From Lytechinus pictus (Eukaryota): a DNA stretch of 64,000 nucleotides. This document shows positions 1-64,000 of the stretch, piece by piece (positions within the stretch are counted from its first letter, which is position 1; each line of letters begins with the position of its first letter). Made by a program: the position numbers and the translations under genes. The stretch covers positions 28,086,001-28,150,000 of the forward strand of contig NC_087254.1 of NCBI RefSeq assembly GCF_037042905.1, written 5' to 3'. The notes under the pieces were generated by a model. That model was not told where the DNA came from. It saw only the letters and a program-made list of their open reading frames with translations, and ran no database searches.

Positions 1-165
1 AAATCATTTTATTAAAACAAAATAACTTAACCTCCATTACCACCTTGCTAATTCATCAAAGATAAAGAAGGTCTAGGCCTGAGCGGGGATTCTAAACTGA
101 CGTATGGATAAGCTTCCCTATTATTCATGTTATTCACTGATCCTGTCTGCCAAGAAGTGATTGAT

Positions 166-319
166 GACTCTTAAAATGTTGGGCAACATATTGTCCACAC
201 AACAATACTGTGTAGTTTTCACCAAAAGCACACATTATTGGTTTAAAACTACCCAGAATTGGATAAAGTTTTAACCAATTGTTGTTTGGACAGTATGTGT
301 CCCAACATCTTTAAGAGTG
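166..319. mobile_element. Small MITE (terminal inverted repeats ACTCTTAAAATGTTGGG...CCCAACATCTTTAAGAGTG)
   Basis: About 30-bp imperfect terminal inverted repeats (TIRs), with TA after the right end. Confidence 0.7.
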
Positions 320-2122
320 TAAGTATGCAATACGTTACGACAACCCATGAAAACGACGCCTAAATCGCCATGAAACCTTGAAAAAAAAAACCAGATATCT
401 ATCTCTATTAATGTTAAAATGATGAGGATATGCCATATGATCTATGGTGCTCTATATGAAGATCTAGATGATGTTATGTTACTCTTTACTGTTATGTGAA
501 TTTTTACTTTTTTCTATTGAATGTTTGACATCATACACCCACATGCATAAACATATTATACATTGCATCTAAACAAGTCCTTTTCAACGCACATTTATTC
601 TACTTCCCAAGTGCATTTAATCCAATGCAATTAAATAAAAATTATAATGAGTCTTTCCTTTTCATTTCATGTATTCTTATTTCAAACGAATGAAGGATTT
701 TTCTATTTATTATAAAATGGAATAATAGTTGTTCATTCTCCTTTTACGAATATAAACATGGAATAAAAATGAAATAAAAGACATTAAAAATCATGAATGC
801 TATAGCCTTGAATCTATATCGGGGAAAAATCCTAGGCTTGTTATTAGTTCTTGATGAAATATTATCATCATTCTTGCAATTCTTCAAGCCATATTGAACG
901 ATATGAAGATTAAGTGAGACCATTTTTTTATGACTTTCCTAAGCATAAAAAAAATCAAAATAGTTTTCTTCGACAATTAGGACATACGTGAGGAGCTGGG
1001 AATCTCCAAACTTTACAATCTTTGTTTTGATGTATTTAGTTCTTTCATATTCTCATCATACATCATCCTTAATAGCTTTTCTGATTTTAATTATATCATT
1101 GATATGAGTTCTGCTTTATTCTTTATTGAAATTAAATGCAATATCACGTGAAATCAGGAAAAGTATTAGTTTAAAGCATTAAGCAGTAGAAGCCGTTTTG
1201 ATTTACAGTGGCTATAACAGTTGCACCATGCTCTTTAATTCGATATATTAACAATATCAGTAAACAAGTTTAATGCAATAATGGTATTACAACAGGAATA
1301 CGGGTCTCATTTTCATTAAATAGAAGGTGAAGAAGATGAAAGCGCCCCCGGTCTTCATTAGAAATTGTGGACAATGAAAGAGTAATTTAATCAGATGCAA
1401 GACGAGCCCGTCAGACGTTACAACCGAAAATTGTATTTACCTACGCCGGTAGGCGCGGCGCGGGATGGTTGTATAATGGGGTAATAGTGTATCATGTCGT
1501 ATTTGAATGTGTCGAAGAGTAGATGGAGTGTGACACGATGGTTAGAAGAGGAAGAAAAATGAGGAGATGAGAAGAGGGGGTGGGGTGGAGGTAGAGATTT
1601 GTGTGTGTGAGAAGGGATGGAGGGGAAGAATACAAGGAAGAGTTGGAGATGGACGGGCGAGGGCAGAGGGTTGGATGAAAGAGATAGAACGAGCGTGTGA
1701 GAGGGAAATAAAGAGAAAGATGGGGAAGGAATGGAGAAGGAGAATTTCTAAATGGCAAGGAGGAAGGAGAAAGGGGCAACGAGAGATAGATGTAGCCAGA
1801 TCAAACAGGGCGGGGTATAATGCAATAAGATTGAGAGGGAGCGCTTTGTGGGGGGTGCATGGGGCAAAATAGGGAGAGAAGATAATCGCAAGAAGGAGGA
1901 ATAAGACAAATTAGAGACAGTAGGATAGTCTGAACCGATGAGTTTGAAAAAAGGGAATGCAAGGATATCCATGACCGGGAGAGATTATTTCCTCATATAC
2001 CGCCCCTCTCCCTATAATTATGGTTGTAAGTTTAGAAAATATTCGTTAAGAAACAAAAAAAGAAAGCTCAATTTCATTGTGAATTATAGAGAACAGAGGA
2101 TGTAGGGAGATAAAGGAATGGA

Positions 2123-2210
2123 ATGTGTGTGTGTGTGAGAGGTACATGTGTGTGTGTGGGTGTGTGTGTGTCTGGGTGAGTGAGAGAGAGGGAATGAGAG
2201 AGAGTGAGAT
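2123..2210. repeat. (GT)n/(GA)n microsatellite
   Basis: Visible dinucleotide runs. Confidence 0.85.
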
Positions 2211-5200
2211 GGGAAAAAGCATTTGTGCCGACCGCCCAAAAAAAGTACGCATCCTTCGATGTCATCATTTATTTTTCCTATCTTATTTCTACTTTTACTC
2301 CATCATCATGGCCATCATCCTCAAATAATGTCACTTCTGACATCTCATATATTTCATACATGTCAGAGTACGGAGGAACTCCGTTTTTGCTATCATCCTG
2401 CGTTCATGGAAGAAAATATTCGCTTTCCAAACGGTGAGTGATTTCCTCTTCCTCCTCACCAGACACAAAATTGTTTAAATGAATATTTCTTCTCGCTCGA
2501 CGGACCTAGACCACTGCTTCATTTAATCCCCGCTTTGGGTGCAAATCTTGTTCCTTTTTTCTTTGCTAACGGAGCACTGTTTAATCCCGTCTTGAGCTGA
2601 CCATACTTATCGATCGAGGGAGTGTTCTAAATGGTTTTCAATCATTGCTACTTACGTGCGGAGACGAAAATGGAAAAGAGATTTTTTAAAGGACTGCTTT
2701 GGTTGACGTTTTAAAAGACGTTTTAAAAGTCAGTACAAACAGCAATCATAATGATACAATATTTTTGTAACACCTATTTCAATTTATAAATAAATGATAA
2801 TGGAGTTTTAATGGTCATGATATTTTTGTATTAAACAGTTCATGTTATATAAAAATCCGGGCCTACACTCTTCTTGAGTAAAACAATGTTGCGTTCTGTT
2901 TTCCACATAGTAAGATTCTCGCAGCGCATTGGTCAAAAGTTGATCACGTGAGCTTCCACATCAATCATCACTCGCAGTGATGGACTTTTTGTGTTTCCCT
3001 GATAATTTCAGTTCATATTTTCTTGCATGTATCATGGCGATTGAAAAATGTGTGTTTTTTTTCATCTTGATATGATTTCAATAAATTAGCTTTCTAGAAT
3101 TCTTTACTGTAATCTAGTCAACGTGAAGTTCATAAGATAGGCTTGCACATTAATGTGATATCCGGAGCTACTGCAAGCAATATTCTGTGCACGCCATGAA
3201 TGTCGTCTGCGCAACGAGGGGGAGTCACCCCCTCCCCCTCCCCGATCCCTCCTCAACTATACCAGCTATCCAACCCTGTTAATGTACACAGAAATACACA
3301 CATGTGCCTCCTACATGTCGTGAAGTCAACCGAGCTCCGTGACAACTCGCTCTCCCCCTCTCCTCTCTTTCTTATCCATTATCACAACGTGTATAATTGT
3401 TCTCTTTTGGCGCCGAAAACGTGTTGAGGTATCTATTTTACGCTGTCGTATCCGACTTCCGATTGAGATGGAAGTCGATGCGACGGTTATACTTACTCCT
3501 TTCGCCCCTCTCTCGTTTCATTTTCCCTCAGCATTTCAGCCAGACGAATTCGAGCTAATATTGCGATTTCTTAAGGTGATAAGACAAACGAGAACAAATC
3601 GGTGTTTGCCTTCAATTGTCTTTCGTATTGGACAGAGGATGTTGTCTTAACGATGAAGTTTGATTTGGTGAAATACGAAACGAAGATAGATTGTGTTCGC
3701 CAATATTGTAGTCCGAGTCCCTCGCGATTAATTCCGCCGTATTGTCATTCTTATTAATATTTTCGCACTTAGAAGATTGTGTTTTTATTTTACCAATCCC
3801 AACGGTACAATTTTGAAGGGTTTAGAAATGTAGGCATATGTACGTTTCAGGTCTACTGAAAGGTCCAAAATCAAAACGTATCAAAATCGGAAACCATTTC
3901 ATTTATAATAATAAATTCAAACGGTTATGCGATTTGCTACTTTAGGAGGTATGTATAACTGCAGTATGGAGAGTAGAGGTATTTTAATGTTACTATAATA
4001 GATGTATGACTTGTTTAATATTAGGGCATGTTAGTTCGTAATATATTATTATCCCTTACAATTAACAGGATTTAATGGAAGCCAGATATCGGTGTGTCAC
4101 TTACATGTATACCATTAACGAATAATCCCCTCCCCCTCCCCAATCTTCAAAGATTCCCGTACTTACGATATATGATATCACATGGTACTAGAAATAGATA
4201 CATCTTCATAGATAAGTAAAACGTGTCGAGCGCGATGACAGCTACATTGATTTATATTTTTTCCTCCTGCTATCCATTTGAAATCAGAATATTACGCGGT
4301 CTGTTGCACCAGTGCCTATTCGCGATCAATATAGATAAGCACAAATCGAGAAGACGTGAGAAAGTTACAGAAAAGTATGGCATGCTCTCCATGTCCACTG
4401 GGCTGTCCGCTATCTGTTTATTTCCAGTGTTAGGGATGAAACATAGGTTGAATTGAATTTGTATCCTATAATACAGTTTTTCTAGATTTCAATTAATTTT
4501 AAAATGTAACGTGAAAATAACGTTTTGTGATATAACTTAATGAGAATGTAAATGCAATGTAATTAGATGTTTATATGTGTATCTACTTATCAAAGAACGA
4601 TCCGAAATCAATTTTACGAAAACTATAATTTAGTTGGATAAGATCTGAATCAGTTCCTCGTGATTGAGCTTGTTTTAATCATGTCTTGCAACGTTGTAAG
4701 TCAATGTTTTGATTTACTACGCGTATTCGATGTTTCTGAGAATTAAAATGGATGATGTTCTTACAATGAATAAGAAGAGATATCCTTTGCAGTATAAATA
4801 TTAAGCTAAATTTGAAACAAAAGCCCAACATGCCAAAATGAATTAGAACTGAAATTATATAAACAGCCAATTTCTTGTAATTCATAAACTTGTGTTACAA
4901 GAGAAAACCTAGACTGCCCGGACTGACTTTTAATAAAGTAAGTGTTAAACAGTATAAGTAATATTATTATCATTATTGAGAAAACATATTTCAATTGCAT
5001 TAGGAAATCATGAAATAGAAGTACATAATTATTACCGTCATCAATCTTGTAGATAAGCGTAGTTAACATAATTTTAAATCGATTTTGCAAGCCATGCAAG
5101 CGGCGTCATTTCTGTCCCCTTCTGTTCTTTCTGAGAATCCGGTTTTGTATTTTTTTCTATTTATTTTTTATAAAAAAATGGCTCGTGGTTTCGTTTGTCT

Positions 5201-8200
5201 TCAAACTTCAATAAACGCTAAGAAGTTACAACAAAAAAGAGAAGAATTATCAAATCATTCATATCGAAAGCAATCTAATTCTGGCGTTTGGGGAATCAAG
5301 TTCTCCTCCCTGATAATCTTATCATCTTCAATAACTCAAACCGCGATGACAATTTCTGAAATTAATCAAGCTTACAGAAGGAATGACAGCTAATGAAACG
5401 TTAGGTCGCTTGTCGCAATTAATTCCCCGCAAAACTTTTATCTTTTCCTCGCCAAAAATCACGCAATATTTGCAGATCAACCGTGAATCTGGATCTGCAA
5501 ATATGAGAATGAGCGTCACAATGAGTCAAAATGAGCAATTAGAAACTGGTAGATGGTTAATGAATTTATCTTTTAATCGTACCGACGCAATTATTTCATT
5601 TTCGCTGTCATCATAATGTTTGCTGGGCATGATTATTTAAAAGGAGAATTCATTTTTGTTTCGAGTGCAGTCAATCTATATGTCACGAGTGCTGACAATT
5701 TAATTCATAATTCTGGTGATTATTTGAGAAAGACTTTGGTCGAAACGAATCATGCTATTGTTCTTCAGAAGTGAGCTCAATACATCTTAGAATCCTTCGA
5801 AATATTGATATCAAGCGTTTGATTTACTTTGCCTATTTCTAATGTTAGATTTGGGTTTTATCTTTCAGAGGTTGAATGTTTATATGTGGTTTTTAGGAGA
5901 AATCGACCGCCTTCTTGGGTTTCATAAGGGCTTATCAATTCCGGGTTGAAATGATTGTGATGCTTTGTTAACAAACGACTGGTTGGTTCTAGACCTATAT
6001 CAAACATCCGAATAATTATGTTGGTTAAAACATTTCAGAAAGTGCTCTTTTTTAAGTGATAATAACCCTGGCTAAACAAATGGGGGTACTGGGTTATTCT
6101 GAATCATGAACTACTTTGAAAAACACTTCTAGGCATGATAAAAGTGCTTTTGACGTTCGAAATATTCAAGGACATTTAAAACTTTTCAGCCCACTTTAGT
6201 TGGTCGGTTGAATTCTTACGGTGTTTTATCTTTATTTTAGGCACTTTAAGAAGTTAGGCTATAACGCTTCGTTATCCTCTTTGCATTTCTTCCTAGAATA
6301 TAAATATTGAATAACTTGTGTAAAATTTGAAGGCCAGAACGAGGCCGTACATCGCGATCGGGTACATTTAATTTAAAGCAATCAAGCTGTCTATCTTTTC
6401 TCGCTTTAATTACAAGCTAAGATAGAAATCTGGCTCGCGCTCCGCTGCTTCTATCGACTTTTCTCGAGGAAAAGTGACAACTACGAATGAGGGCGAAGAA
6501 GAGACAAATACCACGAAAAAAAATCAAAGTTTGCTAATGTGTAGCTTGACAAGGCGCGCTACAAAATAACACTTTCGAAGTTCACTCGTCGATAAAGTGA
6601 AGTCATAGTAGCGTTAAGATTTTAGAGATTGACTTGACTTAACCATGTTAACTGTTTGGTGCTATTGATTTGAGTTTCATCACACAAGCAAAATCGATGG
6701 TGTATTTCACAAGCTAAATGGGTGAAAAGGGAGGCTAGTTAAATAGGCACAAGGGGCAAGAAAAGGTGTATGATTACCTGCCAATAAAGAAATTAGGACA
6801 TTCCAATGAAAACCGAGTTCATTTTATAACTTAAATTATGAGTTTTCATGAAATTTCCGTACTATTTAATGTGAAGTAAATTATAAAAATTGATAAGACT
6901 CTTTTCTGCTTAGCTTCTCTATTCACCAAGGAGTGCTTATAATTATTACTCTGTCACTTCGTAATGAGCATTGTGGAAAATCATAAAAAATATGTATGCA
7001 AACATGAATACTTTACAAAGATCAGATGATCCTTACAAAGATCATTTCCCTGGTAAACGTTTCCGATTTGTGAGCTAGTGGGGCTTATGAACGACCAAGT
7101 GAAGGGGGGGGGGGGCATGGCGGCATTTCATTTGCCTCTACTCAGTCACCCCCCTAAAATTTTGAAGAATTAAAAAAATGAAAGTAAGTGCGCCTCTGCC
7201 CCCAAACAATCTTCACTTGCACCTACTTCCCCACCATCCCCGCCCTATTTAAAAAATCCTGGTGCCTATACAAATTAGTAAGTTAAAGAAATGTATTATT
7301 ATCCACCGTCTTGATTTTTTGATATAATATTCCAACTATTTGAAGATATATTTTCAATAAAGTAGTCAACCCTTCGCGGTGTTATCTTCATCATCTTCGA
7401 AATGGAAAATAATAGAAAACTTAAAGTCCAAAGAAATTCACAGCATATATACGTGTTCACTACGAACGTTCTTGATGTGCAGTGAATGGCGGATCGACAG
7501 GTTATCACGTGATGAATTTATGACACGTGATACGTGAGATACCAGTAAACGCGCGATAATCAGCGATAGCGATCAGGCATCGGTATCGTTCGACGTCGAT
7601 CATTCGAACACTAGCTCTGTGACAACCGTTGCTGTCAGGACTGTTCATAGATTCGGGGAAGAAGTAGAGGAAAGATGAAAATTGATGAACAAACTTCAGA
7701 CGAGGCTTCGTTTATTCCATGAAGACCTTAAGAAATGGGTTTTGGACGATATCACTTTGTAGATTAGTTGTGCCCGTTTCAAACTATTTTTTTCCTGCCG
7801 AGTGTATTAATTGAAGATTCATCGTTTTATATAGCAAAGTGAAATAAAGTCATTCATTGTTGCAAGTTTTCGAATCGCAGCACCCGTAAAATTGTAATTT
7901 TAGGCATAATTACGATAAAAATAAAACTGCTGAAAATTATTGTTTTATGAGGATCCGCAATGTGAGAAGATATTAATATATATATTTTTTTTTCTCTCTC
8001 TTTTTTTTTGTTGGGGGGTTCTTGGCTTATTATTCATGCTTTCGTAATTATAGTCAAGAAATTTGAAATCAAGCCACTCCGTGACACCTGAAACTTATTA
8101 AATTAACCGCAATCATGATCAGAGCAATATCAATTATTATTAGGATACGGAAAAAATGGAACATGCTTTCCTGACTATGGACATTGCATTTCTTGATGAG

Positions 8201-8734
8201 ACTGATATAGATGGAGTTCCATTAGTTCATTGTAGTTCGTACTTTGGTTAAACCATTATACTCTAGCACAAAATTTATTGCATTTTTCTTTTGGATGGGC
8301 ATGTACAATATTCAAAGATACAGCTATTGGAATGATATTCAGTCCTGAGAAGAATTTCACTTTCCTTTCCCTATATTCAAGGGTGATCTCGTTCAGAATA
8401 AACTTATTTCGGCGGGAAAATATATACAATAAACACTTATCTACCACTTGGTGATTGGGCGCTATAGAAATGCCAAGTGTGATCGATTCGGAATGGGGGT
8501 GATTTTAGCTGAATTATATGACAGGCAAGATACCGAGCAAGCCGCTAAAAACATCACATAACAGCTTAATTGAGGGCAGTACTTTGCCTGAGCGGGCAAA
8601 TTTCCTCGCACGCCAGAAATCAATAAATGGCCAAACTGAAGGGCAATTCAAGAGCCTTCCAAAACAGGATGTAACGAGTTGCGACGTTGACATTAGAGTT
8701 TCTATTCGGGATTTATGCGTCCAATTTTTTGCAC

Positions 8735-8900
8735 CCCCTTCCCTCTCCCACCCCCCCCCCCCCGCTATCTCTCTCTCTCTCTCCTTCCTTTCTCTATTTC
8801 TGTCTCTTTCTTTCTTTCTTTTTTCTCTATTCTCTTTCTCTCCTCTTCCTGTTTCTCACTGTATCCCTCTTTCTACCAGCCTCTCCCACACCCACCTCCC
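8735..8900. repeat. Poly-C and (CT)n pyrimidine tract
   Basis: Visible low-complexity sequence. Confidence 0.85.
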
Positions 8901-9419
8901 CCACTTACACAGACTCCGCCCACAAACTCATCTTCGTTGAGGTTGATATCGTTTCCTCACTTTTCACCGGTTTTACCCAGACTTTCCCCATCCTTATTTT
9001 CATCTCCATTATGTTCTATTTCTGTTGAATTAGTGTGTGCCACATTATAGCATTTGATGTCATTTATCGGGCATGGCTCAAAGTCTAGCTATCAGGCACG
9101 TCATTCTGTCGAATTTCTTGACTCATCTCCACCTGCTTTGTGGCTATCATTAGTTATCACGAGGAAGTATTTATTCATCCATTTATAGAGTTTTTTATTC
9201 TCTTTCACTGTTGTTATCTGTCTTAACTTTCGTGTTTATTCTTTAGAAAATTCAAAATTAAAGTACCTTTTATATACATGTTGATGGTATATTGCTTGTG
9301 TTGTTCAACTTTTCTGTCACGGTGAAGGTGCGTTTTTATATCGTGTTTAAATGTCCAATCAACATCGGCACTAAACTGGCAATATCTTTGAAACAATCAC
9401 ATGTAACAGGAACATGCTA

Positions 9420-9668
9420 CAAATCCTTTAAAAAAGAAAACGCATCTTGATATTTCCAGATGTTTAGGGGCTCGTTTATAGTGACTGCATTGCGGAGTGT
9501 CTATATTGTGCACTTCTGGTGCTTAAAAGCACGGAAGCACGTGACATGCTGCATTGAGCACTCCAGGTGCTGGTTTTGCACCCCAAGTGCTCAAAATCGG
9601 CACCCCGTTGTATAGTCACTCTATACAAACGCACAAACTGCCTAATCTAGCACTTTCTTTCTTAGTGT
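9420..9668. mobile_element. Degenerate MITE with internal inverted repeats
   Basis: TATAGTGACT (~9477) is inverted against AGTCACTCTATA (~9614). GTGCT/AGCAC motifs recur inside, and the right end reads TTAGTG-TA. Boundaries are approximate. Confidence 0.45.
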
Positions 9669-10006
9669 ATCTTCGGTAGATATGAAAGCATAAAGAGAAA
9701 TTATGTAGCGAGGCCTGGAGGAAATCTGTCAAATATTGTAATATTCTTTGGAAGAATTGAAAATGCCGAACTAAGCCAGAAAGTAGTACACCTACGCCAA
9801 ATATCCTTATGGAATCCCCTTAAATGTCACAATCTTGGTGATTTGAGAAAATTATGAATATGGTGTTTCAGTAATGGTCTGCAGTCTGGTAACATGTATG
9901 TAGATGAGGTAGCACCCCTTTGAATCTTATATAAGCTTCAAACAAAAGAAATAATAAAATAATAAGTCTAATTGTGCTGTACTATTATCTTTTCCATTTT
10001 CTACAG

Positions 10007-10936
10007 GTTTGGTTTCAGAACCGAAGAGCAAAATGGCGGAAGAAGGAGAATACGCGGAAAGGTCCTGGTCGCCCTGCCCACAACGCTCATCTTACATCGT
10101 GCAGCGGAGACCCAATTCCACCTGATGAGCTAGAGCGAAAAGAGAGAATGAAAGTAGAAAGGAAGATCAAGAAACAAAAGGAGAAGGCAGAGAAAGCACC
10201 AAATCGACATGTTTCTAGGCGAGTTGGTGGCAGCAGTGGGTCTGAAGGAAGCGCTGGTGGAGAGGGTGAGAAGAGAAGAAGAGACTCGTGTAGTTCTTCA
10301 ACAGGTTTATGTGTAGATGGACCGACGGGGTTTTTAACAGAAGGCCATCTGTCACAGAAAGACTTCATGGAAAGCTCGAGCGCTGAACCAAGCGAGGTAG
10401 ATTCAGAATGCATGGACAACATCAGTATTGATACATCGGAAGAACAGCGAAAACTTCCGGATTCGCCGCGGTTCAAATTAGCGGCACGAACTCTTTTAAA
10501 TCCACTGCGGGGTGTCGGACCGTTACCGCGGTTCGATGCGGATAAACTTCAAGACTGCGACGCCGCATCCGCATTTCATAGTTCGTTTAGCATCGACAGA
10601 CTTCTGTCTCGCCAACCGGAGCAGCACCCGGATATGAAACCAGGAACTGTTGCGGCAGCCGCTGCTGCTGCTGCCCTCTGGCCCGAATTCTGCCCGAGCT
10701 ATGCCCTAGCAGCACCAAACCCTCTTGCATGGGGTGCCCTCACTACCTTTGGGTTCCCGAGAATGTGGGCCGGTCTTACGGCAGATCGATTAGCCGGGTG
10801 CTTACGGGCCAACAGTCAGCAATTAGGCCTACTTGATGCATGGAGGGAGAGAAAGACAATGAGTGTCGAGGCACTAAGGAAGAAAGCACAAGAACATAAA
10901 GAGGCGTTGAGCAAAAATGATCTAAGCGATGGGTGA
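10007..10936 (+). CDS. Uncx: Terminal coding exon of an Uncx/unc-4 paired-like (PRD-class, Q50) homeobox gene
   Basis: Polypyrimidine tract and acceptor (tttccattttctacag|GTTTGG) at the classic PRD-class phase-0 intron between homeodomain residues Q46 and V47. The exon encodes helix 3 (VWFQNRRAKWRKKE) followed by the Uncx/unc-4-specific motif NTRKGPGRPAHNAHLTSCSGDPIPPDEL, an eh1-like FSIDRLL (10586-10606), a poly-Ala run and a C-terminal OAR-like motif. Stop TGA ends at 10936. The ORF-track start at 9974 is intronic. Confidence 0.93.
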   Translation, partial: VWFQNRRAKWRKKENTRKGPGRPAHNAHLTSCSGDPIPPDELERKERMKVERKIKKQKEKAEKAPNRHVSRRVGGSSGSEGSAGGEGEKRRRDSCSSSTGLCVDGPTGFLTEGHLSQKDFMESSSAEPSEVDSECMDNISIDTSEEQRKLPDSPRFKLAARTLLNPLRGVGPLPRFDADKLQDCDAASAFHSSFSIDRLLSRQPEQHPDMKPGTVAAAAAAAALWPEFCPSYALAAPNPLAWGALTTFGFPRMWAGLTADRLAGCLRANSQQLGLLDAWRERKTMSVEALRKKAQEHKEALSKNDLSDG

Positions 10937-12648
10937 ATAGAACTTGTAAAATATTTACCATTTTATTAATGTGCATAGTGATAGATATATTAAATTATCT
11001 TAAAAGTGTGAAATGGAAATTGTGGGAGGAAAATTGCATTTATAATGTTTATGTAAAGTTGAAATGAATTGTTATTCTATATGAAAACGTGTTTTATAAA
11101 TAAGTTAACAAACTATAAGGCTGTCTGAAAATACTCATTTGAAAATTAATATGTGGATTGAAGATGCTCCAAGGTTATGGCTAATTGAATTTTACCCCTT
11201 TTATGTTTTCATGGAAAACAATCGCTTTAAACCAGTCTGAAATCATCAAGTAACTTCCCAAACCCGTCCTCCGTATGCATGAACTGTTGACAAAATCGTT
11301 AATGTTTATAAATGAGCATAGAATATCGTTACCATTATAGAATACTCGTTATCCTTGTGCCAGTAACAGTGAACCAATACTTGTTAATATATGCGAAGCT
11401 AGGCAGCTACAGAGGGTGGTCATGATGCCTCCAGACCGCTATGAATTATAGGGTTTTCGTTTCAACTGAAACAATTGATATAAAGATTACAAAAATGCTT
11501 CACTTTACTTTCCTTTATTCAGGAGTTCCTGTTAATTTTCCTAACAAATCTTCAGCCCAAAGTTTTCACCGCCAGGTGGACTAGCGCTGAGCAACCCCCC
11601 CCCCCCCTATTTATATATTTTACCCAATTTTATCTACGTGGTTATTTCGACTACCATGATTACCTCGAGTTCCAGTTGGGTTGTTGTCAATGGGCAAATC
11701 ATTTCAGAGTGCCAGTCATTAAAAAAGATAATCGTCGACATTTACTATTATGGCTAAATTGGTATTAGATACACATTTATCAATCCCATTACAATAGGAT
11801 GTTGTTTATTTTGCTCATTCCTCTGGCATACGTCAGGTTTTTATTGGTATGCATGTAAGGGTTTATAGCTTGAGTTACCTCGATAATTAATAATGGGTGG
11901 TCACTGGTCGTAAGATACTACGGCAACCAACTTTTTCTTCATCATATGCTGACGACGTTCTCTTCTGAATGTGTATTAACTTTTAAAGTATGGGCCAATT
12001 TTACATGTTCCACATTTTTATCTGAAATATGAATGCAAACAAAGTGGTAAGTTGTATAACTAGGAAAATTTAAGTTCAAGTACGTGCATTGTTGAACAAT
12101 TAAAAAAATAAAAAACAATGAGAATTTTTCAAATATCATTCTTAAGATATCACCGTGGGGGATTTATGATCGGCCGCATATAGGTAATTTTCATTCGGAT
12201 GTTCGGTCGGGACAACTCCTTTATTTTCTCCAAACACGAATTTACTAAAATTTCATCTGTTTTCAAAACTTTTACTCAGAAAGTTTTCCACTAAAGCAGA
12301 AGTTATCATTCAATAAATTACAGATATGATGTCGTTTCGATTTACGTATGTGTTCCTTCGATGAATAAAAAAACAATTTCGTGAGGTCACATATAGCAAT
12401 AATATCTTCTGACTAATGCCCTAATGAAAAGGTGCTATAGAAAAACGAAACAAAATCCTAATAACTAATTACACAACAAATGATACAGATGTTCTTACAT
12501 GTTTAATCACATTTTCTTTAGGAAACCACAAAGTCTTAGTGATCGCATTTTAAGGGCCATGACTACCTTATCTCTTCTCCAATTTTTTTCAACCCTTCTC
12601 TATTTTTTAGCATTATAAAGAAACAAATATTCCTCATTTTCGAATAAA
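10937..12648 (+). other. Possible Uncx 3' UTR with candidate polyadenylation signals
   Basis: AU-rich sequence after the stop codon. AATAAA occurs at 12312, 12364 and 12643. The true 3' end cannot be determined from sequence alone. Confidence 0.35.
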
Positions 12649-13107
12649 CCAAAAAGCATACTTCATTGACCAAAGATAAACATTCTATATTGCCAAAATG
12701 TATCAATCGCCAATCTATGATGAATGACTTTCTTTGTTAGATCAGATAACGTAATTCCAGGATAGCTTATTTATGGATATGGGTGAATTATTTCTTTATA
12801 ATTCGTTTACGGTATATGTTATATTTATTTATCGTTTACAGTGTTCTTGAGGTATATTGATTCCACATTTCAAATCACAAAGCTATGTTGGTAATGTCAT
12901 GAAACAAACCAATGATCTACGAGATACCACACTCGACTAAGGCGAGGTACATGAATAGCTGACAGGAATGTATTCCTTTGTTGGCATAGTCTATCCCTAC
13001 CTGCTGCATTGGCATGAATGCAGCCATTGCCATAATTTTATTTCTCAATCCATTGAAATGTTATTAACTATCAAATATCGATTCTATCCTTATTTTTTTT
13101 ATCCTTA

Positions 13108-13150
13108 ATATATATATATATATACATGTATATATATATATATATTTATA

Positions 13151-13189
<39 letters not shown>
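13108..13189. repeat. (TA)n microsatellite
   Basis: Visible dinucleotide run. Confidence 0.95.
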
Positions 13190-13191
<2 letters not shown>

Positions 13192-15054
13192 TTAATTGAA
13201 AATCGTATCTGTGTTTAGGATTCTGTTCAAAGCGATCAAGAAACAGCCTAATCCAGCATCAACAAAGTTTTAACTTTCTTGACTCATTGAATGAAGACGT
13301 AGATATTTACAAGAAAAAAAATTACATTTACGTTTTAGGTTGTTGCTTGATTCTTTTTCTATATACAGTTTCTTTTCTTTAGGTGGTAACCAAGAAGCTT
13401 TCATAACTCTCCACAAATCACGCCATCTTTAAAATCACCGTGTCATTTGATCCACTCCCTGATTGTTATATTCCGTTTGCTGTATTTTCTTTTCACTCCA
13501 AACCCCCCCCCCCCCAACACTCCTGTCTTAATTGAGTCACAAAACTATTAAATATCATGCGATAAATCACTGCGTCTCATGCTTGCCATCACGTAAACGT
13601 GGAATCCAATTTGTTGCGAAAATCTGTTATTTTTCGATGCCGCCATCCAATCCAGCGCGGTTAGTATGATACAATCTCAAGTAGTGGAGACGTAACAAAA
13701 ATTTAATTTCCTCGACGGGGCTCTCGAAATCGGAAAGGAGAAAAGCGTAATTTCGTCCTCCAAACACAAGGGGGTGAGTTGGAGAAGGATAACAGGCTAG
13801 GTGATGCTGTTACACGCATTCTTGAGAGATGAAGAGTAAAGAGAGAGTTTATTCACTTGTCTACGGCTTGATGTAGCGGTTTTAATTTTCACAGTGTTTT
13901 ACTCGCTTGATTGAATAGGAGTGGAAGTTTAGATTAGAGGAACCGCGAACCATGGCTGACGTGGATGTCGTTCTCTCTCAATCTCTCTTCCTTTCTCTAT
14001 CTTTTAGATCTTCAAGACTAAGAATGAATTAGGGGTAATTATTGCGACTTTGCCTTAAAGGGAGAGTGACGACTTGACTGTGGTCATCTTACCTGTGGTA
14101 ATAAGCACCGTCTCTTTCTACGAGCCTTATTAAGCGCGTGATTCAAATCTTGAAATAATAACTTTAAATTATTGCAGATGTTTCACACATCATTCAACTG
14201 AAATTTACTAATTATTCATTTTAGAATTGAAGCAAACTTTTGTTACTGTCTTTTCACAAATCTGATGAATTTTACCAAAAGAAAATCCTCGATTCAATTT
14301 TGCAAGTGCGATCCGTTGATGTAGATGCAGTTCAATTCCTAGAACCCGATCATTTCAAATCGAATCACGACAATATTACAATAGATCAATTTCTACATGA
14401 ACTAGCCAGGCAAATGTTGTCTCGGATGAGACTCAGATTTAACTTAACGTTTGTCGATTTAAGGAAACTATAAGTACTCAATCCCGAAGCACAATAAAAA
14501 GTAGTGTTCGATGTGAAGATTTAAAAAAAAGAATCGGTTTCCTCGACCATGTCGACAGCTGTATGGGCAAGGGAGAAGTATGTGAGTTTTCAGTTGATGT
14601 TATCAATGGTGGATAGTATTTGAGGGGGAATTTCATGAGTTTTACTTTGTAAATAGTCTAATGAAGAAAGAAAATATTCTAATGTAATTATGTTTATACA
14701 CATGATATACGAGTGAAGATTAAAACGTAAAGAATGAACGATATATCCAATGAAATGTTCATTGCGATTTGGTGTTTATGATCTGACGTTGGTGATGATG
14801 AATATGATGTTGTTGATGAACTTTTCATGGTGATCTATTTTGATGGAGGCGATGATGCTGATGATGATCACGATGATGGCGGTTAAAGGTAACATACTTT
14901 AGATAATCAAGTTGGTTCTGGGCGTAACAAAAAGCTTAGCAAAATTGATCGCAGAACAACGTTTTACGATTGATTGATTGCACTGACTATACAATTAATC
15001 GTGATAATTAATTGGCTGTGCGATGAATTGTTAAGCTTTATGGGGGACCTTGGT

Positions 15055-16125
15055 GAAGATGATGAGATTGCATGGATGATGATGATCATGATAATGATGA
15101 TAATGATGATGATGATGATGATGGTGATGAAGATTATATTGATGAGGGTGATGATGATAGTGATGNNNNNNNNNNNNNNNNNNNNNNNNNNNNNNNNNNN
15201 NNNNNNNNNNNNNNNNNNNNNNNNNNNNNNNNNNNNNNNNNNNNNNNNNNNNNNNNNNNNNNNNNNNNNNNNNNNNNNNNNNNNNNNNNNNNNNNNNNNN
15301 NNNNNNNNNNNNNNNNNNNNNNNNNNNNNNNNNNNNNNNNNNNNNNNNNNNNNNNNNNNNNNNNNNNNNATGNNNNNNNNNNNNNNNNNNNNNNNNNNNN
15401 NNNNNNNNNNNNNNNNNNNNNNNNNNNNNNNNNNNNNNNNNNNNNNNNNNNNNNNNNNNNNNNNNNNNNNNNNNNNNNNNNNNNNNNNNNNNNNNNNNNN
15501 NNNNNNNNNNNNNNNNNNNNNNNNNNNNNNNNNNNNNNNNNNNNNNNNNNNNNNNNNNNNNNNNNNNNNNNNNNNNNNNNNNNNNNNNNNNNNNNNNNNN
15601 NNNNNNNNNNNNNNNNNNNNNNNNNNNNNNNNNNNNNNNNNNNNNNNNNNNNNNNNNNNNNNNNNNNNNNNNNNNNNNNNNNNNNNNNNNNNNNNNNNNN
15701 NNNNNNNNNNNNNNNNNNNNNNNNNNNNNNNNNNNNNTACTTCATGTACTTGGTACATGATAGTATGCCTTATAATGTNNNNNNNNNNNNNNNNNNNNNN
15801 NNNNNNNNNNNNNNNNNNNNNNNNNNNNNNNNNNNNNNNNNNNNNNNNNNNNNNNNNNNNNNNNNNNNNNNNNNNNNNNNNNNNNNNNNNNNNNNNNNNN
15901 NNNNNNNNNNNNNNNNNNNNNNNNNNNNNNNNNTAATGATAAGTATTATAACAACGACAATGATAATAATGATGATGATGATAATAACTATAATACAATA
16001 AGTATTATAATAACAATGATAATAATAATAATAATAAAACTAAAAACAATAACGATAATTAGATAATGATATTAACGATTGTGATAAGAATGACAATACT
16101 ACTACTGCTGCTGCTGCTACTATTT
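15055..16125. repeat. (GAT)n/(AAT)n simple repeat region, mostly Ns (15166-15369, 15373-15737, 15779-15933)
   Basis: Trinucleotide repeats flank the N blocks. A 3-nt island between blocks suggests masking rather than true scaffold gaps. Confidence 0.85.
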
Positions 16126-16703
16126 CACTAATGATTTAGTGAAATAACTATATGATTTAGTGAAATAGGGCTTATTTCTGCCAGAAAATGTGCCCCCTTG
16201 GAAAATCCTGGATCCGCCCCTGCGTATATGAGTCAGACTGCTGTAATGTATTTTCAACCAAGACTACTACACTATCGTGACTTGAAAGACATTCTACTCA
16301 AATTTAGATAGACTTATCAGAAAGGCTCTTAATGTATATTTTTTTAGATAAAAGCTTCTCGTCAATTATTCTAATGGAATCTATCCATTTAAAAAAAATA
16401 TATTTTCTAGATGTTTAAGCTCTGTCAAGAGCCCCTCGGAAAATTCTAGGAGATAGTTGCATCAATTTATTTGATTTATTCTATTCTTCATAGAAAAATA
16501 TATATAAAGGTCAACACGTGTATACAAGTGTAAAAACTATGAACATATAAATACATATTTATAGATCCATACGCTAGCAGGCGCATACGTTACAATGGTC
16601 ATGATTTAACATATCACCACAAATGTGACAAAATAGACTATAGCTAAAAGAAATGGATGTGAGAATCTTAATGAAATGCACATATTTTTCAAATAGTATT
16701 ATA

Positions 16704-16988
16704 CACTGTTAGAAAATCTCTACTTAAAAAAAGGAAATTCCTGTAGCAGAGTCTCGAGAACACCTGTAATCTTACTGCACTGTGTAATATTACATGCATT
16801 TGGGTAAAATTACAAAAAAAATGGTATTTGCTTATGTAACCTTACAATTGTATTGTCATAAAACTATTTCCTTTAAAAAACAGACATGTTCTGTAAAAAA
16901 AATTAAAAAAATCTTTCCTGTTAAAACAATTTACAGAATGATTTGGTTATTTCTTTCTGTAAAATCTTTTTTTTTTCTTCTAATAGTG
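16704..16988 (+). mobile_element. MITE family A copy (CACTGTTAGAAAA termini)
   Basis: Shares TA-CACTGTTAGAAAAT, GCAGAGTCTCGAGAACACCTGTAATCTTAC and TTTACAGAATGATT with the copies at 48612 and 58845. Confidence 0.85.
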
Positions 16989-19900
16989 TTTAACCTCAAA
17001 TCATTTGTGTAAAACTATTCCCTAACTTCTATCATAACAGCACATTCTAACAGGCAGTTTTGAAACTCTTATGGCTAATTTGATTTGGAGTCTTGATAAA
17101 TTTATCTCTCCAAAGTAAGTTGTTTTCAAGAAGGAAACTTTATTTTGTTCACAATAAGAACAAAATTATAGTTTGAGGTGTATACGCACACTGGTTTCGA
17201 GGGTAATTGGTCAATTTCTACAGTTTTGTATACTATAACGAAAGATCTGTTTACGTCAAAACGTTCACCTGTTGGCATGTTCGATCAAATAATATGTTTT
17301 TGCATGCCAGGCAGTTTCCATGTATACGACCCCTTCAAATCGTCTGACAGAGGTAAACTGGCTCCGTTAACTATTCACGATTATAACTGACCAGCCCGAT
17401 TTGGGGGAGAGAAATGAAAAAGGTTCCACTTTTCCCCAATAGTGACCCAGCTAGATTTAATAGCCTTCAATTATATGGAATCAATTTGGCCTGTAATGAT
17501 GCCATTATAAAAACCCGCCAAATGGGTATCGCTTTTCAGCAATTTTTGATTGAATTACCCTGTGGCGGCAAACACTGATAATCGGCGATCGAACCACCTG
17601 CGATCTTTTGTATGGGGCTTAAAAATACTTTGCATTGACTACTTGATATTGAATTTGTAAAATTACGTTGTTTACCGCGCAATCGTTAGGGCGTATCGTT
17701 GGCGAGGTAATCGCTGTCTTACATGGTGGTCCCGTGTTTAGTGTCGCCTCCAAACTGGTCCACAATTGTCCGCGTCTGTGATTGTATGGTACGGGTTAAC
17801 GTCAACAAAGGAGCAAGAAAGGACGACGAATCAAAGCGAACCGTTTTATGGAAGATAATCGCTGGTAATTGAGTGTTCGCATTCCAATATAATAGTCGCA
17901 TAATACTCAAAAGTCAAGACGTCTTTGAGAAAGAAGAATATATAACTGTTTTTAATCCTATCATGAGATGAGTGTCTCTAACTTCAAGTAGGAGCATGCT
18001 ATCTCTACCATAATACAGCCTAGACGTCTAGGTTCTATCACTTCTACCAGTGCTTCAAGCTTCGTCTGGTAAGAGTTATTATAGCATTCAATATTGAGGA
18101 AAAACGATTGAATCAAATTGCTGATGAGGAGCCAGACATGTTTTTAGTGTGTAAGTGAAATGTGAAAGTGAAAGCAAGAACGAAATAAGAATTTTATTTT
18201 CCTTCCAACGTTTACACAAGCGGGCTCTGAATTACACTACTCCTTGCATAATTATTTTGGCAATTTGAATGGCGAAACTTATTTTTTCAATCCTACGTAC
18301 TTGAGTTTCATCTCATCGATTCTATAATTTCCTTTTCACCTTTTTTGAAAATAAATTATCCCTTCTTACTTCTCGTGTATTTTAGTATATAGTGTGTCGA
18401 CATGAATTCGATGTGTTCTGACATAAACAACCTCTCTACAGACTTAAACAAAAGAATTACGGGCCGAAATTATAGTTTACAGCGAATGCAAATTCTTATT
18501 GAATTGAATTAAATAACTTTATTGTCCATGATCATTATTGGTATTTGTCCGCTTTAGATCTATCTGTCTATAAGTATGGCACCCCCAATGAAAATCTTGG
18601 GGGTGCTTCACCAACCCCAACACCCCTGCAGCTGCAGCTTCCCAGGGCCATGCATGCGCTCCACATCTCTGCAAAGAATTCACAGCCCGATCGTAACACT
18701 AGTGATGTTACAAAACCATTGAGATTAGATGGGCGTGTAAACTTATTCTCGCAGCTTGTCTGTTGGGTTTCATTCAAGCCGATGATGGCGTCCTACTAAT
18801 TCTCTTCTTGATGTATTTCTAAGCCCCTGCATTTGTGATATGTTTTACAAGCATATCGATGGCATTTATTGATCCCTCAGAAATCAAAATATAGTGTTTT
18901 TCTCTTGATCGGTTACTCAACACGATGTCAGCTTTATGACATGGTCAAATTATAGTAAGAGGCATCTTGAAAAGAGATATCAGACTTAAGAATTTGGAAT
19001 TGAGGCCTAGTTCGACCGTGAAAACGATCGCCATTTCAAGTATTTGATAGGCCCTGACAATAATTAGTCTTTCTGTTTTTTTTTGTTGTTGTTGTTGTGG
19101 AGGTTGTTGGTTTTCAACCGGCGTTTGACGGTAAGTTTTTTTTCCAAATCAAAGATATTCGATGGGTATTGGACACTTTAAATCAAATATGTAACTAACA
19201 TTGTAATCAATATTGGTCCATAAAACCCGAAGGAAGTATAATATCACTTTTCGTAATATATTGGGATAAAGGAATATGTTGATGTTTTTTAAGTCCCGAT
19301 TGCTTCATATTCTGGCAATAAATTTTAAACCTGGCATTCATCAAAATGTCAGGATAATTTGATTTGGATATATATCTAAAAAGTGGTCGAATTCCTGTTC
19401 TCCTTAGAGCTATTGAAGTATTGGTCAATATTAAACTAAACTGCTAAACAGGCTTTAACAACTCTTCTTGTGTGTTCGATTTTCTTTTTCTTTTCCCTTT
19501 TTTTGATGGGATCCCTATTCCTCGTTATCAAAATGGCATGTATTCGATTGCCGAATTATCTTTAATTCAATAGCATGAAAAACATGTGAGATCATATGAC
19601 TACACGGAGAATGAATCACTAAGCCATCATTTTGAAAACGTCTTTGTCCCCGGACCAATCGAACACGTGAAATCATATCCTTATCCATTTCTTTCCCTAC
19701 CGATTTCTATAGCAGTGTTGTATTAAAATAGAGATGGCGGAGACGAAAACAAGAGTCACAATTTCGCCGTCAAACGTCATCTCATAAAAAAACGGATGGG
19801 GATCACCATTTAACTAGCTGTTGACACTGTAAGCAGGAGCACAAGAAGGAGATTCTTCTCTCAGTTAGTGAATTCTTCCTGTTTTTTAACCGAAGAAAAT

Positions 19901-20916
19901 CCCGCCAGCTTTCTCGAGTTGATCTCCACAAATGGAATCGGTTATTGAATTACACGGCAGGGAGATTGCCACCCAAAGTCGCGCCTAAGACCCGGCCGAG
20001 TCGGGCCCGGGCGATGCCGGTCTAATCACCGCTTTAGCCACAACGCGACGATTGGATGAAAACAAAGCTATAGATGCAAAAAAAAAATGCGGGAAGGGAG
20101 TCATGAGAGAGGAGCATGGGGCTCTTATGTTGTAGACAATTTCAATGTGGTCCATTAATAGATGAGACACGTCATCATGCCGATTTACATTTGAGATTTA
20201 CTCTTTCGTTAATTTCAGCGGTGTCAAAAAAGAATAAAAAGCTTTGGGATAGATTTACAAGCATCGCGACACGGAGGGGTCGTGTATCTCAATGCTCAAC
20301 GTTTCAATGATTTATAAAGAAAACAGCTTCTCTATATATATGTCTTGTAAATTAAACGAGTTATATGACGGTTTAACATTTATGATCAATCTTTCTATTT
20401 TTTATTCCGTCGAAATTGTCTTCAATATATTCGTTAGTTTTATTCTTATTTTGCTTCTTTTTAGTTTCTTGTTATGTACAACATAAAGAAATGACAGAAC
20501 TATATACATTGAAAACAATAAACATTATATATGAACAATAAACCCACATGATTCATTTTGTTCGTCGAATTCGTCATAAATTTTGTAAATGTGGAAATTG
20601 ACTTACTTCACTGAGTGGATTTCGATATAAATTTAGATTTGAGCGTTTAAAATGGTTCAAGGTTAAGATGGTTTTAACATTTGTTACTTTGACTGTTATT
20701 TTACATGGCATTCCTATGTCCAAAATGAAAACTATAATGGTCATCATTATGTTTAGTAGTAAGCTGTGGTAACTTATGTAATAGTACACGCCAGCAGTTT
20801 TTGTTAGTATATTAGCAGTAGTTAGAAGTATTAACATTACTATCGAAATACATATTCCTCTAATGAATCTGATTTTTCAGGAAAAAGAAGCAGAAGAAAA
20901 TCAGGAAGAAGAAAAA

Positions 20917-21065
20917 NNNNNNNNNNNNNNNNNNNNNNNNNNNNNNNNNNNNNNNNNNNNNNNNNNNNNNNNNNNNNNNNNNNNNNNNNNNNNNNNNNNN
21001 NNNNNNNNNNNNNNNNNNNNNNNNNNNNNNNNNNNNNNNNNNNNNNNNNNNNNNNNNNNNNNNNN
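20917..21065. other. N block within a (GAA)n-like repeat
   Basis: Ns flanked by GAAGAA-type sequence. Confidence 0.9.
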
Positions 21066-21640
21066 AAGAAAAGGTAAACGAGACGAGTAATATTAATCAT
21101 CAACGTAGCGGTTGGAAGTATAGGATCCCCTTACACAAATCACAAAAGTTACACCTTAGATTAGGTCAAATAGCGTAATTTTTGACGCAATTCTTTTTAT
21201 CGAATTTCCTCGGATATAAAAAAAAAACTGTCTGAATTCACCATATACGTTTACCCTCAGAATCTGTGACGTGACTTACAGTTTGTTCGAAACTTTCGGT
21301 CATCTATAATACCGAAAGAGTTACAAAACTTTTTTACAGTGTTGGCCAAAGTATTTGATTATTTCTTAAAAAAGGACTAGGTATAAGCAGGTTCATTGTT
21401 TTCATTGTTAACATGGTTAATCTTTCTTCAGGTTTGTAAAGATAAGATAAGAAAACTGGTACCCTTAATAACATACATGTAGATTGTGAAAATCACTTTA
21501 AAGTTATTGTGAATGATTATTGGTATTCTCCCCGATTGAATTTGTATTAATACAAACCCCTTTTTTTTGCAATATCATTGCTATGCAGCTTTAACCTTAA
21601 AATCCTTTGCCAGTGTACATTAATTCTTATGCTTAAGAAA

Positions 21641-22932
21641 CGCAGCATTCGATACGATTGATCATCAACTGCTGCTACAAAGAATGAGTACTTATTTCGG
21701 AATCAAAGGAAGTGTTCTCCGGTGGTTTTCTTCCTACCTGGAAAAGAGATCGCATGCTGTCAAGATTGAAAACGCTACATCAGGATTATCTCATGATGAG
21801 CAAGGGGTTCCTCAAGGGTCCGTCATCGGACCACTTACCTTTACAACGTACACTGCCCCTATCAATGACATTATAAGATCTCATGGTGTTGATGTAATGT
21901 TATATGCAGATGACACACAAATGTATATTGTCTTCAATCAATGTGATCGCCAGGTTTCAGTTGAAATACTGAATGCCTGCATCGTTGATATTAGGAGTTG
22001 GGCAACCAAAAACAAACTGTCTCTTAATGATGAAAAAACAGAACTTATACATTTCACTTCGATGTTTCGTCCAGAAATAAGTATGATTGATGTTAGGGTT
22101 GGCAACAATCATGTTGCTCCTGCTGGCAATGCTAAAAACTTAGGGGTTATATTTGATAGACATATCAATATGAAAGAGCAGATTAGTTCTATCTGCAAAT
22201 CTGCCATGATAACAATCAGATGTATCAGTCGAATAAGAGGGTTTCTGAATAAAGAGGCAACAAAAAGCCTGGTCCATGCATTTTGTCACCAGTCGAATCG
22301 ACTCATGTAATAGCTTGCTATTTGGTCTTCCCAAAAAAGACATACACCGTATACAGATGCTGCAGAATATTGCAGCTAGACTAGTAACTCGCACTCCTAG
22401 ACAACACGGCATTACCAGTACCCTGAAGAAATTACATTGGCTTTCTGTTGAAAAGCGCATCACATTTAAGATTATTTTTTTAGTTTTTAAAGCTCAGCAT
22501 GGCTTATCTCCATCATACTTGTCCAATTTACTAAATGATTACAACCCACCCCGTAACCTTCGATCAAGCAAACGGGTATACTTCTCCAAATTCCCAAAAC
22601 CCACACAAGCTTTTATGGTAGCAGATCATTTGCTGTAGCTGGACCAACCCTTTGGAACAAATTACCCCTACATATCAGACAGGCATCCACTTATTCAACT
22701 TTCAAATCCTTACTAAAACCCATCTTTTCCGAAACTCATAACTAGGTGTAGTATAGGTAATTATTTTATAGGTAATAATTGTAAGTTTAAATATTAAGTA
22801 ATTCTGTAATTAACAAGTCTATTTTCTTTTTTTGTAGTATAATGTACTTTGTATCCTTTATTGTAAAGCGCATAGAGAAACTTTCAGTTTATTATGCGCT
22901 ATATAAGAGAAGTATTATTATTATTATTATTA
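21641..22932 (+). mobile_element. 5'-truncated non-LTR retrotransposon (L2/CR1 group), ORF2 reverse transcriptase C-terminal half plus 3' UTR
   Basis: RT motifs AAFDTIDH, GVPQGSVIGP, YADDTQ, LNDEKTE, KNLGVIFD, LVHAF/VTSRID, LHWL, RNLRSS and [15 protein letters not shown]. Frameshifts near 22281-22284, ~22575 and ~22715. 3' stem-loop AGCGCATA (22867-22874)/TATGCGCT (22893-22900) and a (TAT)n tail to ~22932, typical of L2-like ends. No target-site duplication (TSD) seen. Confidence 0.92.
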
Positions 22933-25513
22933 AATCGAAGAGTACATGTCAACTATGTTATGTATATATTCGAGTTCAATTCTAATGATGACTGATGAGT
23001 GGAGTGGCCATAATTATTGACATTCTTCTAATTATTTTTTCATTAATTATGATTATATTTCAAGCACGTGTGATTGTCCCATTCGCGTTAATTTTCATTG
23101 ATAACGGTGACATGTGATTATGACAAGCCAAAATTTGATTACTTTTATTTCGTTTCCTCCCCTGTTGAACTGTTGGTAATGCAGTTGATTAGTATTATTA
23201 CATTGTCATCAGTGCATATGAAGTGAAGCAAGGCGTCATTTAATGACATTTGTGTCAGGACAAACAACAATCATAATAATGATAGCCACCGTGGAGAGAG
23301 TGTCTGGCGGTTTGTTGCCCCTCCCCCCCCCCCCCCCCCCCCATAGACGGCCATGGGCTCACAAGGCCACGGTGACCGATAAAAATTGAACTTTCTTAAG
23401 ACCTTGGAACGAGTTTTACCCCTTCCATGGGACCCGGGTTAAACAACAACCTCAGTTGGTCTTTTTGCTAAAAAAGAATTGTTAATGAAGCGTAAGTGTA
23501 TGCACCGTCAGTTCCGCCACAGTCTTGGATGATCCGAAAACTCGCATTTGCGTGTTTATGGGTCTCAACCATTCATTGTTTTATTACTATGTTATTAATT
23601 GGTATCTTGAACTTGGATGAAATGACAGTCGAAAGAAAATAAATATTTAAATGAATTGAATTTATCATGATATCGTACAATGTTCTTGAAATACCTTCCT
23701 GCGGGCTGTGCAAATTTAAATGTATATAAAATTATGAGGGCACAGCCGTATTTTTTATTTATTTTATTTTTTGCTCAGTTGATATTTCAAAATAAAATCG
23801 GACACAGGCTAAACCAAGGGAGGAGAGGGGGGCATAGGGCATAAGCACCCAAGTCATCTCCTCGTTTCATTTCTCCTTGGTTCTGACTATGTCCGGGTTG
23901 AATTGAAATATCAACTGAACAAGGGGGAGGCATTTGCCCGAAGCCCCGTTCTTCCAGATTAATCCAACGTGAGAGAAACCAAGTACAAAGAAACAACTAT
24001 ACTCAGTTGTAATTACATTCCAATAAATGCTGCTTTACAAAGAGGTTCCTAATATGAAGTGCATAATGATAATCTATCACATGTATTAGGGATTTTTGTG
24101 AAAATAATGTTTTTGATTAATGATTGCTTATTTTGTTCATTGCCGGAGCCAGAGTATTTTGTTGGAGCACGGAATGGAAGGGGGTATTACGTAATCGGTC
24201 TCATCAATAGCGTGAAGGCACAAAATCAACGCCAATAGGGCATGGGTATGGAGTGCCTAGTCTGCTGTCTAAACCCTTCACTCGAGTTCAGAGTCTGAAT
24301 GTGCAGCCTATAACGCCTTGTGTACTGAAGGCCCTCTAGTCTTTGTGTGGAGACCCACTTGTTGATCAAAGTTTCAACCAGGGTCTGTGCCTGCAGACAA
24401 GGGAGTGCTAACATGCCTGAGAAAACGTTCGTTATATTTAGTGTATAATGAGAGCCCTTTTCGTTTCAACACTGGTTTTATTTTTCCTTTCGTTTTTTTT
24501 CTTCTTAATTTCCTCTCTTTTTATATATTTTAGAATTTAAGAAATCATAGGGGCTGTCTCCCCTTGCCCCTGCTACATGACACATCCCTGCCTCAGCTCT
24601 ATTTATACAATCAAAGTCATATCACCCTGCCCAAACACAATGGAATTAAGGCGACAAATGATTACCACAAAAGTTAGTGAAATGTAATTACATCGTTTCT
24701 TATATGATTAATGATTATGAATTGCAATTTATGATTAAAATGTATAAGACTGAAAGAAGAAATAATAAAGCTATATATCTAACTTCCCTTATACTAGATT
24801 AGGTATTGGTAACGTTATGATTAACCATTCTATGATTAATGAAAAGGTTTGTATGTTTACGGTGTATGGACAAAGACAGGTGGATACAGAATAAAGGCGT
24901 AATAAAAAAAAGTGACAATAATGGTCAATAAGCAATGAATAACGATATCTTATTCCCAAAACCTCCAAATAATTATGAAATAAACTCATTAGTTAAATTC
25001 GCATTGATTGATCAGTCTCGCTTATGTGAACTGAAATGAATTAAGTCAGCTATAACTGATTATGAAATTCATATAATTTCATCACTGAGAATAACGTTTT
25101 TTTATACGAATTCGTATATATCGGCAGATCTAATCGAATGGAAATATGGTTGATTGTAAAGACATGACAGAGACAGCAGTTTATAGTACACATGGATGTC
25201 TATTTCAGAACGAACAGACGGCGACAAAAAATGACCTTCATGCGTTAACATTTATCAGGAGCACGCGCGCAAAATAAAACTACAAAGAAACGAAAGGGAA
25301 GAAAGGGGACAAACTAATAAGCAGCGCTCATTATGACGGGGTCTAAACAAATCATTGTTTTTATCATTACAGTGTGGCTATGATTTAAAAAAAATTACTG
25401 AAATAAACACAAGTGGGGGTTCATAGATTGATTAACATTCTGAAGGTTCACTTTTTTCCTTTCGTCTATATAAAATTACAACGAAGCAAATAATTTTTGC
25501 CCACAGCTCCCCA

Positions 25514-25755
25514 CACTGCAAAAACTGTGGTGTTGACTCTAACACCAGCCCGGAATCTATATATGTCCACACCAGAAAAGTATTAAAACAACACCAGTTT
25601 GGAATCAAATCGATGCTGTTTTGATACTAATTGGTGTTGTATAAACACCTATCTGGTGTTATACCAAAACGAAACTGGTGTTGTTTAACACTTCTCCGGT
25701 GTGGACATAATAGATTCCGAGCTGGTGTTAAATCAACACCAGAGTTTTTGCAGTG
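25514..25755. mobile_element. Fold-back MITE with ~85-bp TIRs and AACACCAG/CTGGTGTT subrepeats
   Basis: CACTGCAAAAACT...AGTTTTTGCAGTG termini, long internal arms (GGAATCTAT..TGTCCACACC / GGTGTGGACA..ATAGATTCC), and CA dinucleotide on both flanks. Confidence 0.88.
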
Positions 25756-25789
25756 CACCAAACATAATCAGAGCCACTATAGCTGGTCT

Positions 25790-25931
25790 TCCAACATGCG
25801 TTAATCATCATTCTCCATTCGATTATGACAAACGCCTGACAAGAAGACTGAAGGTTCTTTGGGATAACTCTGTCGGGAATCGAACCCTCGACCTTCCGCT
25901 AACGAAACTGGTGTTGTGCTACTGAGCCGCC
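25790..25931 (-). mobile_element. tRNA-derived SINE fragment
   Basis: Minus strand reads GGCGGCTCAGTAG (box A-like) ... GGTTCGATTCC (box B, 25886-25876). No full cloverleaf. The 3' boundary is approximate. Confidence 0.6.
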
Positions 25932-26707
25932 ATGTCCTATATTGCTTGATAGGAGATTATATAATACCGTTTCAAACCACTCCTCAATCATTCGCTAAAA
26001 GGGATCTGTTGTGGCATTAAGCCCAATCTCGTATTTTTTTCAATAATCTATCAATTAATCAATAATTCTAAGGAAGCTAAACAAAAAAATATATATATCT
26101 ACCAACTTTAACTTTCTCTTAGACTTTCAGATTAGATATCACACTGTTATAGCACATCCGAGGGCAATGTTTAATATATTTTCTATTACCTGATGCAAGA
26201 GTATAGTTACCACATTGTTCTTTATAATAACCCTTTAAGCACAATTTAAGCAATGAATATAAAAAACATACAGACAAAGATTAGGCCTATGTCCTGAATT
26301 TTTTAGCACTGTTTTACGCGCTCCCTAACATGTCCAAGCTCCGCCCAGTTATCGTCAGTGCTGATCGGTAGCATGTCCATTCAGAGGGAATAGCGACTTT
26401 GTATCCATTGCACAGATAATGTTGTAAGGGGTGGTCAATCATGATAAAGGCATGTTCAGACGTGGTGATCTTTCACCTCTGCTGATTGATAACTACATCC
26501 ATATCCATTGACGATAGCGTCTGAAAGGAGAAAAGTAGGCTTAAAGTAATTCGAATCTTGTATCGGATTTCAATATTGTTCGGGAAGGGTCTATCTGATC
26601 CACATTCACAAAAAGAGTTGCAAATCAAAAATAACTCTAAAAATAAAAATTCACGTGATTTTAAACCAATCACAACAGCTGATAAGTTATTGTCTTCGAT
26701 TTTCTGA

Positions 26708-26890
26708 GGGCCTTTTCACACGTGAATCTTGAATCATGATGATTGCTATTGTAATCGTGACTGTGATTAGCGTTCGTGATTTTAATCATGTTCTAGTTTG
26801 GTTTCACACGTGCTAAATATTCGTCATTAGCCTTATTTTTCACTGGAATCATTATCCAAATAAGGTTTTTTTCACCATGTGAAAGGGTGG
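26708..26890. mobile_element. Degenerate MITE (CCTTTTCACAC...GTGAAAGGG ends)
   Basis: Imperfect TIRs with internal AATCGTGA/ATCATG subrepeats. Confidence 0.45.
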
Positions 26891-27834
26891 TAATTTGCAT
26901 CTAAACACAAATCTTTCTGAAACCTGCTTATGAAGTGATATGTATTATAAAGTACAAAAAACGCGTTTTATTCTAATGCTTTTCTTTCAAATAAGAAAGT
27001 GTGTTTCGCAATGTCCAAAACGAAAGTAAAACGTTGTACCGACAATCAGGAATAAAAATAGCGCCGTGTAACGTATACGAGGCAGGCCGGGCAAATGATG
27101 AAAAAAAGCGATGCCGTTTTTTATTTTTCCTCCCGTCGCTCCGTGGAAACCATGTCAAGAAAACAATTAATAATTGAAGAAGAAGGTAATTCAATGATGT
27201 GGATATCTGAGCATCGGAGAATAACATCCCCCAGATTTCAATTTAATCGAAAAATGAAGGTGCAAAACGGCGGGCTCTAGCGACGATATTGACAATGAAA
27301 ACATTGCCTATGATACCAATACTACTGACTCCTGGAAGCTAAACTCATATCGCTATGATACACTGCGTGATTCAACTTCCTCCTCTTCGTCGGGATGCCT
27401 CGACAACTTCGCTTCCATATACTGGCGGGGGTGGGGGTTGGGGGTGGTCAGAAACCCCCAAACATTTTTACCCCAAAATACATAGGCCTATAACTGCATG
27501 AAAAATAATTGTAGTGTATTTCAAAGTGTTTAAAATTAATTCCTTGGCATCTTGTCGATTTTCTGATCATGATAGAAAAGGAGGCTTACGGGAGGGAGAT
27601 GCCATTGCTCTCCCATTGTAGCCTACATAACTTACCTGACTTACTGCACATAAACATTATTGTCGGCATTTCGTGTTTTTATTATAATCTTAGGGACATC
27701 TGCGTCTCTGTTATTATTTTCTTAGCTTTGTGTATGTTTGTTTATGTTTTTTTTTCAAATTTTGGATGATGTAATACCGGTGGTAGGGCAACATTGAGCA
27801 CTGTGTAGCATCATCAGAGTAAATTACCTTCGCA

Positions 27835-28270
27835 ACTGCACCCTGAACAACGATTGAAGTGAACAGTATTTTTTTAATGCAATTTTGCACCCTTCAAATT
27901 CAAAACTGCATGGAAAAAAATGGTCTGGGTGCAACTTTGCACCCTTGGAAGCCCATTGCATCTTAAAGGGTGCAGCCGGCTAAATTTGGTACCTTTCAGA
28001 ATGCAACTATGCCCTTTAGGAAAGGTGCAAATTTCAACCATGTTCACCTTCAGAACCCTTTTCACTTAAGGTGCAAGATGACTACAACCTAAAAGGGGCT
28101 GACACACGAATGTAATGACCAAATCCTGAATCCAACACTTTTTTCTATCCTAAACCTAACATTATACCCTATTGCAACCTTAACCTATATCTAAACGAAA
28201 TAAACCCCGGAGCAATTATCGCCGGAGCAAATGTCGTGTCACCGCATCGGTTGGGTGCAAACTCTGAGCC
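27835..28270. repeat. TGCACCCT/AGGGTGCA-rich repeat, apparently interrupted by a second small element (~28095-28243)
   Basis: About 8 copies of TGCACC/GGTGCA in both orientations. The insert ends in GGAGCAATTATCGCCGGAGCAAATGTCGTGTCACCG. Confidence 0.5.
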
Positions 28271-29678
28271 TTTTTCTTATAAACATGTATTGTGAAAGAA
28301 GACCAATTTACTTTTCAGATTTTTATACCCTAAACAGGGGTTTATGTCTTGCATGGTTTTAAGAATCATTTCAAAATAAAATATTCTTTCTGCTTAACCT
28401 CCGATTTTTTATACCAATTAATCTGATAACCCCTGTTAAATTTTCACGTCTTTAATACCCAGTTAATGTGACACGCTCTTTATAAGCCTGGGGACGAAAG
28501 AAGGGCTTCGTAAACGCGATCCTAAATGAAAGCCCCCCCCCCCCCCCTCCGAGAATTATGCTTAAGTGATAGATCACATTCTTCAATTAAACACTTTGAA
28601 AATATAGGGAAGATCAAGCCAAAATCTGCATTTTCTGTCTTGAGAGAGATAAAACGGGGATGATTTTAAATGAGCGGAGGATAGCCTAAAGCGATAAATG
28701 AAAATTTTCTATTTCTGTTTTCTTAGTCGTAAGGGAATCCTCGTATCATTTGCATGTGGGCCTATTATGCATTCAATAAACGGATCGTATTGCATGTATT
28801 ACAAGATCTGTTACTGAAATAATGAAAATGTGTGACTCTAAACAGGAATAGTCTCCATGAAATTCGCCATAAGGAATGGGATAAGAATAAACATGAATTG
28901 ATGGTTGCCAACTTAAAACGACAATAACCCTAATAACGTGACGATAGAGGGGGAGAGAAACTATAATCAAGGGAATTACATATATTGCATAAGTATGGTT
29001 GATTGGATATAATGTGAGTTTAATACAAGATTCAATATTTGTTCCATGCCTGTGCTCACTTTGTGCGATAATTAAGTGCGTCTCTTTTAACGTTCCCCAG
29101 TGGGGAGTTGACTCTCACGAGCGTCACAGTCAGCGAGTCTCAACGGGCCCGTCGTGCCGGGGTGTTACTATACAGAAAAGGCATCCTATAAACTATCTCA
29201 CCACCGCTTCTCTGTGCATGCGACATTTTGACACGTGTAGCTGCCTTATGATAATAATCCAGTCGCTCACTATCTGTCATCCAATTATAATTTATCTTAT
29301 TCAATTTCAAATTCCTGTTACCTCTCGTTTCTCTTTTCTCCCCTTCTCTTAATGTTTCTTGATATGCGTTTGAAAATGCGGGAGAGGGTTTTTATAGATT
29401 CTATCACCTCCCAGTGCGCTCAAAGCGACTCCCTGTAGATATTAACACTGCGTCGCGATTTCGGTCGACATTTATAAATGGTTTTGGCGGGAAAACAATT
29501 TGTGATTATCATCAACTAGAATTCAAACCTATTATCATTATTTAATGAAATATGAGAATGTCTAAACATTGGAAGCTTAAACTGACCTCAAATTTAATAT
29601 GAAATTAATGAAGGTGCGTTAGGATTTTTTTTTCTAAACGTCTATGGTGACGCTTATTTTTAAATGCTTGTTCATTGA

Positions 29679-30131
29679 AGGGCAAGTCCACCACAACAAA
29701 AAGTTTATTTTTATAAAAAGAAAACAAAATTCTTAAATACATAACGCTGAAAATTTCATCAAAATTGGATGTATAAAAAGAAAACGGTTATGACATTTTA
29801 AAGTTTTACTTATTTTTAAAAGGCAGTTATATGCACAACTCATTGATATGCAATGGAATAATCCCCTATCACTATCTCTTTAGGTTTTTTATTACATGAA
29901 ATGCGGTATAAAAATATTTCGATTATCTCCACATTGTCATGTGACATCATCAACTCTCTCATTTGCATATCACTGAGTTGTGCATATAACTGTTTGGTGA
30001 AAAATAAGAGAGACTTTGAAAGACATAACCTTCTTATTTTACATCCGATTTTGATGAAATCTTCAGCGTTGTGCTCGTTTGATATTTCTCTCTTCATTCA
30101 TATCAAATTTTTGTTACGGTTTACTTAACCT
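29679..30131 (+). mobile_element. Non-autonomous DNA transposon family B (AGG..CCT termini at TTAA-like sites, Kolobok-like)
   Basis: AGGGCAAGTCCACC ... TTACTTAACCT-TTAA with long subterminal inverted repeats (TTCATCAAAATTGGATGTA / TACATCCGATTTTGATGAA). Homologous to the copy at 49042. Confidence 0.8.
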
Positions 30132-30230
30132 TTAATGAGTGATGAGCAATAATGTTCGACCATGAAGATACTTATTCAACCAAGATGCTAAGTCATGTAA
30201 GTAGTCCAAATCGCAGTATACGTGATAGTT

Positions 30231-30305
30231 GGTGTGTGTGTGTGTGTGTGTCTGTGGTTGTGCGCGCGTGCGTATGGTGGGTTTGTGGGTGTGTGTGTGT
30301 GTGGT
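30231..30305. repeat. (GT)n microsatellite
   Basis: Visible dinucleotide runs. Confidence 0.85.
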
Positions 30306-30757
30306 GGTGAGTGCGTTTGAGTGTTTGGCAGAGGCGTAGACAGCGGGATAAGAGGAAGAATGCACCTCCTTAAGTTTCCACGTACAATCTTTCCCCTTAA
30401 GGTTTCAAGATAGAAAAAAAATATTTAAAAAGATAAAATAAAAATAAGTGCAGAGTTTGAGCTTTCTGATAATATAAATAGTATTTGTGCCCAAAACAAA
30501 AATTTTGCACAATTTGCAATAGAAAACAGAGGAGGAAAATTCTCTTTGAGGCATCTTTTCAGGCCTGATATTCACTTATTTATCAAAATATTTCATTAAA
30601 AAAACATTATAAAAGAGCTACATTTACTCTTTCCTATGGTACAAAAATTATAAATTGTACTTGAAGAGAAAGTGGTTAAATTCTCTGAGAAAGAAAGTCC
30701 CAAAATCATGAGATTTTGCAGGGATATGATTTCAGCCATGAGAGGACTTGTATAAAT

Positions 30758-30999
30758 CTTGCTCATTTGCTCATTAGCTTATAGGGACCTACAGAATGAC
30801 TGAGAATGAATGCTTGTAAGCAAGCAACCAGAGGACATAAGGTTTAAGGTCCTCTCCGAGCATGCCGAGGTAATGAGGATAAATGCCTTAGCAAATGGCA
30901 CTAGTGTACCAAGTGGGAATCGAACCCGGGTCACCGGAATCCAAACTCCCAGTTCTACCGACTTAGTTATATCACGTCTCATTGGAATGGAATATCCCC
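30758..30999 (-). mobile_element. tRNA-derived SINE
   Basis: Minus strand has box A-like TAACTAAGTCGG, box B GGTTCGATTCC (30926-30916), body GTGCCATTTGCTAAGGCATTTATCCTCATT and a short (AATGAGCA)2 tail. Confidence 0.8.
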
Positions 31000-31199
31000 A
31001 ATGCACGCCCGCAAGCACACATAATACACAATCTTTTTTATTAATAGATTAGTGATACAACAGTGATATTAATAGTGATCTGATACAACTATCGTGATTT
31101 ATAAACCGGTTCATCAGTTATCAAAATCGGTTAACATAATGAAAAACAAAGGGAAATTGAAAGTGTGTTTGAGTAGGAGTGCGGGTGTGTGTGTGCGTG

Positions 31200-31267
31200 G
31201 GGGATATTCCATTCCAAGGAGGCGTGATAGCTCAGTCGGTTTAGCGGTGGTTTCGGATTTCGGTGAC
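31200..31267 (+). mobile_element. Truncated 5' head of the same SINE family, inverted relative to the 30758-30999 copy
   Basis: Shares GGGGATATTCCATTCCAA, box A TAGCTCAGTCGG and GGATTTCGGTGAC, then stops before box B. Confidence 0.75.
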
Positions 31268-34200
31268 TACCAATGAAGTAAATAAGAGGGGTAAAAGTTT
31301 TGTCTTGTTCTGACAAGGAAGATAAGTGAGGGAGGTATCGGAATTAAAAAAAAACAGAGTTTAACATGCACAAGGTCATGATCAAGATGGCTCCACTGAA
31401 AAGGCTTTGCCTTTCTAGCTCTCTGCTCATTCTTCTTAAGTTTTTTTCTCGGTATTTCCATGTCATGATCAATACTGTACTTTAATGATTTTCTTTTAAA
31501 ATAACTTTGAATGTACTCTGCTTTGTAGGTAATTTTTACATCAGTGTATTTTATGATGAATGGAATAAATACGACCAATGAAAATACAATTCGATTCAAT
31601 CATGAACAAACGTATTATGGTGACACAGAAAGATGATACAAATAGAGAAGGCGCAAAGAGACAAGAAGGCAGAAAGGGTGAACATTGAAAAGTGGCGAAA
31701 GAAAAAAGACGACTGTGATTATGGAAATGAGATAGACAGAGGTGGGGAGGGAGGGAGTGGGAATCTGCATCAAGTCCTGGGCCTATAGGTCCGGAATTAA
31801 CTCTCGGACATACGGATAGACACTAACCGACAGCAGACATAATACACCGACACATAATAAGACACATACATGCAACATACACTGTACACATCCAGACGCC
31901 AGAGTACAGACGAACAGACGCACGAACAAAACAATAAAAGTGGTTTCAAGATTGATAACCAACTCTCTGGTCTGATGGTGAAGCGAACGTGATTTCTTTA
32001 AAAAAAATAAGAAGAAGAAAAGAAAGAAGAGGAGAGAGAATCACAGAGAAGATCTCTTAAAAGTCAAATGAAGACAAAATCACGGCATGGCAGAGTGTTC
32101 AAGTACGGGATGAGATTGGTTGAGTGAATTAGACTTGGAAATGAGTAGAGAGGGCGAAAATATAGTTGTAGGTATTTGGTGAGCCAGTTGATGAAGTACC
32201 CCCCGTATGATCGGCGAAGCGCTGGGCTCGCTTCGCACACCTGAGGGGCGGATATGTGATACATGACTTCTGCGTCATATAATACAGCCGTCGTTCATCA
32301 TTTTGTTCTTACTTCTCACTTTCTGGCCAGATTAAACCTTTATCGATACACATCAGTCCTGGATATTCACTTTTTTTCTCCAATTATTTTTTCTCTGAAG
32401 GCGAGAGGGTGTGTTGATGATCTGGGAAGATGGAAATAAGCGGTGAATCTTTATAATTATCTTCTCTCGAATTTTAATGGAATCGAGCTTGCGAAGAGTG
32501 CGTCGCTTTGCGTGTGCTCAATGCGCACATAATGCCTTAACGTGCTTTGCAAAGTAGCACTCTTGATATGTGATTGGATAGAAAATGTTGTTCATATTCG
32601 TACTTCTTTGTTAAAATGATTTAAAAAATCAATTATTTTTTTCTTTCACTTAGGCAGACCTTTCAGATCTGGAACAATGGCTTATGATCTCCACGAAATG
32701 TAGGCCTACAAAAATAAAGCTCGTAAAATAAATAGCATACTGTAGAAAACTTTATAATTTTGTGCTTTTTAATTGTTGGCACAATAATGATTTTTAATAA
32801 GTGGTAAAACTGAAGAAAGAGAACGAAATGAATTAAAAGCGAAAAGTTACAAGATATTGGCGACGACCCGGCAGAAGCGTGAGAAATCTTTGGTGGTAGA
32901 TAGAAAGAAGAGGTTGGTGGATGGAGGACTCGGTATACCTTGTCAGCTAACCCCTTAGGGTGCATGCATCCCTTGCTTAGCCCAGCCTCCGGGGGATACC
33001 GGGGAAACAATTCCGCATCCAATTCCTGATGGAAACAAATTCATGAGAAGACAGATTGAGGAGACAATAACATCAAGCCCCTACACCACTGTGCAAATAC
33101 ACGCCGAATTGAAATTGGCATCGAGGCGAGAAAATTTATTAAGAGGACTCGGGCAGACTATGCATTTTATGAATGTGTAAAGTGATAAATTTGGCGCGTT
33201 TTTGCCGAGTGATACTTCTTCGAACGTGGTGGGGAATTAAAGTCCGTCGCGATTGCCCTCATTTTCTTAGGTCGTCTCTCTCTCTTTATCTTTCCCTCTT
33301 TCTTATCATCCTTTCATGCTTTTTGGTTGTGTCTCTGCTCCTCAGTGCATGGGTTCCCATCCATCTTTGCCCATAGTTTTACACCTTGTTCGCTCTATGA
33401 CGTGACAATATACTAGGTGTGAACACTATGAATAATAGAGAAGTCTTCTTCGCTACCCCCGTCCCCTCCTGAATTTACAAGAATGAGGATGATAATGATG
33501 AAGAAGAAAAAGAAAGCAAGAAGAAGGAAAAATGAATATAAGGGAGAGGGGGAAAAAGAAGGGAGGAGGAGGGATCGACGAAAAGAAAGTACATACTGAG
33601 TATAATGTGAGAGGGGACAAAATGAAACGATTATAAATCAGATGACGAAGATGAAGAAGTGAGGAGTGGGAATTGTTTGGAAGGAAATTTAATTTCAGTG
33701 AGGTAGCGTTTCACAAAATGTCATCGAATCATGTTAACCCAAAATCTCAGTAGTGCGATTCGCTCTCACTTTTTTTTTCTTCGCGCTCTTTCGCTGTCGT
33801 CTGACGATCGCTCGACGCGCGTAAATAATGACTCGAGATATCCTTGTCGTGGTGTCCAAGTTTTGTTTGAAGTCACAGCGAATCGTTTCGGTCGTTATTT
33901 ACTCAAAATGGGGACATTAATTATGTTGACCTATGAAATATTTGCCCTCCTTTGCCAATGCCCCCTGTGTAAATCAGACACTTACATACTTCAATATCAC
34001 TGAACGGATTTTACAATGTTTCATTTATCTTGCGGCATATTGACTCCTTAGAAATCTAGAATAGCAAAGGAATTTTCTCGAAATGAATTTCAGTCTCTTT
34101 ATATGAAAACGTAAGGTATAACTCTATCATAATTCATTTTATTTAGGTCATATCAGAGTAAAACTTGATCATGGGGTATTTTTCTTTACCTTTATTGCGC

Positions 34201-37200
34201 AAAATTTTTATTGAATTTGGCGCATAGAATGTGGCGTCGCCAGACGTTTAGCAAGATAAACCACCATAAAAAATAATGTCTTTAATAAAAATATTTAAAG
34301 ATTAAAAGTGTGAAAAAGATGCTCGGACAAAAGTATAATTTCCCCATCCTTGATATTCATCCATCTATTCAAACTTCATAATGACACCCACCACTCCCCC
34401 CCCACACACACACACATACTCACATACACTTCAAATAAAGATATATTAGAATGTATCTTTAATTACTACTTTCTTGTTTGTTTGTTTGAAGGTTGCAATA
34501 CGGCCTCCCCAGCGAAACAAATCACACCGGTGATACGTCGATGTTCGGCCTTTTTTTTCGGTCTGAAGCCGGTTAGGTTAGTGTGACTTGAATATAAACC
34601 TATATGTGACATTAAAACTATTTGAATTGGGTTTGAGATCACCATGCAATCGGGTCGCTGGATTTCGTCATTACTTTATTTGTATTACTCAGTGACCACT
34701 ATAAGATGGAGTTTCGTTTAACTATTCCCTTTTACTGGATTCCCTTTACACTTACTTCTGCGTCCTCGTGCTCTCACTAAATTATTTGGACAGTAGAAGA
34801 TCAAAAAGTGAGGGGTTATTCCGCCCCCCCCCCCCTCCCGTCACCTCCTTCCCTTTTACTAACGATTCTATTGGTCGAAGCTTGTCCTCTCACCTTGGAT
34901 GAAACCTGCATCCTGTACTGAAATTATATACTCTTAATTGGGTAAAAGTAGAATATCTGTAATGTTTATGTGTCTTTAGGTTTTTTAAGTTAAAATGAAA
35001 TATTTGATAGAGGCTAGACGAGCTAGAGATGACGTCATTTTTCTTTCTCAATTAAATTACAGGGGTATATCATGTATATCAACGACAGAAATCTTTTTAT
35101 ATTCTTGTTTATTCCATTTCGTCCTGTTCTTCTCTTTTTTCGTATTCTATCTTTCTTTTTCACTAGATGGAAATTCATATAGGGGGTATCGCTCATGTCC
35201 CCAACGTAGTACCAACCCTATCAACAACAGTAAATATTTAAGAGGTAAGAATAAGGGTAATAGGTTTCGAATCGTTTTTTAAAGGATACTGTTTTTTCCG
35301 TTGTCTATAAAGAGGGGGGTGTCACTCGTCTGATATGACGACACTAATTGAAGTAGTTTGTCAAATAAATTGGGACAGGAGATTGCCAACAGATCATCAC
35401 AAACTGATTTGTAAAAGAATAAAATAGGCATTGCTCATCTTCACTCAAAATAATGGCAAGAGGGAGAGGTAGGGGGTGGGCGAAGGGGGTGGAGGGGGAG
35501 ATGGCAGAGGTCCTTACAAAGAAAATGTGTTAATGAGTGAAGATTGAAAGTATTATTCCAGTGGATATAGAAAAGGAGAGGTGGTTTTGACGGACATGGA
35601 GTGAGAGTGTCGAAAATAAAATACAAATGAGAAAAAAGGGGATAAAAGAAATAATTACAGAAAGAAAGAAGGAAATGACTATTGGAGAGAAGAGGAAGAT
35701 GAATTGACAATGAAGGACCAGAAGAAGAACATAAAAACTACTAAAAAAACAAAGAAAAAATAAACTAACAAAGTAGAAAATGCAAGAATGCAAATGGGGT
35801 TAACAAAAATATGGAAGCACACCCATGCAACAAAAATAGAAAGTTTTTATTTGTTAATTTTATTTATTATTTCACATGCCACAAAAACATGCATCTTCAG
35901 CTAATGAGAAAGAAAATAATGACAATAATGCATTTCTAGACATAGGATCCCAGAAAAAAATAACGATTAAAAAAACGTCAAGCTGTCAAGAGTACAGAAA
36001 AGAAACGAAAAAAAAAAGAAATGACAAATCAGACTTAGGAAAAGAAAGTGTTTATAATTTTGATAATTGGAATTGATGGTTCAAAAATGGTGAGCGGTGG
36101 GGAAAGAGAGAAGGGAAATTTTGCCTGACATAATATAGATGGAAAACTTTCCACAATGAAAAAAAAAACCCACCATAGTCGGACAATAATGATAGCATTC
36201 TAACATGAAGAAGAGTGGGAATGGGGTACATGGAGGAGAGGAGATGGAATAGGGAGAGAAGGGGTAGACGGATAGAGGGGTAAAAGAATCAGTTGGTTCG
36301 GGGGGAAAGGAGGTGACATAACTGGGTTTGGGGTTTGATGAGGCTTCGTGGAAGGTGTGATGTACTTGGGATGTCCTGACAGTCATGACTGATGCAGGCT
36401 GCGTCTCGGGGAAACCAAATTGGCAATCATTGCCTCGAGATATCGCCACCTCGTAGCCGAATACAAATCACTTCTACAACAGAATATCGCATTCAATTAT
36501 TATTTTATAGATGCATGCCTCCAATATGAAAATGGAGGGACCATTATTCGAGCGGGGGAGAGAGAAGGGGGAGATGTAGTGATGAGAGGAAGTTAATTCA
36601 AGTAAGAGAGATATCAGAGTAAGAGAAGAAAGGAGTGAGAATATAAAATGCAGATGAAATAACGTTTATTGTTTGTTCATAACATAAACAAAATGACATA
36701 CCTACGATAGACATGATAGAAACAATATTTATCGGCATGCATACTACCATGTTACATGTCCTAACAAATAACACAACCCCCCCCCCCCCCCCCCTCTCTC
36801 ACTCCATCCTCCTACTCTCTTATACCACTAAACAGCAACTAAATTAAATTTCCTCAGGGAAAACGAAGTAATTACCGGAGTAAATATTAATAAATTCTTA
36901 ATGTGATCAGAAAACAATGGGAAATGAAATCATGAATAATGTTTATTGGTCTGTTCTGTATACATTGTATAATATATGTAAACAAAAAAAGATCGTATGT
37001 TCCTATGTACACAAACAATGGTGAAAAATAGTTGTTGATTAATTAGCACGCACTCCTTATCCCCTAATGCTAATTCGCTGTCGGAGAGTGTTGATTTATT
37101 CATTATTCCTTTTCCCTGTTTACAAAATCCTGACTGCAAGAACTTGGCAATAAGAAGAAAAGAATTTTGATGAAGAAGCGGAGGAAATGGCAGACGTTTG

Positions 37201-40200
37201 CATGATTATTATCAATTCATGTCTGATGAAAAATGTTAAAGCCAGTTTCAATTTCATCAATTCTGGATTATTTATTTAAAAAGATGTCGTTGAGAACCGC
37301 TAATCCATCGTTCAAGAAAATTCATCAATTCCGCTTCCATTTCGCTACCAGGATCTAGCAACGACGAATCAAATGACAGATGTGAAGCCTGTTTATTTTA
37401 AGTTAGGTGAGGGAGCCATTTATAAAATGACAAAATCAAATATTTTTTAACTCACTCGGGAAAACTATATTATTACATTATGGCCCAATGAAGTATGCAG
37501 CAATTTATGTACATTGAAATGAAGAAAAAAAATAAAGATTGACAAAAATGTGGCCCTCGCTCAAGAGATATCACGTTTGTCTCTTTATCTTTTTATAATG
37601 TTCAAGTTCGATGAATAAAGTGTTCCTTTGCAGATTATATGCAAGTTTCGGAAATTTTAGACTCCGATTTAGGAAGTGTTCCGTTGTCTCACAATGTTTT
37701 CATTTTGTTTCCCTTGTATTTTATTGTGGTATTACTATCAAAATATAGTGGTTCTTCTTTTTAGAATGTGGTTCGCATTTGCGCCAACGCATCGTCCCCA
37801 GCCGTATTTATTCATTTAAAATAAACATTCATTTTCTTCCATTTCCACAAAATACTGTTTTTCATCATAGATTATATACAATATCATTTTCATAAAAAAA
37901 TATAACTATATAACAGATTTGTTAACAGAATGATTTCTTTCAATTAGTTACATAGTTAGCGAGGCGAGTTGGATATCACAAACCCCCCCCCCCCCCACCA
38001 CACTCATTTGAAATGAACACATTACTTAATTACATTTATGTCACTCGTGTACGTCGTCAGAGAAAAGGCACTGTTTATATTACTCAATACGATAATTATT
38101 TCATATATTTTTGTAAAAGAGATTTGTATTAAGATGAGACACCGACAGCAAACTGTAAATGTTAATAGATTCAATGGATAAATTATTCTTTAACTTAGCC
38201 TATATATGCGGTGGTTCATTTACATAATTATTCTGCATGAATTATAGTTCAGATTTTAATCCATCATTTTTTTTGAAAGCCAACTAATCACTCAAACCAA
38301 CTTTCATCCGTTTTGTGTGAAAACAAAAACAATTTACTAAGGTCTTACTACTTAATTGAAAAAAATTATTGTTCTTCAAAGATTTCATGTTGTATTAAGA
38401 GTAGTTAAATGAACCTTTACGAACATGAATCCTCTGTAATTTATCATATTTTTTATAATAATTACCTTCTCCAATTGGATTTATTTAATATTTTTTATAG
38501 CTCCTATCCATTCATTTTCCCGTTTCCTTCATAAACAACAATTTTTCTAAAAACAAATATGGTCGAGTTGCATTCGTTTGTCTCTTGTCCTACTTCTTCT
38601 ATCACTTTTCAAGGACTTACGGTCCCTTTATTTCTTTTTAAGAACCCCACATGTTACTACCTGTCTCCCATCGGAAACTCCCTCCACCAAAATGTTTAGC
38701 TGTACAGCATTTCGGGTCATTATCGGCCAAGATTATAAGCCTGTTTCCCCCCGTTCACTCACCGAGCCCCCCTCTTGGTCTCTCGCGTTCGATCTCGCGC
38801 TAGAGCTGCATGACCGCGGGCGATCCAGTGCTAGTCAAATACAACACTCGGCAAGATGATACCGTCACAAACGACTTCTCATATCCTTACTTGCTTCCCT
38901 CTTTTCCATTTCCGTGCCAGATCCATCTAATAAAAATTCATGCCCTCTCCCAATTTAACTACCTTTTAATTCTCCCTTCCCCTCCATGGGCGCTGTTTAA
39001 TTCCCGCCAACAGAATATTGGCCATTTTGTATTTGTTTGCACGCGATCTTGTGTCTTATGTTGTTCTATGATCGGTGTGTCGCCCCCATGCCCCAGCAGT
39101 ATCTTTCTCCTATTCATTATACACAGAAAGCTCTTAGAGGTCCCCGGGGTGCTGGTGAGACGGATAAATCGAATACGGGGGGGGGGGGGGTATTGACATT
39201 ACCACTGGTTGGTAAAGAAACAAATTATACATGAAGTTGTCAACTTTGCTTGATGGGTCACTTAATAATGATATTACCCCAGAGCTATAAATTTGATTGG
39301 AAGATGTGTAATTTGCTTTGTTATTCAATTCATATTGCACTACAAAAGGCCTCTTGAGGCATCGTTCGGTTTATAATTAACTGATAGTTCATTGCAAGAT
39401 CAAAATGTAATAATAAGGCGGATTGATTGCATTAGACATCAAGTTTGCTTCCACAATATGATTGTATATTTATTTTTTTTAATAACCGGGATGTTTTATT
39501 AATAATTATTTTGTTTCAGTGTGAAGGAAATTAACTCGTTGAATACTGATTCTTATTAAAGTTTTTTGAAGTTCACTTTCCAATTTTTGCATTTTTTGAT
39601 ATACATGGTTTTTATTCAAATCTTCTGTTAATCAACTATTTCTTTCAAATTGTAATGTTTTTTCTTGAATACAGTGTTCAGCTCAGCACCAAGTCGTAGC
39701 TTTGGAGATATATTGCAGAATCAAACAATACTTTTATCTTGTTGAATTTGTTGAGTTGTAGCATATTCATTACTCCTTTTTATTCTGTTTTTCTTTTCCA
39801 TTTGTATCGAGTAAAGCTTGTGAATATATAGCTTGACATCCATTAAATTATCTCTTCTTGAGTGAACATTGAAAGTCATCATCCTATTTATATTCCGCGC
39901 CTTCTACTCGGGAAATCGAATTCAGCAGCCGGAGCAAATCTCCGCCCGGGGCAACTCCTAACACCTTCCGTCAAAACGGTCGAGTTAATTGTGTGTGTGT
40001 ATCCGGTATTAATACGCCCCGTGTAATAGGCTAATCAAAGCTTGTATCCACGGATAATGAAGGGCGACTCGAGGCCAATGATGCGGCGGTTGCTAGGGGG
40101 AGTGGTTAGCTGGCAACTGCAAATGTTCTTTGGACATAGGTGTCAGGTAATGGGTTTGATTTAATGTTAATGATGGACAGGTCGATAATGATGTCTCTTA

Positions 40201-40262
40201 CAATAATACGTGGATGATGGCCAAAGGAAAAAAAAAGAGACTTGATAATGCGTATCCACATT

Positions 40263-40347
40263 GATGGTGATGATGATGATGATGATGATGATGATAATAA
40301 TGCTGATGGAGGCTGCTGCTGCTGCTGATGATGATGATGGTGATGAT
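40263..40347. repeat. (GAT)n/(GCT)n compound microsatellite
   Basis: Visible trinucleotide runs. Confidence 0.9.
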
Positions 40348-40417
40348 TACCATACCAATGGTTGTAAAGGCGATTAAAGTGTTGAAAAAGACATGATGTG
40401 ACTTGATGATGGTGATC

Positions 40418-53068: not shown

Positions 53069-55940
53069 TTTAATGAAAATCAACAAGAAATTTCATACGT
53101 CATGAATTTGGGGTTGTGATAATAATTTTTTTTTTTTGTTGAAAAATTGGACTTGGAAAAAAACCCTTTTCCATCTTCATCTAGTGGTTCCTAAGTCAGA
53201 CTCTTCAATGTTGAATTGTTGGATTTCTTGAATGAAAACATATGTTACACCAGTCCTGCAGATTGAAAAAATAGAGAAAGAAAATCAATGAATTTAAATT
53301 AAAATTGTCGTGATTTATAAAACATAAATGTTTTAAGAAAAGTGAGACTATACATATATATGTTTCTTCAACACATAACAGGAAATCTTACTTCTTCTAA
53401 TTATAAACTTGTACTTCTATAAAGCATATCACTTAAACCTGTTCTATGCAGTTTACATACCACTCTCCATTATAACTACATGTACTCTATGAAAAAAATT
53501 GTCAAAGATTTCTCATAAATATAAATATATGAATCAACATATGTAAATTATATAAATAGTCAGAATTAAAGTTGATATGCTTTGTTGCACAGAATATTTT
53601 GATCTGTGATTAAAAACGACACTAACTATAATCTAAAAACAAAATTGAAATGGGTTTTTCAAAGGCAGGTCTATTTGTTGCCAAAAAAAATGTGAACAAC
53701 CTCCATTATTACAAATATTCACTAATTAACTCACTCATATAACTGCTGTAGGTTGTATTTCTCTTTGTGGTCTAGTCGCTGTTCTAGTAGGCCTACTTCA
53801 TTAATTATTTATCATCATCAATCACCTCCATGGAAATTGTAAAACTGCATCATCCTATTGGACAAAATGTAAAATAACAAGATTTTTTAAAAATCGTAAA
53901 TCTACAAATATGAAATATGAATATCACACTATTAAAGAATGAATAAAATGAAATTTGTAAAATATGAAAAATAAATATTGCTTTGTTTATAAACAAATAG
54001 GAAATAAAAAGGCCATTTAATTACCAGTAGATCAAGGACATGACCTTACCGGTATTTTATAAATTTGCCCAAGGTACATAACTTTTGGCATTGGGTCTAT
54101 TTTAGACTCGAGAGCCTGTATATTTAAGAAGTGTATATTCGTTACAGATCCTACCTCTTTGTGGCTCGGATTATTTTTATTTAATGTAAACATGGTTAAC
54201 ATTCAATGCATGTAATGTATCTGTAATTTTGTATGGGTTAGTTTAATTTTTATACCTGGATGAGAATCTGCAAAATGATGCATGAACTTATGATCATCAT
54301 CTTGAACCATATAGGTAGACCTCTATACTGTTTTTCTTGTTCTTCAAACTCAACCTGTTTGTGAAAAAAAAAGAGAGAACAATAATAAGAAGTGATCTTT
54401 TTCGTATGTATAGGGGGAGGGGTTTGGGAAAGAGCTGAAATGTGAAAACCTTCATCAAAAAGAGAATTGCATGACATCCTTCAATTTTACTTTAGAAAAT
54501 GAACAAAACGGCCCTAGGTAATATTGGTCGCTTCTGGCCCTCGCTTTCTGAATTTTAGGTTTCTCTAAATTTTTTCACAAGTCTGCCCCCCCACCCCCCC
54601 CCCCCAAAAAAAAAATTATAATCTGGATCTTTTTATTTCCGAATCTTATTTCATTTGATTTTAACATAATTTCATAATCTCATGCACTAGTTCTGGATCT
54701 ATTTGTAAGAAAGTATAGATCTAGTCCAACGAGACTCAGTTCTGTGCGACAGCATTCATGTATCTAAATTAGGTCTAGATCTAATGTTAGACTAACGATG
54801 GACTCTCGATCTATCTAGACCTAGAAAGTAAAGCTTCGGTTCTAAACCGAGATCTAGACCCTATATCGGTTTAGAAATTTTTGATGTCTGACTCTTACTT
54901 TTATTCCTGGCTAAGACTTCATTGCCATTATTGACCGAGAGTAGATCTAGATCTAGTCCTTGGTCCACTGACAGTCATACTCGTACATGTAAATGGAGTC
55001 GTTTAGGCACAGACCTAGATCTAGGCCTAAATTACAGACCTAGATCATAAGTGTTGAGGGTTGGGAAAGTATAAGTTAGACTAGATTTGAATTCGGTAGG
55101 CCCAGTTCTTAATAGCATCGATGAATAAATAAAAGTAAAGTAGCCTAGATCTAAGTATAAAGTAAGTAGGGCCTAGGAATAGGATAGGATTAAGAAGATC
55201 TAGGTCCTAGATCTTTTGTTTTGATAATAAAACAAACATGCAGCGCAGCATGTTATTTCTAAGACCGAGTCGAACTATATTTATAAATAACAATAAGAGT
55301 TAAAATGGAGGGGGGGGGGGCTAAATGCAGAAGCCTGAAGTTATGCAAAATAAATTTGATATCTGAAACAAAGTGAGGAATGACTCAATGAGGATTGACA
55401 CAATGACACTTGACAGGCGTATCTTCAGAAGTTCAGTTCATCCACACTCCGCTTCACAGTTTATTCCTGACTGAGTCTCGATCTACTGAAGATAGATGTA
55501 GATCTCCCGGCCTCTAGATCTAACGTTACAGTGTACAAAAAGAAGCCTCATTCTTCTTGTTTTAATCAATCGTGGGTTGGTCCTTGTTGGAGGTGAACCA
55601 AACCAGCCCGATTATCTCTCGATTCCCAGCCGGCTAGGACCCCGTACAAAATACATGTGGTTAACACAGCGGCATAACGGCATAACCACAACACTGCAAG
55701 CAACATACATACAGGCTGCACTGGGCGACGATGACAATCTAACTTCAATTTCAAAGACCAAATTCTGCTTTCCTTTAACAGAGGAATGATAGCAAAATCT
55801 CTAATTTGTTAAACAAATAACCTAAGATCACAAAATACAGTGTGAAATGTGTAAATAGTCCACTGAATTCATGTGGTTATATCAATTTATACGTACTCAC
55901 CGGAGTGTTCGTAGGTCCATTTTGTGTGTGGAAAGAAAAG
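53069..55940 (-). ncRNA. Predicted spliced transcript with short exons (5'TOP-type lncRNA / snoRNA host / small-ORF gene)
   Basis: Predicted exons: ~55940-55901 (CCG|gtgagt), 54354-54256 (ttttcacaaacag| ... CAG|gtataa), 54115-54050 (tacag| ... CCG|gtaagg), 53854-53735 (ccaatag| ... |gtgagt), 53486-53392 (ttttcatag| ... |gtaaga) and 53255 onward (ttttttcaatctgcag|). ATTAAA at 53074-53069. Confidence 0.6.
55555..55739 (-). ncRNA. Candidate intronic structured RNA (H/ACA snoRNA/scaRNA-like)
   Basis: GC-rich island with a CCCAG/CTGGG closing stem, two internal hairpins, H-box-like AGATAA (55617-55612), a 3' hairpin and ACA at 55560-55558. Confidence 0.4.
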
Positions 55941-56190
55941 TTTCAGAATGAATAAATTAGATGACGTAATGAGGTCAAATGAATAATTAATTCTGTAACA
56001 CGATACCACTAGTATCGATGACAAAGAATCGGGGAAATCGCGTATTAATGACGCTCTTAGCCAATGAAAAGGCCGGATTATGAATATCTTCATGCTCATG
56101 AATGTCAATGAGGGCTTATTTTTGTCTTCAAATGATCGCGGTAGGCGGAGCCTAATCCCATTTGTTTTGTGCTGAACGCGCACGCAGCTT
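55930..56190 (-). promoter_or_regulatory. Housekeeping-type promoter of the minus-strand transcript
   Basis: Pyrimidine initiator CTTTTCTTTCC (55940-55930), CRE/ATF-like TGACGTAA (55962), DRE-like TATCGATG (56013), CCAAT (56061), GC-box-like GGCGGAG (56144). The region is CpG-rich. Confidence 0.55.
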
Positions 56191-57377
56191 TCGGTCTAGT
56201 AATATATTATAAGGTCTTTGATAAATACAGTCACCAGCCGCGTATCCTATACTATAGGGAGACTTGATTATTTTGTTATGTAGTAAATTGATCTTTTTTT
56301 TTATATACTCCCTTGTGGTTCCTCAAATTGTTTCCACTGTCTCATAAAATCTGGCCAATAAAGGCAATGTCCCTATAAGCATTCTCTCAGGAAGGAGCCC
56401 CCATGATCTCGGCGAATAACCATCGGTATTAAAGGTGTTGTATATAAAAAGAGAAAATTAGAAGGACCATTCCGTGAAAGGAGGGGCTCCGAGGAGGAAC
56501 CATACTCCAGTTACAAACCTGACGCCATTTTGTTTTCTTGTTCTATCTTACCCAACCGATGCAAATTGATGAGGAGCTCACAGTGTAGCCCCGAGCAATA
56601 TTTACATTTGCAAAATGTCATCTCTGCTCAAACACGAAGACAAGTGTGTACACGGTCTCTTGTTCAGCTCTGTCGAGTGAAAACAACCTCCGGGCGGCCA
56701 AGAGTTGCAACGCAATAGTGAAAAAATAAAGTAACAAGTCTTGCAAAATGCAACTAATAAAAAGCGATTAGAAGATTACCCGAGTCTAAGATGGAGAGAG
56801 GAAAAAATCGAGCCGCGGCCATATTCTATTCCCCATTTGCACTTTGTTGCCTTCGAGCGTTGCAAATTAGCGCTAAAAGACAGTCAATATTGATAGTGAT
56901 AACTTTAATTTGAGGGAAACTTTGTGACAGCCTGCGAAATGCTTTACGGCGATCAGGAAAAATTTTCAAGGCAATCGTTGTTCAAATAAAATGACAAAAA
57001 TCAGGAGGCCGACTAGGGCGTGAACGCGGGAGAGGAAAATATTGGAGTTGAAAGAGGAGAGGGGGAGAAAATAGATGTAGCTATTTTATTGGCCGTGAAT
57101 GAATTTGTCGTGTTTACATGCATTGTGGAGATGTGAGATGACATCGGCGGAGATGTGTTATTTGTTCGGAATATTATGTTATTAATTTGATTTAGTGAAA
57201 TAAGTGAATTACATTCGAATCGCGCGGGAATCAGAGGAGATGAAGGATGGTGATAAATGGGAACGGTGTCGTCTGCGCTAAGTTGATGATCTCATTACGT
57301 TATTACGTTCACGCGTGAATTTGATTTGTGTGGGAATCAAGGTCCCGCAAGAAGTCAGAAAATCATGTTAGCTTATC

Positions 57378-57393
57378 TGGCGCCCTCTAATGG
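57378..57393 (-). promoter_or_regulatory. CTCF-like motif
   Basis: The minus strand reads CCATTAGAGGGCGCCA, close to the CTCF core consensus CCACTAGAGGGCGC. Confidence 0.45.
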
Positions 57394-57672
57394 TTCAACC
57401 TGCTAGCTTCTCTGAAGTAATCTCTGGAGACATTAGGGCCTATAACATTAATTTCTTCAAGTTTGACCTTCTTTAAATTTGATTTCAAACCTCTGCTGCA
57501 TGTTGCTTGCTTTAACCTGTTTACAATTATTCTTATTTCATTTAGTTCATTTTCAGACTTTTCAGCATTTACTGGCCAGAGAACCAGAGAGATTCAGTGT
57601 AAAGTATTTTTTTATACAATAAAGACTAAACAATTATACTTTAAAAAGTCAATAGCTCATGTAAAAATAATA

Positions 57673-57841
57673 CACTCTTAAAGAAAAGGGGGAAGGGTTT
57701 AAATTCATATCAGCTAATAGTGACCAGTCGAATTTTGGATTAGATTTGAATCCCACATACAAGCCTTAAATCTAATCCAGTGTTCGACTGGTCACTATTT
57801 ACAACAGCTAGTCTGGATTTATTTCAAATCTATGAAGAGTT
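57673..57841. mobile_element. Fold-back MITE
   Basis: TA-CACTCTT ... AAGAGT ends. Internal arms ATAGTGACCAGTCGAA..TGGATTAGATTT / AAATCTAATCCA..TTCGACTGGTCACTAT. Confidence 0.75.
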
Positions 57842-58844
57842 TAACCTACGAAAACGAATATTGTGAAAAAAAAGTCGTTCCAAATCTATCATACATACTG
57901 ATTTCAATACGATTTCAATGTTATTGTTTTATTTTTATGCAATTTTTCAGAATGTAAATCGATTACAAATAAAATCCGTTGTGAAAACGGCTGAGATTTA
58001 TGGAGTCATTGGCTGAATACTAGTATTGTAGACCACTGTGTGTTTGAATTTCGTCTGCTAAATTAGGACATCGTCTGAACACTATCCCTCTTCCAAGTAA
58101 CTCGATCGGATATTGAAATGTATAAGTTATATTTCACGATAAAAAAATGTTTATCACCAGGTTGACCAGAAATTTTTTTTTTGGAAAAGTTTCTAGCAGG
58201 TTTTAACTTGGCCATGCTTGTAACGTATCTAGCGTGAAAAGGGAAATCGTCATTTCAGCCGACTATTTTGTAGATACAATCCGTCCTAAGAAGTGTGTCA
58301 TATCAATTTAGAAATCAGCCACTTTAAAGGTCACTTGCGGATAGTGTTCACTGGTTAGAATGCACGTTGTGTGAAATTCATATAAAGTTAACACAAAATA
58401 AATGATCATGAGGTAGAATTGTATATGAATATTTTTATTTTTATTAGTGAGTAGTGGATCCAGAATTTGATGAATTCGAAAGCCCGGGAAACTATTTCAC
58501 TTTTTGGCTATCCAGGACCATGCTTCGCACTGAATTCACCACCGATGACAACAATCCCAGCCAAATCTAGACGATTCCACTTTTACAAATTCTTTTTGGG
58601 AGTTCCTTGGACAAGAAATGACGTCAATGTCACATAAAAAACAACAAACAAAAGGGAATTGCAAAGTAAAATTCACTGGTAGATCACCTGGGCGGGACTC
58701 CTGGCTGCCGCCCCCTAGCACCTGCCACTGATATAACACTATCAAAGTAGGCCATGATTGTAAACCAGTTTTATCAAACCTCGTGTACAGTATTCAGATA
58801 CATAACTCTTTGGGTGGAGCAGGGCAATGGATTCGAGTTTCCTA

Positions 58845-59128
58845 CACTGTTAAAAAAAAACGTGATTTTACAGGGAAAAAAAGAAGATTTTGCAGAAAGC
58901 AATAATAGAATCATTCTGTAAATTCATAAAACAGGAATTGTTCTGCAATTTAACAGAACATGTATGTTTAAAAAGGGGAAAAGGGTGTTTTATTTAAGGA
59001 AATTTGTAAGATTCCATACACCAAATACCAATTTCCTGTACGATTACGCAATCTGGTAAGATTACAGGTGTTCTCGAGACTCTGCTGCAGGAACTTCTTT
59101 TATTTTAAGGATAAATTTTCTAACAGTG
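58845..59128 (-). mobile_element. MITE family A copy, reverse orientation
   Basis: Reverse complement of the 48612 copy, flanked by TA at 58843-58844 and 59129-59130. Confidence 0.88.
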
Positions 59129-62100
59129 TACTAGACAAAAATGAGATTTGCAGGTTTTTTTTTCTTTTCGTCATGTTTCTTTACGAATCAAATCCTTCTT
59201 TTTTTTAAATATTTTTACTACGAATGCAGAGGCGTTCAATTATTTTCTCTAATCTAATTTTATTGATATACATGTATCGTTTTGTTTTATTTTACGACCT
59301 ACTATAATTCATCTTCGTACACTGTCAAAGAACACGGGTTAATCATCCGAACATTACATGAAGAACTTTCGAATAGTCCAGTGTCCACAATTCGTTAACC
59401 TAGGCGGTATACTGTACGTTTCCGATTATTACATAGTCAGGTACCCCCTCTCAGCCCCCCCCCCCCACGCATTCCTCTCTCTCTCTCTTCCTGGGATGTG
59501 CCATCTTGAGTTGACCTGGGTAGAATATGACGAATTCGCTCAACAGATGGCGTCAGTAGGTAGTTTTTCATTAGCATGTAGTTTCTGACCGAGGTCACGA
59601 GTATAAATGAGGACGTTCGTCATGATATGAGTCTTCTCTGCTCGTCTCTATTCGGTCTATTCCAACACTGATATCTCAGTGTATACCAACATGGCTTCCA
59701 AAGAGTTGTGTATTTCTCCATCTAATTAAAACTCCTTGGTATTCATATATGGTGTCGGAAACCATCGTATCTTGTTACATAAAAATGCAATCAATATTTC
59801 CTATTAACAATTGTCACAATAATTGCATTACCAGCTGAATCACTGATTTTGAATCCTGGACAAAGTTACTAACTTCTGGCAGGGTTCAAGTAAGATCCTT
59901 TCAAACGCAGTCATATCTTAAGACCTTGGTGAGACAAACCAACTTACGACTCTCATTCTGGCGCTTTACAAACTGGTTGTTTGTAAAGTTAGTTGTTTCA
60001 CACTAAAAAGCCCCTACCAAAGAGTTGGAATTGATCCAACCAATTATCTCAACTACAAAAAGAATTCAAATTTCTGCCATAATTCATCATCTTGGAGGTG
60101 TATAGAGTGTTCCTCTGTTTACATAAAGGGGTGTGCGAATTGGTCAAGACAATGCATGAGTGTTCATCATATTTCTACACCACGTGAATAGACTTACATT
60201 CCTATTATGGGTGATGGTATCATTAACTTTCAGAGTTGAAATTGATTGGATCAATCAAAGCTTTTAGTAAGACAGGGACAGGGATTTGCCATCTTGCATC
60301 AAGATTTGAAGTCATAAAATTACGAGTTCTGTGACTTTTCATTTAATAGTACAAATATTTTATTCTTACAATTAACTAAAGAAAATGGGCATTTACAGGT
60401 GACAGTTTGACAAAGTTTGAAACGCTCCATCTATAAATATCTCCAGCATAAGAAACCAAATCATGTTTTCATTTTTTTCTTCAAACGAGACAACATACTA
60501 TACAATTATTTACAATAAAAACATTGTCACAAACACACACATCATTACAAGGCCTATTTCCAATAAAACTAATCTGATTTCTGTAATTGTATATCTATCC
60601 TGAATAAGCTATACATTTTTATTTTCTGATAATCTATAGTCTATAAAAACTTGGATAACCTATGCCTCAGAATCATTCACTTTTACTTCAATGCAGATAA
60701 AATTTATCATGTTGACAAAAAAACAAAAACAAGTCTTATAATTTTGTTTCACATGAAGTTGATCAGGTACACATAATGATCCATGACAGTGGACTATAAC
60801 AGTCATCTAACTTATCTTGAATTAGACATACCACACACATTGCTTTGATGTATTCGCTTTCATAAAGATTAAATTTGTGCATTTCAAGTTACAAATATGC
60901 ACTTACTTAGACTGTGATATGGTTTGTTGGATGGATTCATATAGATTCACTCTGCATAGTATAACCTCCAGAAAAAAATGTAACAAGTGATCACTGCTTC
61001 ATCAAATGAGTTTGGGTTTCCAATTCCAGCTTTGTATACTTCAGTGATTGGTAGAGTCAGGTAAACTTTAACACACAACCTATAACTCAATTACAGTTGA
61101 AACTCTTAGGACATAGAGGTCTGCATGACTTAGGTGAAGTTTGACATAAATCGGGCAAAAAACACATAATCTGGTCTGAAAAATTGCTTAGACTTGCACA
61201 ATTATCAACTTATGAAGAATCTACTGTACTTCATCAGTACAATGTCTTTAAGTTTTGGACCAAAAAAAAATTGTTTAATTTTGTGTTATTTTGCACAATC
61301 TGATCTGACCAAAATTGCTTCGTCTTGGACCATCATTTTACTTACTGATATTTAATTAATGCGTAGTTAACTGCACTTGATATCAGATTTCAAAGCAAAC
61401 TAAATTGTAATCCAAAAATAGTACCTACATCTGTTTGCATATACATGAACATATCTGAGGAATGCAAAAGATAATTGATTCCTATGCATTTCAGGAATTG
61501 ATTCAATAAATTGGCAAAGCATACATGGCCTTTCTAAACGTTGATCTGTGGTGCAATAAAGCAACATCGAATTCCTCACCCCCTCCAAAAAAAATATATT
61601 TACAAATATCCTGAATACTAAATGCATGGCTCAACTCTTAGTTTGTTTCACTCCAATCATAAAGCAGACCTCACAACCATCCTTACTGAAAATGACCATA
61701 ACTTTATTATAAAATAGAAGTGAAATATCACTCATGGTGTGAAAAATAAAAATACCAAGAAAAAACAGGAAATTCAAATAGAATCAACAACTAAGAATGG
61801 TAAATATCTGGATAATTTCCCCTAGTTAAGAAAAACCATGTCTGTGAGAATCATCTCCCCCTATTTTAAAATAAAACATGCTCTTGACTTAAATAAATCT
61901 TGTATTCAAACTAAATTGTAAATTTGCAAGTATTTTACTAAATAAGAAATAAAAAAGACACTAATTCATTATAAGAATACAGAGTAAGATTCAGCCAAAA
62001 TGAAATTTATGCATTAACTTGAACTGGCCCAAAATGTCTTAAAATAATCATTAAAAAAACAGATTTATAACAATTGAATAACAACAAACATGTATATCCA

Positions 62101-63071
62101 CTTGCATGCATACACAACATAGGTACTTACAGTATATACATTACCAATTTCTCCTCTAATTACCTGGCACAAATTTCATTTTATTTCACAATTCATGTTC
62201 ATCTCTCATTTCTACATTGGCTTTGTGCTGGAACGAGTTATGTACAAACTAACTAACAAATCATCACATATATAGGCTTCGAGTAACAGTAAAAACCTAC
62301 AAATTAAGAGAATGTTAATTTCACAAATCAAGCATACATATCTACATAAAAGGAAGAGATAATCAGGTCAACATGAATGAATATCATCATGGTCCACATG
62401 CTGGGAAATGATGGTGTGATGTTAGGTAATACATACAAAGGGTTGTCACGATAATCAACAATTTTCTCCTCTTTGGCCAGTGTAGACTTTGACTCTGAAA
62501 GGCTTGGTCAAAAATGGTGAGCTGCCCACTGCTTAATTTTCATATTATGCATATTAACTACCAATACAAAATATATGCAAGCACTTCTTACATCTCTGTT
62601 AAAGGGATGTACAGTTTGTCTTATTGTCAAGTCTCCAAGTTATTAAGCAGTAGCATTGGAACACTATTTGCTCAAAAAGAATAGGAGGGGCATACCACTC
62701 TTAACCCACAATAGCTTGCTCGTCATATCTGTTGTTAGGTTGCAGTGTTCGAGTGCCGGCTGTGCCGCTAAATAAAGTGTCTCACATCAGCAGCACTGGA
62801 ACACTCTTAGACAATGAATGTTAGCCAGGAGTGTTCAAGAGCCTCTAAATGAGGTGCCTAGCATCAGTAGCACTGGAACAGTCTTTGAGGACACAAAGAA
62901 ATGGAAGGGAATGTAAGCTTGTGAGTATTCCAGAGCCTCTACAAAAGGTAACCAGCTTTACTGGCACTCCAGAGAACACTAAGCACTCCAGAGAACATTG
63001 AGCACACAGAGGATTGTAGAAGTATGCCATTGCTGATTGACCAATTTATGTCAGGTTTCCTCCAAGTCACT

Positions 63072-63382
63072 GGCCCGTATTCTGATAGCAGGTTTAACTT
63101 AAACTCAGGTTTAAAGTTGTGGTTTAAGTATGGATAGCCAATTGTTACACAAATCACGAACAGTAGAGATATCATACTTCAGCTCACTTGGCTCTCAAAT
63201 CATTCATGATTGTCTAGGAAGTATAAATAGATGATTGTCTTCACCATCGATGAATCAGGAAAGAGCACAGTAAACACAAGAAACATACAACTTAATAAAG
63301 ATTTTGATACTTTTGGCTTCCCATAATTAAACTACAACTTTAAACCTGAGTTTAAGTTAAACCTGACTTCAGAATACGGGCC
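63072..63382. mobile_element. PIF/Harbinger-like MITE, intact, with 3-bp TSD
   Basis: About 55-bp TIRs (GGCCCGTATTCTGA..CAGGTTTAACTTAAACTCAGGTTTAAAGTTGT and its inverse). ACT is duplicated at 63069-63071 and 63383-63385. Confidence 0.9.
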
Positions 63383-64000
63383 ACTGAGTTTAACTCCAAC
63401 CTATCAAGAAGAATTAGAGGTACCAGGACAATCCCATCAAGCAACTGATTGGAGGAAAGGCAAGCTATTGTAGCCTGCCCTTCCTGTGTTCTGTGATCCA
63501 GCAACCACTACCTCCTCTATTAATTTGATCCCACTGGACACTATCAAAGAGAGACTAAACTGAAGCTGACCATATTTGAATAGAATGCAACAGTTTCCAA
63601 TGTCATTTCAGAGCCAAGCATCTACTGATTTGACACCAGTACAAAGAATTAGATGAGAACTGACTATCAACAATACCACAAAGAGCATCTTGATTCACAG
63701 AGCAGAGAAACTACAATTATGGAATCATTTATTTTAATTTACATTACTAATATACACAGATACATCACAGTAAAGGGTGTTCAATCAGTAGATCAAACAG
63801 TGGACATTTTGTCAAGTACAAGAAGTACATTTAAATAAAAATTGAAAGGTTTTTCATTCATGTTGTGTGAAAAGCTGCAAATGTCTTTAAATGTAGCTCT
63901 GCATTTAAAAAGGAATCTGAATGAATAACAAGTACTGGAAAGCTAAAAAAAAATACAAGAGATTTATTGAATTTTTAAGTAAAATCTTATTCATAGAAGC

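What the first reader, a model, noticed from the sequence alone, without database searches (positions are those of the whole stretch)
53069..56190. Hidden six-exon minus-strand gene with a 5'TOP-like start and no long ORF (snoRNA-host-like)
Seen: five donors and five acceptors, all canonical GT-AG and on the same strand, define short exons at ~55940-55901, 54354-54256 (99 nt), 54115-54050 (66 nt), 53854-53735 (120 nt), 53486-53392 (95 nt) and 53255-~53060. Exon 1 starts at CTTTTCTTTCC followed by AAAATGG, downstream of CRE-, DRE-, CCAAT- and GC-box-like sites. All spliced frames terminate early; the first ATG (55920) gives only the 25-aa MDLRTLRLSLKNKKNSIEVYLYGSR*. Known: non-coding snoRNA host genes (GAS5/UHG type) are 5'TOP/TCT-promoter genes with short, poorly conserved, NMD-prone exons. 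Inference: this is such a gene, and its payload would be the intron-1 RNA.
Basis: partly seen in the sequence, partly recalled or inferred. Interest (0 to 1): 0.8.

Follow-up and report, generated by a model that had tools for sequence, protein, structure and literature searches.

The report
Spliced non-coding RNA, no snoRNA cargo
The predicted hidden gene is real: a short, spliced, apparently non-coding minus-strand RNA in a sea urchin genome. It has four observed exons rather than six, no detectable snoRNA in its introns and no shown 5'TOP start, so it is an ordinary long non-coding RNA.

Summary
RNA-seq reads and transcriptome contigs confirm minus-strand GT-AG splicing at three junctions: 55901|54354, 54256|53854 and 53735|53255. 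The same splicing is seen in a closely related species ("organism B").

The spliced RNA is about 0.5-0.8 kb and has no ATG ORF above 67 aa. It has no Pfam match. A common 2-nt indel in exon 2 shifts the reading frame, so a non-coding RNA is the best reading.

The snoRNA-host reading is not supported:
- Rfam finds nothing.
- No box C/D candidate exists.
- The intron-1 "island" folds no better than shuffled sequence (z -0.95).
- The island's centre is replaced by 9 nt in the RNA reads, and no organism B run is listed as holding it, although those runs hold the exons.

The 5'TOP start is unproven. The exon-1 contig runs to 56220, 280 nt upstream of the proposed start.

Verdict: an ordinary spliced intergenic lncRNA. 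Interest is low.

The parts
55901..56220 (-). Exon 1, with its donor GT at 55900-55899. The 5' end is unmapped. RNA contigs cover 55899-56220.
   Evidence: junction 54352->55899 (cut +2). X1 contig 8 and X5 contig 16 are laid on 55899/55863-56220. X19 stranded depth is 2.4 at 55968-56161.
54355..55900 (-). Intron 1 (1546 nt). It contains the 185-nt 'island' (55555-55739) and a TAGATCTA palindrome cluster (54716-55522). No snoRNA was detected.
   Evidence: 55656-55706 is replaced by 9 nt in 6 X19 reads.
54256..54354 (-). Exon 2 (99 nt). It is polymorphic: a 2-nt deletion at 54324-54325, and A>C at 54285 in all reads.
   Evidence: joints, tables 3 and 4.
53855..54255 (-). Observed intron 2 (401 nt).
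   Evidence: joint 53853->54255 (cut +1), with 6 X19 reads from 6 starts, plus X1 and X5 contigs.
53735..53854 (-).
   Evidence: joints on both sides.
53256..53734 (-). Observed intron 3 (479 nt).
   Evidence: joint 53254->53734 (cut +1) in an X5 contig of depth 48.5. X19 and X20 depth is zero over 53252-53639.
53050..53255 (-). An ATTAAA signal lies at 53074-53069. The exact 3' end was not mapped.
   Evidence: (low depth at 53058-53251).
55960..56200 (-). CpG-rich promoter-like patch with CRE-like, ATCGAT, inverted CCAAT and GC-box-like motifs. It is transcribed at a low level on both strands.
   Evidence: both read orientations at 55968-56220.

Best explanation
This is an independent RNA polymerase II transcription unit on the minus strand. 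It produces a short (about 0.5-0.8 kb), four-exon, probably polyadenylated long intergenic non-coding RNA.

Shown: splicing at three canonical GT-AG introns; strand; expression in two closely related sea urchin species; absence of a long or frame-stable ORF; absence of any recognisable snoRNA or miRNA in the introns.

Inferred:
- Transcription starts dispersedly in or near the small CpG-rich, CRE/CCAAT-bearing patch at 55960-56220.
- The 3' end forms after ATTAAA at 53074-53069.
- Any function lies in the act of transcription or in the mature lncRNA itself, not in an intronic cargo.
- With many short upstream ORFs and early stops, the RNA is expected to be NMD-prone and of low abundance. The observed depth of about 10 reads or fewer over the exons in 6% of a 21-Gb run fits this.
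For:: three minus-strand GT-AG junctions in raw stranded reads (X19) and in contigs of two species (X1, X5). Gene-body reads are all of one orientation. Coverage is zero beyond 56356 in all four runs, so the signal is RNA and not contaminating DNA.

the longest ATG ORF is 25 aa with the short exon 1 and 67 aa with the long exon 1.

the ORF peptides have no Pfam family.

a 2-nt indel in exon 2 is the major form in organism A reads and the minor form in organism B. It changes the frame, so there is no coding constraint.

no Rfam family, no C/D candidate, and no window with a folding z-score below -3.4. The best z-scores lie in the palindrome cluster.

the locus is single-copy within the window.

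CpG o/e peaks at 1.42 at 56000-56199, and the gene body is CpG-poor.

no ORF of 100 aa or more lies from about 51 kb to the window's end.
Against: Depth is low, and only one read-laying run and four runs were available. The 5' and 3' ends were not mapped. The match of all runs ends abruptly at 56220, and the organism B contig continues for 201 nt of unmatched sequence, so an upstream exon or a structural difference from the reference is possible. Conservation beyond one closely related species (about 93-97% identity even in introns) could not be tested, so function versus neutral transcription is open. Divergent invertebrate snoRNAs can escape Rfam and simple box scans.
Confidence: 0.75

Rival explanations
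1. This is a snoRNA (or other small-RNA) host gene of the GAS5/UHG type. The exons are disposable, and an intron releases a guide RNA that the tools here failed to recognise.
For: The gene architecture is compatible: short exons, early stops, and a pyrimidine-rich motif at a candidate start. Intron 1 has a GC-richer patch at 55555-55780. Earlier notes of this scan report many real intronic snoRNAs elsewhere in this genome.
Against: There is no Rfam hit at gathering score, and only chance-level hits at E<=10. No C box/D box pair with a terminal stem exists on either strand. The island has z -0.95, and its putative 5' and 3' hairpin halves have z -0.05 and -0.72. The putative ACA lies about 9-14 nt after a short hairpin that has no internal pocket. 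In 6 X19 reads, 51 nt of the island centre are replaced by 9 nt, and no run holds more than 0.60 of the island's words. None of the ten organism B runs that hold the exons is listed as holding the island. No intron bin exceeds exon depth in rRNA-depleted RNA, and no pile-up of read ends was reported.
Confidence: 0.07
2. This is a micropeptide gene. The RNA encodes a small hydrophobic peptide. The candidates are the 25-aa peptide starting MMIISSC, and, in the 2-nt-deletion allele, a 49-aa fusion from the first ATG at 55920.
For: In the deletion allele (8 of 10 X19 reads and the X1 contig), the first ATG opens a 49-aa ORF spanning exons 1 to 3 and containing a hydrophobic stretch. The 25-aa part is encoded in both alleles.
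Against: The frame differs between alleles and between the two species, because the deletion is minor in organism B. Pfam gives no match. ORFs of 25-49 aa are expected by chance in any 0.5-0.8 kb RNA. If exon 1 is long, several upstream ATGs precede this ORF.
Confidence: 0.06
3. These are untranslated or alternative exons of a larger gene whose other exons lie outside 53050-56220. For example, an upstream exon could be joined near 56220.
For: The match of all four runs stops at exactly 56220. The organism B contig carries 201 more nt that do not lie on the stretch. An AG lies at 56217-56216, after a pyrimidine-rich run.
Against: No joint from 56220 to anywhere within 56221-57500 was listed, and coverage there is zero. 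56222-56221 is AT, not AG. No joint leaves the terminal exon, which carries ATTAAA. No protein-like ORF lies within several kb.
Confidence: 0.08

Closest known systems
Long intergenic non-coding RNAs (lincRNAs) of animals
   Same: It is a Pol II-type spliced transcript with canonical GT-AG introns, few short exons, low abundance, no long ORF and exon sequence that tolerates indels. It sits in a gene-poor stretch about 42 kb from a homeobox-gene exon.
   Different: Nothing that was tested differs. Function, ends and deep conservation are unknown.
snoRNA host genes GAS5 / UHG / SNHG family (5'TOP non-coding hosts; from general knowledge, and PMC7719101 for the point that hosts are distinguishable only by their payload)
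   Same: It has short, ORF-poor, spliced exons, and a C-plus-pyrimidine motif near a candidate start.
   Different: The defining payload is missing, because no intron contains a detectable snoRNA. The TOP motif is not shown to be the cap site, and transcripts extend upstream of it. PMC7719101 reports that SNHGs cannot be told from other lncRNAs once the payload is ignored, so exon and promoter look-alikes carry no weight.
Box H/ACA snoRNA (proposed for 55555-55739 by scan note s1-323407)
   Same: An ANANNA-like hexamer (AGAUAA) and an ACA triplet can be found in the stretch.
   Different: The 5' part is 123 nt and multibranched rather than a single pocket hairpin. The 3' hairpin is about 35 nt, has no pocket, and leaves a 9-14-nt tail before ACA. 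Folding energy equals that of shuffles. The centre is deleted in the transcribed alleles.

Membership tests
snoRNA host gene (GAS5/UHG/SNHG type) | At least one intron encodes a box C/D or H/ACA snoRNA | tested here: not met
   Rfam finds no hits. The C/D scan is empty on both strands. The folding z-scan gives no value below -3.4. The island has z -0.95. No intronic depth peak or read-end pile-up is seen.
snoRNA host gene (GAS5/UHG/SNHG type) | Payload more conserved than the exons | tested here: not met
   Organism B runs hold exon words (shares 0.11-0.14 of the locus), but none is listed as holding the island. The island centre is replaced by 9 nt in organism A reads. The two species are very close, so this test is weak.
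snoRNA host gene (GAS5/UHG/SNHG type) | Transcription starts at the C of a 5' terminal oligopyrimidine tract | tested here: inconclusive
   The motif is present at 55940. However, the exon-1 contig and same-strand reads extend to 56220. Such motifs occur 0.72 times per kb per strand. There are no cap-site data.
snoRNA host gene (GAS5/UHG/SNHG type) | Spliced transcript without a conserved long ORF | tested here: met
lincRNA | Transcript longer than 200 nt, spliced, with no ORF above about 100 aa and no protein-family match | tested here: met
   The four exons sum to 465-745 nt. The longest ATG ORF is 67 aa. Pfam is empty. Junctions are seen.
lincRNA | Does not overlap a protein-coding gene | tested here: inconclusive
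   No ORF of 100 aa or more and no coding-like ORF lies between about 51 kb and 64 kb. No genome annotation was available to check.
Box H/ACA snoRNA (island 55555-55739) | Hairpin-H box-hairpin-ACA layout, with pockets and ACA 3 nt from the 3' end, stable and conserved | tested here: not met
   (z -0.95, -0.05, -0.72; no pocket; long tail before ACA). (centre replaced, net 42-nt deletion, in reads). (no H/ACA family hit at E<=10).
smORF / micropeptide gene | Reading frame preserved among alleles and species | tested here: not met
   The 2-nt deletion at 54324-54325 is in 8 of 10 X19 reads and in the X1 contig, but accounts for only 26.8 of 406.7 depth in organism B. It switches the first ORF between 25 and 49 aa.

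The most novel reading that the evidence does not exclude
The RNA is a payload-free 5'TOP/TCT-promoter lncRNA, that is, a growth-regulated non-coding transcript built like a snoRNA host but without cargo. Alternatively, it encodes a 25-49-aa hydrophobic micropeptide. In either case the mature spliced RNA, not an intron, would be the functional product.
Probability: 0.08. Interest if true: 0.4.

Novelty: new member of a known kind. Interest (0 to 1): 0.15.

Why it matters
It shows that a sequence-only reader located real splice sites of an unannounced gene: 3 of 5 predicted introns' donors and acceptors are in use. It also shows that 'host-gene-like' exon and promoter features do not predict a snoRNA cargo. 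Biologically it adds one more low-abundance spliced lincRNA, expressed in two closely related sea urchins and lying in the gene-poor flank of a homeobox gene. That is useful for annotation but not surprising.

Tried and rejected
- Rfam was run at gathering score on the whole window and at E<=10 on 52500-56500. It gave only chance-level hits, and the weak snoZ221 hit straddles the verified exon 2 donor.
- A box C/D scan (RUGAUGA ... CUGA with a terminal stem of 4 bp or more) on both strands of 52900-56400 found nothing.
- I folded the island, its two putative H/ACA halves and the well-covered 3' part of intron 1 (54414-54560). None beats shuffles.
- A sliding 110-nt z-score scan on both strands gave a minimum of -3.3, and the best windows lie in the palindrome cluster.
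- A self-BLAST of the locus against the window found no other copy of 53000-56400.
- Pfam on the short ORFs found nothing.
- The bacterial-type promoter/terminator scan is irrelevant to a eukaryote and was ignored.
- A second run search with the island alone found only organism A holders, at 0.40-0.60 of the words.
- Comparison with more distant echinoid genomes could not be done, because the collections offered hold no eukaryotic genomes that can be searched by DNA.

Full report
**What is in the sequence.** So are the CTTTTCTTTCC run at 55940-55930 and the ATG at 55920. Upstream lie four motifs: a CRE-like ACGTCA (55967), ATCGAT (56019), an inverted CCAAT (56065) and a GC-box-like CTCCGCC (56150). 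They sit in the only CpG-rich patch next to the gene, with CpG o/e 1.42 at 56000-56199 against 0-0.5 in most of the gene body. Earlier notes of this scan identify the genome as a sea urchin.

**Transcript evidence.** It used two rRNA-depleted stranded raw-read runs of the same species (X19, X20), one contig set of that species (X1) and one of a sister taxon ("organism B", X5).

Three joints with CT..AC ends on the + strand, which is GT..AG on the minus strand, were found:
- 55901|54354: 1 X19 read and an X1 contig.
- 54256|53854: 6 X19 reads from 6 start positions, plus X1 and X5 contigs.
- 53735|53255: an X5 contig of depth 48.5.

X19 reads over 53058-54803 and 55192-55967 are exclusively first-mate-on-plus, which fits a minus-strand RNA. 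Beyond 56356 all four runs have zero depth, so the signal is RNA rather than DNA carry-over.

The gene is therefore real, but the observed model has four exons:
- Exon 1: up to 56220 down to 55901.
- Exon 2: 54354-54256.
- Exon 3: 53854-53735.
- Terminal exon: 53255 to about 53050.

Exon 5 has no reads at all in X19 or X20. The only X19 read near exon 3 carries 12 mismatches. Nine weaker joints were not printed, so rare inclusion cannot be excluded.

**Coding potential.** It is about 745-800 nt if exon 1 starts near 56220-56275. Its longest ATG ORF is 25 aa or 67 aa respectively. None of the peptides matches Pfam.

A 2-nt deletion at 54324-54325 is present in 8 of 10 X19 reads and in the X1 contig. 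It accounts for only 26.8 of 406.7 depth in organism B. It fuses the first ORF to a second frame and gives 49 aa. A frame that flips between common alleles and between sister species argues against coding constraint.

**The 5' end.** The contig that abuts the exon-1 donor runs from 55899 to 56220 in both X1 (depth 40.5, against 101.6 for the spliced downstream contig) and X5. X19 has same-strand reads at 55968-56220, at about half the depth seen further downstream. X19 also has opposite-strand reads there.

At least part of the RNA therefore starts 280 nt or more upstream of the proposed TOP site. Low-level two-strand coverage over a CpG-rich patch fits dispersed or bidirectional initiation. 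C-plus-9-or-more-pyrimidine motifs occur 0.72 times per kb per strand in this window, so the motif alone is weak evidence. All runs stop matching at exactly 56220, and the organism B contig continues with 201 unmatched nt. This remains unexplained. It could be a structural difference from the reference, or a transcript end in organism A.

**The payload question.**
- Rfam gives nothing at gathering score in the whole window. In 52500-56500 it gives only chance-level hits. The one C/D-like hit (18.5 bits, E 2.4) straddles the verified exon-2 donor.
- A C box/D box/terminal-stem scan is empty on both strands.
- The 185-nt intron-1 island folds at -56.7 kcal/mol against -53.0 +/- 3.9 for shuffles (z -0.95). 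Its putative 5' and 3' H/ACA halves have z -0.05 and -0.72. The 3' hairpin is short, has no pocket, and leaves a 9-14-nt tail before ACA.
- A 110-nt sliding z-scan of both strands finds nothing below -3.4. The best windows lie in the TAGATCTA palindrome cluster.
- In six X19 reads, 55656-55706 is replaced by 9 nt, a net 42-nt deletion in the centre of the island. The X1 contig breaks at the same place.
- In a search with the island alone, no run holds more than 0.60 of its words. Only organism A runs are listed, although ten organism B runs hold the exons.
- In rRNA-depleted RNA, no intron bin exceeds exon depth, and no pile-up of read ends is reported.

PMC7719101 reports that snoRNA host genes cannot be distinguished from other lncRNAs once the payload is ignored. 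Exon and promoter resemblance therefore cannot carry the claim.

**Best explanation (confidence 0.75).** This is a low-abundance, four-exon, probably polyadenylated lincRNA. ATTAAA lies at 53074-53069. Transcription starts from a small CpG-rich CRE/CCAAT-type promoter patch. The RNA is expressed in two closely related sea urchins, and more in X19 than in X20. Splicing, strand and lack of ORF are shown. The promoter, the 3' end, NMD sensitivity and any function (cis effect of transcription, or a role of the mature RNA) are inferred.

**Rivals.**
- A host gene with an undetected small RNA: 0.07.
- A micropeptide gene: 0.06.
- Exons of a larger gene: 0.08.

**Limits.** Depth was low, at 10 reads or fewer per exon position in the 6% of X19 that was read. 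Only one closely related species was available, at about 93-97% identity even in introns. There are no cap-site or poly(A)-site data. No eukaryotic genome collection was available for orthologue alignment.

Noticed in passing
window 56220: In all four runs the match to the reference stops at exactly 56220, on both read orientations in X19. The organism B contig goes on for 201 nt that do not lie on 51700-57500. This could be a reference-specific insertion or haplotype difference, or a transcript end. It is unresolved.
   Followed up: partly
window 55656-55706: In 6 X19 reads, 51 nt in the centre of the intron-1 GC-rich island are replaced by 9 nt (a net 42-nt deletion). The X1 contig breaks at the same place. 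The reference segment contains a GTTATGCC tandem duplication.
   Followed up: partly
window 54716-55522: Seven of the window's nine TAGATCTA palindromes cluster in intron 1 (1.7 expected by chance for the whole window). Weak reads lie on both strands there, which suggests a dispersed repeat or MITE-like element.
   Followed up: partly
window 51325-52020: Two adjacent copies, about 77% identical, of a roughly 320-bp element. Contig depth is very high (450-800), reads lie on both strands and many ends are loose. This is an abundantly expressed interspersed repeat, not part of the gene.
   Followed up: partly
window 52476-53057: A repeat-rich stretch with long C/G homopolymers and a 72-nt unit repeated at 52511-52582 and 52741-52811. 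Reads there are mostly of the opposite orientation to the lncRNA.
   Followed up: no
window 9974-10936 (+): A long ORF beginning with the end of a homeodomain (WFQNRRAKWRKKE; Pfam Homeodomain, positions 45-57, E 0.005, below the cut-off because only the last helix is present). From memory it resembles an Unc-4/Uncx-type paired-like homeobox last exon. It lies about 42 kb from the lncRNA.
   Followed up: partly
window 21684-22638 (+): A reverse-transcriptase ORF fragment (Pfam RVT_1, E 1.2e-14), so a LINE-type retroelement remnant.
   Followed up: partly
window 40100-42800: A long tandem array. It translates on the minus strand as VDVEIVT repeats. It shows extreme GC skew (-0.37 to -0.55) and AT skew.
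   Followed up: no
window 54414-54565: The 3' part of intron 1 has read depth (6 X19 reads at 54502; X5 contig depth 95.9) close to that of exon 2. It could be intron retention, an alternative start or an alternative acceptor. It has no structure (z +1.7).
   Followed up: partly
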